From Alistipes sp. CAG:435 (lineage in GTDB: Bacteria; Bacteroidota; Bacteroidia; Bacteroidales; UBA932), in assembly GCA_000433355.1 (NCBI GenBank), contig FR893142.1, positions 4,772-68,771 of the forward strand: DNA of 64,000 nucleotides. The letters run 5' to 3'. This document shows, one piece after another, positions 1-64,000 of this stretch; positions within the stretch are counted from its first letter, which is position 1, and every line of letters starts with the position of its first letter. Position numbers and translations under genes: made by a program. A model generated the notes under the pieces. The model was given only the letters and a program-made list of their open reading frames with translations, searched no databases and was not told the DNA's origin.

Positions 1-1026
1 GCAGAAGACGCGGAACCCACGCTCCTGCATCACCTCAAGGAGGGTCTTCATCATTCCGTACATATCCACGTCACCGGCCAGGTGCGTGTCCTCGAAATAG
101 TTGCCCTCGGCGTCACGCTTCGTGCTTCTGAAATGCACGAAATCAGTCCTGTCCCCAAACTCGCGCATCATTCCGACAAGATCGTTGTCAGCCCTGATGC
201 CGAACGAACCGGTGCAGAGGCAAAGGCCGTTGGACCAGTTAGGGACCGCGGCGATCAGTTTACGGAAATCATCCGCCGTTGAAAGGATCCTTGGAAGACC
301 AAGAATCGGGAACGGTGGGTCATCCGGATGGATGACCATCCTCACTCCAACTTCGTCAGCCACTGGGCAGATCTGGCTCAGGAAGAAGATAAGATTGCTT
401 CTAAGTTTCTCTGAATCAATTCCTTCGTACCTTTCGAGCTCTTTTCTGAACTGGTCAAGGGTGAAACTCTCCTCGCTGCCAGGAAGGCCGGCGATCATCG
501 TTCGGGTGAGTTTGTGGATCTCCTCAGCGTCCATCTTCTCGAAACGTGCCTTTGCCTTGGCGATGTCCTCGGCTGAATATTCCTTCTCCGCCCCCGGTCT
601 TTTCAGGATGAAAAGGTCGAACGCCAGCAGGGCCGCGCGCTCGAAGCGCAGACAGGTCGAGCCGTCCGGAAGCCTGTAGTCCAGATCGGTACGGGTCCAG
701 TCAAGCACCGGCATGAAGTTGTAGGTCACGCACTTGATGCCGCACTCAGCGAGGTTGCGCAGAGTCTGCTTGTAGTTCTCGATATACTGGAGATAGTCCC
801 CGGTCTGGGTCTTGATGTGTTCGTGCACAGGCACGCTTTCGACCACGCTCCAGATGAGTCCCCAGTCGGCGATCATCTTCTGGCGGGCCTTGATCTCCTC
901 GACAGGCCACACCTGACCGTTAGGAATATGATGGAGAGCGTGAACGATGTCAGTCACGCCTGTCTGACGTATGTAGTCCAGAGAGATAGGATCGTTCGGG
1001 CCGTACCATCTCCAGCTCTCCCGCAT
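1..1026 (-). CDS. uxuA: D-mannonate dehydratase, partial (C-terminus lies beyond the window start)
   Basis: Reverse-strand ATG at 1024-1026 opens a 342-codon frame that runs off position 1. The translation starts [40 protein letters not shown], the characteristic UxuA N-terminus. The ORF track missed it because no stop falls inside the window. Confidence 0.85.
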
Positions 1027-1052
1027 TAAAAATAAATCTTTATTCATATTCC

Positions 1053-1871
1053 TTAGATCGAGAAAGCGTCAAAACCTCCGTCCACAACATTGATAGTTCC
1101 CGTCACGGCCTTGGAGGCGTCGGAAGCCAGCCAGTGGAGGGTTCCGAGAAGTTCCTCCGGCTCAAGGAAACGTCCGAACGGAGTGTGGGCCAAAATCTTG
1201 TGAGAGCGGTCGGTCAGACTGCCGTCAGGATTCGTGAGCAGGGAACGGTTCTGGTTCGTGAGCAGGAATCCCGGAGCGATGGCGTTGACCCTGAAGCCCT
1301 CGCCGAACTTTATCGCAAGCTCGCCGGCCAGATACTTGGTCCAGTTGGCCACAGCGGCCTTGGCCACACCATAACCGGCCACACGTGTGAGAGGCCTGAG
1401 TGAAGTCTCGCTGCAGAAGTTGATGATCGAACCTTTCTTCTTTCCTACCATCGCCTTGGCGAACACCATAGTAGGAAGGATAGTGCCGAACAGGTTGAGA
1501 TCCACCACCTTGCGCACAGCCTCAACATCCAGGTCGAAGATTGTCTTCTCAGGCGGAACCGTCGCGGCGGCCATGTTGCCTCCGGCGGCGTTAAGCAGGA
1601 TATCGATCCCGCCAAACTTCGCCACGATCTCCTTGCAGTTTGCCTCAAGTGTATCCTTGTCAAGCACATTTGTAGCGAGGAAGCAAGCCTCACCACCCTC
1701 TGCCTTGATCTCGGCCACAATGGCCTCACCCTTCTCGGCGGCACGGTCAAGATCCAGAAGAGCGACCTTCGCGCCTTGCGCGGCGAAATATTTCACAATT
1801 GTGGCTCCGAGAACCCCGCAGGCCCCCGTCATCACCACCACTTTACCTTTGATGTCAAAAAGATTATCCAT
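1053..1871 (-). CDS. uxuB: SDR-family oxidoreductase, likely D-mannonate oxidoreductase (Bacteroides-type UxuB)
   Basis: Rossmann motif TGACGVLG at the N-terminus, 272 aa. It sits immediately upstream of uxuA in the same orientation. Confidence 0.6.
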
Positions 1872-1890
1872 GATTGTTGTTACTTGTTGA

Positions 1891-3750
1891 TTATTTGACA
1901 GGCATTGACTTGATCACCTTGGTGTTGATCTCGTTCAATTTCTTCTCATTCATCTTCACGACCTTCCTGTCGTAGGTCATGAGGCCGTTTACCTCACCCT
2001 CGACATCGGTCGTCTGAGTGTAAACCGCGCCGCAGACACCCTGCCTTACCAGCAGGATAAGGTGATCGGCGAACCTTGAATATTCATCAAGCACCTCGTC
2101 GCCGCTCTTGTACTGGACATAGCCCCAGTTGCGGTCAGGCTGCCACAGATGCCCCTCAAGCGGAAGACCGATGCCGCCATATTCACCCACCACATTCGCC
2201 ATCTTGGTCTCCCAAAGGTACATCGCCGGATAAGGATAGTGGTGGTTGTCCATGATGTCGCCGCAATCAGGCTCCCAGCTGCCTCCTGAGGACATGTTGA
2301 TAAGTCTTGTAGGATCCTGCGCCCTCGTGAAATCAACGACGGCCTTGGTGTCGAACTGTCCCCAGGCCTCGTTGAACGGAACCCACATCACCACGCAAGG
2401 GAACTTCCTGACCTGCGCGATGATCTCGCCCCATTCCTTATAATAGTTGGCCTTGGCCATCGGCGTGGCAGGGAAATCCGTGCCCTCGCCGTAGTTGTGT
2501 ATTCCCCACTTGTTGAGATTGTTGCCGGCAAAGGACGGCATGTCCTGCCAGACCATCATGCCGATCTGGTCGCAATGGTAGAACCAGCGCGAAGGCTCGA
2601 CCTTGATGTGCTTACGGATCATGTTGAAACCGAAGTCCTTGGTTTTTTGAATATCAAACCTCAAAGCCTCGTCGGTAGGAGCGGTGTATAGCCCGTCCGG
2701 CCACCAGCCCTGGTCCAGAGGGCCGAACTGGAAGAGAGGCTGACCGTTGAGAGCCATCAGTTTCGTGTTCTTGTTCTTGACGAACAATGAGACCTCCCTC
2801 ATTGCCGTGTAGCCGTTGACAGCATCGATCGTCTTTCCGCCGCGGACCACGGTAACCCGGAGACCATAGAGATAAGGCGAGTCCGGAGACCACAGCCGTG
2901 GATCCTCCACAGGAAGCGTCACCGTGCCTCCCGGAACAGTCTTTCCCCGGGCGATGACCTTGCCGGAGGCATTGTCGGTCGAATAGCCGACACCGCCCTC
3001 AAGAAGCTCCACCTTCACGACATCGCCTTCCAAAGCGCCCTCAGTGGTCACAGTGACATCGACCTTCCCCGCCTTGATGTCGGAGACAGCGTAGTAGTCA
3101 GCGACATGCGCCTTGGCCACCGGCTCGATCCAGACACTCTGCCAGATACCCGACACAGCGGTGTACCAGATGCCACTCGGCGTCCGGACCTGCTTGCCGC
3201 GAGGTTGGAAATCATTATCCGTAGAATCCTCGACCCTGACAACCAATGTGTTGTCGCCGGACTTCAGATAAGGAGTGATGTCAAAGGAGAAATGCGTGTA
3301 GCCGCCGGTGTGCCTTCCGACCTGGACATCGTTGACAATCACATCGGCCTGCCAGTCAACCGCCTCGAAGTTCAGCAGCAGACGCTTGCCCTTCCACGCC
3401 GACGGCACTCTGAACGTCGTCCTGTACCATAGGGCATCCTCTGGAGTGAATGTACGTCCTACTCCCGAAAGTGAGGATTCCACAGCGAATGGAACAAGAA
3501 TCTGCCCGTCAAACTTTTCCGGGACAGCAGCGTTCTTTAGAGTTATTGAATATTCCCACAGACCGTTCAGGGATTTCCATTCGGGCCTTACCATCTGAGG
3601 GCGAGGATATTCCTTATGGACATTCTCCGGCGTGACCTCCTCGGCCCACGCCGTCCTGATGCGGTCGCCGGCAGGCGCCCAACTTTGGGCCGATACTGTT
3701 CCGGCAGTCATCAGGGACAATACCAGAGCGGTGCAAAGACAATTCTTCAT
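1891..3750 (-). CDS. Secreted GH2-family glycoside hydrolase (beta-galactosidase/beta-glucuronidase-like)
   Basis: 619 aa with signal peptide MKNCLCTALVLSLMTAGTVSA. GH2 TIM-barrel motifs are present: NEAW acid/base and GEYGG nucleophile. It is first in the operon with uxuB-uxuA. Confidence 0.65.
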   Translation of the reverse strand: MKNCLCTALVLSLMTAGTVSAQSWAPAGDRIRTAWAEEVTPENVHKEYPRPQMVRPEWKSLNGLWEYSITLKNAAVPEKFDGQILVPFAVESSLSGVGRTFTPEDALWYRTTFRVPSAWKGKRLLLNFEAVDWQADVIVNDVQVGRHTGGYTHFSFDITPYLKSGDNTLVVRVEDSTDNDFQPRGKQVRTPSGIWYTAVSGIWQSVWIEPVAKAHVADYYAVSDIKAGKVDVTVTTEGALEGDVVKVELLEGGVGYSTDNASGKVIARGKTVPGGTVTLPVEDPRLWSPDSPYLYGLRVTVVRGGKTIDAVNGYTAMREVSLFVKNKNTKLMALNGQPLFQFGPLDQGWWPDGLYTAPTDEALRFDIQKTKDFGFNMIRKHIKVEPSRWFYHCDQIGMMVWQDMPSFAGNNLNKWGIHNYGEGTDFPATPMAKANYYKEWGEIIAQVRKFPCVVMWVPFNEAWGQFDTKAVVDFTRAQDPTRLINMSSGGSWEPDCGDIMDNHHYPYPAMYLWETKMANVVGEYGGIGLPLEGHLWQPDRNWGYVQYKSGDEVLDEYSRFADHLILLVRQGVCGAVYTQTTDVEGEVNGLMTYDRKVVKMNEKKLNEINTKVIKSMPVK

Positions 3751-3773
3751 TTTGATTTGTTATTTGCTATTTG

Positions 3774-5348
3774 TTATTTGATCAGATTCCCGAGTATGGA
3801 GCGGCTCAGTTCCCTGGTCACGGTGCGGGTAGCCGCCGAAGTGGCGCTCTTCACCACCTTGTTGCCGGTGCTTACCTTCTTGGTCTTTTGGGTCTTACCG
3901 CCGGCCACCTTGTTGGAGACAGCGGTGCCGACAGATGCGGCAACGGACGCAGTCACAGCCGTGAAAACCGCCTTGGCAAGCTTGCCGAACAGGCCGCCAC
4001 CCTTGGCGGACTTATTCTCGGTCTCCTTGGCCTGTGCCTCCGCCGCGGCTTCCTCCTCGTCCTTACGGGCCTGCGCCAGCAGCACCTCGAACGCGCTCTC
4101 ACGGTCAACAGGAGTGTCGTACTTCCCGTAGATTCTGGACGACTTTATCAACTGGCTTCTCTGCGAGGCGTCGATGGCTCCGATCTGGCTGAGCGGGAAC
4201 AGTATTTTAGCCTTCTGGACCACCCCGGGAGCGCCTTTTTCGTCAAGGAAGGAGACCAAGGCCTCACCGGTGCCAAGGTTCATGATGGCCTCGGATGTGT
4301 CAAACGCAGGATTGGCCCTGAAAGTCTCGGCGGCCACCTTGACAGCCTTCTGATCCTTAGGCGTGAACGCCCTCAGCGCATGCTGGACCCTGTTGCCGAG
4401 CTGGCCGAGGATGCTTTCCGGAATGTCAGTCGGACTCTGGGTCACGAAATAGACACCCACACCCTTGCTCCTGATGAGTCTTACGACCTGTTCGATCTTG
4501 TCTGTCAAGGCCTTTGGCGTGTCGTCAAAGAGCATGTGCGCCTCATCGAAGAAGAACACCAACTTAGGCAGATCCATGTCACCGACCTCCGGAAGGGTTG
4601 AATATAACTCTGAAAGTAGCCAAAGAAGGAACGTGGAATATAGCTTCGGCTTCATCATCAGCCTGTCTGCGGCCAGGACGCTCATCACGCCTTTTCCTCC
4701 CTCGCAGGCCAGAAGATCCTGAATATCAAAGGACGGCTCGCCGAAGAATTGGTCAGCGCCTTCATTCTCAAGGGTAAGGATCGACCTTTGGATCGCACCG
4801 ACCGAAGCGGAGGCTATGTTGCCATAGACAGACGAATATTCAGAGGCATGCGCCTGGACATAGTTCAGCATGGATCGCAGATCCTTGATGTCAAGCAGAA
4901 GCAGACCTCTTTCGTCAGCTATCCTGAACACGATGTTCAGTACCCCCTCCTGAGTGTCGTTAAGGCCAAGGACACGGCTCAAAAGCTGAGGTCCCATCTG
5001 TGAGACAGTGCACCTGAGCGGATGTCCCTGCTGTCCGAACACATCGTAGAAGCGCACCGGACAGCTTTGGAACCGCGGAGCCTCGATTCCGAACTCAGCC
5101 ATCCTCTTTTCGATGAATCCGCTCAGACGCCCCGGTTGGGATATTCCCGAAAGATCCCCTTTCATGTCCGCCATGAAGCAAGGGACCCCTGCCTGGCAGA
5201 AAGTCTCGGCCAGGACCTGAAGTGTGACTGTCTTTCCGGTACCTGTCGCTCCAGCGACAAGGCCATGCCTGTTGGCCATCTTCCCGATGATGGAAAGCGG
5301 TCCGTCTTGGCAATGGGCTACCCAAAGCCCGTTCTTAGCGTCGTACAT
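3774..5348 (-). CDS. DUF853 / HerA-like P-loop NTPase (YjgR-type) with a lysine-rich C-terminal tail
   Basis: Walker A motif GATGTGKT, 524 aa, low-complexity K/T/A-rich C-terminus. Confidence 0.6.
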   Translation of the reverse strand: MYDAKNGLWVAHCQDGPLSIIGKMANRHGLVAGATGTGKTVTLQVLAETFCQAGVPCFMADMKGDLSGISQPGRLSGFIEKRMAEFGIEAPRFQSCPVRFYDVFGQQGHPLRCTVSQMGPQLLSRVLGLNDTQEGVLNIVFRIADERGLLLLDIKDLRSMLNYVQAHASEYSSVYGNIASASVGAIQRSILTLENEGADQFFGEPSFDIQDLLACEGGKGVMSVLAADRLMMKPKLYSTFLLWLLSELYSTLPEVGDMDLPKLVFFFDEAHMLFDDTPKALTDKIEQVVRLIRSKGVGVYFVTQSPTDIPESILGQLGNRVQHALRAFTPKDQKAVKVAAETFRANPAFDTSEAIMNLGTGEALVSFLDEKGAPGVVQKAKILFPLSQIGAIDASQRSQLIKSSRIYGKYDTPVDRESAFEVLLAQARKDEEEAAAEAQAKETENKSAKGGGLFGKLAKAVFTAVTASVAASVGTAVSNKVAGGKTQKTKKVSTGNKVVKSATSAATRTVTRELSRSILGNLIK

Positions 5349-5371
5349 CGTTGTCAGTTTTATAGTATTGA

Positions 5372-5911
5372 TTAATCTTCCTTACAGAAAAACGAGAAAT
5401 GGACACGCCCGTACCTCTTCTCTTTCCTGAAATACGGATGGTCCGTGAATGAATGCTCATCCCCGTGCTCCAGGATGAAATAGCAACCGGGATGGAGAAT
5501 GTCCGCCGAGTACACCTTGTCCGGCAATGTCTCCAGTCCGTCAAGGGCGTATGGTGGATCCGCGAACACTATATCGAACTTCTCGTGACAGATGCCGAGG
5601 AAATCAAACACGTTGTCCCTGACCATCGTGACATTGTCCAGACCAAGCCGACGGGCCTCTGTCTTGATGAACGAGGCGTTCTCCCGCGCCATCTCCACCG
5701 ACCACACTCTCGCCGCCCCCCTTGAGGCGAACTCGAAAGCGACGGCCCCTGTGCCACCGAAAAGGTCAAGAACCTTCAAATCCTCAAACTCGTACTCGTT
5801 GTCAAGCACATTGAACAGACCTTCGCGGGCGAAGTCGGTGGTCGGCCTTGCATTGTAGCCGGCAGGGGGATTGACAGTTTTCCCGCGCAGTCTTCCTCCG
5901 ATTATCCTCAT
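5372..5911 (-). CDS. rsmD: 16S rRNA (guanine966-N2)-methyltransferase
   Basis: 179 aa with DLFGGTGAVAFEFASRGA and DIVFADPPY methyltransferase motifs. Confidence 0.8.
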   Translation of the reverse strand: MRIIGGRLRGKTVNPPAGYNARPTTDFAREGLFNVLDNEYEFEDLKVLDLFGGTGAVAFEFASRGAARVWSVEMARENASFIKTEARRLGLDNVTMVRDNVFDFLGICHEKFDIVFADPPYALDGLETLPDKVYSADILHPGCYFILEHGDEHSFTDHPYFRKEKRYGRVHFSFFCKED

Positions 5912-6600
5912 AGCCTTTCGACAGATTTGAAATAACGGTACAGGGACATTTCCTCCTCCTCGGTCAAAGGAGTTCTGAAATAGACCGATGACACCTCCGG
6001 ATTGAGTTGGAGCTTTCTCACGGCCATGAACAGGAAATATTCCGCGGTAGTGAAATCGGACGCACGGAACACGTTGGCCAAAAGCAGATTGCGACCCTGA
6101 GATATTCCAAGATGAAGATATCCCGCGGCGTAGGACGCGATGATCCTGTTATATTCATCGATGTTCTGCAGATCCTTCAGGATGTAGTACATCTCCGGCA
6201 GGACCTCCGCAGGTCTGCCATCGAAGTCAAGGACCGCCTGCGAGATTGTCCGGGACAGCATCTCTCCGATGGACAGGGAATATACCAATTCAGCGGCGTA
6301 TTCCGGAAGCGAGGCATGGGAAACCTCATCGCCATCGCCTATGACAACGGTGTCGGCGAGGCTTTGCCGGGCCGTTGACTCATCAAAGAACGTTCGCGGG
6401 ACCAATGCCACTTTCGGAGTGAACAGCGACACCTCCACATGCCGGTACCGCCGTTGGAACTCAGGAGCCGTGAAAACCGTGTCAGCGCCGCGCCATCCCG
6501 ATTCCGTCACGGCGCCATCATCCTCCACCTTAAAAGAATATCCATTCAAGCAGACTTGAATGGATATTCCGTTTATCTTCTGTTTTGGATTCCAATCCAT
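5908..6600 (-). CDS. DUF3822-like hypothetical protein
   Basis: 230 aa. It overlaps the rsmD start by 4 nt, the conserved Bacteroidetes pairing with rsmD. Confidence 0.45.
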   Translation of the reverse strand: MDWNPKQKINGISIQVCLNGYSFKVEDDGAVTESGWRGADTVFTAPEFQRRYRHVEVSLFTPKVALVPRTFFDESTARQSLADTVVIGDGDEVSHASLPEYAAELVYSLSIGEMLSRTISQAVLDFDGRPAEVLPEMYYILKDLQNIDEYNRIIASYAAGYLHLGISQGRNLLLANVFRASDFTTAEYFLFMAVRKLQLNPEVSSVYFRTPLTEEEEMSLYRYFKSVERL

Positions 6601-6623
6601 CTATGTCAGGTGATGACAGAGGA

Positions 6624-7337
6624 TTACTCCCAGTTACCGACGTTGTTGTTAGGCGCGGAGACACTTCCGACCATAAGACCCTCGTAACGGCCCTGATCCT
6701 CGCACTCGGCGACTTTGTTCACAACAAGCTGATGATTCATTCCGTTAAGGATGGACTTCCAAGGCATCTTAGCCTCGAACAGCGGCACATTCACACCGGA
6801 GACCTTCTTCACGACAGCGTCCATCTCGATCTTTGTCACAGCGGCGACAGTCTCACCCTCCGCGGCGAAAGGAATCTCGTCGATCTTGTTGACATCGAAA
6901 TCAGTCCTGCTGCGGAACAGGGTATCCTTGACGGCGATCTTGTTCTGGATAGAGAACACGAGTTTCTTGTCACCTTCCTGATAGAGTTTGTAAAGGCCCT
7001 CGTCGGTGATTCCCTTATGAGACTTCTTCACGTCATTGGTGTGAGCCACGGCGAGGGAGTCATCCTTTGAGCCGACCTGCATGAGAACCACCATCTCACC
7101 GTTGTTGTAGAACTGCTTGAGGGTGTCGAACGAAGCGGTGAACCTCTCGTTCACACTCTTGAACGCAACCTGGAGATCACGGATGTCCTTGAGCCTCTGG
7201 ACAGCCACTTTCTGCCTGGCCTCAACTTCCTTGTTGAATCTGACAGGTTCCATGATGCCGTCATAGATCTTGTAGACTAAAAAGATCGCGCAAAGCGCGA
7301 GTACGATGCAGATGATCGTTTTCAGTGTCTTGTTCAT
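6624..7337 (-). CDS. Hypothetical membrane-anchored protein
   Basis: 237 aa with an N-terminal signal-anchor (IICIVLALCAIFLVY). No recognisable catalytic motif. Confidence 0.4.
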   Translation of the reverse strand: MNKTLKTIICIVLALCAIFLVYKIYDGIMEPVRFNKEVEARQKVAVQRLKDIRDLQVAFKSVNERFTASFDTLKQFYNNGEMVVLMQVGSKDDSLAVAHTNDVKKSHKGITDEGLYKLYQEGDKKLVFSIQNKIAVKDTLFRSRTDFDVNKIDEIPFAAEGETVAAVTKIEMDAVVKKVSGVNVPLFEAKMPWKSILNGMNHQLVVNKVAECEDQGRYEGLMVGSVSAPNNNVGNWE

Positions 7338-7452
7338 TATTCTTTGTTTTTATGTTTTTTCTACCCATGAAAAGACTATACGTCAATTCTTGACAAAGTT
7401 AGAAAATTGATTTATGAAATGCAATATAATATTTGTAATTTTGCAGACAGCA

Positions 7453-8487
7453 ATGAAAGACATCACAGTTTTAGACAGACTGACGGGTGGTTCATCCCGC
7501 GTCACCATCGTCGTCCACACCCATCCGGACGGGGATGCGGTCGGAAGCGGAACCGCCATGTTGGGTTATCTGACAGACATAAAGCGCAAGAACGCCGCGC
7601 TGATCGTACCGGACAGCGTCCCGGACTCCATCTCCTTCATCACGAAAGGATTCGAGCCCGGAAGTGTCATCGTGTTCGAGGATGAGAGGCTGAAAGCGGA
7701 GGAATGGATCAATTCCTGTGACCTGATCATCTGTCTGGACTGCAATTCATTCTCCAGGACAGCGGACATGGAGACTCTCCTGAGGAAATCCACGGCCCGT
7801 AAGGTTCTGATCGACCATCATCTGAACCCTGAGACAGCATCCTTTGACCTGACGTTCTCAAAGGAAGGGATATCCTCGGCCAGCGAGCTTCTGTTCTGGA
7901 TCCTGATGGAGACGCCGGAGATCGAAGGAGACGCGTCTCGTCTGCCGGCAAGATGCGCCGCCTCCCTGCTTACCGGAATGACGACTGACACGAACAACTT
8001 CTCGAACTCTGTCTTTCCAAGCACGTTCGAGATGGCCTCAAGACTGATCGAAGCCGGAGTGGACCGTGACGCCATACTCGTCAGCCTGTACAACAACTAC
8101 AGGGAGAACCGCCTGAGGCTCATGGGGTTCCTTATGAGCGAAAAGCTCACGATCACCCCGCGCGGCGTCGCTTTCATCATCCTGGACAAGGAGACCCAGG
8201 ACAGGTTTGACTTCAAAAGAGGCGAAAGCGAAGGCTTCGTGAACATGCCGTTGTCTGTGGCGGAGGTGCGCATGAGCATATTCCTGACCCAGGAGGACGA
8301 CATATTCAAAGTGTCCATCCGCTCAAAGAAGGGAGTCTCGGCGAATGACTGCGCCGCAAGATACTTCAACGGCGGCGGACATGAGCAGGCGGCCGGAGGA
8401 AAGCTCACCGCCGGGAAAGACCTGGCCTCCCTCAAGGACGCCGAGGCATACATCTTGAAAGTAACGAATGAGTTTTTTGGAATATGA
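7453..8487 (+). CDS. nrnA: DHH-family phosphoesterase (NrnA-like oligoribonuclease / pAp phosphatase)
   Basis: DHH motif HTHPDGDAVGSG and a DHHA1-type C-terminus ending GGGHEQAAGG. The start was moved from 7414 to the MKDIT ATG at 7453. Confidence 0.7.
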   Translation: MKDITVLDRLTGGSSRVTIVVHTHPDGDAVGSGTAMLGYLTDIKRKNAALIVPDSVPDSISFITKGFEPGSVIVFEDERLKAEEWINSCDLIICLDCNSFSRTADMETLLRKSTARKVLIDHHLNPETASFDLTFSKEGISSASELLFWILMETPEIEGDASRLPARCAASLLTGMTTDTNNFSNSVFPSTFEMASRLIEAGVDRDAILVSLYNNYRENRLRLMGFLMSEKLTITPRGVAFIILDKETQDRFDFKRGESEGFVNMPLSVAEVRMSIFLTQEDDIFKVSIRSKKGVSANDCAARYFNGGGHEQAAGGKLTAGKDLASLKDAEAYILKVTNEFFGI

Positions 8488-9032
8488 CAAAGAATCTCAT
8501 CATACCAGCCCTGATGGGCATGGCCGCTCTTGTCTCTTCTTGCGGCAAGAGCGAGGTCGAGAACGCCTATACCCAGCAGGACAAGAACATCGAATCTCTG
8601 GTCAAATCCCTTGCTCCGGAAGAATCCGAGGCGACGGTCGATTATCTTGACGGCGTCGTAAGGGTCACCGTGAAGCACGGAGAAGGGGCCGCGCTTGAGA
8701 GCGGCGGAACCGTGTCCTTCTACTATGCGGGACACTGCATCAACAGTTCCAGCCTCAGTTCCGGGAATATGTTCGTGACCAACAGCAAAGAATTCGCCGA
8801 ATCCTACAACTGGACGGTGACCGACTCCACCATCTTTCAGGTCAGCACGGTCGATCTCGCGAAGGACAACCTTGTCAAAGGCCTGAAAAAAGGCATCGTA
8901 GGGGTCAAGGCCGGAGATGAATGTTACATCATGTTCAACGGAAAGTACGGATTCGGGAAGCACACGAACGGAACCGTGCCAGGAAATTCGGCTTTGGCCT
9001 ATCATTTGTGGATAAGCAGCGTCTCGAATTAA
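8484..9032 (+). CDS. FKBP-type peptidyl-prolyl isomerase lipoprotein
   Basis: Lipobox LVSSC. FKBP-like core (GTVSFYYAGH, ECYIMFNGKYGFG). Its start overlaps the nrnA stop by 4 nt. Confidence 0.6.
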   Translation: MTKNLIIPALMGMAALVSSCGKSEVENAYTQQDKNIESLVKSLAPEESEATVDYLDGVVRVTVKHGEGAALESGGTVSFYYAGHCINSSSLSSGNMFVTNSKEFAESYNWTVTDSTIFQVSTVDLAKDNLVKGLKKGIVGVKAGDECYIMFNGKYGFGKHTNGTVPGNSALAYHLWISSVSN

Positions 9033-9035
9033 TCA

Positions 9036-10115
9036 ATGAGAAAAAAGGAAACTGTTATGAATATATCAAAGAAAGCAACTTCATCTTTGCGTTGTACGGC
9101 CGCCGTGGCCATTCTTGCCTTGGCGTCATCCTGCGCGAAGGAAACCACAACCTACGAGAACGATGACGTGAAACTCTACCTGGACGCTTGGATGAGCGTG
9201 AACCATCCGGGAGTCCAGCCGACCGGCCTTGGAGTTTACATCATCGATGACCAGCCTGGCTCCGGAGAGGCTGTCACGGATGATGACTATTATTACTTCA
9301 TCCGCTACACGGCCACGGATCTGAACGGAAACATCAGCGGCACGTCCGAAGAGAAAGTGGCGCAGCAGACAGGAAGCTACACGAAAGGCAACTACTATGG
9401 TCCGACAGTGGTGATGGACTCTTACTATGCCACCCAGCCGGGTGTTCTGGAAGCCATCAAGGGCATGAAGGTCGGCGGAACAAGGACAGTGGTCGTGCCT
9501 GGATGGCTCAACTCAACCATATCATCATCAACCGGCGAGAAATACTACACTACCGCTGAGGAATTCTACAAGAACAAGAGCGGGAGCAACACAATCTACA
9601 CTCTTACCTTGACCGACAAGACCGACAACATCAACAAATGGGAGGTCGATTCGTTGGAAAGGTACACAGCTCGCATGATGAACGATGTTGACTCCACATT
9701 CTACGGGTACTACTACCAACAGCTCAAGGAGCCTACTGACACAACCACATTCCCGCGTGACACGACATTCTACATCAACTACATAGGGAGGCTTCTCAAC
9801 GGTCAGGTGTTCGACACCACAATCGAGGACACCGCCAAGTTCTACGGAATTTACTCCTCGTCAAAGACTTACAAGCCTCAAATGGTCAAGTTGAACGAGA
9901 CCTACACCGAAATCACTCTCGGAGGGTCAAGCAGTTCGGACGGAAGCACCACAATCGATGGATTCGCCTACTGCCTCTCAAAACTGAAATCCTACGAGAA
10001 AGGAATCTGCGCGTTCTACTCGGCTTTGGGCTACAAATACAGCGGCAGCGGAAACGTGATTCCAAAATTTGCCCCTTTGACTTTCGAGATCGAGATTGTT
10101 GACAAAGAAGAATAA
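9036..10115 (+). CDS. FKBP-type PPIase lipoprotein with two FKBP-like domains
   Basis: Lipobox LASSC. Repeated FKBP-like segments (GVYIIDDQPGSG ... GTRTVVVPGW and YINYIGRLLNGQVFDTT ... FEIEIV). An alternative start lies at 9057. Confidence 0.55.
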   Translation: MRKKETVMNISKKATSSLRCTAAVAILALASSCAKETTTYENDDVKLYLDAWMSVNHPGVQPTGLGVYIIDDQPGSGEAVTDDDYYYFIRYTATDLNGNISGTSEEKVAQQTGSYTKGNYYGPTVVMDSYYATQPGVLEAIKGMKVGGTRTVVVPGWLNSTISSSTGEKYYTTAEEFYKNKSGSNTIYTLTLTDKTDNINKWEVDSLERYTARMMNDVDSTFYGYYYQQLKEPTDTTTFPRDTTFYINYIGRLLNGQVFDTTIEDTAKFYGIYSSSKTYKPQMVKLNETYTEITLGGSSSSDGSTTIDGFAYCLSKLKSYEKGICAFYSALGYKYSGSGNVIPKFAPLTFEIEIVDKEE

Positions 10116-10126
10116 GGAAGAATATA

Positions 10127-11524
10127 ATGCCACAGACACAGACCGCTCCTACGGAGCTTGGAAGTGAAAGCATAGGAATATTGCTCAAGAAGTACGCAGT
10201 CCCTGGAATCATCGCCATGACTGCGTCTTCTCTCTATAATATGGTGGACAGCATCTACATCGGGCATATTCCCGGATCGGGATCGCTGGCCATCTCGGGA
10301 CTTGCTGTCACGTTCCCGCTGATGAACCTCAGCACGGCGCTCGGCACTCTTGTCGGCGTCGGGGCGGCGACCATGATCTCCGTGCTGCTCGGACAGCGGA
10401 ACTACAAGATCGCCAACAAGGTTCTGGCCAACGAGGTGACCCTGAACTGCATCGTCGGCCTCCTGTTCACCGTGTTCTGCCTGATGTTCCTGGATCCGAT
10501 TCTCTATTTCTTCGGAGCCAGCGCCAACACGCTGAAGTACGCCAGGGACTATATGGAGATCATTCTCTACGGGAATGTCATCACTCATCTTTACTTTGGA
10601 CTGAACAGCATCATCCGGTCTTCGGGCAACCCGAAGATGGCAATGGGACTGACCCTTTTCACAGTGATCCTCAACAGCATCCTGGACCCGATATTCATTT
10701 TCACGTTCGGAATGGGTGTCCGCGGAGCCGCCTTGGCGACGGTGATTTGCCAGGCTGTCTCGCTGGCATATTCAATATACTATTTCACACGGAAGGACAA
10801 CGTCCTTCGTCTGCCGAAAGGGTTCTTCAGTCTTGAGTGGAGGATCGCAAAGGATTCATTGTCAATCGGTATGGGGCCTTTCCTTATGAACTCGGCCTCC
10901 TGCATCGTGACAATGTTCATCAACCAGCAGCTTCTCAAGTACGGCGGAGACCTTGCGATCGGAGCATACGGAATCATCAACAGGATCAACTTCCTGTTCA
11001 TCATGGTGGTGATGGGGTTCAACCAGGGAATGCAGCCTATCGCCGGCTACAATTTCGGGGCGAGGAAATATTCAAGGGTCCGCGAGGTATTCCTGCGCAC
11101 GTCAATGTGGGCCACGATCATAACCGGTTTCTGGTTCATCGCCTCGGAGTTCTTCCCGAAAGTGATGGTCAGCATCTTCACCAACGATCCAAGCCTTAAG
11201 GAGATGGCGGAGAAAGGATTGAGAGTGATGAACCCGGTTGTGCTGATCGTAGGCTGGCAGATGGTATCGACCAACCTGTTCCAGAGTCTCGGAATGGTCC
11301 GGAAGTCAATATTCCTGTCCCTCAGCCGCCAACTGCTTTACCTTGTGCCACTGCTGTACCTGATGCCGCTGTTCTTTGACATTCATGGAGTGTTCGCGGC
11401 GTTCCCTATCTCCGATGCGCTGGCCTGCGTCACGACATTGGTCATGATCGGCAATCTCATGCGCAAATTCAGCAGACTCAAGGACGGGGACGAGCCAACG
11501 ATCCTTGGAAGCGCGATCTCTTAA
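10127..11524 (+). CDS. MATE-family efflux transporter
   Basis: 465 aa with 12 predicted TM segments and the typical MATE N-terminus (LKKYAVPGIIAMTASSLYNMVDSIYIGH). Confidence 0.8.
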   Translation: MPQTQTAPTELGSESIGILLKKYAVPGIIAMTASSLYNMVDSIYIGHIPGSGSLAISGLAVTFPLMNLSTALGTLVGVGAATMISVLLGQRNYKIANKVLANEVTLNCIVGLLFTVFCLMFLDPILYFFGASANTLKYARDYMEIILYGNVITHLYFGLNSIIRSSGNPKMAMGLTLFTVILNSILDPIFIFTFGMGVRGAALATVICQAVSLAYSIYYFTRKDNVLRLPKGFFSLEWRIAKDSLSIGMGPFLMNSASCIVTMFINQQLLKYGGDLAIGAYGIINRINFLFIMVVMGFNQGMQPIAGYNFGARKYSRVREVFLRTSMWATIITGFWFIASEFFPKVMVSIFTNDPSLKEMAEKGLRVMNPVVLIVGWQMVSTNLFQSLGMVRKSIFLSLSRQLLYLVPLLYLMPLFFDIHGVFAAFPISDALACVTTLVMIGNLMRKFSRLKDGDEPTILGSAIS

Positions 11525-11530
11525 AAACTA

Positions 11531-12148
11531 ATGAATATGAACGGACAAAACACAATAATCAACATCGGACGCCAGTTCGGGAGCGGCGGAAAGCTCATCG
11601 CGTTAAAAATAAGCGAGACTCTGGGCGTCCCGGTCTATGACAACGAGTTGATCTCCAAGGCAGCCGACGAGAGCGGTTTCAGCAAGGAACTGTTCGAGCG
11701 CAGCGACGAGAAAAGAAGCATATTCAACATCTCATCATTCTTCGGGACCGGAAGGTTCGGCGGCGCGCAAAACTACGTCGGTGACAATGAGCTTTTCAAA
11801 ATCCAGAGCGAGGTCATCAGGAACATCGCGGCGAAAGGTCCGGCGATTTTCGTAGGCAGGTGCTCCAACTACATCCTCAGGGACTCTAAATGCCTGGATG
11901 TCTTCGTCTGCGCGCCTTTGGAGGACCGTGTGAAAAGGGTCTCCGAAAGATTGGGAATCAGCCCGGAGGAGGCCCGCACCAGAATCGGAAGACAGGACAG
12001 GACCAGGGAGACCTACTACAATTTCTTCACTTTCGGCAACTGGGGAGCGGCGTCTGACTATGACCTCTGCATCGACTCCTCGATTCTCGGAATAGACGGG
12101 ACAGCCGATTTCATCATCGACTTCGGAAGAAAGGCCGGACTGATCTAA
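11531..12148 (+). CDS. Cytidylate-kinase-like family P-loop protein
   Basis: IINIGRQFGSGG N-terminal P-loop, 205 aa. Confidence 0.55.
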   Translation: MNMNGQNTIINIGRQFGSGGKLIALKISETLGVPVYDNELISKAADESGFSKELFERSDEKRSIFNISSFFGTGRFGGAQNYVGDNELFKIQSEVIRNIAAKGPAIFVGRCSNYILRDSKCLDVFVCAPLEDRVKRVSERLGISPEEARTRIGRQDRTRETYYNFFTFGNWGAASDYDLCIDSSILGIDGTADFIIDFGRKAGLI

Positions 12149-12152
12149 GAAT

Positions 12153-13493
12153 ATGTCGGATTCCAGAACAAAAAGGTTGATCCTCACTTGCGCGGCGGGA
12201 CTGTCTGTCCTGCTGGTCGTCATCATAGCCGGTAAGTCAGCGTTCGGCAAGCGGATGGATAAGGAAACTGAATCGTGTCCTGTGCCGGTAAACCTCAACG
12301 AAACCCTTACAAACGAGATGTCAGACACGTCCTGCCTGGCCGGGTTCGATAAGATAGTCAAGGACTACCTGACTTACTGGGGAATACACGGAGCGTCCCT
12401 CTCGGTCATGAGAAACGACTCCCTGCTCTTCGCCAAAGGCTACGGGGAGGCCGACACCGACAAGAAAATGGGGCCCGGGAATATTCTGAGGATGGCGTCC
12501 GTCTCCAAGCTGGTGACAGCTGTGGGAATTATGGTTCTTCAGGAAAGAGGACTGCTGAGCATCAAGGACCACGTGTTCGGGCCGGATGGAATCCTGAACG
12601 ACTCAGCCTATGTCGCCGCCATAAAAGACACCTTATACAATAGGATTACGGTTGAAGACCTTCTGCGTCACAAGGGTGGTTTCTCCAAACGTGGCGGAGA
12701 CCCGATGTTCTCGACCCGCTGGATAATGATGCAGAACGGCTGGAAGGAGGTTCCCACACAGGAGCAACTGATGGAGCTCCAGCTCAAAAGGCGGGTGAGA
12801 TTCATTCCTGGCACCGCTCAGGAATATTCAAACTTCGGCTATCTGGCTCTTTCCATGGTGATTGAGAAGGTCAGCGGGATGGACTATGAGACCTTTATGC
12901 AGGAAAATGTGCTGCGGCCAATCGGATGCGTTGATTTCCATATCGCCGGCAACTACTACAAGCACAAGCTCCCCAACGAGACACGCTACTATGTCCAACA
13001 CGATGACGAGCCGGCGGAGGAGTTCAACAACAGCGGCCGTAAGGTCATCCGCTGCTACGGCGGCAACAATGTGACTGGTCTTTCCGGAGCGGGAGCCTGG
13101 GCGGCATCGACACCGGAACTGGCACTGCTCGTAGCCTCGATCGACGGCAGACCGGAAGTGCCTGACATCATCAGCAAGGAAAGCGTGGATCAGATGACTG
13201 AATATTTCGACGAGAGCACCTACTCGCTCGGTTGGAACGACACCAAGGACGGTTACTGGACACGTACCGGGACATTCGCCGGGACAAGCGCGCTGATCAA
13301 GTACTTCCCTGACGGGGAATGCTGGATATTCATTTCCAACACAAGCACTTACAAAGGGCCGGGGCTCGCGCGGCACACGGCGGAGCTTTTCGACAAGCTC
13401 AGAATGAAATATTCCTCGAAGTTTCCTCCGAGGAATATGTTCTATCCGCCTCATCAAAATACTTCAAGTGATGAGGAATGGTTTGATTATTAA
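12153..13493 (+). CDS. Serine hydrolase of the beta-lactamase/transpeptidase superfamily
   Basis: SxxK motif SVSK near the N-terminus and an N-terminal TM anchor. 446 aa. Confidence 0.6.
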   Translation: MSDSRTKRLILTCAAGLSVLLVVIIAGKSAFGKRMDKETESCPVPVNLNETLTNEMSDTSCLAGFDKIVKDYLTYWGIHGASLSVMRNDSLLFAKGYGEADTDKKMGPGNILRMASVSKLVTAVGIMVLQERGLLSIKDHVFGPDGILNDSAYVAAIKDTLYNRITVEDLLRHKGGFSKRGGDPMFSTRWIMMQNGWKEVPTQEQLMELQLKRRVRFIPGTAQEYSNFGYLALSMVIEKVSGMDYETFMQENVLRPIGCVDFHIAGNYYKHKLPNETRYYVQHDDEPAEEFNNSGRKVIRCYGGNNVTGLSGAGAWAASTPELALLVASIDGRPEVPDIISKESVDQMTEYFDESTYSLGWNDTKDGYWTRTGTFAGTSALIKYFPDGECWIFISNTSTYKGPGLARHTAELFDKLRMKYSSKFPPRNMFYPPHQNTSSDEEWFDY

Positions 13494-13495
13494 TA

Positions 13496-14407
13496 CTACT
13501 TGTTGACAAACATCACAGCCTCCGCGATGGAGTTCAGCTTGGTGTCAACGCTGTCGGCACGGCTTGCGAGCACGCAAGGGACAGTCGTTCCGACGAGCAT
13601 TCCAGCCTGCTTCACACCAGTGGCGAGTTTGGAGTTTGTCTTCCAGAACACATTGGCGGACTCGATGTTAGGGAACTCAAGACAGTCAGCGTCACCGGCA
13701 ACCGGGCTGACAAGTTTCTTGATCTCCACAGACTCCTTGTCGATCGCGACATCCAGAGCCAGAGGGCCGTCAGCGACACAGCCCTTGATCTGTCCGCGGT
13801 CAACCATCTTGGCGAGAGCGGCGGCCTCCATGCAGGCAGGCATGGAATCAAGCACCTGCTCGGATGCGGCGATGAACGCAAGCTTAGGCTTTGAGATGCC
13901 GAATGACTTGGCCACTCCGATGAGATAACCGGCGATCTTCACCTTCTGGCGGAAGTCAGGAAGAGGAATCACGGCCATGTCTGACAGGAAGAGGAGTTTG
14001 TGATAGTTAGGGCTTTCAATGACTCCGACGTGGCTGAGCACGCCCTTCTGAGGAAGAAGTCCGGTCTCCTTGTTGAGAATAGCGCGGAGGAACTTGTCCG
14101 TGGAGCAAAGCCCTTTCATCAGGACATCGCCCTCACCATCGTGAACAAGCTGAACGGCCTTTGAGACAGCCTTGAGTTCAACCGGCTCGTTGACAATCTC
14201 GAAGAGTTCGATGTCGATGTCGTTCTTCTGGCAGGTCTCTCTGATGAGTTCCTTGTCACCTACAAGGGTGACTTTCACGAAACCTAACTCCGAAGCCTTG
14301 GCGCAAGCCACAATTGTGTGCTCATCAACAGCCCAGGCGGCCACCAATCTTTTGCATACGCCCTTCTCTTTGAGTTCGGCGAATACGTCAGCGAATTTTG
14401 TGATCAT
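13496..14407 (-). CDS. pta: Phosphate acetyl/butyryl-transferase (PTA_PTB family, short form)
   Basis: 303 aa PTA_PTB fold. It is immediately downstream of ackA in the same orientation. Confidence 0.6.
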   Translation of the reverse strand: MITKFADVFAELKEKGVCKRLVAAWAVDEHTIVACAKASELGFVKVTLVGDKELIRETCQKNDIDIELFEIVNEPVELKAVSKAVQLVHDGEGDVLMKGLCSTDKFLRAILNKETGLLPQKGVLSHVGVIESPNYHKLLFLSDMAVIPLPDFRQKVKIAGYLIGVAKSFGISKPKLAFIAASEQVLDSMPACMEAAALAKMVDRGQIKGCVADGPLALDVAIDKESVEIKKLVSPVAGDADCLEFPNIESANVFWKTNSKLATGVKQAGMLVGTTVPCVLASRADSVDTKLNSIAEAVMFVNK

Positions 14408-14431
14408 GATATTTCTTTTTTTAGATTGATT

Positions 14432-15646
14432 CTATTCATCCATGCTCTGCACGAGGTGCATGGTGTCGCGCGCGATGACGAGTTCCTCGTCGGTGGTGAC
14501 AAGGGCGACCTTGACCTTGGAATCCGGCAGGGAGATCACCGTGTCAACTCCCCAGGCGGTGTTGGCCTCGTAGTCGAATGCAAGTCCGAGATAGGTGAAG
14601 TTCTCGCAGACCCTGCGGCGCAGACGGCTGTTGTGCTCGCCGATACCGCCGGTGAAGAAGATGGCGTCAACTCCGTTCATCTCGGCGGTGTAGGCTCCGA
14701 TGTACTTGATCATCTGGAATGTCAGCATCTTGAGTACAAGCTTGGCCTGGCGGTGGCCGTTGTTGGCGAGCTCGTCCAGCTCACGGGCGTCGGATGTCTT
14801 CTGTGAGACTCCGAGGAAACCGCTCTTCTTGTTCACGATGTCGTACATCTGATCAGGAGTGAGATTCTCCTTCTTCATCATGTAGAGGACGGCGTTTGCG
14901 TCCACGTCGCCGCAGCGGGTCCCCATGACCAGACCCTCAAGCGGAGTGAGACCCATAGAGGTGTCGATTGACTTTCCGTTCACGATAGCGGTGATGGAGC
15001 TTCCGTTACCGATGTGGCAGGTTATGATCCTTGAGTTGTTCAGATCAAGGCCGACCATCTCAGCGCCCTTCTTTGCCACGAACTGATGGCTCGTTCCGTG
15101 GGCGCCGTAGCGGCGGATGTGGTACTTGTCATAATATTCATAAGGGAGGCCGTACATGTAGGCGTAAGGCGGCATCGTCTGATGGAAGGCGGTGTCGAAC
15201 GTCACGACCTGAGGCACTGAAGGCAGAACCTCCTGGCAAGCCCTGATACCAAGCAGGTGGGCCGGGTTGTGGAGAGGGGCGAAGTCGCAGCAGAAGTCGA
15301 TCTTCTTGATGACATCCTCGTCCACGATGGCGCTTCCGGAGAAGAAATCGGCACCCTGCACGATTCTGTGGCCGACAGCCTCAATGTCGTCGAATGACTT
15401 GAGGACACCGCGGTCCTTGTCGATAAGGGCATCAAGCACAATCTGCATTCCGACCGTGTGGTCAGGGACAGGAAGATCCTTCACAACCTTCTCCTTACCC
15501 GCCGGAGTGTGCTGGAGCCTTCCGCATTCAAGGCCGATTTTCTCAACTATACCTTTGGCCAAAAGGGAGTAAACGTCATCGTTCTTCATGTCAAGCAGCT
15601 GGTACTTGATCGAAGAGCTTCCGCAATTGATAACAAGAATAATCAT
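14432..15646 (-). CDS. ackA: Acetate kinase
   Basis: Signature N-terminus ILVINCGSSSIKYQL. 404 aa. Confidence 0.85.
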   Translation of the reverse strand: MIILVINCGSSSIKYQLLDMKNDDVYSLLAKGIVEKIGLECGRLQHTPAGKEKVVKDLPVPDHTVGMQIVLDALIDKDRGVLKSFDDIEAVGHRIVQGADFFSGSAIVDEDVIKKIDFCCDFAPLHNPAHLLGIRACQEVLPSVPQVVTFDTAFHQTMPPYAYMYGLPYEYYDKYHIRRYGAHGTSHQFVAKKGAEMVGLDLNNSRIITCHIGNGSSITAIVNGKSIDTSMGLTPLEGLVMGTRCGDVDANAVLYMMKKENLTPDQMYDIVNKKSGFLGVSQKTSDARELDELANNGHRQAKLVLKMLTFQMIKYIGAYTAEMNGVDAIFFTGGIGEHNSRLRRRVCENFTYLGLAFDYEANTAWGVDTVISLPDSKVKVALVTTDEELVIARDTMHLVQSMDE

Positions 15647-15723
15647 TCCGTTTGAAATTTATGTAATTATGCTGACAAAGATACGAAATTTATAACTATT
15701 TTTACCGCATATCAAGGAACTGT

Positions 15724-16923
15724 GTGATGAATGAGGCGAGAGATATCGTAGGGATAAGTGTTCCTTTCACGGCCGGGGTCGCGATGGGGGTGGTTCTGTA
15801 CCCTCTTCTTTCCGGAGGACTGCCGTTCATCACTAGTTCGACTCTCCTTGTTCTCATTTGTATAACAACCTTATTGGTTCGCTTCGGCAAGCTCAGCGAC
15901 CGGAGCGGAAAGCGGTTGGTGAGCCTGTCGAACCTACCGCGTCTCGGCAGGCTGACGCGCTTAGGCAGGCTCAGCGGCCGGCGGATATTCTTTGCGGGAA
16001 TATTCATAGTCACGGGAATATTCTGCTCGTTGAATTATCACATCGCAAGCGGGATTCCTGAATATGAAAGCGGATTCATCGGTTCGGCGGCGGCCAATGC
16101 CGTCGGTACACTGCAGAACGTCATTGACAATATACCTTACCCGTCCGAGACCAGCGGCCCACTGGTGAAAGCCCTGCTGACCGGCGACAAAAGCGACCTG
16201 ACGAAAGAGATCACGGGAATATTCAGGGACAGCGGTGCCTCGCATATCCTCGCACTCTCAGGGCTGCATCTCGGTGTGCTTTATATCCTCCTTGCAAGGC
16301 TGACCGCACCTTTAGGCAATAGCCCGTGGATCAGAAGGTTGAGATATTCATTGATCATCGTGGCCGCACTTTTCTACTCCATTATGACCGGTGCCACGCC
16401 TTCGATCATCCGCGCATTCCTGTTCATCACCATCAACGAGACCGCCAAGCTGCTTGGACGGAAAAGGGAGCCGGTCAGGGTTCTGCTGGCCGCTCTGACC
16501 ATCCAGCTCGCCCTGAAGCCGGATGTCATCACCTCAGTGGCGTTCCAGCTGTCCTATATGGCGATGGCGGGAATATTCCTGCTCTTCCCTACCCTTGATC
16601 GGATCTATCCCGCACCAAACGGTTCTAAATTATCCAGATTCAATCCTTTACGGAAAATATGGAGCGCGGCGATGCTGTCAATCTCCTGCCAAGTTTTCAC
16701 CGGCCCGCTGGCGTGGTACCATTTCCACACTTTTCCCAAGTACTTCATTCTGACCAACCTGATCGCACTGCCACTGACAAGCGCGATCATAACCCTTTCC
16801 GTGGCCACAATCGCGCTGTCTTTCCTTGGAATATGTCCGGAGCCGCTGGTGATCCTCAACGATCACGCGATGCAGGCTCTGGTTTTTTGCCTGGAAATCA
16901 TTTCCGGGCTGGATAATCCTTAA
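15724..16923 (+). CDS. comEC: ComEC/Rec2-family competence membrane protein (competence domain only)
   Basis: Motif DSGASHILALSGLHLGV inside a polytopic membrane protein of 399 aa. Confidence 0.65.
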   Translation: MMNEARDIVGISVPFTAGVAMGVVLYPLLSGGLPFITSSTLLVLICITTLLVRFGKLSDRSGKRLVSLSNLPRLGRLTRLGRLSGRRIFFAGIFIVTGIFCSLNYHIASGIPEYESGFIGSAAANAVGTLQNVIDNIPYPSETSGPLVKALLTGDKSDLTKEITGIFRDSGASHILALSGLHLGVLYILLARLTAPLGNSPWIRRLRYSLIIVAALFYSIMTGATPSIIRAFLFITINETAKLLGRKREPVRVLLAALTIQLALKPDVITSVAFQLSYMAMAGIFLLFPTLDRIYPAPNGSKLSRFNPLRKIWSAAMLSISCQVFTGPLAWYHFHTFPKYFILTNLIALPLTSAIITLSVATIALSFLGICPEPLVILNDHAMQALVFCLEIISGLDNP

Positions 16924-16943
16924 CCTATTCTTTAGTAACATTC

Positions 16944-17092
16944 AAAAAATAACCTGCATCATCTTAAGGAATCTTTTCGGTCTAGATCTCTTTTCTCATC
17001 AGTCATGTGCCACCGGCACACTCCTTCTTCAAAAAAAGATCTATCCTCGAAAATCTTCTCTTAATCTGAAGCAACTTATTTTTTTCATGTTA
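16944..17092. repeat. Copy A of a roughly 150-nt conserved intergenic element (second copy at 27627-27777)
   Basis: Alignable to 27627-27777. A 75-nt core (16974-17048, about 92% identical) contains the hairpin TGTGCC-ACC-GGCACA. Flanking conserved blocks are aaaaaataac and caacttatttttttcatg. Confidence 0.7.
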
Positions 17093-18415
17093 CTTAACGT
17101 CTGCCAGATGAATCTTAGTCGTCCTGATTCCATAGAAGCAGACGACAATGAAGCAGATAAACGGCAGGATAAACGAAGCGTTCACAGCCGGCAGGAAACC
17201 GATCGTGCCCTTGTCGATGATCCAAGCCTGGAGCGGAGGAAGCACAGAGCCACCCAGAATGGCCATAATGAGGCCGGCGGCACCGAACTTGGCGTCATCC
17301 CCGAGCCCTCCGAGGGCGATTCCGTAGATCGTCGGGAACATCAGCGACATAAACCCGCTGACAGCCACAAGGCAATAAAGCCCGAGCCTGTTCTGCAGGA
17401 ATATCACGCCGGCAGTGGCGATCATTCCTCCTATAGCGAAGATTGTCAAGAGTTTGGACGGTTTCAGATATTTCATCAGCCAAGTGCACAGGAAGCGGCA
17501 GGTCACGAACAGGATCATCGCCGCGATGTTGTACTTCTGCGAAAGCACCTCGGCCGCCTGCTCGTCCATTCCCTCGGCCATAAACACTCTTGTGCCGTAC
17601 TGGATGATGAATGTCCAGCACATAATCTGCACACCGACATAGAAGAACTGAGCGATCACTCCCTCCCAGTACCGAGGCCTGTGAAGCAGGCGGTTCAGAA
17701 CCGGGCCGATGTTCATCTCGTGATCATTGTCGGCGTTCTTAGGCATCTTCGCGAAAAGTATCAAGACGAACATCACGATGATGACAAGGCCGACAACCCA
17801 GTAAGGTCCCGTAAGCACATTGAGATCAGCCTGTTTCATCGCCTCGAAGCTCGCATCGTCCAGAAGCGCCCGCTCGGCCGTGCTGGCCGGATGCAGCCTC
17901 GCCTGGATGAAGTTCATCGCCACGTACATTCCCATCAGCGAGCCGATCGGATTGAAGCACTGAGCGAAGTTCAGACGACGGGTCGAAGTCTCCTCCGTTC
18001 CCATACTCAGGATGTACGGATTGCAGCTGGTTTCAAGGAAAGACAGACCGCAAGTCATTATGAAATATGCGATAAGGAAAAAGCCATAGACACCGACAGA
18101 TTTGGCCGGAAGGAACAGCAGAGCCCCGAGCGCATAGAGTCCAAGCCCGACAAGAACGCCAGCCTTGTAGGAGAATTTCCTGATGAACATCGCCGCCGGA
18201 AGAGCCATACAGAAATAGCCGCCGTAGAATGCCACCTGGACCAGAGAGCCCTGCGTCACACTCATTCTGAATATCTTGGAGAATGCCTTGACCATCGGGT
18301 TGGTGATGTCGTTGGCGAATCCCCACAGGGCGAAACAGGTCGTTATGAGAATAAAAGGCAGGACGTAGCTTACTCCGCCTGCCTTTAAGATTGAATCCTT
18401 CTCCTTCATATTCAA
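17090..18415 (-). CDS. fucP: L-fucose:H+ symporter permease (MFS)
   Basis: 441 aa MFS with the characteristic FucP N-terminus (WGFANDITNPMVKAF). It lies directly downstream of fucI. Confidence 0.8.
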   Translation of the reverse strand: MNMKEKDSILKAGGVSYVLPFILITTCFALWGFANDITNPMVKAFSKIFRMSVTQGSLVQVAFYGGYFCMALPAAMFIRKFSYKAGVLVGLGLYALGALLFLPAKSVGVYGFFLIAYFIMTCGLSFLETSCNPYILSMGTEETSTRRLNFAQCFNPIGSLMGMYVAMNFIQARLHPASTAERALLDDASFEAMKQADLNVLTGPYWVVGLVIIVMFVLILFAKMPKNADNDHEMNIGPVLNRLLHRPRYWEGVIAQFFYVGVQIMCWTFIIQYGTRVFMAEGMDEQAAEVLSQKYNIAAMILFVTCRFLCTWLMKYLKPSKLLTIFAIGGMIATAGVIFLQNRLGLYCLVAVSGFMSLMFPTIYGIALGGLGDDAKFGAAGLIMAILGGSVLPPLQAWIIDKGTIGFLPAVNASFILPFICFIVVCFYGIRTTKIHLADVK

Positions 18416-18418
18416 GGA

Positions 18419-20191
18419 TTACTTGTAGATCGGACCGAAGTTCGCGCAGGCACGGAAGTCCGCACCCTCCTTGTCCATTCCGAACGCGTTCCAAGCCGCC
18501 GGACGGAATATCTTGGCATCGTCCACGTTGTGCATGCAGACAGGGATGCGGAGCATAGAGGCCAAGGTGATGAGGTCAGCGCCGATGTGTCCGTAGGAGA
18601 TCGCTCCGTGATTGGCGCCCCAATTGTTCATCACGCTGTAAACGTCCTTGAAGGCATCCTTCTTAGGGTCAAGGCGTGGGGTGAACCAGGTTGTAGGCCA
18701 GGTAGGGTCGGTACGCTTGTCGAGAACGGCGTGGATCTCAGGATCGATGTCCACAACCCATCCCTCGGCGATCTGGAGAACCGGTCCGAGCCCGTCCACG
18801 ATGTTGATTCTCGCCATTGTTGCAGGGAAATCTCCCCTTGACACGAAATGGATGCTGAATCCGCCGCCACGGAAGTAGTCCCTGTCGGCCGGCATCCATT
18901 GCGAGTGCTCAAGGCAGCGCTTCTCGTCCTCCTCGGTCATCTCCCAGAACGGCTTCATAACCGGATTACCCTCTGCGTCAGAGCTTTGTCCGCAGCCGTC
19001 CATAGTCGTGGCTCCGGAGTTGATGAGGTGGATGATTCCAGGGGCGGCCTTGCCGGTGAGTTCCTTGCCGGTCACCCTCTTGACAGCCTCAGGGCTCCAG
19101 TACGTCCTCACATCGGAGAAGATCTGAGGCCGGTTGGTCAGCAAGTGCGCCATAAGCATAGCCGTGCCGTTGAGCGAGTCGTTCTCTGTGGCAAGAATCG
19201 AAGGCTCCCTGCGGCCGTTCCAGTCGAAATTGGTGTTCAGAAGGGTCTCCGTGAAGTCCCCGTTAGGCATCCAGTCGGTCCACTGACGCTGTCCCTGGAA
19301 ACCTCCGGCGATGGCGTTGTGCCCAAGAGCCTCCTCCTTGAATCCCATCTCGCGGAGCTTAGGGTTGCCGTGCATAAGATCCATCACGATGATGGTCATC
19401 TTCACCACGAATTCCCAATCCTTGTCCTTCTGCTCACGGGTCTTTTGCTTGCCTTCAGGGTTCTTGTCCCAACCCTCGTTAGGCATACAGTATTTCTTGA
19501 CCCAGGCCATAGCCTTCTCGAACTCCTCAGGGTCGTATATTCCAAGATCCATACGCCTCAGGATCTCGACCTCATCTACACTTTCATTCCTCATTCCCAG
19601 ATACTTCTGGAAGAAGTTGGTGTCCACGATGGAGCCGGCGATGCCCATCGTAACACTGCCGATCGAAAGGTAAGACTCCCCTCTCATCTCCGCCACCGCG
19701 ACAGCGCCGCGGGCGAAACGGAGAATCTTCTCGGCCACATCCTCCGGGATCGAGTTGTCATCGAGATCCTGGACATCGTGACCGTATATTCCGAAAGCAG
19801 GAAGGCCCTTCTGTGCGTGCGCGGCAAGCACGGCGGCGAGGTAAACCGCACCAGGACGCTCCGTGCCATTGAATCCCCATACAGCCTTCGGCCAGTAAGG
19901 GTTCATATCCATGGTCTCGGAGCCGTAGCACCAGCAGGATGTCACGGTGATTGTTCCGCCGACACCCTCGCGCTCGAACTTCTCGGCGCAGGCGGCGCTC
20001 TCAGCCACACGGCCGATCGTACCGTCAGCGATGACACACTCCACCGGAGTGCCGTCGGTATATCTCAGATTGGAGGAAATGAGGGCGGCGACATTGGCCG
20101 CAAGGGTCATTGTCTTTTCCTCAAGACTTTCACGTACACCGCCTTGACGGCCATCTATGGTCGGACGGATTCCTATTTTAGGATGCTTCAT
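18419..20191 (-). CDS. fucI: L-fucose isomerase
   Basis: 590 aa with conserved FucI blocks ([31 protein letters not shown]). Confidence 0.85.
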
Positions 20192-20267
20192 AATATTGGA
20201 TGTTTTAATGTTAATGTCGTTTCAAAGCGCATCCGCAACCGAATGCGTAAGCGTAAATTTACGAATA

Positions 20268-20942
20268 TTATCTGAAAATCGAATGCATAACCCGAATAAA
20301 CTCTCGGTTGCTCCCTCTTATCAATGACGATATTCTTTCCGCGGCCGGTCTGTCAGGATTCTTCCAAGCAGGAAGATCCGGTTTCCTGCCGGTGCGCGCC
20401 AGAATCCCCGGAGCGATGACTCGGGCGACTCCGGCTTTCGCCACCTTGGCTCCACAACCATAGTCAAGAAGATTGGGCCGGAATATATCAGACGGATTTT
20501 CAAGATGCCTGACGGCGTATTCAGGGACTAGTGTGAGCGTCATGTCGTAAAGATGGCAAGGAACAGGGATGACCGGATCCGGTTCCAGAAGCCTTCCATG
20601 ACGGGATCTGCCACCGGAGAGCAGGTTGCCAGACAAGTCGGAGACAGTGCCGGCTATCACGGCCTTATGACGCAGGAAGAATGAATTCTCGAAGAACGAT
20701 GCGAAAGCCCCTTCCTCCAACCTGAGGTCTGAATCCATCCAAAGGTAAAAGTCGAAGCCGATCCCCAAAACCTTTTCCCAAACCTTCTGATACCCACCTA
20801 CTCCCTCATCATTCAAAAAAGTGGTGAATGAATATCCTCCCGTGGCCGTCAATGCTTCCGTCTGTCTTTGACATTCCTCAAGGCAAGCGGTGGCGCCATC
20901 CTTGCCATCATCGGTAAGGGTTATGAGAAGAGCCACGTTCAT
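20268..20942 (-). CDS. Putative GT-A fold glycosyltransferase-like protein
   Basis: The start was moved to MNVALLITLTDDGKD because the longer ORF overlaps lepA. A DxD-like LWMDSDLRL motif is present. Its stop lies 4 nt from lepA. Confidence 0.35.
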   Translation of the reverse strand: MNVALLITLTDDGKDGATACLEECQRQTEALTATGGYSFTTFLNDEGVGGYQKVWEKVLGIGFDFYLWMDSDLRLEEGAFASFFENSFFLRHKAVIAGTVSDLSGNLLSGGRSRHGRLLEPDPVIPVPCHLYDMTLTLVPEYAVRHLENPSDIFRPNLLDYGCGAKVAKAGVARVIAPGILARTGRKPDLPAWKNPDRPAAERISSLIRGSNREFIRVMHSIFR

Positions 20943-20946
20943 ATTC

Positions 20947-22737
20947 CTAAGAATCCAGTTTGAGCACAGCCATGAAGGCGCTCTGCGGCACCTGAACCGT
21001 ACCGATCTGGCGCATCCTCTTCTTGCCTTCCTTCTGTTTCTCAAGAAGTTTCCTCTTACGGGTCACATCGCCGCCGTAGCATTTCGCGGTCACATCCTTG
21101 CGGACCTGACGCACGGTCTCACGGGCGATGATCTTCGCCCCGATGGCCGCCTGGACCGCGATATCGAACTGCTGGCGAGGGATCAACTCCTTGAGCTTCA
21201 AGCAAATCTTACGTCCGAATTCGTAGGCGTGATCCTCGTGGATAAGGGTAGAAAGCGCATCCGCCGGGTCTCCGTTCAGAAGGATGTCCAACTTGACCAG
21301 CCTTGCTGTGCGGAAATCCGTGACGTGATAGTCAAACGACGCGTAACCCTTTGAGACAGACTTCAATTTATCATAGAAATCGAACACGATCTCGGAAAGC
21401 GGCATATCATAGGTGAGCTCGACCCTGTCGGAAGTGATGTAGTGCTCTCCGATCAGTGTTCCCCTCTTGTCCATGCACAGTTTCATAATCGCCCCGTAGA
21501 AATCCGTCTTGGAGATGATCTGGGCCCTGATGAAAGGCTCCTCGATGTGATCGATCAGCGTAGGGGCCGGAAGGCCGGACGGATTGTGCACGTCAAGCAC
21601 CTCCCCCTGAGTGGTATATACTTTATAGGAAACGTTAGGGACTGTCGTGATGACATCCATGTTGAACTCTCTGAAAAGACGTTCCTGCACGATCTCAAGG
21701 TGAAGAAGTCCGAGGAATCCGCAACGGAAACCGAATCCGAGGGCAAGCGAAGACTCCGGCTCATAGACAAAGGAGGCGTCATTGAGCTGGAACTTCTCCA
21801 GCGTCGCCCTAAGTTCCTCAAACTTGTCAGCCTGAACAGGATACATACCGGCGAACACCATCGGTTTCACCTCCTCGAATCCCGCGATGGCGGCGGCGCA
21901 AGGCCTGGCGGAATGGGTTATTGTGTCACCCACCTTGACCTCCACAGCCCTCTTGATTCCGGAGATGATGTAGCCCACGTCCCCGGTCGAGACCTTGCCG
22001 GTAGGCTGGAGCTTCATCTTGAGCACACCGACCTCCTCGGCGTCATATTCCTGTCCCGTAGCGACAAACTTGACCTTGTCGCCTGTGGAGATGGATCCGT
22101 TCAGAACCTTGAAATAGGCGATGATTCCCCGGAACGGATTGAACACCGAGTCAAAGATCAACGCCTGCAGCGGAGCGTCTGGATCCCCGTGCGGAGCCGG
22201 AATCCTCTCCACAATCGCGTCCAGAAGCGGCGGAATCCCTTCTCCCGTCCTCGCGGAGACTTTGAATATATCGTCGTGGTCACAGCCCAGAAGATCGACT
22301 ATCTGGTCGGCCACAATCTCCGGCTGGGCGGAATCCATGTCTATCTTGTTCATCACCGGGATGATCTCAAGTCCATGATCCACAGCCAGATAGAGATTGG
22401 AGATCGTCTGTGCCTGGATTCCCTGTGACGCATCGACAACCAGCAACGCCCCCTCGCAGGAAGCGATCGAGCGGGAGACCTCGTAGGAGAAATCCACGTG
22501 CCCCGGAGTGTCGATCAGGTTAAGGACATATTTCTCACCTTTATAAATATATTCCATCTGGATGGCGTGGCTCTTGATGGTGATTCCTTTCTCCCTCTCC
22601 AGATCCATGTCGTCCAGCACCTGCGCCTCCATATCCCTGGAAGACAGAGTCTTTGTCAGTTCGATAAGCCTGTCGGCAAGTGTGCTCTTCCCATGGTCGA
22701 TGTGAGCGATGATGCAGAAATTCCTGATATGCTTCAT
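20947..22737 (-). CDS. lepA: Elongation factor 4 (LepA)
   Basis: 596 aa with GTPase motifs [12 protein letters not shown] and DTPGHVDF. Full-length LepA. Confidence 0.9.
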
Positions 22738-22831
22738 ATAACGTGTCGTTCAATTGCAAGTAACGGGACAACCGCCCGCATGTTCCTAAGTATAATTGCA
22801 AAAATAAGCAATTTGTCGTACATTTGAAAGA

Positions 22832-23392
22832 TTGAATACAATCAGGATGACTGACGAGGAGATTATCGGGCTTTACCGGAACGGCCAGGACGAAAGAGCG
22901 TTCAAAGAGATAGTCGCGGCTTACAGCGAGCGGCTATATTGGCACGTCCGCAGGTTCGTCTGCTCGCACGAGGACACCGACGACCTCCTCCAGGAGATAT
23001 TCATAAAGATCTGGTCAGCCCTTCCTTCGTTCAGAGGAGACTCCAGGCTGTTCACATGGATCTACAGGATAGCCACCAACGAGACATTGAACTGGCTTCA
23101 CAAGCAAAAGGTCCGCGCCATCCTCAAGTTCGAGAGCATCGACACGGAACTGGCCGACAAGATTGACGACGATCCGTACTTCAACGGCGACGAGGCCCAA
23201 AGGCTCCTCTTCAAAGCCATCGCCAGACTTCCTCAAAAACAGAAATCGGTGTTCTGCCTGCGATATTTCGACGACCTGTCCTACGAGGAGATCTCCGAGA
23301 TCCTTGGGACATCAGTCGGGGCCCTGAAAGCCTCCTATCATTTCGCCTCCGAAAAAATCCGCGCGGAACTTCAGAATCAGATTAAACCTTGA
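22832..23392 (+). CDS. RNA polymerase ECF-type sigma-70 factor
   Basis: Sigma70 region 2 (DLLQEIFIKIW) and region 4 (LRYFDDLSYEEISEILGTSVGALK). An alternative start lies at 22847. Confidence 0.75.
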   Translation: MNTIRMTDEEIIGLYRNGQDERAFKEIVAAYSERLYWHVRRFVCSHEDTDDLLQEIFIKIWSALPSFRGDSRLFTWIYRIATNETLNWLHKQKVRAILKFESIDTELADKIDDDPYFNGDEAQRLLFKAIARLPQKQKSVFCLRYFDDLSYEEISEILGTSVGALKASYHFASEKIRAELQNQIKP

Positions 23393-23416
23393 TGTTGACA
23401 ATCTGTCAAAGATAAC

Positions 23417-23821
23417 GTGATGCAAAAGAGAAACGACATATTCAATGGCACAGGGAAGGCGGCCTTCAAAGTTCCGGAAGGGTATTTCGAGGAACTCAAG
23501 GCCCGTCTTGACACCATACCTGCCATGAATCAGACGATCAGTCCGATGCAGCGCATGAAGCCGTACCTTGTACTGGCCGCATGCTTCCTGGCCATACTGA
23601 TGATAGGGAATGCCATCCTCAGCGGCACGGCGGAGAAAGGCGCGGCAAGCGACCTTTACAACGAGTTCGCCTACATAAGCCTGCTTCAGACCAATGAATA
23701 TCTCCATGCGGATGGCGCTGAGCAAGACACTATCTCCAACGAGGATGTGGTCAACTACCTGATTGATTCGGGCACTTCCGCCGAATTGATTGAATATGCC
23801 GGACTTATAGCGAAAAAATAG
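23417..23821 (+). CDS. Putative anti-sigma factor (single-TM protein downstream of the ECF sigma)
   Basis: 134 aa with a central TM segment (YLVLAACFLAILMIGNAIL). Assigned from its position after the sigma gene. Confidence 0.4.
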   Translation: MMQKRNDIFNGTGKAAFKVPEGYFEELKARLDTIPAMNQTISPMQRMKPYLVLAACFLAILMIGNAILSGTAEKGAASDLYNEFAYISLLQTNEYLHADGAEQDTISNEDVVNYLIDSGTSAELIEYAGLIAKK

Positions 23822-23828
23822 ATTTGAC

Positions 23829-24290
23829 ATGAAACGAATATTATTGATACTCACAGTCCTGATTTCCGCGCTTCCCGGCTTGGGGGCGCAGGACAAAGGC
23901 AAGAAGGACTGTCACGACAAGTGGAAGGCCGAGAAAATCGCCTATCTTACCGACGCGTTGGATCTGACAAGCGCCGAGGCTGAGAAGTTCTGGCCGGTCT
24001 ATAACAAATGCGAACGAGAGAAGAGAAACTCTTTCAAAGTGTCCATGGACGCCTACAAAGCTCTTGACGAAGCAATCAAGGCCGGGAAAGGTGACAAAGA
24101 AATCAACACTTTGTTGGATAAATACATTGAATCCCAGAATTGTGGCAAGGATATTGATAGTAAATATGTCTTGGAGTACCGAAAGATACTTCCCGGCAAG
24201 AAGGTGGCGAAGTTGTATATCGCGGAAGAGTCGTTCCGCAGGCAACAGATTCATAAACTGAACAAGGATAATAAGAATGAAAAAAGATAA
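23829..24290 (+). CDS. Secreted periplasmic protein (possible Spy/CpxP-like stress protein)
   Basis: Signal peptide followed by a lysine-rich helical protein. Third gene of the sigma cluster. Confidence 0.35.
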   Translation: MKRILLILTVLISALPGLGAQDKGKKDCHDKWKAEKIAYLTDALDLTSAEAEKFWPVYNKCEREKRNSFKVSMDAYKALDEAIKAGKGDKEINTLLDKYIESQNCGKDIDSKYVLEYRKILPGKKVAKLYIAEESFRRQQIHKLNKDNKNEKR

Positions 24291-24330
24291 CAGATTATTT
24301 TTTTGGTCAATTGGTTAATGGTTAGTTTGG

Positions 24331-25092
24331 TTACAGATAATAATCTGTTACGAGGGAGACTTGCTGGGAAGTACGTCTCCCTCTTTCGTTTAAAAGAGTC
24401 AGGAGCTCCTCCTGAGGAGAATCCCCGAACTTTCCCTTACGTCCGAACTGAACAATCAACCGCGACACCGGCTTACGTTCCACAGTCCTGATTCTCAAAA
24501 TCTTCCACGGTACGAATCCGCACATCCTGGCGTGCCTGAACAACGCTTTCTCCTGGTCGGAAGGCAGGATCATCGACACACGGCCATATTCACTGAGGAC
24601 TTCGGAAGCATATTCAAGAATTTCCCGATAGGAGAGAGGTTCCGCCCCGGCAGGATCTTCCGGGTCTCCAGTGTGGCGGGCGGTGTTGCGCCTGGCCTCG
24701 GGTGCCTGGAGCGAATTGTCGTAATAAGGTGGATTAGAGACGATAAGGTCATAGCACTCACCGCTGTTCGCTTCCTTGAAAGCCGCCAATCCGATATTCA
24801 CTGACTCAAGATGATCCCGCCAAGGGGACTGATCGAAATTCTCGGCCGCCTCCTCCGCTGACGGAGTGTCAATGTCTATTCCTTGAATATGCCAGTCCGC
24901 GCCGGAGCATTCAGTCTCAAGGCGCTGGGCTATCATCAGAGCCACCGTCCCAGTGCCTGTGCCGACATCAAGGACACGCCTGTCATTTGGCAGCACAGTT
25001 GTGGCGGCCCCGAGAAGCACCCCGTCAGTATTGACCTTCATCGCGGAACGCTCGTTGCGGACACTGAATCTCTTGAAACGGAATACGCTCAT
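24331..25092 (-). CDS. trmN6: tRNA1(Val) (adenine37-N6)-methyltransferase
   Basis: FRFKRFSV N-terminus, GTGTG SAM motif and NPPY catalytic motif. Confidence 0.75.
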   Translation of the reverse strand: MSVFRFKRFSVRNERSAMKVNTDGVLLGAATTVLPNDRRVLDVGTGTGTVALMIAQRLETECSGADWHIQGIDIDTPSAEEAAENFDQSPWRDHLESVNIGLAAFKEANSGECYDLIVSNPPYYDNSLQAPEARRNTARHTGDPEDPAGAEPLSYREILEYASEVLSEYGRVSMILPSDQEKALFRHARMCGFVPWKILRIRTVERKPVSRLIVQFGRKGKFGDSPQEELLTLLNERGRRTSQQVSLVTDYYL

Positions 25093-25112
25093 AATGAATA
25101 TGTCCGGTCGTT

Positions 25113-25808
25113 CTATTCCTCAACGAACTGCCCGTCACGCATAAACAGGGACCTGTCACACATCCGCGCGAGGTCAGGATCGTGTGTCACAATGACAATC
25201 GTCTGGCCGTAGCGCTGCCTCAGATCGAAGAACAGCTGGTGGATCTCGGCCTTGGTCTTCGAGTCCAGATTGCCGGATGGCTCATCGGCGAACAGGATCG
25301 CCGGCTCATTCACAAGGGCTCTGGCTATGGCGACCCTCTGCTGCTCGCCTCCGGAAAGCTCGGACGGCTTGTGCTCCATCCTCTCTCCAAGCCCCATATC
25401 CTTCAGGAGTGCGGTGGCGGCGGCCTTGGCATCCTTGTCCGAACGTCCGGCGATGAAGGCCGGGATCATCACGTTCTCCAGGGCGTTGAACTCAGGTAAA
25501 AGGTGATGGAACTGGAAAACGAACCCGATGCGGCGGTTCCGGAAAGCCGAAAGGTCCTTGCCGCTCAGATGCAGCACGTCAGTCCCGTCAATCTCCAGAG
25601 AGCCGGAGTCAGGTGTGGACAATGTGCCCAAAATCTGAAGCAATGTGGACTTTCCCGCGCCTGACGCGCCCATAATCGACACGACTTCTGATTTATCAAC
25701 CTGAAAATCGACTCCTTTAAGAACCCTAAGATTCCCGAAAGATTTTTCTATGCCCTTAGCCTGAATGATCATAATCCAAAACTTCTTGTGTTTCTCCTGA
25801 AAGTCCAA
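25113..25808 (-). CDS. ABC transporter ATP-binding protein (LolD/MacB-type)
   Basis: Walker [10 protein letters not shown], signature [15 protein letters not shown], Walker B ILFADEP. The true start is probably the internal [12 protein letters not shown] near 25772. Confidence 0.8.
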
Positions 25809-25889
25809 AACCGTGCGTCGTCACACTTACAGAGGTGGTCAGACAATGGATTTTGAATATTTCCTTTCAAAGATAACAGATTTTTTCAA

Positions 25890-25930
25890 AAAAGTTTTGC
25901 GAATTTCAAAAAAAGGCATAACTTTGCAGT
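25890..25930 (+). promoter_or_regulatory. Bacteroidetes sigA-type promoter upstream of tRNA-Pro
   Basis: TTTG at 25896-25899 and TAACTTTG at 25919-25926, 19 nt apart, which matches the TTTG-N19-21-TAnnTTTG consensus. Confidence 0.35.
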
Positions 25931-26002
25931 CCTTTCCAATGAGAAGGCTTGAAAGAGCGATTGTCAGGAAAGGCCTGAGGGGTTAACCCGAAGGAATGTT
26001 AT

Positions 26003-26076
26003 CGGGGTGTGGCGCAGTTGGCTAGCGCATCTGGTTTGGGACCAGAGGGTCCAGTGTTCGAGTCACTGTACCCCGA
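26003..26076 (+). tRNA. tRNA-Pro (anticodon TGG)
   Basis: Cloverleaf folded by hand. Acceptor CGGGGTG/TACCCCG, D stem GCGC/GCGC, anticodon stem TCTGG/CCAGA with loop TTTGGGA (TGG), T stem CAGTG/CACTG with TTCGAGT loop, discriminator A. No CCA is encoded. Confidence 0.8.
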
Positions 26077-26280
26077 CAGACAAAAGAAGCGACCGGAATT
26101 CGGCCGCTTTTTTGTTATTACTGATCAAAGCCTTCCAGTCAACGGAAGAATAATCCGCTACGGTACCGGCCTTATCCCAAAGGCCGGAACGCAACAAGTC
26201 GAAAAACAGGTCATCTTTCGGGATATTCATAAAAAAAGTTTTTGCGTTTGAAACAATAGGCGCATTCCGAAGTAGCCGTT

Positions 26281-27027
26281 TTACTTCCAGACCCCGTCAC
26301 GGCACACTCTTGCAGCTTCGGCTTCAGGACGGCACCCCATCGAATAGATCGGAACCGAAGTGGCGATTCCGGAGGCGACCGGTGTCAATGCATCCATGAT
26401 CCGACGTTCCCAACGAACAGATGAGACAGCGCTGATAAAACCGGCGTAGGCGTAAATCCCGTTCAACCTTGAGATGCTGTTGAGCGGCGCCTGCCTGAGA
26501 CAGACAATGGCCTTGACCGGAACCCTCACATTACGATAGCAGGGAGTCTTCCCGCTCCATGGAGTGCCATAGACGAACAATTTCCCGTCTTCAAGTCTCA
26601 AGACCGGATTGTCATCATTGACCAACGTGGTTCCAGGAATATTCTCGAGCCACAGGCGGCTGTGGGTGCTTTTACCGGTTCCGCTGGGGCCAAGGAACAT
26701 CACTGCCTCTCCATCCAGAGAGACCACCGAGGAGTGCATCAGCAAGACTGAATGCGCGGGAGAGTTGTAGGAGAACATCATCCGCAGGAGCACGTCCATC
26801 ATGTATGTCACCTTGTAGGCTGTCATTCCCGGTTCCGGATAATAGTCTCCGACAGTGCTGTCGTTGGAAACCAACAACCTTCCCAAGGACGGACTGGATT
26901 CGGTGCTGACCTCGAACCATGTCCCTTCAGGACGGCGGTAAACCTTGAAGTACGGCTGTGAGTCTTTGACATCCATGATCAGGCCTTCCCCCTGCCCCCG
27001 CGTCGAAAGGTTCACTTTCAGGCGCAT
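26281..27027 (-). CDS. HPr kinase/phosphorylase C-terminal-domain-like P-loop protein
   Basis: FLGPSGTGKSTHSRLWLENIPGTTLVNDDNPVL closely parallels the HprK P-loop region (GxSGxGKSE...LvaDD). The start is uncertain: 27027, or MDVKD near 26976. It overlaps the upstream ORF. Confidence 0.55.
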   Translation of the reverse strand: MRLKVNLSTRGQGEGLIMDVKDSQPYFKVYRRPEGTWFEVSTESSPSLGRLLVSNDSTVGDYYPEPGMTAYKVTYMMDVLLRMMFSYNSPAHSVLLMHSSVVSLDGEAVMFLGPSGTGKSTHSRLWLENIPGTTLVNDDNPVLRLEDGKLFVYGTPWSGKTPCYRNVRVPVKAIVCLRQAPLNSISRLNGIYAYAGFISAVSSVRWERRIMDALTPVASGIATSVPIYSMGCRPEAEAARVCRDGVWK

Positions 27028-27343
27028 GGATGACCAGACGGAAAGTCACATCCGCCTCTTGTCCGATGAAGAACGGTTCAAGCATGGAAAGATCCAGCAT
27101 GTTGGCGTCAATGTCAGGGATGAGTTCTCCACGCCCCTGCACAAATGTCCTGAAAGGCACCTTGTCCCCGGCCCTTACCGGAAGAACCGGCAAGACATCA
27201 CCTGCCGCAGCCAGCGCTATCCGCTTCCGGACCGGTTCAGTGTACTCCATAGGGATCCATGGAGACCTCAGTTCAAGAGCGAACGCCACTTCGCCGACAC
27301 GGTAAACCCTGATTGTTGAAGTGGACATATCACTCGAGGACAC
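26927..27343 (-). CDS. Hypothetical protein between the PqqD-like and HprK-like genes
   Basis: 138 aa. Its start overlaps the PqqD-like stop by 14 nt and its end overlaps the HprK-like ORF by 50-100 nt in another frame. There is a faint resemblance to lasso B2 (FRLVIHAPESE versus the HAWVE motif), but no catalytic Cys in the expected place. Confidence 0.35.
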   Translation of the reverse strand: MSSSDMSTSTIRVYRVGEVAFALELRSPWIPMEYTEPVRKRIALAAAGDVLPVLPVRAGDKVPFRTFVQGRGELIPDIDANMLDLSMLEPFFIGQEADVTFRLVIHAPESEPFDAGAGGRPDHGCQRLTAVLQGLPPS

Positions 27344-27596
27344 CGTTTTCCTTCAACCGGGAGCACATCGCCTTGACATCAGACAGGGCCACCTCCGGAG
27401 AGACATCATACTTCCCGCACAAGAGGCTGACAAGCGACTCCTCCGTAAAGTCCGATGAGCCGACAGATTCCAACAGGTATGCAGCGGAATCATTCAACCT
27501 GATCAACTTGTTGAAATTCACAAAGTCACTTCCCTCCCCGGAAAGGACCTTCTCACCGCAAATCTCGCGGATGACAAATCCATTCTTCACTTTCAT
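27330..27596 (-). CDS. PqqD-family protein (RiPP recognition element-like peptide chaperone)
   Basis: 88 aa, matching the size and pattern of PqqD/RRE proteins (FVIREICGEKVLS ... LNDSAAYLLESV ... EESLVSLLCGKYDVSPEVALSDVKAMCSRLKENGVLE). Confidence 0.6.
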   Translation of the reverse strand: MKVKNGFVIREICGEKVLSGEGSDFVNFNKLIRLNDSAAYLLESVGSSDFTEESLVSLLCGKYDVSPEVALSDVKAMCSRLKENGVLE

Positions 27597-27626
27597 GTGG
27601 CAGCTTTCTTAAGGTCAGTAATCCTT

Positions 27627-27777
27627 AAAAAATAACTTGGTAATCTTTGATTGTCTTTTCGGTCCAGATGTCTTTTCTCATCAGTCATGTGCCACCGGCA
27701 CACTCCTTCTTCCAAAAGAAATCTATCCTCATAAAATCTGACACAAAATTTAGTTCAACTTATTTTTTTCATGCTTA
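27627..27777. repeat. Copy B of the roughly 150-nt conserved intergenic element
   Basis: Aligns with 16944-17092. Core 27656-27730 has the same TGTGCC-ACC-GGCACA hairpin. It lies in the divergent gap between the PqqD-like and S24 peptidase genes. Confidence 0.7.
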
Positions 27778-27855
27778 CTTAATGGCAAAGTCAACGATTT
27801 TTTCAATACTTTTGCAAAGAAACAAGTCAATGACACGATGCTATAAAGGCTCAAA

Positions 27856-28350
27856 ATGGAAAAAATGACCGTCAACAACGAAGCTTATTTCGGGAATGTC
27901 ATCACATTGCTGCGCAAAGGCAAGAAAGTGACGATTCCCGTGAAAGGGACAAGCATGCTGCCCTTCATCGTGGGCGAGGTGGATCTTGTCGTGCTGGAAG
28001 GCGTGGAGGCGGCCAGCCCGGAAAACTTGCCCCACCGCAACGCGGCCAAGGGGGACATCGTGCTTTTCCGGGTGAACAATCATTTCATCCTTCACCGGAT
28101 ATTGGAGTTTGACGCGAACGGCGTCGCGGTGATCCAAGGCGACGGTATCCTCAGGGCAAAGGAGCATTGCGGAAGAGATGGAATATTCGGACGCGTGGTG
28201 TCGGTTCTGAAACAAGGGAAGCATCCTGTTGACGTGGAGTCCAATGGCTATCGCCTGAAAATCAGGCTTTGGCTGATGGCCGCCCCTTTCCGCCGCATAT
28301 TGCTCGGGGTCTGGAGACGCTTGTTCCTCACTTCAGCGAGGAAGGCGTGA
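27856..28350 (+). CDS. S24/S26-family (LexA / signal-peptidase-like) serine peptidase
   Basis: 164 aa with a GTSMLPF serine-nucleophile motif, then KGDIVLF and a beta-rich C-terminus. Confidence 0.5.
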   Translation: MEKMTVNNEAYFGNVITLLRKGKKVTIPVKGTSMLPFIVGEVDLVVLEGVEAASPENLPHRNAAKGDIVLFRVNNHFILHRILEFDANGVAVIQGDGILRAKEHCGRDGIFGRVVSVLKQGKHPVDVESNGYRLKIRLWLMAAPFRRILLGVWRRLFLTSARKA

Positions 28351-30041
28351 TTCTCAGAACAGATGTGCAGATTGACGCGATTTCCTCTCTATGGGTGATG
28401 ATTATGAGGGTTTTGTCCTGAACCTGCCCTGAAAGCCTTTCCAACAGGATCTTTTCCGTCTCTATGTCCAAGGACGAGGACGGTTCGTCAAGCAGGAGGA
28501 TTCCGCCTGGACGGAGCAATTCTCGGGCAATGGCGATCCTCTGGGCCTGTCCTTCACTCAATCCCACGCCATGCTCGCCGCATCTGGTGTCAAGGCCATC
28601 AGGCAGATCCATGACAAAATCCGCCGCGGCCAGATGAAGGGCCCTTGAATATTCCTCATCACCCGCATCCGGATTTCCCATGCGAAGATTGTCCCGGATG
28701 GTTCCGCTGAACAAGGTGTTCCCCTGCGGGACATAAGACAGGTTGCGCCGTGTCAAAGGCGAGGCCTCGGCCTTGTTTCCCTCGCAGTCGTAGAACACCA
28801 CATTCCCGCTGTCAGACTTCCCGGAGTGAAATCATGGGAGAAGTCATCGAATACCTTTTTTTCGCCGCCAGGGTAGGAATATGTAAGATGCCCGATCCTG
28901 ATTCCGGCCCTGCCGGTCAGGACGACAGGCTTCCCGGTTTGTTCGAGAGGTGCGTCCGACAGTTCGGCGAGCCTCTCGGCAGCGGTCATGACACGGATGA
29001 ACGCCGGAATCTGCCGACTGAGTTCGACCATCGGGTTTTGTATCTGGGCCACAAGCTGAAGGAACGCGGTCATCGTGCCGAAAGTCACAGCGCCGCTTCT
29101 GATCCCGAATATTCCCCAAAGGAACGCGGTGGCGTAACCGGCCGAGAATCCGACTTGGATCATCAATCGGGGGAAAAGCGCGAAATTCGTGTACCTCATG
29201 ACATTACGGAACAACCCTGATTGCATGTCGCCAAGTTTGGAAACGGAATATGGTTGTATTCCATGGAACGAAGCAGCAGACGATTCTGCACACTTTCCTG
29301 AATGTGTTCCTGAATAGCGCTTTCCCGGGAACGGATGTCATGCGTAAGCTTTCTCATCCTACTGACATAGCTTTTGCTCAACAACAAGGCCGCCGGCATG
29401 ATGAACAGGAGAATAAGAGCCAAACGCACATCCATTTTGGAAAGGATGTACAGGGCGCCGATCAACTGGCAGGTCGTTATCATTACGCTCGGGATGCCAC
29501 GGCACAAGACCTCGGAGACACTCGGAACATCATCAATCAACCTGTTGAGGATGTCTCCCGAGTGACGAGACTCCCGGCTGTCCCACCGGCTTGCCATCAG
29601 ATGATCGAATATATTCATCCTCAATTCATTGTTCATGCAAGCCTCTGTCTTTCGGGCCAGTCTGTCAGCCATCAATGAAAGAAGTGGTCTGACGGCCATG
29701 CTCACGATCATCATCACGACGAGGACGCCAAGGCTCCATCCTTCGGACTGTCCTGTGACATTGTCGATAAGCCCTTTGCACACCCAGATGAAAAACAGAG
29801 AGACCGCAACCCTGACCATACCGGTAACGCCCACACACAGAATGTGAAGGTGATTCCCTCGGGAAGCGTTCCAAAGCCATGCTATGCAATCCTTGATCCT
29901 CATTTCAGAATTGTTCCGGCAGAATGCAAATGTAACACTTTTCCACGAATGTTCAATCGCATGCCCGTCAAGAGCATACATAAAGTGCGGGAGGCTGGCT
30001 TGAAAGCCGGCCTCCCGCACTTTATACAGTCCGAAGACCAA
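28328..30041 (-). pseudogene. ABC exporter (fused TMD-NBD, McjD/MsbA-like) disrupted by two frameshifts
   Basis: Three consecutive minus-strand ORFs in three different frames. 29196-30041 is the TMD N-half. 28753-29226 is the TMD end plus the start of the NBD, with Walker A lost at the junction. 28328-28801 is the NBD C-half with LSEGQAQRIAIARELL and LLLDEP. Together they reconstruct a 570-aa exporter. Confidence 0.6.
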
Positions 30042-30111
30042 GAAGCAGTTTTGAGTTGTTTAAAATGTTCTTTGAGGTGAAAAACTTCAAACAAACAATT
30101 CAAAACAGCTC

Positions 30112-31104
30112 CTAAAGGTTTACATTGTCTTTCTTCCAGTCCTCTACCGGAGGAACGATGCCAAGGGCGATGATCTCCTCACGCATCTTGCAAAGGTGCT
30201 CGTAAGACTTCTGGAGGTCAGCCATCTCGACTTCAGTTCCCTGAGGCTCGGTGAAGTGAACACCGGTGGCGTCGATCGTGGTAGGCATAGCCATCATCAC
30301 GTTCTTGAAGCCGCACTTGTCGCAGTTGACATAGCAACCAGCAGGCCAGGTGAACGGAGTTCCGCCCATAGCGCCCTCGATCATCTTGACAGCCTGGTAG
30401 GCAGGGCTCTGGAATGAAGAACGTCCACGGAGCTTGATGATGTTGGAGCCACCCTGGATGGTGTCGTGCTTGATCTCGGCCCAACGCTCCTCGGAGATGT
30501 TGTACTCGGAGAGAGGCTTGCCGTCAACCTTTGCCTTTGACGCGAAGACAGCCATCTGCTCGCCGTGACCGCCGTAGGTATAGCAATCGGTAACCTTGTA
30601 CTGCGGAACACCGCAAGCCTTCGAGATCTGCTCCTGAAGACGTGTGGAGTCAAGAGCCGCGAGAGAGGTGAGCTGGTTAGGCTTGAGGCCTGAGTGGATG
30701 AGGGCGGTGAGAGCCGTCACATCGGCCGGGTTGAAGATAACCACAACGTGGTTGACATCAGGGCAGTACTCCTTGATGTAGTCACCGAACTGAGCGGCGA
30801 TCTGGCAGTTGCCCTTGAGAAGATCCTCGCGGGTCATACCGTCCTTACGTGGAGCACCGCCGGAAGAGATGATGAACTTGGCGCCTGTGAAAGCCTCCTT
30901 AGGATCGGTTGTCCAAGTTACGTTGGCACCTGGGAAAGCACAGTGGTACATTTCCTCGGCTACACCGTGGACAGCCGGTTCGATGATGTCATAGAGACAG
31001 ATGTTAGGAGTAAGACCGAGCATAAGGGCGGTCTGAGCCATGTTGGAGCCGATCGCACCGCCGGCACCGACGATGAGCAGCTTCTCGTTTGTCAAAAATC
31101 CCAT
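30112..31104 (-). CDS. mdh: Malate dehydrogenase (LDH-like, Bacteroidetes type)
   Basis: 330 aa with LLIVGAGGAIGSNMAQ Rossmann N-terminus and conserved MDH blocks. Confidence 0.8.
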   Translation of the reverse strand: MGFLTNEKLLIVGAGGAIGSNMAQTALMLGLTPNICLYDIIEPAVHGVAEEMYHCAFPGANVTWTTDPKEAFTGAKFIISSGGAPRKDGMTREDLLKGNCQIAAQFGDYIKEYCPDVNHVVVIFNPADVTALTALIHSGLKPNQLTSLAALDSTRLQEQISKACGVPQYKVTDCYTYGGHGEQMAVFASKAKVDGKPLSEYNISEERWAEIKHDTIQGGSNIIKLRGRSSFQSPAYQAVKMIEGAMGGTPFTWPAGCYVNCDKCGFKNVMMAMPTTIDATGVHFTEPQGTEVEMADLQKSYEHLCKMREEIIALGIVPPVEDWKKDNVNL

Positions 31105-31392
31105 GATTAATAAAATTTTATGTTAAAAATCCTATAACAGTCAAAAGTGGTACAAAGATAACAATTTCTGTCGTATTTTCTTTCTAATTCAAAAAATCAT
31201 TATATTTGCAGAGATAAAGAAGATTAACTGATTATATGGAACCTCCCAGTTCTATTCTGACAGACGGCAAATCAAAGGCGGACCCCCGATCGGACGATCC
31301 GCTGTCGTGCGGCACGTTATATAATCATTCGCTGAACATCCCGGGCCGGGTCAGGGCCGCGGGGGAATTTTCTTGTTTGAATATCTGAATCT

Positions 31393-32031
31393 ATGGCACT
31401 ATATTTAAAAAAGGAATTGGAAGAGTCCAGATCCTTGATCGGGGTTTGGCAGATAACCGAGACGGAAGATAAACTTCGCGAGCTCGCCTCCGTGCCGTCC
31501 GACGAGATGGAGGAGATCTCATTCATAAGCAACGAATCACTCCGTAAGCAGAGGCTTGCGGTAAGGGCGCTTCTCTGCGAGTTGTTCGGAGAGAAGGTCT
31601 ATCTGAGCCACCATGATAACGGAAAACCTTATCTGGAGAACAGCGTCACCAACATAAGCATCACACACACGGATAAATATGTCGCTGTCATCCTGAATGA
31701 CAACGAGGATGTCGGAATAGACATCGAGTCCCTGTCCCGTGACTTCTCCGCCGTGGAGCGCAAGGCTCTTTCCGAGGACGAGGTCGATGACCTTGATGAT
31801 GACAAGAGGAACGAGCAGCTGGCGATCTATTGGTGCGCCAAGGAAGCCATCTTCAAAAGACTTTCGGCCTACAGGGTGAATTTCGCCGAGCAGATCGAGG
31901 TCGAGCGTTTCCGCCCGAAAGGTGAGGGTGAGCTTGACGCGACCTTCATCCACAAGGATGGCTACGAGGAAGAGTTTGAGCTTGAATATATCACCTTTGA
32001 CAACCACGTGCTTGTCTGGGTGGTAGGATAG
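31393..32031 (+). CDS. 4'-phosphopantetheinyl transferase (Sfp/AcpT superfamily)
   Basis: ISITHTDKYVAV, GIDIE and WCAKEAIFKR motifs. Confidence 0.7.
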   Translation: MALYLKKELEESRSLIGVWQITETEDKLRELASVPSDEMEEISFISNESLRKQRLAVRALLCELFGEKVYLSHHDNGKPYLENSVTNISITHTDKYVAVILNDNEDVGIDIESLSRDFSAVERKALSEDEVDDLDDDKRNEQLAIYWCAKEAIFKRLSAYRVNFAEQIEVERFRPKGEGELDATFIHKDGYEEEFELEYITFDNHVLVWVVG

Positions 32032-32061
32032 TATCGTTTAACCATTTAACATATCAGCATC

Positions 32062-32622
32062 ATGTCAACGACAGTTTTGGTGATAATCGCCATTTTGGTG
32101 GTCATATTCATTTACATCTTCTTGACCCAGAGGAAATTCGTCGCTCTGGAGGAAAAGATGAAGAACGCTTTCAGCCAGATCAACGTCCAGATGAAATCCC
32201 GTTGGGATGCCGTGACGAATCTGGTCGAGATGACCAAGCAGTACACAAAGTACGAGCACGACACCCTTGTGGACGTGATCTCGAAGCGCAACGCCAATGT
32301 CTCCAATCCGGGCGAGTTGGCGGAGAGCGAGGCCTCTCTTCGTTCTGTTGTGGGACGCTTGAATGTAGTCGCCGAGCAGTACCCTCAGCTGGGTGCCGAC
32401 ACGGTGTTTGTCAAGACAATGGGCGACATCAAGGACTACGAGGAGAAAGTCCGTCTCAGCAGGATGGTCTACAATGACTGCGTGACGAAGATGAATATGA
32501 TGGCTCGCCAATGGCCTTCCTCAATGGTGGCCGCCATGCTCCATTTCTCGACCCACGAACTCCTGCCGGAAGACCAGACTGTCGTCAACGCGCCTTCAGT
32601 CTCAGACATATTCAACAAGTAG
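32062..32622 (+). CDS. lemA: LemA-family protein
   Basis: N-terminal TM then the LemA helical domain. It is paired with the downstream DUF2207 gene. Confidence 0.7.
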   Translation: MSTTVLVIIAILVVIFIYIFLTQRKFVALEEKMKNAFSQINVQMKSRWDAVTNLVEMTKQYTKYEHDTLVDVISKRNANVSNPGELAESEASLRSVVGRLNVVAEQYPQLGADTVFVKTMGDIKDYEEKVRLSRMVYNDCVTKMNMMARQWPSSMVAAMLHFSTHELLPEDQTVVNAPSVSDIFNK

Positions 32623-32626
32623 GATC

Positions 32627-34282
32627 ATGAGGAGGCTTTGGACATTTTTCCTGGCCGCCGTCCTGTCTCTCGTCGCTGTCCCGATGTCCGGCAGCGACGT
32701 TGACTCGTTGAGAATCAACGTGGAACTACGGGACAACGGATCTGCCATTGTGACCGAGACATGGCATATTGATGTCTCTGACGACATTACGGAGTGGTAC
32801 CTCGTGGCCGACAACATGGGTCAGATGACCATTGAGGATCTGGCGGTCAGCGACGAGACCCTCGGCGACTATCTCAACGAAGGCGAATGGGATGTTGACC
32901 GCAGCCGCGCCCTGAAGGCGGGCCGCTGCGGACTTGTGACCAAATCCAACGGCTATGAGATCTGCTGGGGCGTGGGAAGTTCCGGCAGGCACACCTACAC
33001 CGTCCGCTATCTTCTCACCGGCCTTGTCAAGGGTCATGAGGACATGGACGGATTCAACCACATGTTCGTAGCCCGTAACCTGGGTTCGTCACCCAAATCC
33101 ATCATCCTGACCGTCAGGAAACCGGGAATGGAGTTCTCCACGGAGAACACGAAGGTCTGGGCGTTCGGTTTCCGGGGAGAGATACACGTGGAGAACGGGA
33201 TTGTCGTGGCCAGAACCACGGAGCCTTTCATCAAGGAGAGTGCTATGATCGTCATGGTCGGCTTCGAGAAGGGCATGTTCCATCCGGACCTTGTAGAGAA
33301 GCGGACATTCGACCAAGTCCGCAAGAAGGCCCTAAAAGGCAGTGACTACTCCTCTTCGGGAGAGTACGGCTTCTGGGAATGGGCGTCCGTCATATTCTTT
33401 GCCTTCATCGTCATCCTTGTGTTCCTGGCTCTCATCGCCGCCATAAAGGACAAGATCAACAAGATCAAACGCAAGAAGGAGCTTCTTGGCGGGAGGATCA
33501 AGGATGTGCCTTGGTACAGGGACACGCCGGTAAACGGTGACTTGCGGAAGGCAAGCAACATACTGACAGAGTTCGAGGGCCTCAAATCAACCCAAAGACA
33601 GAATCTTATCGCCGCCTACATCACAAGGCTCTTCCTTAAGGGAGGATTCGAGATTGTCCCGCAGCCGGACGGCTCAAAGCCTCAGATGCTGGTCAAGGAT
33701 CTTCCGGACACCGCGGCGCAGGACGATGACACGAAGCTTGAGTCCGAGCTGCACTCGTTCATCAAGGAGGCCGCCGGAGATGACAGGATCCTCCAGAAGA
33801 ACGAGCTCCGGAGATGGTCCAGGTACAACGGCAGGACATTGTACGCCTGGAGCAACAGGATAGAGAACGGAGCGACCGTCTGGACGATGAAGCCGGAGGA
33901 GGTTCGCCAGGTCTTCGGACTCAGAAAATTCCTAAAGGATTTCACGCTGATCAAGGACAGGGGTGTGGTAGAGGTGAAACTGTGGAACGACTACCTTGTC
34001 TTCGCATCCCTTTACGGCATCGCCGACCAGGTGATAAAGGACTTCCGGAAAGTCTGTCCCGAGTACTTCAGGCTGTCCTCGTCCGCGGAGTTTTTTGCCG
34101 ACAGCGCGACCAACATTATGATCTGGGACATGATCAACATGACCTCCAGGGACTTCAATGTGGCGGCCTCCACCTATGAGGCCTCGCTCAACAGCTCAAG
34201 CTCAAGCGGCGGAGGAGGATCGTCATCCTGGGGCGGCGGAGGAGGCTTCTCCGGCGGAGGATCCGGCGGAGGCGGACGCTAA
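32627..34282 (+). CDS. DUF2207-domain membrane protein with a Gly/Ser-rich C-terminal tail
   Basis: 551 aa with a signal peptide, a central TM, and a tail SSSSGGGGSSSWGGGGGFSGGGSGGGGR. Canonical partner of LemA. Confidence 0.65.
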   Translation: MRRLWTFFLAAVLSLVAVPMSGSDVDSLRINVELRDNGSAIVTETWHIDVSDDITEWYLVADNMGQMTIEDLAVSDETLGDYLNEGEWDVDRSRALKAGRCGLVTKSNGYEICWGVGSSGRHTYTVRYLLTGLVKGHEDMDGFNHMFVARNLGSSPKSIILTVRKPGMEFSTENTKVWAFGFRGEIHVENGIVVARTTEPFIKESAMIVMVGFEKGMFHPDLVEKRTFDQVRKKALKGSDYSSSGEYGFWEWASVIFFAFIVILVFLALIAAIKDKINKIKRKKELLGGRIKDVPWYRDTPVNGDLRKASNILTEFEGLKSTQRQNLIAAYITRLFLKGGFEIVPQPDGSKPQMLVKDLPDTAAQDDDTKLESELHSFIKEAAGDDRILQKNELRRWSRYNGRTLYAWSNRIENGATVWTMKPEEVRQVFGLRKFLKDFTLIKDRGVVEVKLWNDYLVFASLYGIADQVIKDFRKVCPEYFRLSSSAEFFADSATNIMIWDMINMTSRDFNVAASTYEASLNSSSSSGGGGSSSWGGGGGFSGGGSGGGGR

Positions 34283-34356
34283 CATCCGGTCACCAAGAAG
34301 CTGTTTTCAAACAAATCAAGACAACTTCTTAGCTGAAAGCCACTCCAGGCGGCGGA

Positions 34357-34839
34357 GTGGATGTCGAACTTCACGGTACAGCCCGCGCCAGTTTCGGAAA
34401 AACCGTCAACGATGTCATCGACAGCATGCAGGAGGAGTTGTTCCGCGAGAAGGATTTCCGTTTCTGGGAATGCCTTGGAACGAATGTCGCACTGCCTTCA
34501 GTCAAGTTTGACTCAGTGTTCATATTCACACACTTCATCCTGCATTTCTATCACAGCGGACTCGGACTACCGAAAGAAGAGATGCCATTCTACGATCCGC
34601 AATTCGCAAAGTACTCCGACATGATCTGGGCTTCGATGAAACATTCCGGCAATTTCGGAAGGAAGATGAACGCCGGACGCGACATAAAATCCGAGTCTTT
34701 CCTTCTTCGCAAGGCAAGATCCCTGAAAGGACATCTTCTGTGGATGTCACGCCACTTCACCTTGTCCCCAAAGAACACGCTGAGAGCGCTATGCGGCACT
34801 ATCGTCACCGGAGTGGCCGCAGCGGTAAAGGGACAATAA
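34357..34839 (+). CDS. Hypothetical protein (low confidence)
   Basis: 160-aa ORF filling the convergent gap between the DUF2207 gene and the GH106-like gene. No recognisable motifs and it could be spurious. Confidence 0.25.
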   Translation: MDVELHGTARASFGKTVNDVIDSMQEELFREKDFRFWECLGTNVALPSVKFDSVFIFTHFILHFYHSGLGLPKEEMPFYDPQFAKYSDMIWASMKHSGNFGRKMNAGRDIKSESFLLRKARSLKGHLLWMSRHFTLSPKNTLRALCGTIVTGVAAAVKGQ

Positions 34840-34937
34840 TCACGTCATACGAGGAGACCGGACGGGGGAGAATATTTCCGGACACTTCACACATTGAACA
34901 TGAAAGAGGGCAGCCCATCAAGGCCGCCCTCTCACAT

Positions 34938-37900
34938 CTACTTACCGTAGTCGTAGATCTGAAGTTCGATAGGGCCGAGAAGGCCGGAAGGCTGAAGCTC
35001 GGAATCCTTGTTGAGGTAGGTCGCCGTCTGGAAGGTGAACCTCTCGTTGGCAGGAATGGCTTCCTTCTCTCCGATCACTCTGTTCCTCCAGCAGTTGACA
35101 ACCTCCACCTCGATCGTGTTCACGCCCTTCCTGAGCAGGTTTGTGATGTTGAGCCTGTAAGGAGCCGTCCAGACACCGCCGGCATATTCACCGTTGACCT
35201 TTACCTTCGCCATCACCATGACCTTTCCCAGATCAACGTAGACCTCTCCCTGTGGCAGCTTCTTAAGCTTGAAGCTGTTGGTGTAGGTGGCGTCTCCGGA
35301 GAAATACTTGATCCTCGGATCGTCGCTGGTGGTCCAGTCATAGAGCGTGTCGAATGTGACCGGTGCCTCAGGGCCGCCCCTCTTCTCCTGGAAAGCGACG
35401 GTCCAAGGGGTGTCGATGGTCGCCAGGACAGACTTCTCCGGATAGTTGCAGCCTTCAGAGACCGCCTTGTCAGTGTCCTTCCTGAACACGATGAACGAGC
35501 TTTCGTAGGCTTCAAGCCTCATCGGAACCTTGGTGGTCTTCGTGAGTGTCCTGTACTGCCTCAAGTCACGGACATCCTTGGTGAGCGGATTCCATAGCTC
35601 AGGAGTCTTGCCCTGCACGCGGAACAGGCCATCGAATGAGATAGCCTTGTCTCCCTGGTTGGAGACGAAGTAATACTCCCCGTCCGCGAGTCTGAGATGG
35701 ATGAACTGTATAGGCAGAGCCGGATCCTCCGTGGTGAAGTCAGGGGCGATGCCCAGATCGGCGAACACCTCCTCAAGCGAGGCGTCCTTGTAGATTCTGC
35801 CCTTGCCGTAGCTCACGGAGCGCGAGAACGGATCCGTGTTGTTTCTCCACATCCTGGCAGCGATGCCCCTTACCTTCACATCGCACTCCGGGTAGCCCTT
35901 CATGCTCGGAGATCTCTCCGGAGCCGGGCCAAGGATCACAAGACCGTCACGGACAAGCGTCTCAAGCTTTTCAAGGAGTTCCGGACGCATGGTCTTGATC
36001 TTAGGAAGAACGAGGACGGAGTAGTGCATACCGCTTTCAAGGGTGAGTTTGCCATCCTTCACACAGGCCTTCATGACCACATCGCTGTTGATGTAGTCGA
36101 ACGAGAATCCCTCAGGAAGTTCCGGATCCTTCGTTCCGGTCATCTTAGGACAGTCTTCGCCAAGGAAGTAGGCGACATCGGCCACATAGCGTCCCTGCTG
36201 GAGCATGTAGTTGCAGCGCTTGATGTAGTCGTTGAACACGTCCAGTTGGGAGAACCAGGTGTTGTGACGGTTGAACTCATTGCCGAACCATGCGTTGACG
36301 CCAGGCACTCTGTCGTCAGGCTGCTGTATGTAAAGATGGTACAGGGTAGCGTTGATGCCCTCGGTGAAGAAACGGTCACCGCGCTGTTTCATCTGGCCGG
36401 GATACTGTGTGAAGTCAGGCCCTCCGCAGGTGAAGCTCTCGGCCCAGACCTTACGCTTTCCGTAGATGTGGCCGCAGGATGAGGCCACCCGGTTCTCGAT
36501 GTCGCCAAGGTCGCCGAAACTCCAGAACTCGCCGGCGATCTCATCGGACTGCGATCCGTACTGGAGGAAGTCTCCAGGGAAGCCCCAATGGCCGTAGTTC
36601 TCAAGCCAGGTGGTCAGGCCATGCTCGTTGCTGACCTCACGAAGACCGCCCACATAGTTGTAGGACACCTCATCGGCGACAAGCCGCCTGAGATCCCAAA
36701 GGAAACGGTCGGACATGTCCTCGCTGCCGACCACCACACCACTCATGACAGGGATGAAAGGCACCGGATCGTAGCCGTAGGCCGCGATGAAATCCTCGAT
36801 CAGATTGTCGGTCCAGTTCTGGCCTCCTGTCTCGTAGCTGTCCTCCACACAGACCTTGAACATCTTTCTGTCCTCGGCAGGGATCCTCTTCAGTATCTGG
36901 CCGAGATAGTTGTCAAAGTGTGTGCGTATGTGCTTCTTGCTCATCTTGTCCGTCTCAAGTCCGGTTCCCTCCACAGGCGCCGGGGAGCAGAGCGTGCCGG
37001 TAGGAAGCATGGCCGTCCTCATGACCACCCAGTCGCCTGCCGGAACATCCCAGACGAGCGTCCCGTCTTCGGACACATTGGCGGTTATGTCCTTGACCTC
37101 ACTTTCAGGAACACCCTCATAGTCAGGCTGATCCCTCCACATGTAGGCATCCCACATAGGATGCGGGGTCTGCCACATCTTTGAGAGGGACTTCTCTGGG
37201 TATCTCTCCACGGCCGGTTTGTCGGACAGGGTGACGCTCTTTACGACCCCAGGCTTGACCTTGAGGACAAACTCGCCCGCGACCGTCTCGGGGATAGAGA
37301 TCACAACTGGAGCGAATGGCTCGAAACCGACATTCGTGTCGGAACGGCTCCTGTCGATAAGGAACTCCTCGACAAGCGTGAGTTCTCCGCCTTTCCTCGC
37401 GTAGAGAGACGCCTCGCTGACAACCTCCTTATCGACAGGCTTGATGAAGACCGAACGCACGACTGCCTCCTTGCCGGCCTTGAATGTGATGGTTCCGTCT
37501 TCGGCCACCTCGGACGCGAAGCTGACGGAGGCAGCTGACAGAGGATAGGCAAGAACCCTGACAGGCTGCGCGTCCTTTCCGAGCTCACGAAGTTTCCCGT
37601 TGAACCTCACCGGACCGGAAACCGTGTCCTTCACATAGCCAAGATACCTCATCGCCTGCGATGGCTCGACCCAAGGGCCGCCGCTCTGGCTCCATCCAGG
37701 ACTGTTGAACATACCGATCTCGATGCCGAGCTCGCCCGCGGTCTTGAACATCGTGTGAAGGATGTCCCACCATTCGTCCGTGAACATCCTGACCGGCCCC
37801 TGAGGAGCGCCCTGTCCCTCGCCGATCATGCCGATGAAGGCCCTGTTGATGCCTACAGACTTCATCGCCTGGAGATCCTTTACGACTCCTTCCTTGGACA

Positions 37901-38060
37901 TGTTCCCGGCAACCCAGTACCAGTAGATGCCAAGTTGCTGACTCTCAGGAGTGTCCTTGAAGTTCTTCTCAACTGTACTGATGCTGTCCTGGGCGAAGGC
38001 TGATCCGCCCAGAAGCAGAAAGACGGCCACAAGCCATCTGATTTTTTTAACCATAATCAT
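34938..38060 (-). CDS. Secreted GH106-like glycoside hydrolase (putative alpha-L-rhamnosidase family)
   Basis: 1040 aa with a signal peptide. The N-terminal block GIYWYWVAGNMSKEGVVKDLQAMKSVGINRAFIG is typical of the Bacteroides GH106 family, and there is a C-terminal GH2-like sugar-binding domain. Confidence 0.55.
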   Translation of the reverse strand: MIMVKKIRWLVAVFLLLGGSAFAQDSISTVEKNFKDTPESQQLGIYWYWVAGNMSKEGVVKDLQAMKSVGINRAFIGMIGEGQGAPQGPVRMFTDEWWDILHTMFKTAGELGIEIGMFNSPGWSQSGGPWVEPSQAMRYLGYVKDTVSGPVRFNGKLRELGKDAQPVRVLAYPLSAASVSFASEVAEDGTITFKAGKEAVVRSVFIKPVDKEVVSEASLYARKGGELTLVEEFLIDRSRSDTNVGFEPFAPVVISIPETVAGEFVLKVKPGVVKSVTLSDKPAVERYPEKSLSKMWQTPHPMWDAYMWRDQPDYEGVPESEVKDITANVSEDGTLVWDVPAGDWVVMRTAMLPTGTLCSPAPVEGTGLETDKMSKKHIRTHFDNYLGQILKRIPAEDRKMFKVCVEDSYETGGQNWTDNLIEDFIAAYGYDPVPFIPVMSGVVVGSEDMSDRFLWDLRRLVADEVSYNYVGGLREVSNEHGLTTWLENYGHWGFPGDFLQYGSQSDEIAGEFWSFGDLGDIENRVASSCGHIYGKRKVWAESFTCGGPDFTQYPGQMKQRGDRFFTEGINATLYHLYIQQPDDRVPGVNAWFGNEFNRHNTWFSQLDVFNDYIKRCNYMLQQGRYVADVAYFLGEDCPKMTGTKDPELPEGFSFDYINSDVVMKACVKDGKLTLESGMHYSVLVLPKIKTMRPELLEKLETLVRDGLVILGPAPERSPSMKGYPECDVKVRGIAARMWRNNTDPFSRSVSYGKGRIYKDASLEEVFADLGIAPDFTTEDPALPIQFIHLRLADGEYYFVSNQGDKAISFDGLFRVQGKTPELWNPLTKDVRDLRQYRTLTKTTKVPMRLEAYESSFIVFRKDTDKAVSEGCNYPEKSVLATIDTPWTVAFQEKRGGPEAPVTFDTLYDWTTSDDPRIKYFSGDATYTNSFKLKKLPQGEVYVDLGKVMVMAKVKVNGEYAGGVWTAPYRLNITNLLRKGVNTIEVEVVNCWRNRVIGEKEAIPANERFTFQTATYLNKDSELQPSGLLGPIELQIYDYGK

Positions 38061-38393
38061 TTTTTTGGGAATATTACATCCTAAGTAACTCTTTGTAATC
38101 CCTAAAGATTACCAAAAAGTGGTTTTTTCAAATTTAGAAAAAAATCTAAACGGGCTGCAATTATTATCAAAATGTAAATGCCAATTATCAAAATGCCAAT
38201 ACCACCGCAGAGCAGATTCGAGGGAGACTCCGCCCACATAACCAACGAAGGTAGGCGAGAGACGTAAAGTCTGGTGCGAACGGCATAAAATTCGTACTAT
38301 ATTCTTTTAAAAGTGTTATTTTTGTGGTTGAGAGCCATGCCGCCGGGCAACCGCGCGACAGCGACGGCTCCAATCTGCGGAGAAAGAAAGAAC

Positions 38394-40061
38394 ATGAAGG
38401 TGAAAAGGATTATTATGATGGTTCTAGCCGGGATGCTCTTTGCGTCCGGGCTGGGATACTCACAGAACAACAAGGTCTCCAAGACTGCTGACAGTGAACT
38501 GATTGACGCTGTCGCCGCTTTGGACAACAAACAGTATAAGGAAGCAAAGGACAGGCTGGAGAAAATCACGGAGACGGCTCCCGGAAACGACGCGGCGTTC
38601 TATTATCTTGGAATGTGCCGGCTTTACCTCAATGACCTCAGCGGTGCGAAGGCGTCGTTCAAGAAGGCCTCCGAGCTGGATCCGTCCAATTTCTGGTACA
38701 AGGAAAGGCTCGCGCGGACATATTCATTGTCGGGAGAGGACGATCTGACTATCGCCACCTACGAAGCACTGCTGAAGGATTTTCCGAAGAAGAACGACAT
38801 CTATTTCACGCTGGTCAACCTCTACCTCAAGCAGAACCAGTACGACAAGGCCCTCGGGGCAATGGACCAGATCGAGAACGTGTTCGGGAAAAGCGAGAAC
38901 GTGACCGCCACGAGGTACGACATCCTGCTACGCCAGAACAAGCCGGAGGAGGCCCTGAAAACGCTGGTGGACTACAACAAGGAGTTCTCATCCCCTTACG
39001 TCCTGACCAAACTGGGCGACCATTCGATGGCGGAATATAAAGACACGGCGGCCCTTGCGTATTACCGCGAGGCGCTGGACCTCCGGAGCGGGTATATGCC
39101 GGCACTGCTCGGGGAATCCGAAGTGTACCGCATCCGCAGGAACTTCCCGGAATTTTTCAAGACAGTGAACCTGTTCATCGCCGACGAGGAGACCGAGGTG
39201 CAGACCAAGACACAGTATCTGGATATGCTCGTGAGGCGTTCCGACCCTCGGTTCATCCAGAATGTCAAGCCGCAGATCGACACGCTGTACGAGAATCTGG
39301 TGCTGGTCCACCCGACGGACAGCGCCGCGCTCACAGCGGCCGGACTATACTGGTACTCAACGGAAAGGGTGGACAAAGCCAAAGAATTGCTGCGCAAGAA
39401 TATGACCTTGTACCCGGAAAGCCTCGGGGCTACGGCGACATACGTGCAACTCCTTGGGCTCCAGAAGGATTGGGACGCGTTGGACATCGCCTGCGACAGC
39501 GCTTTGGTGCGATTCCCGAAAGAGACATCATTCCTGGATATGAAGAATGTCTCCTGCTACAACAGAAAGGACTGGCAGGGAATCATCGACAACAACAAGA
39601 GAATCATCGAGATGGCGCAGGGCGACACATCGGTGACAATTCCGGCTCTGGCCTCCATCGGCGACATGTACCACGAGCTCGGGAACGAGAAAGAAGCCTT
39701 CAAGGTTTACTCCCAGGTTCTGAAAATCAATCCGGACTACGCTCCGGCGCTGAACAACTACGCCTACTATCTCGCGCTCAAGGGCAGCAAGCTCAAGAAG
39801 GCCTGCGCGATGAGCAAAAAGACAATCGAAAAAGAGCCGGACAACCCGACATATCTGGACACATACGGCTGGATCCTGCATCTTTTGGGACGGGACCAGG
39901 AAGCCAAAACGCAATTCAAGCACGCTATGCTTTACGGAGCCAAGGAGAGCGTGACAAGCCTGGAGCACTATGCGGTTGTGCTTGAAGCACTTGGAGAGAC
40001 AGACCTCGCCAAGGTTTACAGGACGTTGGCTGAGAACAGAAAAGCGGAGGGCAAGGAATAA
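38394..40061 (+). CDS. Tetratricopeptide-repeat lipoprotein/secreted protein
   Basis: The start was moved to MKVKRIIMM (signal peptide). Multiple TPR units follow. Confidence 0.65.
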   Translation: MKVKRIIMMVLAGMLFASGLGYSQNNKVSKTADSELIDAVAALDNKQYKEAKDRLEKITETAPGNDAAFYYLGMCRLYLNDLSGAKASFKKASELDPSNFWYKERLARTYSLSGEDDLTIATYEALLKDFPKKNDIYFTLVNLYLKQNQYDKALGAMDQIENVFGKSENVTATRYDILLRQNKPEEALKTLVDYNKEFSSPYVLTKLGDHSMAEYKDTAALAYYREALDLRSGYMPALLGESEVYRIRRNFPEFFKTVNLFIADEETEVQTKTQYLDMLVRRSDPRFIQNVKPQIDTLYENLVLVHPTDSAALTAAGLYWYSTERVDKAKELLRKNMTLYPESLGATATYVQLLGLQKDWDALDIACDSALVRFPKETSFLDMKNVSCYNRKDWQGIIDNNKRIIEMAQGDTSVTIPALASIGDMYHELGNEKEAFKVYSQVLKINPDYAPALNNYAYYLALKGSKLKKACAMSKKTIEKEPDNPTYLDTYGWILHLLGRDQEAKTQFKHAMLYGAKESVTSLEHYAVVLEALGETDLAKVYRTLAENRKAEGKE

Positions 40062-41269
40062 TGGGAAGACGGACCGGGATATTCATTCTTGTTGTCATCG
40101 CCTCGCTGGCCTGGCATATTCCGGCATATTCCCAAAATACCCGGACGCAGGAGGCGCGCAGGGCAAGGCTCCAGAAGGAGATAGCCATTCTGGACGAGCA
40201 GATCAGGGCGAATTCCGCGAAAAGCGCCAACGCCATGAGCCGCCTCACACTCATCAGCGGCAAGATTGAATCAAGGAAACAGCTGATAGCGGAAAGCGAT
40301 AGGGTGATTTCCGAATATTCCGACTCCATTCGTAAGAAAGGGTTGGAAATCAAGGCTATACAAGCACGCCTGGACACATTGTCCGATCATTATGGAAGAC
40401 TGGTCCGTGGAGCGTATGTGAACCGTAGCCCTAAGATCTGGTACATGTACATCCTCGCCAGCGACAATATCGGGCAGGCATTCAGACGCTACGGCTACCT
40501 CAGGGATCTTTCAAAGCAGATGAACTCACAGGCTTCGAAAATCATTGATGTCCAGACCGAGCTGAAAAAGGAAAGCGAGGCATTGGCGGCCATGAAGCGG
40601 GAAGCCGAATCCATCAAGGCGTTGAGGGTGACGGAGATGAACAAGCTGAAGGCCGAGGAGAATGATTCGCGGAATCTTGTCAGCCAGCTGAAAAAGAACA
40701 AGAGGAAGTACCAGCAGGACTTGTCCAGAAAGCAACGTGAGGTGGATGCCCTGAACAGGGAAATCGAGAGGATCATCCGTGACGCCACAGATGAGAAAGG
40801 CTCAGGTAAGGCCGGAAAAGGCAAGTCAACAGCCAAGCGCAAGCCTATCGACTACACTCTTGCCAAGAAATTCGAGGCTAACAAAGGCAAGCTTCCATGG
40901 CCTGCGGACGGGCCTGTCGTGGATCATTTCGGCCAGCGTTTCCATCCGGTCTATACAAACCTCAAGCTTCCGTTCAACAACGGTGTGACAATCGCACTTG
41001 CCGCCGGAACAGAAATCAAGGCAGTCTTTGACGGGGATGTGAAGCAGATTGTGGTCATGCCTGGGTACAACAAGTGTGTACTCGTGCAGCATGGCAATTA
41101 CTTCTCGTTCTACTGCAAGCTGGGGACGGTGAGCGTCAAGGCCGGTGACAAGGTCAAGACCGGGCAGGTTGTCGGGACGGTTGACACGATCGGCGGGGAG
41201 ACGCAGCTACATTTCCAGATCTGGTCTGGGCGCACGCCGCAGAATCCGGAGACTTGGCTAAGGCCATAA
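40061..41269 (+). CDS. M23 peptidase with N-terminal coiled coil (EnvC-like murein hydrolase activator)
   Basis: Signal peptide, a long coiled-coil region, and a C-terminal LytM/M23 domain (HFGQRFHPVYTNLKLPFNNGV ... QLHFQIW). Confidence 0.7.
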   Translation: MGRRTGIFILVVIASLAWHIPAYSQNTRTQEARRARLQKEIAILDEQIRANSAKSANAMSRLTLISGKIESRKQLIAESDRVISEYSDSIRKKGLEIKAIQARLDTLSDHYGRLVRGAYVNRSPKIWYMYILASDNIGQAFRRYGYLRDLSKQMNSQASKIIDVQTELKKESEALAAMKREAESIKALRVTEMNKLKAEENDSRNLVSQLKKNKRKYQQDLSRKQREVDALNREIERIIRDATDEKGSGKAGKGKSTAKRKPIDYTLAKKFEANKGKLPWPADGPVVDHFGQRFHPVYTNLKLPFNNGVTIALAAGTEIKAVFDGDVKQIVVMPGYNKCVLVQHGNYFSFYCKLGTVSVKAGDKVKTGQVVGTVDTIGGETQLHFQIWSGRTPQNPETWLRP

Positions 41270-41280
41270 ATTCATTTGAT

Positions 41281-41706
41281 ATGAGACACGAGATCATCAT
41301 AAAGGACCTGCAGGACATCGACAGGGCTGCGGGTGAGTTTCTTTCGCAGACGGAAGGGCATAGTATTCTGGCGTTCTACGCTCCTATGGGGGCTGGGAAG
41401 ACTACTTTCACCACGGCCATTTGCCGGCGGCTCGGTGTGCGGGAGGACGCTGTCAGTTCTCCGACTTTCGCGATTGTGAATGAATATCGCACCGGGTCGG
41501 GGGAGCCGATGTATCATTTTGATTTTTACAGGATTAACAAGATCGCGGAGGCTCTTGACATCGGGTTATACGACTACATTGACAGCGGGTGTCTCTGCAT
41601 TATGGAGTGGCCGGAGAACATCGAGGAGATTCTGCCGGAAGAGACGCTGCGGGTGCACATCACGGTCAATCCGGATGAGTCTCGAACGGTTTCCTGGGAG
41701 GATTAA
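41281..41706 (+). CDS. tsaE: tRNA t6A37 biosynthesis ATPase TsaE
   Basis: Walker A YAPMGAGKTTF and the YjeE-family pattern. The start was moved to MRHEIII. Confidence 0.75.
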   Translation: MRHEIIIKDLQDIDRAAGEFLSQTEGHSILAFYAPMGAGKTTFTTAICRRLGVREDAVSSPTFAIVNEYRTGSGEPMYHFDFYRINKIAEALDIGLYDYIDSGCLCIMEWPENIEEILPEETLRVHITVNPDESRTVSWED

Positions 41707-41762
41707 GATCGCTTTTGGCATATCATCGCCTTACAATTCGTGATTCCATACTTAGAAGGGGT

Positions 41763-41831
41763 GGCCAGAAAAAAGGCAAAAGCCAAATTTTGCACGGTGG
41801 ACCAAAATTTGGCTTTTGATTTTTCTGGCCC
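41763..41831. other. Long imperfect hairpin (about 30-bp stem) downstream of tsaE
   Basis: Left arm ggccagaaaaaaggcaaaagccaaattttg, loop cacggtggacc, right arm aaaattttggcttttgatttttctggcc. Confidence 0.55.
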
Positions 41832-42036
41832 TGGGTATCTGATAATGTGGGTGATTCGTCACCAAGTCGCTTCGGCAGGTTCTGCAACCACGAGACTTAC
41901 GATTATTAAACACCTTAAAATAAGAGAGATACAATCCTAAAAAAACACGGAACTTGGAGCGGAGCGACCGAAGGGGTCCGGGGAATCCCTTCCCCGTGCC
42001 CCTCTGGGGCTGTCACGTAGTGACTGGAGGTTGATG

Positions 42037-42064
42037 AGACTTTCGGGTAATTACCCGAAAGTCT
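42037..42064. other. Perfect 28-nt palindrome overlapping the comM stop codon
   Basis: agactttcgggtaattacccgaaagtct, a 13-bp stem with a 2-nt loop. The right arm encodes the last comM codons ETFG* and no U-tract follows. Confidence 0.6.
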
Positions 42065-43625
42065 CAAGGTTGAGGCGGTCGAGGAAGCGGTAGGAGGCGG
42101 CTTCGCGGAGGTATTCAGGCCTTATGTCACGGGACATCTCAAGGTCGGCGATGGTTCTGGCGACTTTCAGGATTCTGGAATATGCGCGGGCGGACAGGCC
42201 AAGGCGGCTGATAAGCAGCTCCATCACCTTGCGGCATTCATCATTCAACTGGCAATGCTTCTCCAAGAGTCGGTTGTTCATCTCGGCGTTTGTGAATATC
42301 CCGTCATCGGCGAAACGCTGTTTCTGGAGCATCCTTGCCTTCAGGACTCTCTGCGCCACGACCTCGCTGGGTTCACCTTTCCTGCGGCCGACAAGTTTCA
42401 CTGTGTCAACAGGATGAAGCCATAATTGAATATCGATTCTGTCCATTACCGGGCCGGAGAGTTTCGAGAGGTAGTTCAGCCTTTGGCCCGGAGTGCAACG
42501 GCAACGGTCTCCTTCACCATAGTAGCCGCACGGGCAGGGATTCGATGCGGCGACCAACATGAAAGAGGCGGGATATTCAAGTTTCGACCTTAGCCTTGAG
42601 ATTGTGACTTTTCTATCCTCCATCGGACCACGCAGAGCTTCCAGCACGGATTTTGGCATCTGGCCATATTCATCAAGAAAGAGAATCCCGTTCTCGGCGA
42701 GGGTCACTTCTCCGGGACGGATGTCGGCTCCGGCTCCGCCGCCGATGATCGCCGGGAGGGATGCGCTGTAGTGGGGAGCGCGGAACGGGCGTGTGCGGAT
42801 CAGGCCTATCTGCGAGCCTTTCATTCCGGCCACAGAGTAGATCTTGCTCGTGACTATGGCCTCCTCCGTGGTCATCGGCGGCAGGATTCCGGCCATAGCC
42901 TTCGCCAAAGAACTCTTGCCGCTGCCAGGAGGTCCTACCATTATAAGATTATGCCCGCCGGCGGCAGCTATCTCCACTCCCCTTTTCGCCCCCTCTTGAC
43001 CGATTATCTCCGAGAAGTCCATCACGTCCTGGCCTGAGGGTTTCCGGACACGCTGCGCGTTTCTGGACAGTTTCCTGTAAAGTCTTGTGTTCCAAACAAG
43101 AAGATCGCTGCAATCCTCCTGTTCCTCAAGGATCCTTATCACATCAGTCAATGTCTCCACTCCGAATATCGACAGGTCATTGCATTCGGTGGCCTCAAGG
43201 GCGGAACGGAGCGGCAGGATGCACCCGGATATTCCCAGACCGGTCACCAGGTCGGCGAACGGCAGGGCTCCCTGGACTTCCCTAACCGAACCATCCAAGC
43301 CAAGCTCGCCCATAATCAAATATTTGTCAAGACCTGGAAAACGCTTCTGCTCGGAAGCCGCAAGGATGCCCACAGCTATCGGAAGGTCGTAGCCACTGCC
43401 GTTCTTCCGAACATCCGCCGGAGCCAGATTGATCACTATCTTCTTGCCAGGAATCCTGAAGCCCAGCGACTGAAGGGCAGTCACTGTCCTCAGAAGGCTC
43501 TCCTTGACAGCCACATCCGCAAGTCCGACCAGATGTATTCCTATACCATGCGTTATGTCCACCTCCACGGTGACGGGGACAGCCTCGATGCCGACGCACT
43601 TCGCCCCAAGAATGTTGATCAACAT
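42051..43625 (-). CDS. comM: YifB/ComM-family Mg-chelatase-like AAA+ ATPase
   Basis: 524 aa with an N-terminal Lon-like domain, a central AAA+ module (GPPGSGKS) and a C-terminal Mg-chelatase domain. Confidence 0.85.
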   Translation of the reverse strand: MLINILGAKCVGIEAVPVTVEVDITHGIGIHLVGLADVAVKESLLRTVTALQSLGFRIPGKKIVINLAPADVRKNGSGYDLPIAVGILAASEQKRFPGLDKYLIMGELGLDGSVREVQGALPFADLVTGLGISGCILPLRSALEATECNDLSIFGVETLTDVIRILEEQEDCSDLLVWNTRLYRKLSRNAQRVRKPSGQDVMDFSEIIGQEGAKRGVEIAAAGGHNLIMVGPPGSGKSSLAKAMAGILPPMTTEEAIVTSKIYSVAGMKGSQIGLIRTRPFRAPHYSASLPAIIGGGAGADIRPGEVTLAENGILFLDEYGQMPKSVLEALRGPMEDRKVTISRLRSKLEYPASFMLVAASNPCPCGYYGEGDRCRCTPGQRLNYLSKLSGPVMDRIDIQLWLHPVDTVKLVGRRKGEPSEVVAQRVLKARMLQKQRFADDGIFTNAEMNNRLLEKHCQLNDECRKVMELLISRLGLSARAYSRILKVARTIADLEMSRDIRPEYLREAASYRFLDRLNLETFG

Positions 43626-43883
43626 AGTTTGAGTTCATTATGTACTCCGGCAAAGATGGGGCAACAAAATGTAAATTTTCAAAAGAAATAGAAAAATCGT
43701 CATAAAAAACAGAAATATTTTTTCTTATGGCCGAATCATACACTACAATCCGGTGCCCACATCTGTCGTCCTCGTTAAAAACAAGTCGGCAAGCTAATCC
43801 GGAATATTAAATTATTGTTACAACGGCAGGTTTGACATCATTTTTGATTATATTTGAGAGATTTCTTTTAACAGAAACGAGAA

Positions 43884-45614
43884 ATGGAGAAGAATGAGAT
43901 AACATTGTTCTGCGTCAATGACGGCAAGAACCATAAGATTGAGAACGGGCGGGATTTGAAGGCTTTGTCGGACAAGTATTGTTCATCTGTCACGGACAAG
44001 AAGACCGGGCAAAAATTCGATGTGCTGGCCGCGCTGGTGGACAACAAGCTGAAGGAGCTGAGTTTCAAGCCGGCGAACCTGCACAGAGTCGAATTTATCG
44101 GCTACAACCACCCGGACGGGAGAAGGAGCTACGTGCGGTCGCTGTGCTTCGTGCTACAGAATGCCGTGAGGGAACTTTATCCTGACAAAGTGCTTGTGAT
44201 CGACCACTCGCTGCCGAGCGGACTATACTGCGAAATCATCGAGAAGGGGAAGAACGAAGACGGGCGGCACAAGCCTTATTTTGTCACCGATGACGAGATT
44301 GACAGGATAAGGGAGAAGATGAAGGAGATAGTGGCGAAGGACCTGCCGTTTACAAAGGTAAAGATGTTCTCCGAAGAGGCAGAATCTCTATTTCTAGCCA
44401 ACAACCAGCCGCAGAAGGCCGAGCTTCAGAAGAGCTTGGGGACATTCAGTTGCAGCGTCTATTACCTTGACGGAAAGGCCGACACCTTCCACGGACCGTT
44501 GATTCCTTCGACCGGTTACCTCAAGGTGTTCGACATCAGCGGAATGGGTGACGGGTTTTGCCTTCAGTCCCCGATGATGACCGACTTCAGCAAGGTCATG
44601 CCGATGAAGCGTCAAGGCAAGATAGCGGCGGCCCTCAAGGAATATTCCGACTGGTGTTCCATCATCAACATCGAGAGCATCGGGACGTTGAACAAGGCAG
44701 TGAAGGATGGCAAGGCCGTCAGCATCATCAACTTGGCGGAATCCCTCCACGAAAGGAATTATGCGAGGATAGCCGACAGGATCTACTTGGAGAGGGGGAC
44801 TAAGCGAATCGTGATGATAGCGGGACCGTCATCAAGCGGAAAAACATCATCATCACTCAGAATAGCCCTACAGTGCAAGGTGTTAGGGCTCAAGCCGAAA
44901 GTCATCGAGTTGGACAACTATTTTGTGGACAGGGATCACACTCCGAAGGACGAGGACGGGAACTATGACTTCGAGTCGCTCTACGCCATGGATCTCGAAT
45001 TCCTCAACAAACAGCTCAACGAACTTCTTGAGGGGAAAGAGGTTGAGATTCCAAGATTCGACTTCAAGACAGGAAACAGAATCTTCGAGGGCAACAAGCT
45101 ACGCCTTGAGGACAAGGACATCCTGATCATGGAAGGCATTCACGCCCTGAACCCGGAGATGACCTCAACGGTTGACAATTCAAGGATATTCAGAGTCTAT
45201 GTCTCCGCCCTGACCTCGCTGAACATCGATGAGAACAACAACATGTCCACATCGGACAACCGCCTGCTCCGCAGGATGGTGCGCGACAACCGTGTCAGGG
45301 GCATCACTCCCGAAGAGACCATCATGAGATGGAACAGCGTGCGACGGGGAGAAAGCAAAAATATATTCCCGTTCCAGGAGAACGCGGACGTGCTGTTCAA
45401 CTCAGCCCTGATCTTCGAGCTTCCGATGCTGAAATATTACGCCGAACCGCTCCTGCGCAGGATTTCGCCGAACTCCCCTGCCTACACCGAGGCCGTGCGT
45501 CTGCTCAAGTTTCTGGACTACATTGTAGCCCTCCAACCGGGCGAGATCTCAGCGATTCCGCCAACTTCCATCATGCGTGAGTTCATCGGCGGACAGACGC
45601 TGACAAGGGACTAA
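43884..45614 (+). CDS. Nucleoside/uridine-kinase (PRK family) protein with an N-terminal TGS-like domain
   Basis: 576 aa. The C-terminal half has a P-loop (IAGPSSSGKTS) in a uridine-kinase-like fold. A candidate TTTG/TATATTTG promoter lies upstream. Confidence 0.55.
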   Translation: MEKNEITLFCVNDGKNHKIENGRDLKALSDKYCSSVTDKKTGQKFDVLAALVDNKLKELSFKPANLHRVEFIGYNHPDGRRSYVRSLCFVLQNAVRELYPDKVLVIDHSLPSGLYCEIIEKGKNEDGRHKPYFVTDDEIDRIREKMKEIVAKDLPFTKVKMFSEEAESLFLANNQPQKAELQKSLGTFSCSVYYLDGKADTFHGPLIPSTGYLKVFDISGMGDGFCLQSPMMTDFSKVMPMKRQGKIAAALKEYSDWCSIINIESIGTLNKAVKDGKAVSIINLAESLHERNYARIADRIYLERGTKRIVMIAGPSSSGKTSSSLRIALQCKVLGLKPKVIELDNYFVDRDHTPKDEDGNYDFESLYAMDLEFLNKQLNELLEGKEVEIPRFDFKTGNRIFEGNKLRLEDKDILIMEGIHALNPEMTSTVDNSRIFRVYVSALTSLNIDENNNMSTSDNRLLRRMVRDNRVRGITPEETIMRWNSVRRGESKNIFPFQENADVLFNSALIFELPMLKYYAEPLLRRISPNSPAYTEAVRLLKFLDYIVALQPGEISAIPPTSIMREFIGGQTLTRD

Positions 45615-45630
45615 GCCGCACAACACATCA

Positions 45631-45670
45631 AAAAAAGGCTGACCGAAGACATTCAGGGTCAGCCTTTTTC
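45631..45670. terminator. Bidirectional rho-independent terminator between the nucleoside kinase and batD/E
   Basis: A6-AGGCTGACC-(12-nt loop)-GGTCAGCCT-T5. A-run and T-run flank a 9-bp GC-rich stem between convergent genes. Confidence 0.7.
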
Positions 45671-45682
45671 ATTTATATTCAA

Positions 45683-48325
45683 CTATATTACCTCAAGCTC
45701 GTTGGAAGTTATCCAGCCCTGACGTCCATCCGCAAGTGAGATATTTCTCCAAGTGCCCACCTCGTCCAGAATCGTGACTTTCGTGCCTTCGTGGATCACG
45801 AAAAGATCCTTTGACGAGCCGGATGACGGAGAACTTTTCACCGATGAAACCGGTGACATCACGATCGCCGTGTCGGTCTTCACACTGTCGGATTTCTGCC
45901 AGATTGAGAAACTCAAAGCCCCGGCGGAAAGCAGCAGAAGCACGATTCCGCAATAGAAGCCCACACGTCTTTTGCCGACCGACGAACCCAGCAGAAACAG
46001 AAGTCCCATCACCAGCGCGGCGGCAAACAGCACAAGGAATATGGCAGCCCAAGCGTTGGAACTCATCAAATAGCATATCTTCCGGGCGAAACTCTTGAGA
46101 ATAAACTCGGGAACAGGCTCAATCTTGTCCTGTACGAAATTATTCGTGAACTCCAGATTGTAACGGGCATCCGAATATGACGGATCAAGCCTTAATGCCC
46201 TCTCATAGTTCAAAATGGCCTTAGGATAATTGCCCTGCTTGAACCAGGCGTTGCCAAGGTTGTAGTACAACTTGGCGGACTTCTGTCCGGACTCTTCAAT
46301 GGAAGTCCAAGCCGCTGAGGCATCGGAGAACTTTCCGTCCGTGTAGGCCTGCACACCTGCTGTCCAAAGTGAGTCCAGATCCTTCGCCTGGATATTCATT
46401 GAAGCTCCAAGAGACAGGAGCAGTGTCACGACCGTGACGACCTTTCTCAATGATTTTCCGCCTGTTTTGAGCCCAGAGTCGATTGACGAGATCACTTTCA
46501 GCGCGGCATCGTAGTGCGACCTCATAGCCTCGTTGCCACCGTCAGGAGAATAACGGGCGAACTCACAAGCGTCAAGAAGATCGGTGAAAGCCTTTGTCTG
46601 CTCCTCGCTCACACCACCCTCGGTAAGAGCTGAAGCGATGTTATCCTTGCTTATCTCGGACATATCCATATTCAATTTGTCGGAAACGAATCCTATGAGA
46701 GCCTTGTGAAGTTCCTCATAGAAAGCGGTATAGAGGTTCTTGTCAAGATATTCGCCAGCCAGCTTGAGACGCTTCTGAGCCATCTTCGTGGCGCGCCTGT
46801 TCTTCGTGCCGGCGACATCCGCACGCATCGCGGCCACCTTTCTGAACGCAAGGTACACCGAGGTCGCCCCCAGGATCATCAAAGCCAGCAGAATCCAGAA
46901 GAACACAGAACCGACGAAGAAAGAACCTGAACCGGACAGGCCAGGCTTGCCTGTGAATATGAACCTGATGTCATCGGCAAGGCTCTTCACGTCCTTCCTC
47001 TCGACTCCGGAATTGACCGTTGTCACAGGAGTGGAATCCCCTCCCTTTCCCTTGGCAACCTTGACATGCAATGGTTCTGTCCTGAGGGTCACATATTTAC
47101 CGGCATTGACATCATAGTAGGAATATTCCACCGGTTCGATCGTGAAGTCTCCGTGGCTTCTCGGGATGAAAGGATATTCAAAAGACTTGCTGCCGGAAGT
47201 GCCGCCGTTGCTCTTGTCGGTGTTTTCGGTTGTTTTGGTGTCATATACCTCAAAGTCAGGCGGGAAGTTGACTTTCGGCTCCTCCAGAAGAGCCACATTT
47301 CCGCGGCCGGAGACCGTGATGACCAGGGAGGCAGCATCGTGGGTCTTGAGGTTGTCCGTGGTGAGACGCGCGGATATTCCGAAATTGCCGACACCGCCAC
47401 CGAATGAGGCAGGCTGTCCGGCCGGAAGCGGATTTACCTTGACCTTGACCGCCGGAGTTGTCACCCTTTTGCGGATGGTCCTATATTCATCCTGAAAGAA
47501 ACTGTCGAACAAGCTGTTTGAAGTGGAAGGCGCCGTCCTGATGTTCACGAGGCAGACAAGCTCGGCCGGATCAATCGTGATCGTGCCAGGCTGCTGAGGA
47601 ATCAGGACGTAAGTCCTTAGCACGGCAGTGTTGTAGATCTTGTCGTCCAGGCTTTCGCGCTTAAACTCGATATTATTCGGGACGTATGTCTCCTGACTCC
47701 AGAAGCCGTTGAATGTAGGAAACTTGGCATTCTCGAAACCAACGACATTGGCTCTTTGGTAGATCTTCAAAGTAGCGGTGATCGGCTCTCCGATGACAAC
47801 TTCCGTGCGGCTAAGGGATAGTCTCATGAACAAATCGTTGGAGGAAATCTCACCGGAACCGGTTGAGGATGTCTGCCCTCCGCCAGAGGACTTGCCGCCG
47901 TTCTGTCCTGAAGACCGAGAAGACGAGGCACCGTCGCTCACGACCTGTATGGAAGCCTGTGTGGATGAGATCCTGTCCCCTGAAAGCAGGGCCGTGGCCA
48001 CTGGAAGTTGGAATGTTCCGGTAGCTTTAGGAATCAGAATGTAGGTGAAAGTTGTCTGATGGGAGGATGACCTCTTGCCATTGATGATCTGAATGCTTGA
48101 ACTGGAGCCTTTCTGTGGCCCCCATACCAGTTGGAAATCATCGCCGGACGACCATTGGAAATCGGACGGGCTCTTTTCTCCCTCAATTATGAAAGTGACA
48201 TTGAACTGCTCGTTCACAGCGACAACATCCGGAGCCTCGACCCTAATCACATTCTGGGCTGACATCTGAAAAATGGCTGTGAGCAAAAAAGCTACAATGC
48301 AAAACAATTTCTTCATATTCATCAC
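45683..48325 (-). CDS. batD: BatD/BatE fusion (Bacteroides aerotolerance operon)
   Basis: 880 aa. Signal peptide, BatD-like beta-rich region with two TMs, then TPR (YYNLGNAWFKQGNYPKAILNYERALRLDP) and a C-terminal SH3-like segment typical of BatE. Last gene of the operon. Confidence 0.65.
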   Translation of the reverse strand: MMNMKKLFCIVAFLLTAIFQMSAQNVIRVEAPDVVAVNEQFNVTFIIEGEKSPSDFQWSSGDDFQLVWGPQKGSSSSIQIINGKRSSSHQTTFTYILIPKATGTFQLPVATALLSGDRISSTQASIQVVSDGASSSRSSGQNGGKSSGGGQTSSTGSGEISSNDLFMRLSLSRTEVVIGEPITATLKIYQRANVVGFENAKFPTFNGFWSQETYVPNNIEFKRESLDDKIYNTAVLRTYVLIPQQPGTITIDPAELVCLVNIRTAPSTSNSLFDSFFQDEYRTIRKRVTTPAVKVKVNPLPAGQPASFGGGVGNFGISARLTTDNLKTHDAASLVITVSGRGNVALLEEPKVNFPPDFEVYDTKTTENTDKSNGGTSGSKSFEYPFIPRSHGDFTIEPVEYSYYDVNAGKYVTLRTEPLHVKVAKGKGGDSTPVTTVNSGVERKDVKSLADDIRFIFTGKPGLSGSGSFFVGSVFFWILLALMILGATSVYLAFRKVAAMRADVAGTKNRRATKMAQKRLKLAGEYLDKNLYTAFYEELHKALIGFVSDKLNMDMSEISKDNIASALTEGGVSEEQTKAFTDLLDACEFARYSPDGGNEAMRSHYDAALKVISSIDSGLKTGGKSLRKVVTVVTLLLSLGASMNIQAKDLDSLWTAGVQAYTDGKFSDASAAWTSIEESGQKSAKLYYNLGNAWFKQGNYPKAILNYERALRLDPSYSDARYNLEFTNNFVQDKIEPVPEFILKSFARKICYLMSSNAWAAIFLVLFAAALVMGLLFLLGSSVGKRRVGFYCGIVLLLLSAGALSFSIWQKSDSVKTDTAIVMSPVSSVKSSPSSGSSKDLFVIHEGTKVTILDEVGTWRNISLADGRQGWITSNELEVI

Positions 48326-48326
48326 T

Positions 48327-49103
48327 TTACCAATTCTTTTCTTTCTGGCGGGCTTTCAGCAATGCCGCCTTCTCCTTGTTGACCTTGTCCTGGGTTTCCT
48401 TCTCACGGGCCTGGACAGCCTTCAGCATCTGCTGCGCCTGCTGTGGGGAAATCTTGGCGTCTCCCTGTCCCTCACCTTGCTGAGGCTTCGGCTGATCACC
48501 TTGATTCTGATCATGGTTTTGATCATTATTTTGGTTTTGATCCTGATTCTGATCCTTGTTCTGGTCGTTGTCCTGATTCTGCCCGTTATTGTTGTTCTGA
48601 TTGTCCTGGTTCTGGTTGTTGTTCTGATCTTGATTCTGCTGGCCATCACCGCCGTCGCCACCTTCGTTCTTCAGCATCTGCTTGGCGTAGGCATAGTTCT
48701 CCTTGGCGTCCAGGTCTCCGGGATTACGAAGCAAGGACTGTTTGTAGGCATCCACAGCGGCTTTCCAGTCCTTCTTCTGGACAGCGATGTTGCCAAGATT
48801 ATAATAATAGTCAGCTGAATTGGCCGAAACCGGAGCGGCATCCTTCAATCTTCCCAAAGACTTTCCGGCCTCATCGAAATTGCCCTCACGATAAAGAGCT
48901 CCGGCAAGGTTGTAATTGGCGGCGAATGACGAGGAGTCCTTCACCTGAGCCTTACGGTACTCTATCTCAGCGTTCTGCCAGTTTCCTTTCTTGAACTGAC
49001 GGTTGCCGGCACGGACCTCCTTGCGGTCAGTCTGCGCAAGCGCCACCGCACAGGAAAGCAGCAGTAAAAATGCCGTCAATGAATATTTCAAAATAGTCCT
49101 CAT
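48327..49103 (-). CDS. batC: BatC (TPR protein) with an inserted Q/N/D-rich low-complexity region
   Basis: Signal peptide, TPR units, then the degenerate repeat QNQDQNNNQNQDNQNNNNGQNQDNDQNKDQNQDQNQNNDQNHDQNQ. Confidence 0.65.
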   Translation of the reverse strand: MRTILKYSLTAFLLLLSCAVALAQTDRKEVRAGNRQFKKGNWQNAEIEYRKAQVKDSSSFAANYNLAGALYREGNFDEAGKSLGRLKDAAPVSANSADYYYNLGNIAVQKKDWKAAVDAYKQSLLRNPGDLDAKENYAYAKQMLKNEGGDGGDGQQNQDQNNNQNQDNQNNNNGQNQDNDQNKDQNQDQNQNNDQNHDQNQGDQPKPQQGEGQGDAKISPQQAQQMLKAVQAREKETQDKVNKEKAALLKARQKEKNW

Positions 49104-50110
49104 TTCTTTTCCTCAAACAAATGTCTGCGTGAACGTCTTTCACCTATAAGCATCTCAAGGGCGAAGAACGCCAGCGCTATTCCGAGAAAATACATAAACT
49201 GCTCGTCATATTCCTCGAATACCACGGAATTATATTCCTCATCCTCCATCTTCCGGATGTCGTTGATGATAGGTGTAAGGCCGAATTCATCGTTGCCAGC
49301 GTGGACGTATGCCCCGCCTCCAGCGGAAGCGACCTCCTTGAGGGTCTCCTCGTCCAGACGGGTCACGACAATATTCCCGTCCTTGTCCTTCAGAAGTCCT
49401 CCGTCCATCGGAATCGGCTGTCCGTCAGCGGATCCCACACCGATTGTATAGACCTTGATCCCTGCCTCGGCGGCCTGCTTGGCGGCGGCCACCGCATCGT
49501 CCTCGTGGTTCTCGCCATCGGTGATCACGATGATCGCGCGGCTGTGCTCGCTCTGCGCGCTGAATCCACGGATCGCTGTGTTGATCGCGTCGCCTATCGC
49601 CGTTCCCTGAATAGGGATCGACTCTGTCGAGATGGAGTTCAGGAACATCTTGGCGCTCACATAGTCAGATGTGATCGGCAACTGGACGAACGATGTTCCG
49701 GCGAACACAATCAAGCCGATCCTGTCATCCTGAAGTTTGTCGGTGATTCTGGAAATCGCCAACTTCGCCCTTTCCAACCGGTTAGGGGAATAATCCTTGG
49801 CAAGCATCGAGTTGGACACATCCAAGGCTATCATGATCTCTGCCCCTTTGGTCTTGTGTTCTTTCAGTTTGGCGCCGTTCTGCGGTCTGGACAGACCGAT
49901 AGCGAAGAAGAAAAACGCCAACGAGAAAAGGACCGTCCTCACCCACAACTTATTACGAGACCATGAAGGCATAAGTTCATTCACAAGAGCCTCGTCTCCG
50001 AATCTGCGCAGACGACGACGCCTGTTCCAAAGCCAAAGTCCCATTCCGAGGAAAAAGAACGGAATCAGGAGCAAAAGCAAAAGATAATGTGGTGCGGCGA
50101 ATATTATCAT
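49100..50110 (-). CDS. batB: BatB (VWA-domain protein)
   Basis: Two N-terminal TMs and a VWA domain with the MIDAS start (LDVSNSM). 4-nt overlaps with its neighbours. Confidence 0.7.
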   Translation of the reverse strand: MIIFAAPHYLLLLLLIPFFFLGMGLWLWNRRRRLRRFGDEALVNELMPSWSRNKLWVRTVLFSLAFFFFAIGLSRPQNGAKLKEHKTKGAEIMIALDVSNSMLAKDYSPNRLERAKLAISRITDKLQDDRIGLIVFAGTSFVQLPITSDYVSAKMFLNSISTESIPIQGTAIGDAINTAIRGFSAQSEHSRAIIVITDGENHEDDAVAAAKQAAEAGIKVYTIGVGSADGQPIPMDGGLLKDKDGNIVVTRLDEETLKEVASAGGGAYVHAGNDEFGLTPIINDIRKMEDEEYNSVVFEEYDEQFMYFLGIALAFFALEMLIGERRSRRHLFEEKK

Positions 50111-51090
50111 GGCAACCTCCTCATCAACAGTTTAACAAGAGCCTCCAACAACAGACAGATCAAAGCCGCGAGAGCGTAGGCGCCGAAAAGTTCCTTATAG
50201 ACAGGGAAACTATCAATGGTCGTGCGCGCCTTCTCCATCTTGTTGATGTCCGAATATATTTCAGCAAGCTTTGTGTTGTCGGTAGCCCTGAAATATTTCC
50301 CCCCAGTCATCGAGGCTATGTTGGAGAGCAGTTTCTCGTCAAGCTCCACCTTGACATTCTGCATCTGGACTCCCCACGGGGTCATCACAGGATACGGTGC
50401 CTCTCCATTGGCTCCGACACCGATAGTGTAAACCCTTATCCCGTAGGTTTTTGCGATCTCTGCGGCAGTCTCTGGAGAAATCTCTCCACAGTTGTTCACG
50501 CCATCGGTGAGCAGGATCACGACCCGGCTCTTGGCATCGGAATCCTTGATTCTGGCTACCGCCGTGGCTAGTCCGTTGCCGATAGCGGTTCCATCCTCGA
50601 TCAAATCTGTGGAAATCTCTTTCATCAGGTTGATCAGAGTAGCCCTGTCGGTCGTCAGCGGACACTGTGTGTAGCTCTCACCTGCGAAAACCACGATTCC
50701 CATCCTGTCGGACGGTCTCTGCGCGATGAACTCGATGGCGATGTCCTTGGCGGCGCTGATTCGGTCCGGAGTGAAATCTCTGGCTAACATACTCGTGGAG
50801 ACATCCATCGCAAGCACGATGTCAATTCCCTCGGTGTCAACCTTTTCAATCTTGGTTGATGAACGAGGCCGGGCGATCGCGACCACAATCAGCGAAAGCG
50901 CGGCGACCCTCAGGACAAAAGGAATATGCCTGATCACCCCGAGGACAGTCTTTCCACCTTTCTTCCAAGGCGTGACGCTTGATACTCTCAAATGCGGACG
51001 ACGGTCTTTCAGTTCCACGTACAGATAGCGGAGAACCAGCAAGGCCGGAACCACAAGGAGCCAAAGCAGTTTAGGATATTCAAAGAACAT
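50107..51090 (-). CDS. batA: BatA (VWA-domain protein)
   Basis: N-terminal TMs and a VWA domain (LAMDVSTSM). Confidence 0.7.
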   Translation of the reverse strand: MFFEYPKLLWLLVVPALLVLRYLYVELKDRRPHLRVSSVTPWKKGGKTVLGVIRHIPFVLRVAALSLIVVAIARPRSSTKIEKVDTEGIDIVLAMDVSTSMLARDFTPDRISAAKDIAIEFIAQRPSDRMGIVVFAGESYTQCPLTTDRATLINLMKEISTDLIEDGTAIGNGLATAVARIKDSDAKSRVVILLTDGVNNCGEISPETAAEIAKTYGIRVYTIGVGANGEAPYPVMTPWGVQMQNVKVELDEKLLSNIASMTGGKYFRATDNTKLAEIYSDINKMEKARTTIDSFPVYKELFGAYALAALICLLLEALVKLLMRRLP

Positions 51091-52142
51091 TACGCCTCAC
51101 CTCCTTCTTTTTTAGCCGGGGATTTCGCTTCAGCCGCCTTCCGGGCAGCCTCCTCCTCAGCAAGTTGGGACTGATAAGTGACTGTCACAAAGCGCACCGC
51201 GGCAGGAAGTGCGGTGGCATTCTCCTCATCCGAAGCGGAAGCCTTGGCGAACTTAACAAAGTCAGCCGTCTCGAAAAGCGTCTTCATCTCCTCATAAAGA
51301 TCCGCGGGAACTCCGGAAGATTTCAGATCCTTGAATATCTCAGCCGTCGTCATCTCCATGGCGTCTATGCCGTAGCGCGCGTCAATATATTCCCTCAGCG
51401 CGTCCGTGATTCCGGAATAGAACGTCTTCTGCTTCTCCGGTGCCCAGTATTTGCTGCCACGGAAATGGTCCAGCCTTCGCAAAGCGACCAGATAAGGCGG
51501 ATCCTTGTGAGCGACACTTCCCTCTTTCTTCCGCCTCATAGCGAAGAAAGCCCAGATCAGGATGACAACAATCGCGACCGCCCATATTCCTAGAACATAA
51601 GGGATTATCTCCGAGGCCTTGAGCGGATAGCGGATCTGGCCTTTGATGTCGTGGATCTGATAGGTCGTTGTGTCCACCGGCATCGTAAAGATGTCAAGTT
51701 TCTGTGAAGCGAAGACCAACGTGTCAATCCTGTCCACTCCTGAAGCCCTCACCAAGGACAGCGGCAAAAGTTCGTATTTACCTTCGTCAAAGGATGTTAT
51801 GATCATCGAGACATCAATGTCGTACGACTTTGGCTCATTCTTTTTGCCCTGGACCTTGACCGTGTCAACCATGAAAGGCAGAACGATCTCCACGCTGTCC
51901 ATAAAGCCCTTGGAGAAATCAGGCAGGGCGAAACGGGTTCCCTCCGCAACATCCTTAAGATGGAATCCGTAGCGGAACTGGTCGCCGATCAGCGCCGAGT
52001 CACGTTTCTGGAGAGGCTCCAGGAAGGAATCCTCCGACTTTATCAGCATACCTTTACTTTGCGGGGCCTGCTGTCCGGAGGCTGCGATGGTGGTGATCAT
52101 CGCGGCGCAGAAAAGCGACAAACCGTAAATCAATCTCTTCAT
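51090..52142 (-). CDS. Bat-operon hypothetical membrane protein
   Basis: 350 aa with a signal peptide and one internal TM. It sits at the conserved position between DUF58 and batA. Confidence 0.45.
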   Translation of the reverse strand: MKRLIYGLSLFCAAMITTIAASGQQAPQSKGMLIKSEDSFLEPLQKRDSALIGDQFRYGFHLKDVAEGTRFALPDFSKGFMDSVEIVLPFMVDTVKVQGKKNEPKSYDIDVSMIITSFDEGKYELLPLSLVRASGVDRIDTLVFASQKLDIFTMPVDTTTYQIHDIKGQIRYPLKASEIIPYVLGIWAVAIVVILIWAFFAMRRKKEGSVAHKDPPYLVALRRLDHFRGSKYWAPEKQKTFYSGITDALREYIDARYGIDAMEMTTAEIFKDLKSSGVPADLYEEMKTLFETADFVKFAKASASDEENATALPAAVRFVTVTYQSQLAEEEAARKAAEAKSPAKKEGGEA

Positions 52143-52144
52143 CT

Positions 52145-53044
52145 CTATCTCCTCCCGAAAAATGTCATCAAGCCTTTGACATAATCCTGATTTGTGGCGA
52201 TGTCCACAGAATCAATCTTATAGCGGTTGAACAGCTTCCTCTCCCCATCCTCGACGGCACCGAACCATTTTGAATATTCAGCCCTCGTCCTCTTGCTGGA
52301 GGTATTGATCCAGGCCGACTCGCCTGTCTCGGAGTCCTTGACGTGCACCAGACCGACATCCGGAATCGTCCTCTCACGAGGGTCGTGAACCTTGATGACG
52401 GAAATGTCGTGACGGTTGCGGGCAACTTTCAAGGCATCTTCATAGCGAGGCGAGCCATCCGGATTGGCATCCAGCATGTCGGAAAGCACGAAAGCCGTGC
52501 ATTTCTTCTTCATAGCGTTCGTCAGGTACCGCAGAGCCTGTCCGACATCCGTTCCGTTGGATTTAGGCTTGAGCTCGATGATCTCACGGATGATGTGGAG
52601 CAGATGGCTGCGGCCCTTCTTCGGCGGGATGAACTCCTCTACCCTGTCGCTGAAGAAAAGCGCCCCGACCTTGTCGTTGTTGATTATGGCCGAGAAACTC
52701 AAGACCGCCGCGATCTCCGCTATCAGATCCCTCTTCGTCCTCTCGCTCGTTCCGAAAAGACCTGAACGGCTGATGTCGATCAGAAGGACGACCGTCATCT
52801 CCCTCTCCTCCTCGAAAACCTTGACGTAAGGAGAGCGCAGACGGGCGGTCACATTCCAGTCCATAGAACGCACATCGTCCCCGTACTGGTACTCACGCAC
52901 CTCGCTGAAGGCCATTCCACGGCCTTTGAAGGCACTGTGATATTCACCGGCGAAGATCTGGTGGGACAGAGCCCTGGTGCGGATCTCTATCTTGCGGACC
53001 TTGCGCAGGAGTTCATTGGCTGAGGAATTAGCTGCCATATTCAA
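52145..53044 (-). CDS. DUF58-family protein (MoxR partner)
   Basis: 299 aa, directly downstream of moxR as in MoxR-DUF58-VWA operons. Confidence 0.65.
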   Translation of the reverse strand: MNMAANSSANELLRKVRKIEIRTRALSHQIFAGEYHSAFKGRGMAFSEVREYQYGDDVRSMDWNVTARLRSPYVKVFEEEREMTVVLLIDISRSGLFGTSERTKRDLIAEIAAVLSFSAIINNDKVGALFFSDRVEEFIPPKKGRSHLLHIIREIIELKPKSNGTDVGQALRYLTNAMKKKCTAFVLSDMLDANPDGSPRYEDALKVARNRHDISVIKVHDPRERTIPDVGLVHVKDSETGESAWINTSSKRTRAEYSKWFGAVEDGERKLFNRYKIDSVDIATNQDYVKGLMTFFGRR

Positions 53045-53072
53045 AAACCTGAATTAAACCAAACATAGTCCA

Positions 53073-54065
53073 TTACGGGACCTGTACGGCGTTGATCACT
53101 TCGGCGATGATCTGCTCGGTCGTGACATTCTCCGCCTCGGCCTCGTAGGTCAGTCCGATTCTGTGGCGCAGGACCTCGTTGCAGACGGCCCTGACATCCT
53201 CAGGAATCACATAGCCTCTTCTCTTGATGAAGGCGTAGGCCTTGGAAGCCATTGACAATGAGATGCTCGCACGAGGTGAGGCTCCGAACGAGATGAGATC
53301 CTTGATCTTCCCCAGACCATAATCGTCCGGAGTACGGGTGGCATATACGATGTCCACAATGTACCTTTCGATCTTCTCGTCCATATAGACATCCCTGACG
53401 ACGCTTCTGGCGCGCACGATGTCCTCCGGTTTGATCACCGGATTGACTGTCGGGAACTCACCAGAATTATTCATCCTGATGATTTGCCTTTCCTCCTCTT
53501 TCTTAGGATATTTCACGATGACCTTCAGCATGAAACGGTCCACCTGGGCCTCAGGAAGCGGATAGGTTCCCTCCTGCTCGATAGGGTTCTGCGTGGCCAT
53601 CACGAGGAACGGCTCCGGAAGCTTGAACGTCTGGTCACCGATCGTCACCTGACGCTCCTGCATAGCCTCCAGAAGGGCTGACTGCACCTTCGCCGGGCTA
53701 CGGTTGATCTCATCCGCGAGCACGAAGTTGGCGAAGACCGGTCCCTTGTGCACCTCGAACGACTCGTCCTTCTGTGAATATATCATCGTACCGATAAGGT
53801 CGGCAGGAAGAAGGTCCGGGGTGAACTGGATACGGCTGAACTTCGCATCGATCGCCTTTGACAATGTACTGATGGCCAAGGTCTTCGCCAATCCCGGCAC
53901 ACCTTCCAGAAGAATATGTCCGTTGGCGAGAAGTCCGATCAGAAGGTTCTCCACCAGCTGTTTCTGTCCGATGATGACCTTGCCCATCTCAAGGGACAGC
54001 ATATCCACGAAGGCGCTTTCCTTCTGGATCCTGTCATTGAGTTCCTTGATGTTTACACTTTCCAT
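53073..54065 (-). CDS. moxR: MoxR-family AAA+ ATPase
   Basis: Walker A GVPGLAKT, Walker B/sensor VLADEINR. 330 aa. Confidence 0.85.
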   Translation of the reverse strand: MESVNIKELNDRIQKESAFVDMLSLEMGKVIIGQKQLVENLLIGLLANGHILLEGVPGLAKTLAISTLSKAIDAKFSRIQFTPDLLPADLIGTMIYSQKDESFEVHKGPVFANFVLADEINRSPAKVQSALLEAMQERQVTIGDQTFKLPEPFLVMATQNPIEQEGTYPLPEAQVDRFMLKVIVKYPKKEEERQIIRMNNSGEFPTVNPVIKPEDIVRARSVVRDVYMDEKIERYIVDIVYATRTPDDYGLGKIKDLISFGASPRASISLSMASKAYAFIKRRGYVIPEDVRAVCNEVLRHRIGLTYEAEAENVTTEQIIAEVINAVQVP

Positions 54066-54109
54066 ATTATACTGTTTTTACTATTTTTGCAATCTAAACA
54101 ATCATATCA

Positions 54110-54880
54110 ATGCGCTACCGGATCACCCTTTCTTATGACGGCTCGTCATTCTGCGGCTGGCAGATTCAGAACGATACAATGACCGTTCAGGAGTGTCTTC
54201 AGAATGCTCTTTCGACCCTCTTGAAGGAGGACATTGCCGTCACAGGCGCCGGACGGACCGATTCGAAGGTGAACGCCATCAACTACGTGGCCCACTTCGA
54301 GGCCTCGGATCCGGGCATTGACGCAAGCGCGGTTGGCTACAAAATAAATGCCATTTTACCCGCCGGAATCAAGGTACATTCGATCGCGCTTTGCGATCCA
54401 GAGTTCCACGCCAGATTCGACGCCACACAGCGTGAGTACAAGTACTTTATCCACCGCCGCCGGGACCCGTTTATGCGGGAATATTCCTACCTCTACACAT
54501 TCCCTTTGGACGTTGAGAAGATGAACCGCGCCGCCCAGGCACTTCTCGGTAGACACGACTTCAGCTGCTTCGAGAAAGTCGGCAGCGGCAACAAGACATC
54601 CATCTGCACCGTCACCCAGGCCAGTTGGGAGACATATTCCCCCGACCACGTCAGAATGATGGGCTACCCCGCCGAGGAAGGCGACTACCTCGTCTTCACC
54701 ATCCGCGCCGACCGTTTTCTCAGGAATATGGTCCGCGCCGTGGTCGGCTCCCTCCTTGAGGTAGGCCGCGGCAAGCGCGATGAGTCCTGGATCGCCACCC
54801 TCACCCAAGGCGGATCCCGCTCCTCCGCCGGCGAATCCGTCCCCGGCAACGCCCTCTTCCTCACCAAGGTGGAATATTGA
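54110..54880 (+). CDS. truA: tRNA pseudouridine(38-40) synthase
   Basis: N-terminus MRYRITLSYDGSSFCGWQIQ and catalytic GAGRTD. The last 14 codons are duplicated at 57200-57240. Confidence 0.85.
   Translation: MRYRITLSYDGSSFCGWQIQNDTMTVQECLQNALSTLLKEDIAVTGAGRTDSKVNAINYVAHFEASDPGIDASAVGYKINAILPAGIKVHSIALCDPEFHARFDATQREYKYFIHRRRDPFMREYSYLYTFPLDVEKMNRAAQALLGRHDFSCFEKVGSGNKTSICTVTQASWETYSPDHVRMMGYPAEEGDYLVFTIRADRFLRNMVRAVVGSLLEVGRGKRDESWIATLTQGGSRSSAGESVPGNALFLTKVEY
54827..54867. repeat. Direct repeat DR1 (41 nt) inside the truA 3' end
   Basis: gccggcgaatccgtccccggcaacgccctcttcctcaccaa matches 57200-57240 at 40 of 41 positions. Confidence 0.75.
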
Positions 54881-54885
54881 CGAGT

Positions 54886-55650
54886 CTATCGAAGCTCCTT
54901 AAATTCCAGAATATCCAGCATCGAGAACAGGATTCCGTTTATCGAAGAATTCCAACTCTGGTGGAAGTGTCCGTAGTACCAATGATTAACCGGTTGATGA
55001 TTAATGGTCAGGAAGTCATATATCAGATCCATTATTTTCCTCTCCTTCGAGCAATCTTCCAACAAGGTCGGATCAGCCTGTGCCCACCCGGACAGTCCAG
55101 CCTTGTCTATGAGTTCACAGAATGAAGGCGCCGTATGAGTCACAACAGTATCAATCAGCATGCTCTGAGTGATGACAGCCAGACGCTCCAAATCAAGACG
55201 CGGGGCTTCACTCTTCCAATATGTCGCGGTCAGGGAAGGATGTAAGCGTGAGTCTTCCGCGATCCTTGCGGAGCGATCCACGCTGACAGCACCTCCAACG
55301 CACAGTATGTTATGGCCACAAACCTCTATCACGCCATAATCCGGGATAGTTCTAAATCTTTTATGGCGGACTCTCTGTTCGTTGAAATACGACGGATCAT
55401 CGTGGTTGCCACGCACCATAGCGATGTAGTTGTTCGCCTTTGACAACTTAGGTGAGATCCGACTGAAAACCTGTTCATAGTAGGCAGGTTTCTCAAAACC
55501 GAAGCCACAATCCCCAGCCACTATCAAAAGCGTGTCACTCATACCATAACGCACACACAACCGGAACGCCAATTCTCTGAATTCTCCGTGTACGTCCCCG
55601 CAGATCACAACGGATTTCACATCGGGATAAGCAAATACATTATCCATCAT
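54886..55650 (-). CDS. Calcineurin-like metallophosphoesterase (lambda-phosphatase / ApaH-like)
   Basis: Motifs GDVHG, AGDCGFG, GNHDD and GHFH. Its ATG overlaps the nucleotidyltransferase stop as ATGA. Confidence 0.65.
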   Translation of the reverse strand: MMDNVFAYPDVKSVVICGDVHGEFRELAFRLCVRYGMSDTLLIVAGDCGFGFEKPAYYEQVFSRISPKLSKANNYIAMVRGNHDDPSYFNEQRVRHKRFRTIPDYGVIEVCGHNILCVGGAVSVDRSARIAEDSRLHPSLTATYWKSEAPRLDLERLAVITQSMLIDTVVTHTAPSFCELIDKAGLSGWAQADPTLLEDCSKERKIMDLIYDFLTINHQPVNHWYYGHFHQSWNSSINGILFSMLDILEFKELR

Positions 55651-56495
55651 CGTCTTAAGATTTGCGACATCCGCGCCAAAGCACGACGGATTGAATCGTA
55701 TGTGCCTATAACCGCATTATCCAGAAGGTCATTCACCAATGGACTATTCTCTTGCTGTGCAACCTCATTGTCCAACATATCCGCATAATACACCTTGTGA
55801 TCTTCCGAGAGTATATTCAATAAATCCGAGGCGATCCACTCCGCGCCGGCTACTGTCTGGTCAAAGGTTGAAACATCCAGACTTATTGTCCCGGGAATGG
55901 AATCGCTGGACAAGGCCAAGGTAATGTATGCGTTTTCCAATATGAACTGCATATCCGCGGCATCCTTACGAGTCATCAGACGCCGGTCACACCAAGCATC
56001 CAGTTTAATCAGCCATTGCCCACTTAGCGAAGCCATTCTAAAATCGAACCGATCCTCGACAGACACCTCGTCCGCATTCTTCATCACATCCGCAAAACAC
56101 CGTACAGACATCACGGGATTGCCTTCCGGCGGCCAAGCGACCATTTCTTCCTGTGCGATATCACCAAACGGAACTATGTCCACCTCATAACGGACATTCT
56201 CAATCCCACAATAGTAAAATCTCTGTTTCTCAGGAGCTTTGACAAAGCCGTCTTTTATAAGGATCTCGGTCAAGCGTTCATATTCATCCCATTTCTCCAA
56301 AAGCACAGCCACATCCAAATCCATTGTGCGCCTTGGAGCGCTCCCTGCTCCCAACAATTTTAGACTAAGGTCACGCGCCGCCGCACCGACAACATAAACC
56401 TCGGCACCGATTTCTTTGTAAGCTTTCGCCAACGCCTCCAGAACACTCGCCAGAAGGCCATTGCCAAGTTCTTCTCTCTTTAATGTATAGGTCAT
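55647..56495 (-). CDS. Pol-beta-superfamily nucleotidyltransferase, AbiEii-like (DUF1814/COG2253-type)
   Basis: Motifs VVGAAARD (hG[GS/A]), MDLDVAV ([DE]h[DE]h), EVDIV (h[DE]h) and a C-terminal KLDAWCDR that fits KLxAhxxR. First ATG at 56495. The track uses a TTG at 56501 that overlaps the upstream stop. Confidence 0.55.
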   Translation of the reverse strand: MTYTLKREELGNGLLASVLEALAKAYKEIGAEVYVVGAAARDLSLKLLGAGSAPRRTMDLDVAVLLEKWDEYERLTEILIKDGFVKAPEKQRFYYCGIENVRYEVDIVPFGDIAQEEMVAWPPEGNPVMSVRCFADVMKNADEVSVEDRFDFRMASLSGQWLIKLDAWCDRRLMTRKDAADMQFILENAYITLALSSDSIPGTISLDVSTFDQTVAGAEWIASDLLNILSEDHKVYYADMLDNEVAQQENSPLVNDLLDNAVIGTYDSIRRALARMSQILRR

Positions 56496-56497
56496 AT

Positions 56498-57073
56498 TCA
56501 AATCAAAGCTTTAATCCTGCCCGCCGCCTCAGTACATCTGTCATCACCAGTTGAGAGAAGATCTGCATAAACAACTATTATAGGGAAATCCTCTCCCGTC
56601 CAGAATTTACGGTAAACATAGATTTCACCTTCCGGATCCGGAATCATTCGACCGGTAGCAATGAGACAGTCGGCTGATTCTTCGACATATACATCCCATT
56701 TTTGAGGGCGAAGATACCCATCTCTAAGAAATGCTGCCGGTTCTCCTCCCCACCGGGCTTGCGATGGGAGCAGGATATCCGCCCAATGCTCCCTCACAGA
56801 CTCCGCCAGAAACCGGAACCGGCATATCAGCTGTTTCTTTTTCCTGCCTTCGGAATAGTCTCTGGCCCATCTGTCTATCAAGAACATGCGTTTCCGCAGA
56901 ATACGTCCCGCAGATGTCTCAACCACAAAACCCCGCTCAGCCAAATCCGACATCACCCCCTGCACGGATCCAAGCGACAATCCGGTCTCCTTAGCCATTT
57001 GTCTGTATGTCTTGCTGATGTTTGTCTTGTCCTGCAACAGAAACAACACCAATCTCATTTCTGACTTCTGCAT
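56498..57073 (-). CDS. Winged-HTH protein with an approximately 130-aa C-terminal domain (AbiEi-like antitoxin/regulator candidate)
   Basis: N-terminal wHTH (ISKTYRQMAKETGLSLGSVQGVMSDLAERGFV). 191 aa. First gene of the three-gene operon. Confidence 0.5.
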   Translation of the reverse strand: MQKSEMRLVLFLLQDKTNISKTYRQMAKETGLSLGSVQGVMSDLAERGFVVETSAGRILRKRMFLIDRWARDYSEGRKKKQLICRFRFLAESVREHWADILLPSQARWGGEPAAFLRDGYLRPQKWDVYVEESADCLIATGRMIPDPEGEIYVYRKFWTGEDFPIIVVYADLLSTGDDRCTEAAGRIKALI

Positions 57074-57095
57074 CGTTGTTATAATTTTTAACAGT

Positions 57096-57112
57096 GTTCA
57101 AAAATTTTGAAC
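57096..57112. promoter_or_regulatory. Perfect palindromic operator-like site GTTCAAAA-A-TTTTGAAC in the islet-operon leader
   Basis: An 8-bp inverted repeat 23-39 nt upstream of the wHTH start codon. A further TTTTTGAAC half-site lies at 57122-57130. A minus-strand TATTTTTG (-7-like) box lies at 57140-57147 with TTTG 18 nt further upstream. Confidence 0.5.
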
Positions 57113-57199
57113 ATTACTATATTTTTGAACACAACTCCGCAAAAATATAACATTATCAATATATTTCCAAATATTTTAACAGCCGCAACCAACATGTAA

Positions 57200-57240
57200 G
57201 CCGGCGAATCCGTCCCCGGCCACGCCCTCTTCCTCACCAA
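57200..57240. repeat. Direct repeat DR2 (41 nt), a copy of the truA 3' end
   Basis: gccggcgaatccgtccccggccacgccctcttcctcaccaa. Confidence 0.75.
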
Positions 57241-57768
57241 TATAGTTCCCTAAGTAAATATTAAGTCTCTACATAGTTTCTTTTGCAATTGTCAGGAACA
57301 TTCATGTCTGCCTGATGGCCCTGCAGCCAGCATGTCCGTTCCTCATGTCGGTTTTCCACATTGCGTTGGGAACGTCGAACCGCATTGCAGGTGTCTGCAA
57401 GGTAAAGGACTGTTCCCGCTAATTGCAGCGTCAGAAATAGCCCTCAATGAATTTCATGGCTCTCAACCACATGAATGTGATCGACAAAGCCACATACCCT
57501 TGTCTTGACCTTCATATTGGAACGACAATCTGTTGTTTATCAGAGAAATGAATTTCCTGGTGCGCGCCGATTTCGCACATAGGAGGGAGCGACGCCCGAA
57601 GAACGCTTTGTAATGACTGTTCCGGCTTCCTGGTGTGCCAAAACCTTCACAAACCTAAAGGTGGAATATTAATGAGCGAGGTCTCAAAAAAAATGCGTAC
57701 CTTTGTGGTTCCGTGGCGTGAAATGTGCAGTTGCACGCCGGAAATGTTTGTAAATAATAAAAACATAC

Positions 57769-58530
57769 GTGATAATTATGTTGTTCCAAGTTTTGCAGGC
57801 CGTGGGCCTGGATTCTGCGGCGGCCGAGATGGCCGAGGATATGGCACAGGGGGCCGCGCCTGTGGCGGATCTTGCTCCACAGCAGGTTGAGCAGTCGTTC
57901 TCACTCATCGAGATGGCGACCAAGGGTGGCTGGCTGATGATCGTGCTGGCAATTCTGTCGGTGATCGCCATCTACATATTCGGAAAGAAATGGTGGATGA
58001 TCCACAAGGCGGGACAGGTTGACAAGAACTTCATGCGCGACATCCGCGACTATATTCATGAAGGGAAGGTGAAGTCGGCTGTCTCGCTCTGCCAGAAATA
58101 TGACTCTCCGGTGGCGCGTCTCGTGGAGAAGGGAATCGAGCGCATCGGAAGACCTCTCGCTGACATTCAGACATCTGTCGAGAACATGGGCAACGTCGAG
58201 ATCGCGAGGCTTGAGAAGGGGCTCCCTATGCTCGCCACCATCGCCGGTGGAGCGCCGATGATCGGATTCCTCGGAACCGTGCTCGGTATGGTGCAGGCCT
58301 TCTTCAATATGGCGAACGCGGGCAACAACATCGACATCACACTGCTTTCGAGCGGTATCTACACGGCGATGATCACCACGGTGGGCGGTCTTATCGTCGG
58401 CATCCTCGCCTACTTCGGCTACAACTATCTGGTCGCTCAGATTTCCAATCTGATGTTTATGATGGAGAACGCGACGATTGACTTTATGGATCTTCTGCAC
58501 GAACCTGCAGGCAACGAGGAGGAGAAGTAG
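57769..58530 (+). CDS. exbB: MotA/TolQ/ExbB-family proton channel
   Basis: Three-TM topology and the conserved C-terminal TM block (TTVGGLIVGILAYFGYNYL). The track start is GTG; the likely ATG is at 57778. Confidence 0.75.
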   Translation: MIIMLFQVLQAVGLDSAAAEMAEDMAQGAAPVADLAPQQVEQSFSLIEMATKGGWLMIVLAILSVIAIYIFGKKWWMIHKAGQVDKNFMRDIRDYIHEGKVKSAVSLCQKYDSPVARLVEKGIERIGRPLADIQTSVENMGNVEIARLEKGLPMLATIAGGAPMIGFLGTVLGMVQAFFNMANAGNNIDITLLSSGIYTAMITTVGGLIVGILAYFGYNYLVAQISNLMFMMENATIDFMDLLHEPAGNEEEK

Positions 58531-58533
58531 TCA

Positions 58534-58944
58534 ATGGCATTCAAGAGAACCACAAAGGTCTTGTCGGACACAGCGATGTCTTCGATGACTGACTTGGTGT
58601 TCCTGCTGCTGATCTTCTTTCTGATCACCTCGACACTGGTCAATCCGAACGCGCTGAAGCTCCTGCTTCCTAAGAGCACAGGGCAGGTTTCGGCCAAGCC
58701 TACGGTCACCGTCTCGATCAAGGATTGGGGCGACGACACCTACACCTACCATCTGAACGGCAGCGAGACGCCGGTGCAGTACTCCGAACTGGAGGATGAC
58801 CTTGTCGATCTGCTTCAGACAGAGGAGGATCCGACATTCTCGATCTACTCTGACGAGAGCGTGCCGATCAAGGAAGTCGTGTCGCTGATGAACATAGCGA
58901 AACGCAACCATTACAAGGTAATCTTAGCGACGCAGCCTGAATGA
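58534..58944 (+). CDS. exbD: ExbD/TolR biopolymer transport protein
   Basis: 136 aa, N-terminal TM (LVFLLLIFFLITSTL) and a periplasmic domain. Confidence 0.75.
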   Translation: MAFKRTTKVLSDTAMSSMTDLVFLLLIFFLITSTLVNPNALKLLLPKSTGQVSAKPTVTVSIKDWGDDTYTYHLNGSETPVQYSELEDDLVDLLQTEEDPTFSIYSDESVPIKEVVSLMNIAKRNHYKVILATQPE

Positions 58945-59714
58945 TGAAACCGTACCTTCGTGACAGAGAGAGGGAGGCCAAGGTCTCCACGGTGACCGGG
59001 ATCGTTCTTACGGTCGCGGTCCACGTGCTTGCCTGCCTGCTATGCGTGTTCACGGGGATGAAATACATCTATCCTCCGCCACAGGAGCAGACATTCCTTG
59101 TGGATTTCAGCGAGGACGAGCCTCAGCCGATCAGGAGGCAGAACAGGGGCCGTCAGCCTCAGGCCGAGGAGATCGACAGGACGAAGCCGGTGGAACTGAT
59201 CCAGAGGAGCGAGTCGCCTCACCGGTCCGAGAAGGCGAACAAGACCGCCGAGGCTAAGCCGGACGATTTCGGTGATGTCGAGACTCCTGTGCAGAAGGAG
59301 GAAATCAACAAAAACGCCCTGTTCCCGGGAATGAGCAAGAAGGACTCCTCGAACGCACCTCACAGCGCCACCGAACCCAAGAACGAGTTCAAGGCCGGAC
59401 ATCCTAAGGGAAACACTTCCAGCGGGAAGGCCGAAGGCACACCTAACGCCCGGCTGAAAGGCAGAAACACCTTGGGGGCGATTCCAAGGCCGGCATATTC
59501 AGAGCAGGACTACGGCACCGTCGTGGTGGACATCTGGGTTGACAACTACGGCAATGTGACAAAGGCCGTCCCTGGAGGACAGGGAACGACTGTGAACAAC
59601 TCCAAACTCTGGGCGGCGGCAAGGGCCGCGGCCTTGCAGACACACTTCAACCAGAGCGCTGACGCACCGGCGCTCCAGCAAGGAACGATAACATACGTTT
59701 TCAAATTACAATAG
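58941..59714 (+). CDS. tonB: TonB-family energy transducer
   Basis: N-terminal TM, Pro/Glu/Lys-rich linker and a C-terminal TonB_C-like domain. 4-nt overlap with exbD. Confidence 0.65.
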   Translation: MMKPYLRDREREAKVSTVTGIVLTVAVHVLACLLCVFTGMKYIYPPPQEQTFLVDFSEDEPQPIRRQNRGRQPQAEEIDRTKPVELIQRSESPHRSEKANKTAEAKPDDFGDVETPVQKEEINKNALFPGMSKKDSSNAPHSATEPKNEFKAGHPKGNTSSGKAEGTPNARLKGRNTLGAIPRPAYSEQDYGTVVVDIWVDNYGNVTKAVPGGQGTTVNNSKLWAAARAAALQTHFNQSADAPALQQGTITYVFKLQ

Positions 59715-59765
59715 AAAAACATTTTACTTATTTATTTTTAATTAATGGCGTGAGCCACAAACATT

Positions 59766-61373
59766 ATGGAAGAAAATTTGAATGGTGGTCAAGAGAACCA
59801 CGAGGAGCGTAGGGATTACGCTGCAGAAGGACCAAAAACAGGTTATTCATCTGAGGGCAGGAAACTCAGGCCAAGAAAGAAGGTAGTGCCTGCCGCTTCA
59901 TCCTCCGCTGACGGAGAGTACAAGTCTTACGACAATCACAGGAGTTACTCCAGCGACAATCGTGGTGGCTACGGTCAGCGCGGTGGTTACCAGAGCCGTG
60001 GAGGCAACAGCAGAGGAGGATATTCATCAGACCGCAGAAGCGGCTATGGAGACCGCAGCGGTGGCTATGGCCAGCGCAGAAGCTACGGTGACAACGCCGA
60101 AGGCGGAGAGAGAAGATCTTCATCTTACGGACAGAGCCGTCCTTCTTACGGGGACAGTCCGTCTTACGGACAGAGAAGAAGCTATGGCAGCAACAACTAC
60201 GATGGAGGCGAGAGGAGATCATCCTACGGTCGCCCTTCATTCGGCGAGGGTCGTCCTTCCTACGGGGACAGGCCGTCTTACGGACAGAGAAGAAGCTATG
60301 GCAACAACTCCGAGGGAGAGGAGAGAAGATCGTCATACGGACAGAGCCGTCCTTCATTCGGCGAGGGCCGTCCATCCTATGGACAGAGAAGAAGTTACGG
60401 CGGCAGCCAGGAAGGCGGCGAGAGAAGGCCGTCATATTCAAGAAAACCGGCCGGCGGCCACGGATTCGGCCCTAAGCAGGGAGGTTTCTCAGCCGGCAGA
60501 GGCGCCGGACATCAGGGACCTAAGAAGTTCGGCCGCAAGGACGAGCCGCATTTCACCGAGGCTGACGAAGCCGGAATCAACCAGATGCTTTCAAGGAAGC
60601 CACAGATTGACGCGGCGTTTTCCGACAACGACAACGTTCCTACACCTATCAAGGAAGAGATACGTCTGAACAAGTACATCGCCAATTCCGGAGTGTGCTC
60701 ACGCCGCGAGGCTGACAACTTCATTCAGGCCGGCGTCGTGACCGTAAACGGCGAGGTTGTGACCGAGCTTGGGACAAAGGTCAACGTCCTCAAGGACGAC
60801 ATCCGTTTCAACGGAGAGAGACTCAAGGGCGAGGAGAAAGTTTACATCGTGATGAACAAGCCGAAAGGCTTCGTCACCAGTGCGAGCGACCCTCACGCCG
60901 AGAAGACCGTCATGGATCTGCTCAAGGGCTGCAAGCTCCGCGTGTTCCCTGTCGGAAGGCTTGACAAGAACACCACTGGTGTGCTGATGTTCACCAACGA
61001 CGGTGAGATCGCCGAGCAGCTCACACACCCTTCCTACAACAAGAAGAAGATCTACCAGGTCATCCTCGACAAGCCGCTTGAGGAGGCCGACAAGGAGAAG
61101 ATCCTCACAGAGGGTCTCGACCTCAACGACGGCAACATCAAAGCCGACGAGCTTGAATATATCGACGCTGAGGACCACAGACGTCTCGGCATCGAGATCC
61201 ACTCCGGCAAGAACAGGATCGTCAGAAGGATCTTCGAATCCCTCGGCTACGACGTGAAGGCTCTTGACAGGGTTTACTTCGCGGGTCTCACCAAGAAGGG
61301 CCTCAAGAAGGGCGAGTGGAGATACCTCAGCGAGGGCGAGGTCAATGTCCTCAAGATGGGGGCCTATGTCTAG
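59766..61373 (+). CDS. rluB: RluB/RsuA-family pseudouridine synthase with a roughly 270-aa N-terminal RG/SYG-rich repetitive tail
   Basis: C-terminal S4 domain (IRLNKYIANSGVCSRREAD) and a PseudoU_synth_2 catalytic domain (FPVGRLDKNTTGVLMFTNDG). The N-terminus has tandem approximately 35-aa repeats ERRSSYGQSRPSFGEGRPSYGQRRSYG. Confidence 0.75.
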   Translation: MEENLNGGQENHEERRDYAAEGPKTGYSSEGRKLRPRKKVVPAASSSADGEYKSYDNHRSYSSDNRGGYGQRGGYQSRGGNSRGGYSSDRRSGYGDRSGGYGQRRSYGDNAEGGERRSSSYGQSRPSYGDSPSYGQRRSYGSNNYDGGERRSSYGRPSFGEGRPSYGDRPSYGQRRSYGNNSEGEERRSSYGQSRPSFGEGRPSYGQRRSYGGSQEGGERRPSYSRKPAGGHGFGPKQGGFSAGRGAGHQGPKKFGRKDEPHFTEADEAGINQMLSRKPQIDAAFSDNDNVPTPIKEEIRLNKYIANSGVCSRREADNFIQAGVVTVNGEVVTELGTKVNVLKDDIRFNGERLKGEEKVYIVMNKPKGFVTSASDPHAEKTVMDLLKGCKLRVFPVGRLDKNTTGVLMFTNDGEIAEQLTHPSYNKKKIYQVILDKPLEEADKEKILTEGLDLNDGNIKADELEYIDAEDHRRLGIEIHSGKNRIVRRIFESLGYDVKALDRVYFAGLTKKGLKKGEWRYLSEGEVNVLKMGAYV

Positions 61374-62268
61374 TCCGGACAAACACACTGAACACAGAGC
61401 TGGATTTGTCAACATCATCGGTAATCCGAATGTTGGCAAATCCACGCTTATGAATGCCCTGGTAGGAGAGAAACTGTCCATCGTCACGGCGAAGGCGCAG
61501 ACCACCCGGCACAGGATCATGGGCATCGTCAACACCGACGACTGCCAGATCGTCTACTCGGACACTCCCGGTATGCTCAAACCGAACTACCGCCTGCAGG
61601 AGGATATGATGAAGTTCGTGGACGCCGCCATCGGGGACGCGGACATCATCCTCTACGTGACGGACGTGGTTGAAAAGAGCGACAAGAACATTGAATATAT
61701 TCAAAAACTCCAGAAGCTGGATTGCCCGGTGGTGGTCGTCATCAACAAGATTGATGTCAGCGACCAGAAGACGGTGACCGACCTGATCGCCTACTGGCAG
61801 GAGCAGCTTCCGAAAGCGACCATAATTCCGGTGTCGGCCAAGGAGAGGTTCAACCTTGAGAGTGTGCTGAACGCAGTGATGAGCGGGCTTCCGGTCGCGC
61901 CGCCGTGGTTCGACAAGGACCAGTTCACCGACAAGAACCTCCGTTTCTTCGCCTCCGAGATCATCAGAGAGAAGATTCTGGAGAACTACAGCCAGGAAGT
62001 GCCTTACAGCTGCGAGGTGGCCGTGGAGGCTTTCAAGGAAGGCCGTGAAAGGTACGAGATCAGCGCCGTCATATACGTGATGCGTGACTCCCAGAAGGGC
62101 ATCATCATCGGCAAGGGAGGCTCGGCTTTGAAGAAGATCGGCACGGAGGCCAGACTGGAGATGGAGGACTTTTTCCAGAAGAAGGTCTTCCTTCAGCTGT
62201 TCGTGAAGGTCAATCCGGACTGGAGGGAGAACCGCAAGGAACTCAGGAAGTTCGGGTACGAGGAATAA
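61366..62268 (+). CDS. era: GTPase Era
   Basis: The start was moved to MSSPDKH, overlapping the rluB stop by 8 nt. G1 GNPNVGKST, G3 DTPG, and a KH domain at the C-terminus. Confidence 0.8.
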   Translation: MSSPDKHTEHRAGFVNIIGNPNVGKSTLMNALVGEKLSIVTAKAQTTRHRIMGIVNTDDCQIVYSDTPGMLKPNYRLQEDMMKFVDAAIGDADIILYVTDVVEKSDKNIEYIQKLQKLDCPVVVVINKIDVSDQKTVTDLIAYWQEQLPKATIIPVSAKERFNLESVLNAVMSGLPVAPPWFDKDQFTDKNLRFFASEIIREKILENYSQEVPYSCEVAVEAFKEGRERYEISAVIYVMRDSQKGIIIGKGGSALKKIGTEARLEMEDFFQKKVFLQLFVKVNPDWRENRKELRKFGYEE

Positions 62269-62309
62269 CATTGGACAAAATAATTAATAATCATTAGAGG
62301 AATATCTTG

Positions 62310-64000
62310 ATATGGCAAAGGACGACGAGTGGGATGACATAGAGACTCCGGAAGGAGGCAACGAGGACGAGGAACTGAACGAGGAGCCGATTGACGAGAC
62401 ATCGGCGAAATCTTCAGGGAAATACGACAAGCTGCTTAGTTCCGACAGCAGGAAGTACAAGCTTTCGGGAATGTTCAAGGACTGGTTCCTGGACTATTCC
62501 TCATACGTCATTCTGCAAAGGGCCGTCCCACACATCGTTGACGGACTCAAACCGGTGCAGAGACGTGTGCTTCACGCCATGTTCAGAATGGACGACGGAA
62601 GCTACACTAAGGTGGCCAACATCGTCGGCCAGGCGATGCAGTACCACCCGCACGGTGACGCGTCTATCCTCGGAGCCCTCGTACAGCTCGGCCAGAAAGG
62701 CCTTCTGATCGACTGTCAGGGAAACTGGGGTAACATCCTTACCGGTGACAGCAACGCTGCGCCCCGTTACATCGAAGCCCGTCTGAGCAAATTCGCCAAG
62801 GAGGTCGTCTTCGACCCGAAGATCACCAACTGGATGACATCCTACGACGGACGTAACCAGGAGCCGACCGAGCTTCCGGTCCGTTTCCCGCTCCTGCTCG
62901 CTCAGGGCACCGAGGGAATCGCCGTCGGAATGGCCTCCAAGATACTCCCTCACAACTTCAACGAACTCATCGACGCGTCTGTGAAGATTCTTGAGGGCGA
63001 GGATTTCACGATCTACCCGGACTTCCCTACCGGTGGCTCGGCTGACTGCAGCAACTACAAGGACGGAGCCAGGGGCGGAAGCGTGAAGGTCCGCGCCAAA
63101 ATCGAGAAGATCGACAAGAACACGGTGGCCATCACCGAGATCCCTTACGGAAAGACATCCCACATCCTCATCGACTCGATTCTGAAAGCCAAGGACAAAG
63201 GCAAGATCAAGATCAAGAAGATCGAGGATATGACCACGGAAAAGGTCGAGATCCTGATCCATCTTCCGAACGACGTGTCACCGGACAAGACGATCGACGC
63301 GCTGTACGCATTCACGGACTGCGAGTGCAACATCGCCCCGAACGCCTGCGTCATCGTGGACAACAAGCCTCAGTTCCTCTCTGTCAAGGACATACTGATC
63401 TACGACACGAACCACACGAGGGATCTTCTAAAGTGGCAGCTTGACATCAGGCTCGCCGAGCTTGAGGACCAGTGGCACTACACATCCCTCGAAAGGATAT
63501 TCTTTGAGAACAAGGTCTATAAGATCCTGGAGCAGAACCAAAACAGCTGGGAGCAGCAGCTGCAGGACGTGTTCACGGAGATGAAGACCTATCAGGACAT
63601 TCTCCGCCGCGAGATCATGATGGAGGACATCGAGAAACTTGTCGAGAAGCCTGTCCGCAAGATCTCCAAGTTCGACACCAAGGCCATCGACGAGAAGATC
63701 GCCGCCATCGAGGCGGAGATGGAGACCGTCAAGAACAACATAGAGCACATCACAGAATACACCATCGACTGGTTCAAGATGCTCAAGGCGAAATACGGCA
63801 AGCCTTTCGTAAGGCAGACCGAAATCACAGCGTTCGAGAGCATAGCCGTCACCAAGGTGGTCAGCAACAACGCGAAACTCTACGCGAACTACGAGGAGGG
63901 ATTCGTCGGGCTGAACCTCAAGAAGGACGACAACGGCACCTACATCTGCGACTGCTCCGACCTTTCAGAGGTCATCGTCATAGGCAAGGACGGCAAGTAC
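62310..64000 (+). CDS. parC: DNA topoisomerase IV subunit A / GyrA-like, partial (runs off the window end)
   Basis: Open frame from the ATG at 62310 to the window end. Conserved blocks VILQRAVPHIVDGLKPVQRRVLHAMF, AMQYHPHGDASI and RYIEARLS. The track missed it because no stop falls inside the window. Confidence 0.8.

Follow-up and report, generated by a model that had tools for sequence, protein, structure and literature searches.

What kind of unit is the intergenic sequence of about 150 nucleotides that appears twice in this stretch of DNA? The window, that is, the whole 64,000-nucleotide stretch that was analyzed, comes from Alistipes sp. CAG:435, a host now placed in Candidatus Cryptobacteroides, and the first-pass annotation had offered three readings of the repeat: a small RNA gene, a MITE-like mobile repeat, or a small-peptide gene. 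The mobile-repeat part of this proposal was borne out, while the small RNA and small-peptide parts were not. We conclude, with a probability of roughly 0.92, that the two sequences (here copies A and B) are non-coding, nonautonomous DNA transposons of approximately 159 bp that belong to a MITE family. The conclusion draws on direct observation of a repeat family with inverted ends (TIRs), target duplications (TSDs), empty sites, and insertion polymorphism, and on the statistics of its gene context and orientation.

The two intergenic tracts were present as annotated and aligned end to end. The gapless repeat finder gave 82% identity over 109 nt, and the family profile matched the copy A and copy B regions with E values of 1e-48 and 2e-38, so the likeness between the copies is not due to chance. 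The limits first assigned to the tracts (16944-17092 and 27627-27777) proved too short, and the true ones are given in Table 1. The TGTGCC-ACC-GGCACA hairpin, the shared blocks aaaaaataac and caacttattttttt, and the plus-strand mini-ORF (MCHRHTPSSK...) were all found where they had been described. The two centers carry an identical block of 42 nt, TCTTTTCTCATCAGTCATGTGCCACCGGCACACTCCTTCTTC, which occurs exactly twice within the window, and, counting full copies, no long dispersed repeat comparable to A and B was found elsewhere in the 64 kb. They fall into different subfamilies. Their gene contexts were also as reported: copy A lies between the convergent comEC (Competence domain) and fucP (MFS fucose permease) genes, with the fucP stop codon inside the repeat, and copy B lies between the divergent genes for a PqqD-like protein and an S24-like peptidase. 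The FucP and PqqD proteins of the window matched CDD17455.1 and CDD17486.1 exactly. We use "M" for the orientation of the strand with the more stable RNA or single-stranded DNA hairpin, which is the minus strand of the window for both copies.

Table 1. Positions of the two MITE copies, their parts, and neighboring features in the window
Feature	Positions	Strand	Remarks
MITE copy A	16935..17093	- (M orientation)	159 bp, subfamily S1; limits from family alignment with sharp conservation edges
Left TSD of copy A	16932..16934		TTA; single TTA in empty allele
Right TSD of copy A	17094..17096		TTA; from empty allele and family flanks
Left TIR of copy A	16935..16957	+	GTAACATTCAAAAAATAACCTGC; reverse complement of 17071-17093 apart from mismatches
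Right TIR of copy A	17071..17093	+	GCAACTTATTTTTTTCATGTTAC
Copy A center	16989..17030		Asymmetric, near-invariant; apex hairpin TGTGCC-ACC-GGCACA at 17006-17020
fucP stop codon TAA	17090..17092	-	Made of the last bases of the MITE
MITE copy B	27618..27778	-	161 bp; subfamily other than that of copy A
Left flank of copy B	27615..27617		TCA, decayed TSD copy
Right flank of copy B	27779..27781		TTA, other TSD copy; one mismatch versus TCA
Copy B center	27671..27712		Invariant; apex hairpin at 27688-27702
Putative host -7 promoter box of the PqqD-like operon	27786..27793	-	Directed toward the M 5' end of copy B
PqqD-like gene	27330..27596	-	Pfam PF05402, E = 5e-12; ATG 21 nt past the M 3' end of copy B

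One genome per species was scanned for an exact 20-mer from the center of the element, GTCATGTGCCACCGGCACAC. The 20-mer matched at least 114 stretches in these species-representative genomes, which disposes of the case that the first-pass annotation had named as refuting its proposal, namely, that only two copies exist and none in relatives. Nearly all of the matches were in uncultured Alistipes/Bacteroidales, with many copies per assembly, and the non-Bacteroidales matches listed were one conserved GC-rich Solirubrobacteraceae locus and one other actinobacterial contig. Loci numbered at least about 33 in UMGS648, at least about 20 in the CAVERO01 bin, and at least about 10 to 11 each in UMGS409, Alistipes sp. 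CAG:514, and a Hadza MAG, and a metagenome scan added more than 120 further stretches. The family was not matched in plasmid and phage collections; copies were present in two IMG/VR contigs. Thus, given the many dispersed copies in relatives, the window copies are two members of a large family, which is dispersed in tens of copies through the genomes of related uncultured human-gut Bacteroidales. A literature search found no description of this family; it is previously undescribed, and the kind of element, a bacterial MITE, is an ordinary one. Contigs were seen to break within the element or to join different copies of it.

The anatomy of the element was read from an alignment of 93 copies with their flanks. 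Conservation was at least 90% inside the limits GTAA...TTAC and at background level immediately outside them, and lengths had their mode at 159 bp, with 81 of the 93 copies measuring 157 to 161 bp. The inverted ends read GTAAC-N4-AAAAAATAA(C/G)(C/T)TG on one side and TTATTTTTT-N4-GTTAC on the other; across 80 copies, GTAA and AAAAAATAA were at least 90% conserved, and the terminal pairs were Watson-Crick in 68 to 78. The arms pair over nearly their whole length and only the center of about 42 nt, with a 6- to 7-bp apex hairpin, is asymmetric; the whole element is a long palindrome about this near-invariant 42-nt center. The predicted fold of copy A is a single long hairpin (-71.7 kcal/mol on the minus strand versus -44.9 kcal/mol on the plus strand), and 85% of the cells corresponding to its 61 pairs are Watson-Crick across the family. 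The hairpin of copy B is weaker, and the minus-strand z-scores of the folds were -11 for copy A and -3.6 for copy B. Compensatory changes between subfamilies were found by RNAalifold at 14 of 32 consensus pairs. Additionally, the M strand was the more stable one in all 85 unique copies (85/85; mean, -54.4 versus -35.9 kcal/mol), and G-U cells outnumbered A-C cells (157 versus 63) with the invariant pair set aside. This difference between strands points to a single-stranded form in which one strand is favored, or it could simply be inherited from a few master copies.

The conservation pattern is unusual in that the center is more conserved than the ends: across 80 copies, it varied little or not at all, while the arms of these copies differ markedly by subfamily. 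Part of this invariance is ascertainment, because 20 nt of the center served as the search pattern. The conservation reaches approximately 10 nt beyond the pattern on each side, and copies found by the profile that lack the exact pattern differ at only 1 to 4 central positions. Copies with the center deleted exist and persist, so the center may not be required for persistence.

The 3 nt on either side of the element were identical in 64 of the 93 copies (TTA in 30, TAA in 27, TAT in 3, ATA in 2, AAA in 1, and TCA in 1), and alternative duplication lengths fitted poorly (of the 93 copies, 5 agreed with 2 bp and 2 with 4 bp). The flanks were concordant for TTA or TAA in 57 copies versus 4 (Fisher p = 1e-12), and the extended target is T-TWA-A. 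The decisive evidence for mobility was the empty sites. At the comEC/fucP junction, conspecific strains (L131-L134) have an empty allele, CCTATTCTTTAACGTCTGCC, with one TTA, and the filled allele of the window reads CCTATTCTTTA, the MITE of 159 bp, and TTAACGTC; the filled junction to the right of the 159-bp MITE was also recorded as TTAACGTCTGCC. Since the empty allele has a single TTA and copy A is surrounded by two, the insertion duplicated TTA. The empty allele is the commoner one, with 465 data blocks versus 29 for the MITE allele. Copy A is inserted in the penultimate codon of fucP: the protein ends in ...ADVK* in the window and in ...ADVKE*, with its own TAG, in the MITE-free conspecific strains, so that the last residue is lost and the stop comes from the terminal GTTAC of the element. 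Of the two insertions, copy A is recent and polymorphic among strains, and copy B is older, present in all 10 conspecific strains read and absent from the orthologous PqqD-S24 spacer of related species (L257-L264). In 4 of the 10 strains, a 78-bp internally deleted copy lies at the TTA beside copy B, and a copy found at locus L108 of the related UMGS648 genome has its empty counterpart at positions 3770 to 3772 of the window.

Every structural and behavioral trait of a MITE was found in this family, with the identification of a partner transposase as the one exception. MITEs are smaller than about 600 bp and do not code for a transposase, and the copies here keep to the narrow length range given above and hold only mini-ORFs; inverted ends, a target duplication of fixed length, multiple copies, and insertion polymorphism were each observed. 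DDE transposases of the IS5-superfamily/Harbinger type produce 3-bp duplications that vary but favor TWA, and the 3-bp TWA (TNA) duplication of Tourist-like elements was also seen, TTA and TAA making up 30 and 27 of the 64 perfect cases. By analogy, the TWA duplication suggests an assignment to the IS5-superfamily/Harbinger type. A DDE-type transposase encoded elsewhere would bind the ends of the element in trans, make 3-nt staggered cuts at T-TWA-A, and paste the element in; such cuts would leave a duplicated TTA or TAA on the two sides of each copy. Approximately 1.8 Mb of flanking DNA yielded no autonomous element whose ends match. The search for a parent IS yielded no transposase from paired ends 0.2 to 4 kb apart, from repeated long ORFs, or from a mismatch-tolerant scan for solitary ends, nor did a metagenome scan for the center followed by non-MITE sequence, and the DDE screen found no ORF with a Y-2-R-3-E-6-K signature in the loci examined. 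Other things were met in the parent-IS search, among them an IS110-family element inserted in the center of one copy, internally deleted or truncated copies, and other small repeats. The search also turned up a second MITE family with the same TWA duplication and a 1.65-kb segment with a MITE half repeated on its two sides.

The family tends to sit right at gene starts and gene ends. None of 80 copies lay inside an ORF, and the contexts of 74 copies were tandem in 30, divergent in 25, and convergent in 19, with a distance to the 3' end of the flanking gene of 0 or less in 12 cases. For an ORF start, we required an ATG followed by an open frame of 80 codons or more. In 35 copies, such a start came no farther than 60 nt from the M 3' end, and in 9 it came equally close to the other end (P = 1e-4); such statistics are approximate, as they use simple ORF calls, and shared ancestry within subfamilies and orthology at a few sites leave the copies partly dependent on one another. 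With the limit narrowed to 30 nt, there were 22 starts at the M 3' end versus 4, and distances peaked at 13 to 19 nt. The bias held in 4 of 4 subfamilies, and gene starts in 31 additional deduplicated metagenome copies were distributed in the same way (11 at the M 3' end versus 3). Genes whose 3' ends face the element showed no orientation bias (19 versus 14), which led us to reject a replication-linked insertion bias as the cause of the skew.

The Bacteroidetes promoter consensus is TAnnTTTG/TTTG (PMC7366714). Over 108 deduplicated copies, a perfect TAnnTTTG located 4 to 14 nt upstream was directed toward the M 5' end in 12 cases and toward the opposite end in 1 (P = 0.003); of the 12 copies with a perfect M 5' box, 10 had a gene start no more than 60 nt beyond the element. 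When one mismatch was allowed, the counts were 24 at the M 5' end versus 11 at the other end, with a gene beyond the element in 16 of the 24 and 1 of the 11, respectively. Many copies therefore probably lie just downstream of a host promoter and would be transcribed as leaders. The terminal TTATTTTTT(G) is itself a match to the promoter box at 7 of 8 positions, at a plausible distance from start codons; it is found at both ends and so cannot by itself explain the orientation bias.

Copy B is a putative leader of this kind. In MITE-free relatives, the spacer between the S24 and PqqD genes keeps a promoter of the canonical Bacteroidetes type, TTTG-N21-TA(tc/ac/ta)TTTG, 24 to 30 nt before the PqqD ATG. 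The corresponding -7 box reads TGACTTTG in the window and TAACTTTG in 7 of the 10 strains, and it is separated from the M 5' end of copy B by the 3-nt duplication and 4 nt. Judged from the sequence, copy B appears to have entered between the -7 box and the ATG of the PqqD-like operon, at the very point where transcription would start. Because the -7 box has been kept beside copy B, the M strand is most likely transcribed, forming a structured 5' leader of approximately 185 nt. Predicted folds of this leader with copy B in its real and in its flipped orientation both left the AUG region mostly unpaired and thus did not discriminate between the two.

Survival between genes together with the orientation bias points to selection on the effect of the transcribed hairpin on expression or to transcription-coupled insertion. 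Both readings fit: insertions in 5' leaders may survive mainly in the orientation that gives the compact, more stable hairpin, or the orientation of insertion may be coupled to transcription. The hairpin might act as a 5' stabilizer, as an attenuator, or as a processing site. The M hairpin followed by a U-run resembles an intrinsic terminator, and it is therefore odd that 5' leaders tolerate this orientation. A further proposal, which we hold to be conceivable but rather doubtful, is that the element is a transposon-borne cis-regulatory RNA module that acts through its invariant center and strand-specific hairpin. The element would then insert at, or survive only at, transcription starts in one orientation, and its 5'-terminal stem-loop, attenuator, or processing site would reset the expression of dozens of unrelated genes of gut Bacteroidales; in a variant of the proposal, orientation would be coupled to transcription through a single-stranded hairpin intermediate.

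Explanations that do without a transposon were weighed against the same evidence. An autonomous small RNA gene, one that encodes a structured RNA of about 160 nt between a promoter and a terminator of its own and that was duplicated and kept by selection on the RNA, would agree with the very stable minus-strand hairpins and their z-scores, with the same strand being more stable in every copy, with the excess of G-U over A-C cells, with the compensatory changes and the near-invariant center, and with the U-run after the hairpin. However, the inverted ends, the 3-bp duplication, and the exact empty sites explain the spread without an RNA function, and the strand asymmetry can come from a few master copies. 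No perfect TAnnTTTG stood at a fixed position within the element and no TTTG-N18-22-TAnnTTTG was present inside it in either orientation, a sigma-70 scan gave nothing useful, the ends of the two convergent genes overlap at copy A and leave no space for a promoter, and the copies that are transcribed appear to use host promoters. A comparison with Rfam, which the first-pass annotation had proposed, matched no family to either copy: gathering thresholds over the whole window returned only a tRNA elsewhere, and at E values of up to 10 both copies gave chance-level matches only, none of them a ribozyme. A small RNA gene is thus improbable. Two specific RNA candidates were also rejected. A hammerhead ribozyme on the minus strand (CUGAUGAG...CGAAA) has no stem II and no model match, and the 15 nt between the CUGAUGA and GAAA motifs, as read from the sequence, cannot form a stem; a C/D-box-like match to DdR1 (E = 0.046) concerns a eukaryotic family and consists only of the words UGAUGA/CUGA, and we therefore attribute it to chance. 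A small-peptide gene, encoding MCHRHTPSSK... on the plus strand or MTDEKR... on the minus strand, is extremely improbable, although both ORFs are open in all subfamilies, the minus-strand ORF has AAGGAG 14 nt upstream, and the plus-strand ORF has a mild third-position excess (67/52/90). Codon-position variation in the minus-strand ORF is flat (132/141/130), both ATGs lie in or against the apex stem, and Bacteroidetes rarely use Shine-Dalgarno sites. The ends of the ORFs vary as well, some stopping at 13 to 20 codons and others reading out of the element, with lengths of 13 to more than 29 codons across copies. Recent copying and the constraints of the hairpin explain the sequence conservation, and center-deleted copies persist; we treat both mini-ORFs as by-products.

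The same palindrome could be seen as no transposon at all but a regulatory sequence selected by the host, whether a terminator that works in both directions or a repeat of the REP/BIME type. Its hairpin lies between an A-run and a T-run, a hairpin with a T-run, as in an intrinsic terminator, can be read on both strands, copy A sits between convergent genes, and the 19 convergent copies and the 12 distances of 0 or less to a gene 3' end are in line with such a role. However, the 25 of 74 copies between divergent genes are where a terminator has no role, many copies lie in putative 5' leaders, and one insertion is within the last codons of a coding sequence. The defined ends with variable 3-bp duplications (ATA/ATA, AAA/AAA, and TAT/TAT) fit staggered-cut insertion. 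REP elements are 20 to 40 nt long and lack a target duplication, and we rejected a REP/BIME (RAYT-mobilized) identity for an element of 159 bp with a 3-bp duplication. We consider the host-selected palindrome highly improbable, and the earlier judgment that the repeat is not a shared promoter or terminator was correct. A segmental duplication confined to the 10-kb region would agree with just two full copies in the 64-kb window, but hundreds of copies lie at unrelated loci in many genomes and the window copies belong to different subfamilies; the genome and metagenome scans have already refuted this explanation, whose probability is negligible.

The MITE reading can be set beside known systems. 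Like Tourist-like MITEs and the bacterial MITEs that descend from transposons of the IS5-superfamily/PIF-Harbinger type, the present family is small, non-coding, and present in many copies with terminal inverted repeats, and it shares with Tourist-like and IS1031-type elements, which duplicate TNA/TWA, a 3-bp duplication that here is nearly always TTA or TAA. The preference for gene-proximal AT-rich sites is also shared with Tourist-like MITEs. However, IS5/PIF-Harbinger-type families typically start with GG or GA, whereas the termini here start with GTAA; the present element, unlike Tourist-like MITEs, is a near-complete palindrome with a conserved asymmetric center, and no related transposase or full-length element was found in the DNA searched. 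The Correia elements of Neisseria (CREE/NEMIS) are about 100 to 160 bp long, have inverted ends and a long hairpin, and form subfamilies with internal deletions. They are intergenic, are often cotranscribed as 5' or 3' untranslated regions, and can change expression, and their promoter, IHF-site, and RNase III effects have been shown experimentally. The present family is likewise a long intergenic hairpin with subfamilies and deleted forms and with predicted cotranscription, but Correia elements duplicate TA instead of TWA, show no sequence similarity to it, and belong to a different phylum. ERIC/IRU sequences of enterobacteria are imperfect palindromes of about 127 bp that occur in transcribed intergenic regions in either orientation and have length variants that arise by internal deletion or insertion; they differ from the present family in taxon and sequence, and their mobility and target duplication are much less clear. 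The MITEs of Porphyromonas gingivalis are reported to be small nonautonomous elements that cause misassembly (PMC2575886, PMC5771137). These belong to the same order (Bacteroidales) as the present family, and the likeness is one of description only.

Overall, two features go beyond those of an ordinary MITE, namely, the highly conserved asymmetric center and the orientation bias seen near promoters. The genus Candidatus Cryptobacteroides ("Alistipes sp. CAG") comprises abundant uncultured human-gut bacteria that are known almost only from metagenome assemblies, and a repeat of tens of copies breaks or misjoins contigs and rewrites gene ends, as it did with the fucP stop. Because it also separates promoters from start codons, the element has a bearing on regulatory inference as well as on assembly and annotation. 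Filled and empty sites differ among strains of one species and could serve as cheap strain markers. Should the transcribed hairpin truly have an effect that underlies the orientation bias, the family would show how a long 5'-terminal stem-loop acts on expression in Bacteroidetes, and the element might then provide a portable leader for genetic tools.

The conserved centre of the 159-bp non-coding repeat (the MITE) was found joined to other sequences, the coordinates of which are listed in the table together with those of the other features. In one MITE copy, the centre contained an IS110-family insertion sequence with the insertion point at CTCTTT^TCTCATCAG, and its 359-amino-acid protein had Pfam matches to DEDD_Tnp_IS110 and Transposase_20. 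Repeats are known targets of IS110 elements, and thus the MITE centre may be a specific target of this insertion sequence. A segment of approximately 1.65 kb was bounded by a direct duplication of the flank plus the MITE 5' half up to ...ATGACTGATGAG. Two different MITE copies carried the junction of this segment at the identical central position, and the segment is possibly an element that uses recombination in the MITE centre to integrate. Additionally, one MITE copy was interrupted by a third short palindromic repeat of approximately 100 nt (GAATCCACTTGAAAAAGT...ACTTTTTCAAGTGGACTC).

First-family MITEs were also a frequent insertion place, either beside or within the repeat, of a second MITE family with the ends GAAGCTGTTTTGAATTGTTTG...CAAACAATTCAAAACAGCTTC. 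Its forms ranged in length from 71 to approximately 356 bp and, as in the first family, were flanked by 3-bp TTA/TAA duplications. Besides the matches in the window, loci of this family included L014, L034, L059, L071, L079, L082, L119, and L121, among others.

The first family itself occurred in shortened and length-variable forms. An internally deleted MITE of 78 bp, belonging to the subfamily of copy A (the MITE between comEC and fucP), was located at a TTA directly adjoining copy B (the MITE between the PqqD-like and S24-like genes) in 4 of the 10 conspecific strains and was not present beside copy B in the window. Further shortened MITEs lacking the centre, with lengths of approximately 30, 65, and 110 bp, were found at other sites. 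One orthologous MITE copy carried, just 3' of the apex hairpin, two to four tandem repeats of a 12-nt unit (GACTGATGAGAA), the number differing by sample, and this is a small variable-number repeat within the element.

Comparison with UMGS648, a related MITE-rich assembly, revealed an empty MITE target site in the window at 3770-3772, which reads TTG and is located in a gap of just 23 nt between two tandem minus-strand genes; at the matching position UMGS648 (L108) carried a full MITE with TTA flanks. At 41708-42050, approximately 340 nt of intergenic sequence had no counterpart in the UMGS648 locus L056, which is 94 to 97% identical elsewhere. This extra segment held a long A/T-flanked hairpin (GGCCAGAAAAAAGGCAAAAGCCAAATTTTG...), and no obvious TWA duplication was observed at it.

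Coordinates of promoter boxes, repeats, and MITE-associated elements
Feature	Location	Strand	Remarks
IS110-family insertion sequence	L061 2150-3760		within conserved centre of one MITE copy
~1.65-kb segment, two ORFs (256 and 152 aa)	L202 1550-3500		also L166, L189, L197, L199, L239, L240
Third palindromic repeat	L101 1-200; L077, L057, L027, L124, L085		several loci of same genome
Second MITE family, 71-bp mini copy	window 30042-30112		between ABC-transporter and malate/lactate dehydrogenase genes
Second MITE family, partial match	window 34308-34328
78-bp internally deleted MITE	L002, L005, L006, L009, ~9773-9850		orthologous to window 27779-27781
MITE copy with 12-nt tandem repeat	L149, L158, L170, L204, L215, L242
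S24-like gene -7 box, TACTTTTG	window 27807-27814	+
PqqD-like gene -7 box	window 27786-27793	-

Several matches carried other taxon labels. Approximately 20 contigs with the Bacteroidales MITE belonged to a metagenome-assembled genome (MAG) labelled Candidatus Methanomethylophilaceae archaeon (CAVERO01; L017, L032, L040, L048, and others), many of them terminating in the MITE, and one was in a Lachnospiraceae-labelled MAG (L094); both bins probably contain mis-binned Bacteroidales contigs. The 20-mer search pattern from the MITE centre also matched a GC-rich palindromic locus that is conserved among several Solirubrobacteraceae MAGs (L015, L044, L054, L055, L080, and L106) and one further actinobacterial contig (L087). 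The remaining sequence was unrelated, and the actinobacterial match is therefore chance or convergent. MITE copies were also present on two predicted viral contigs from IMG/VR (L255 and L256), one copy being full and flanked by a TAT/TAT duplication. Such contigs could be a route of MITE spread, or they may be misclassified host DNA.

At copy B, the divergent S24-like and PqqD-like genes had back-to-back Bacteroidetes promoters, with the S24 -7 box overlapping the opposite-strand PqqD -33 TTTG, and relatives kept this arrangement. The gene after PqqD was a single 348-amino-acid open reading frame (Pfam ScmC) in most strains; in the window (26281-27343) it was broken into overlapping frames of 138 and 248 amino acids. 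The nucleotidyltransferase gene next in the cluster (NTP_transf_5; 375 amino acids in strain locus L001) was absent from the window and from strain loci L003 and L010. Decay of the PqqD-linked cluster may be under way in the window's strain.
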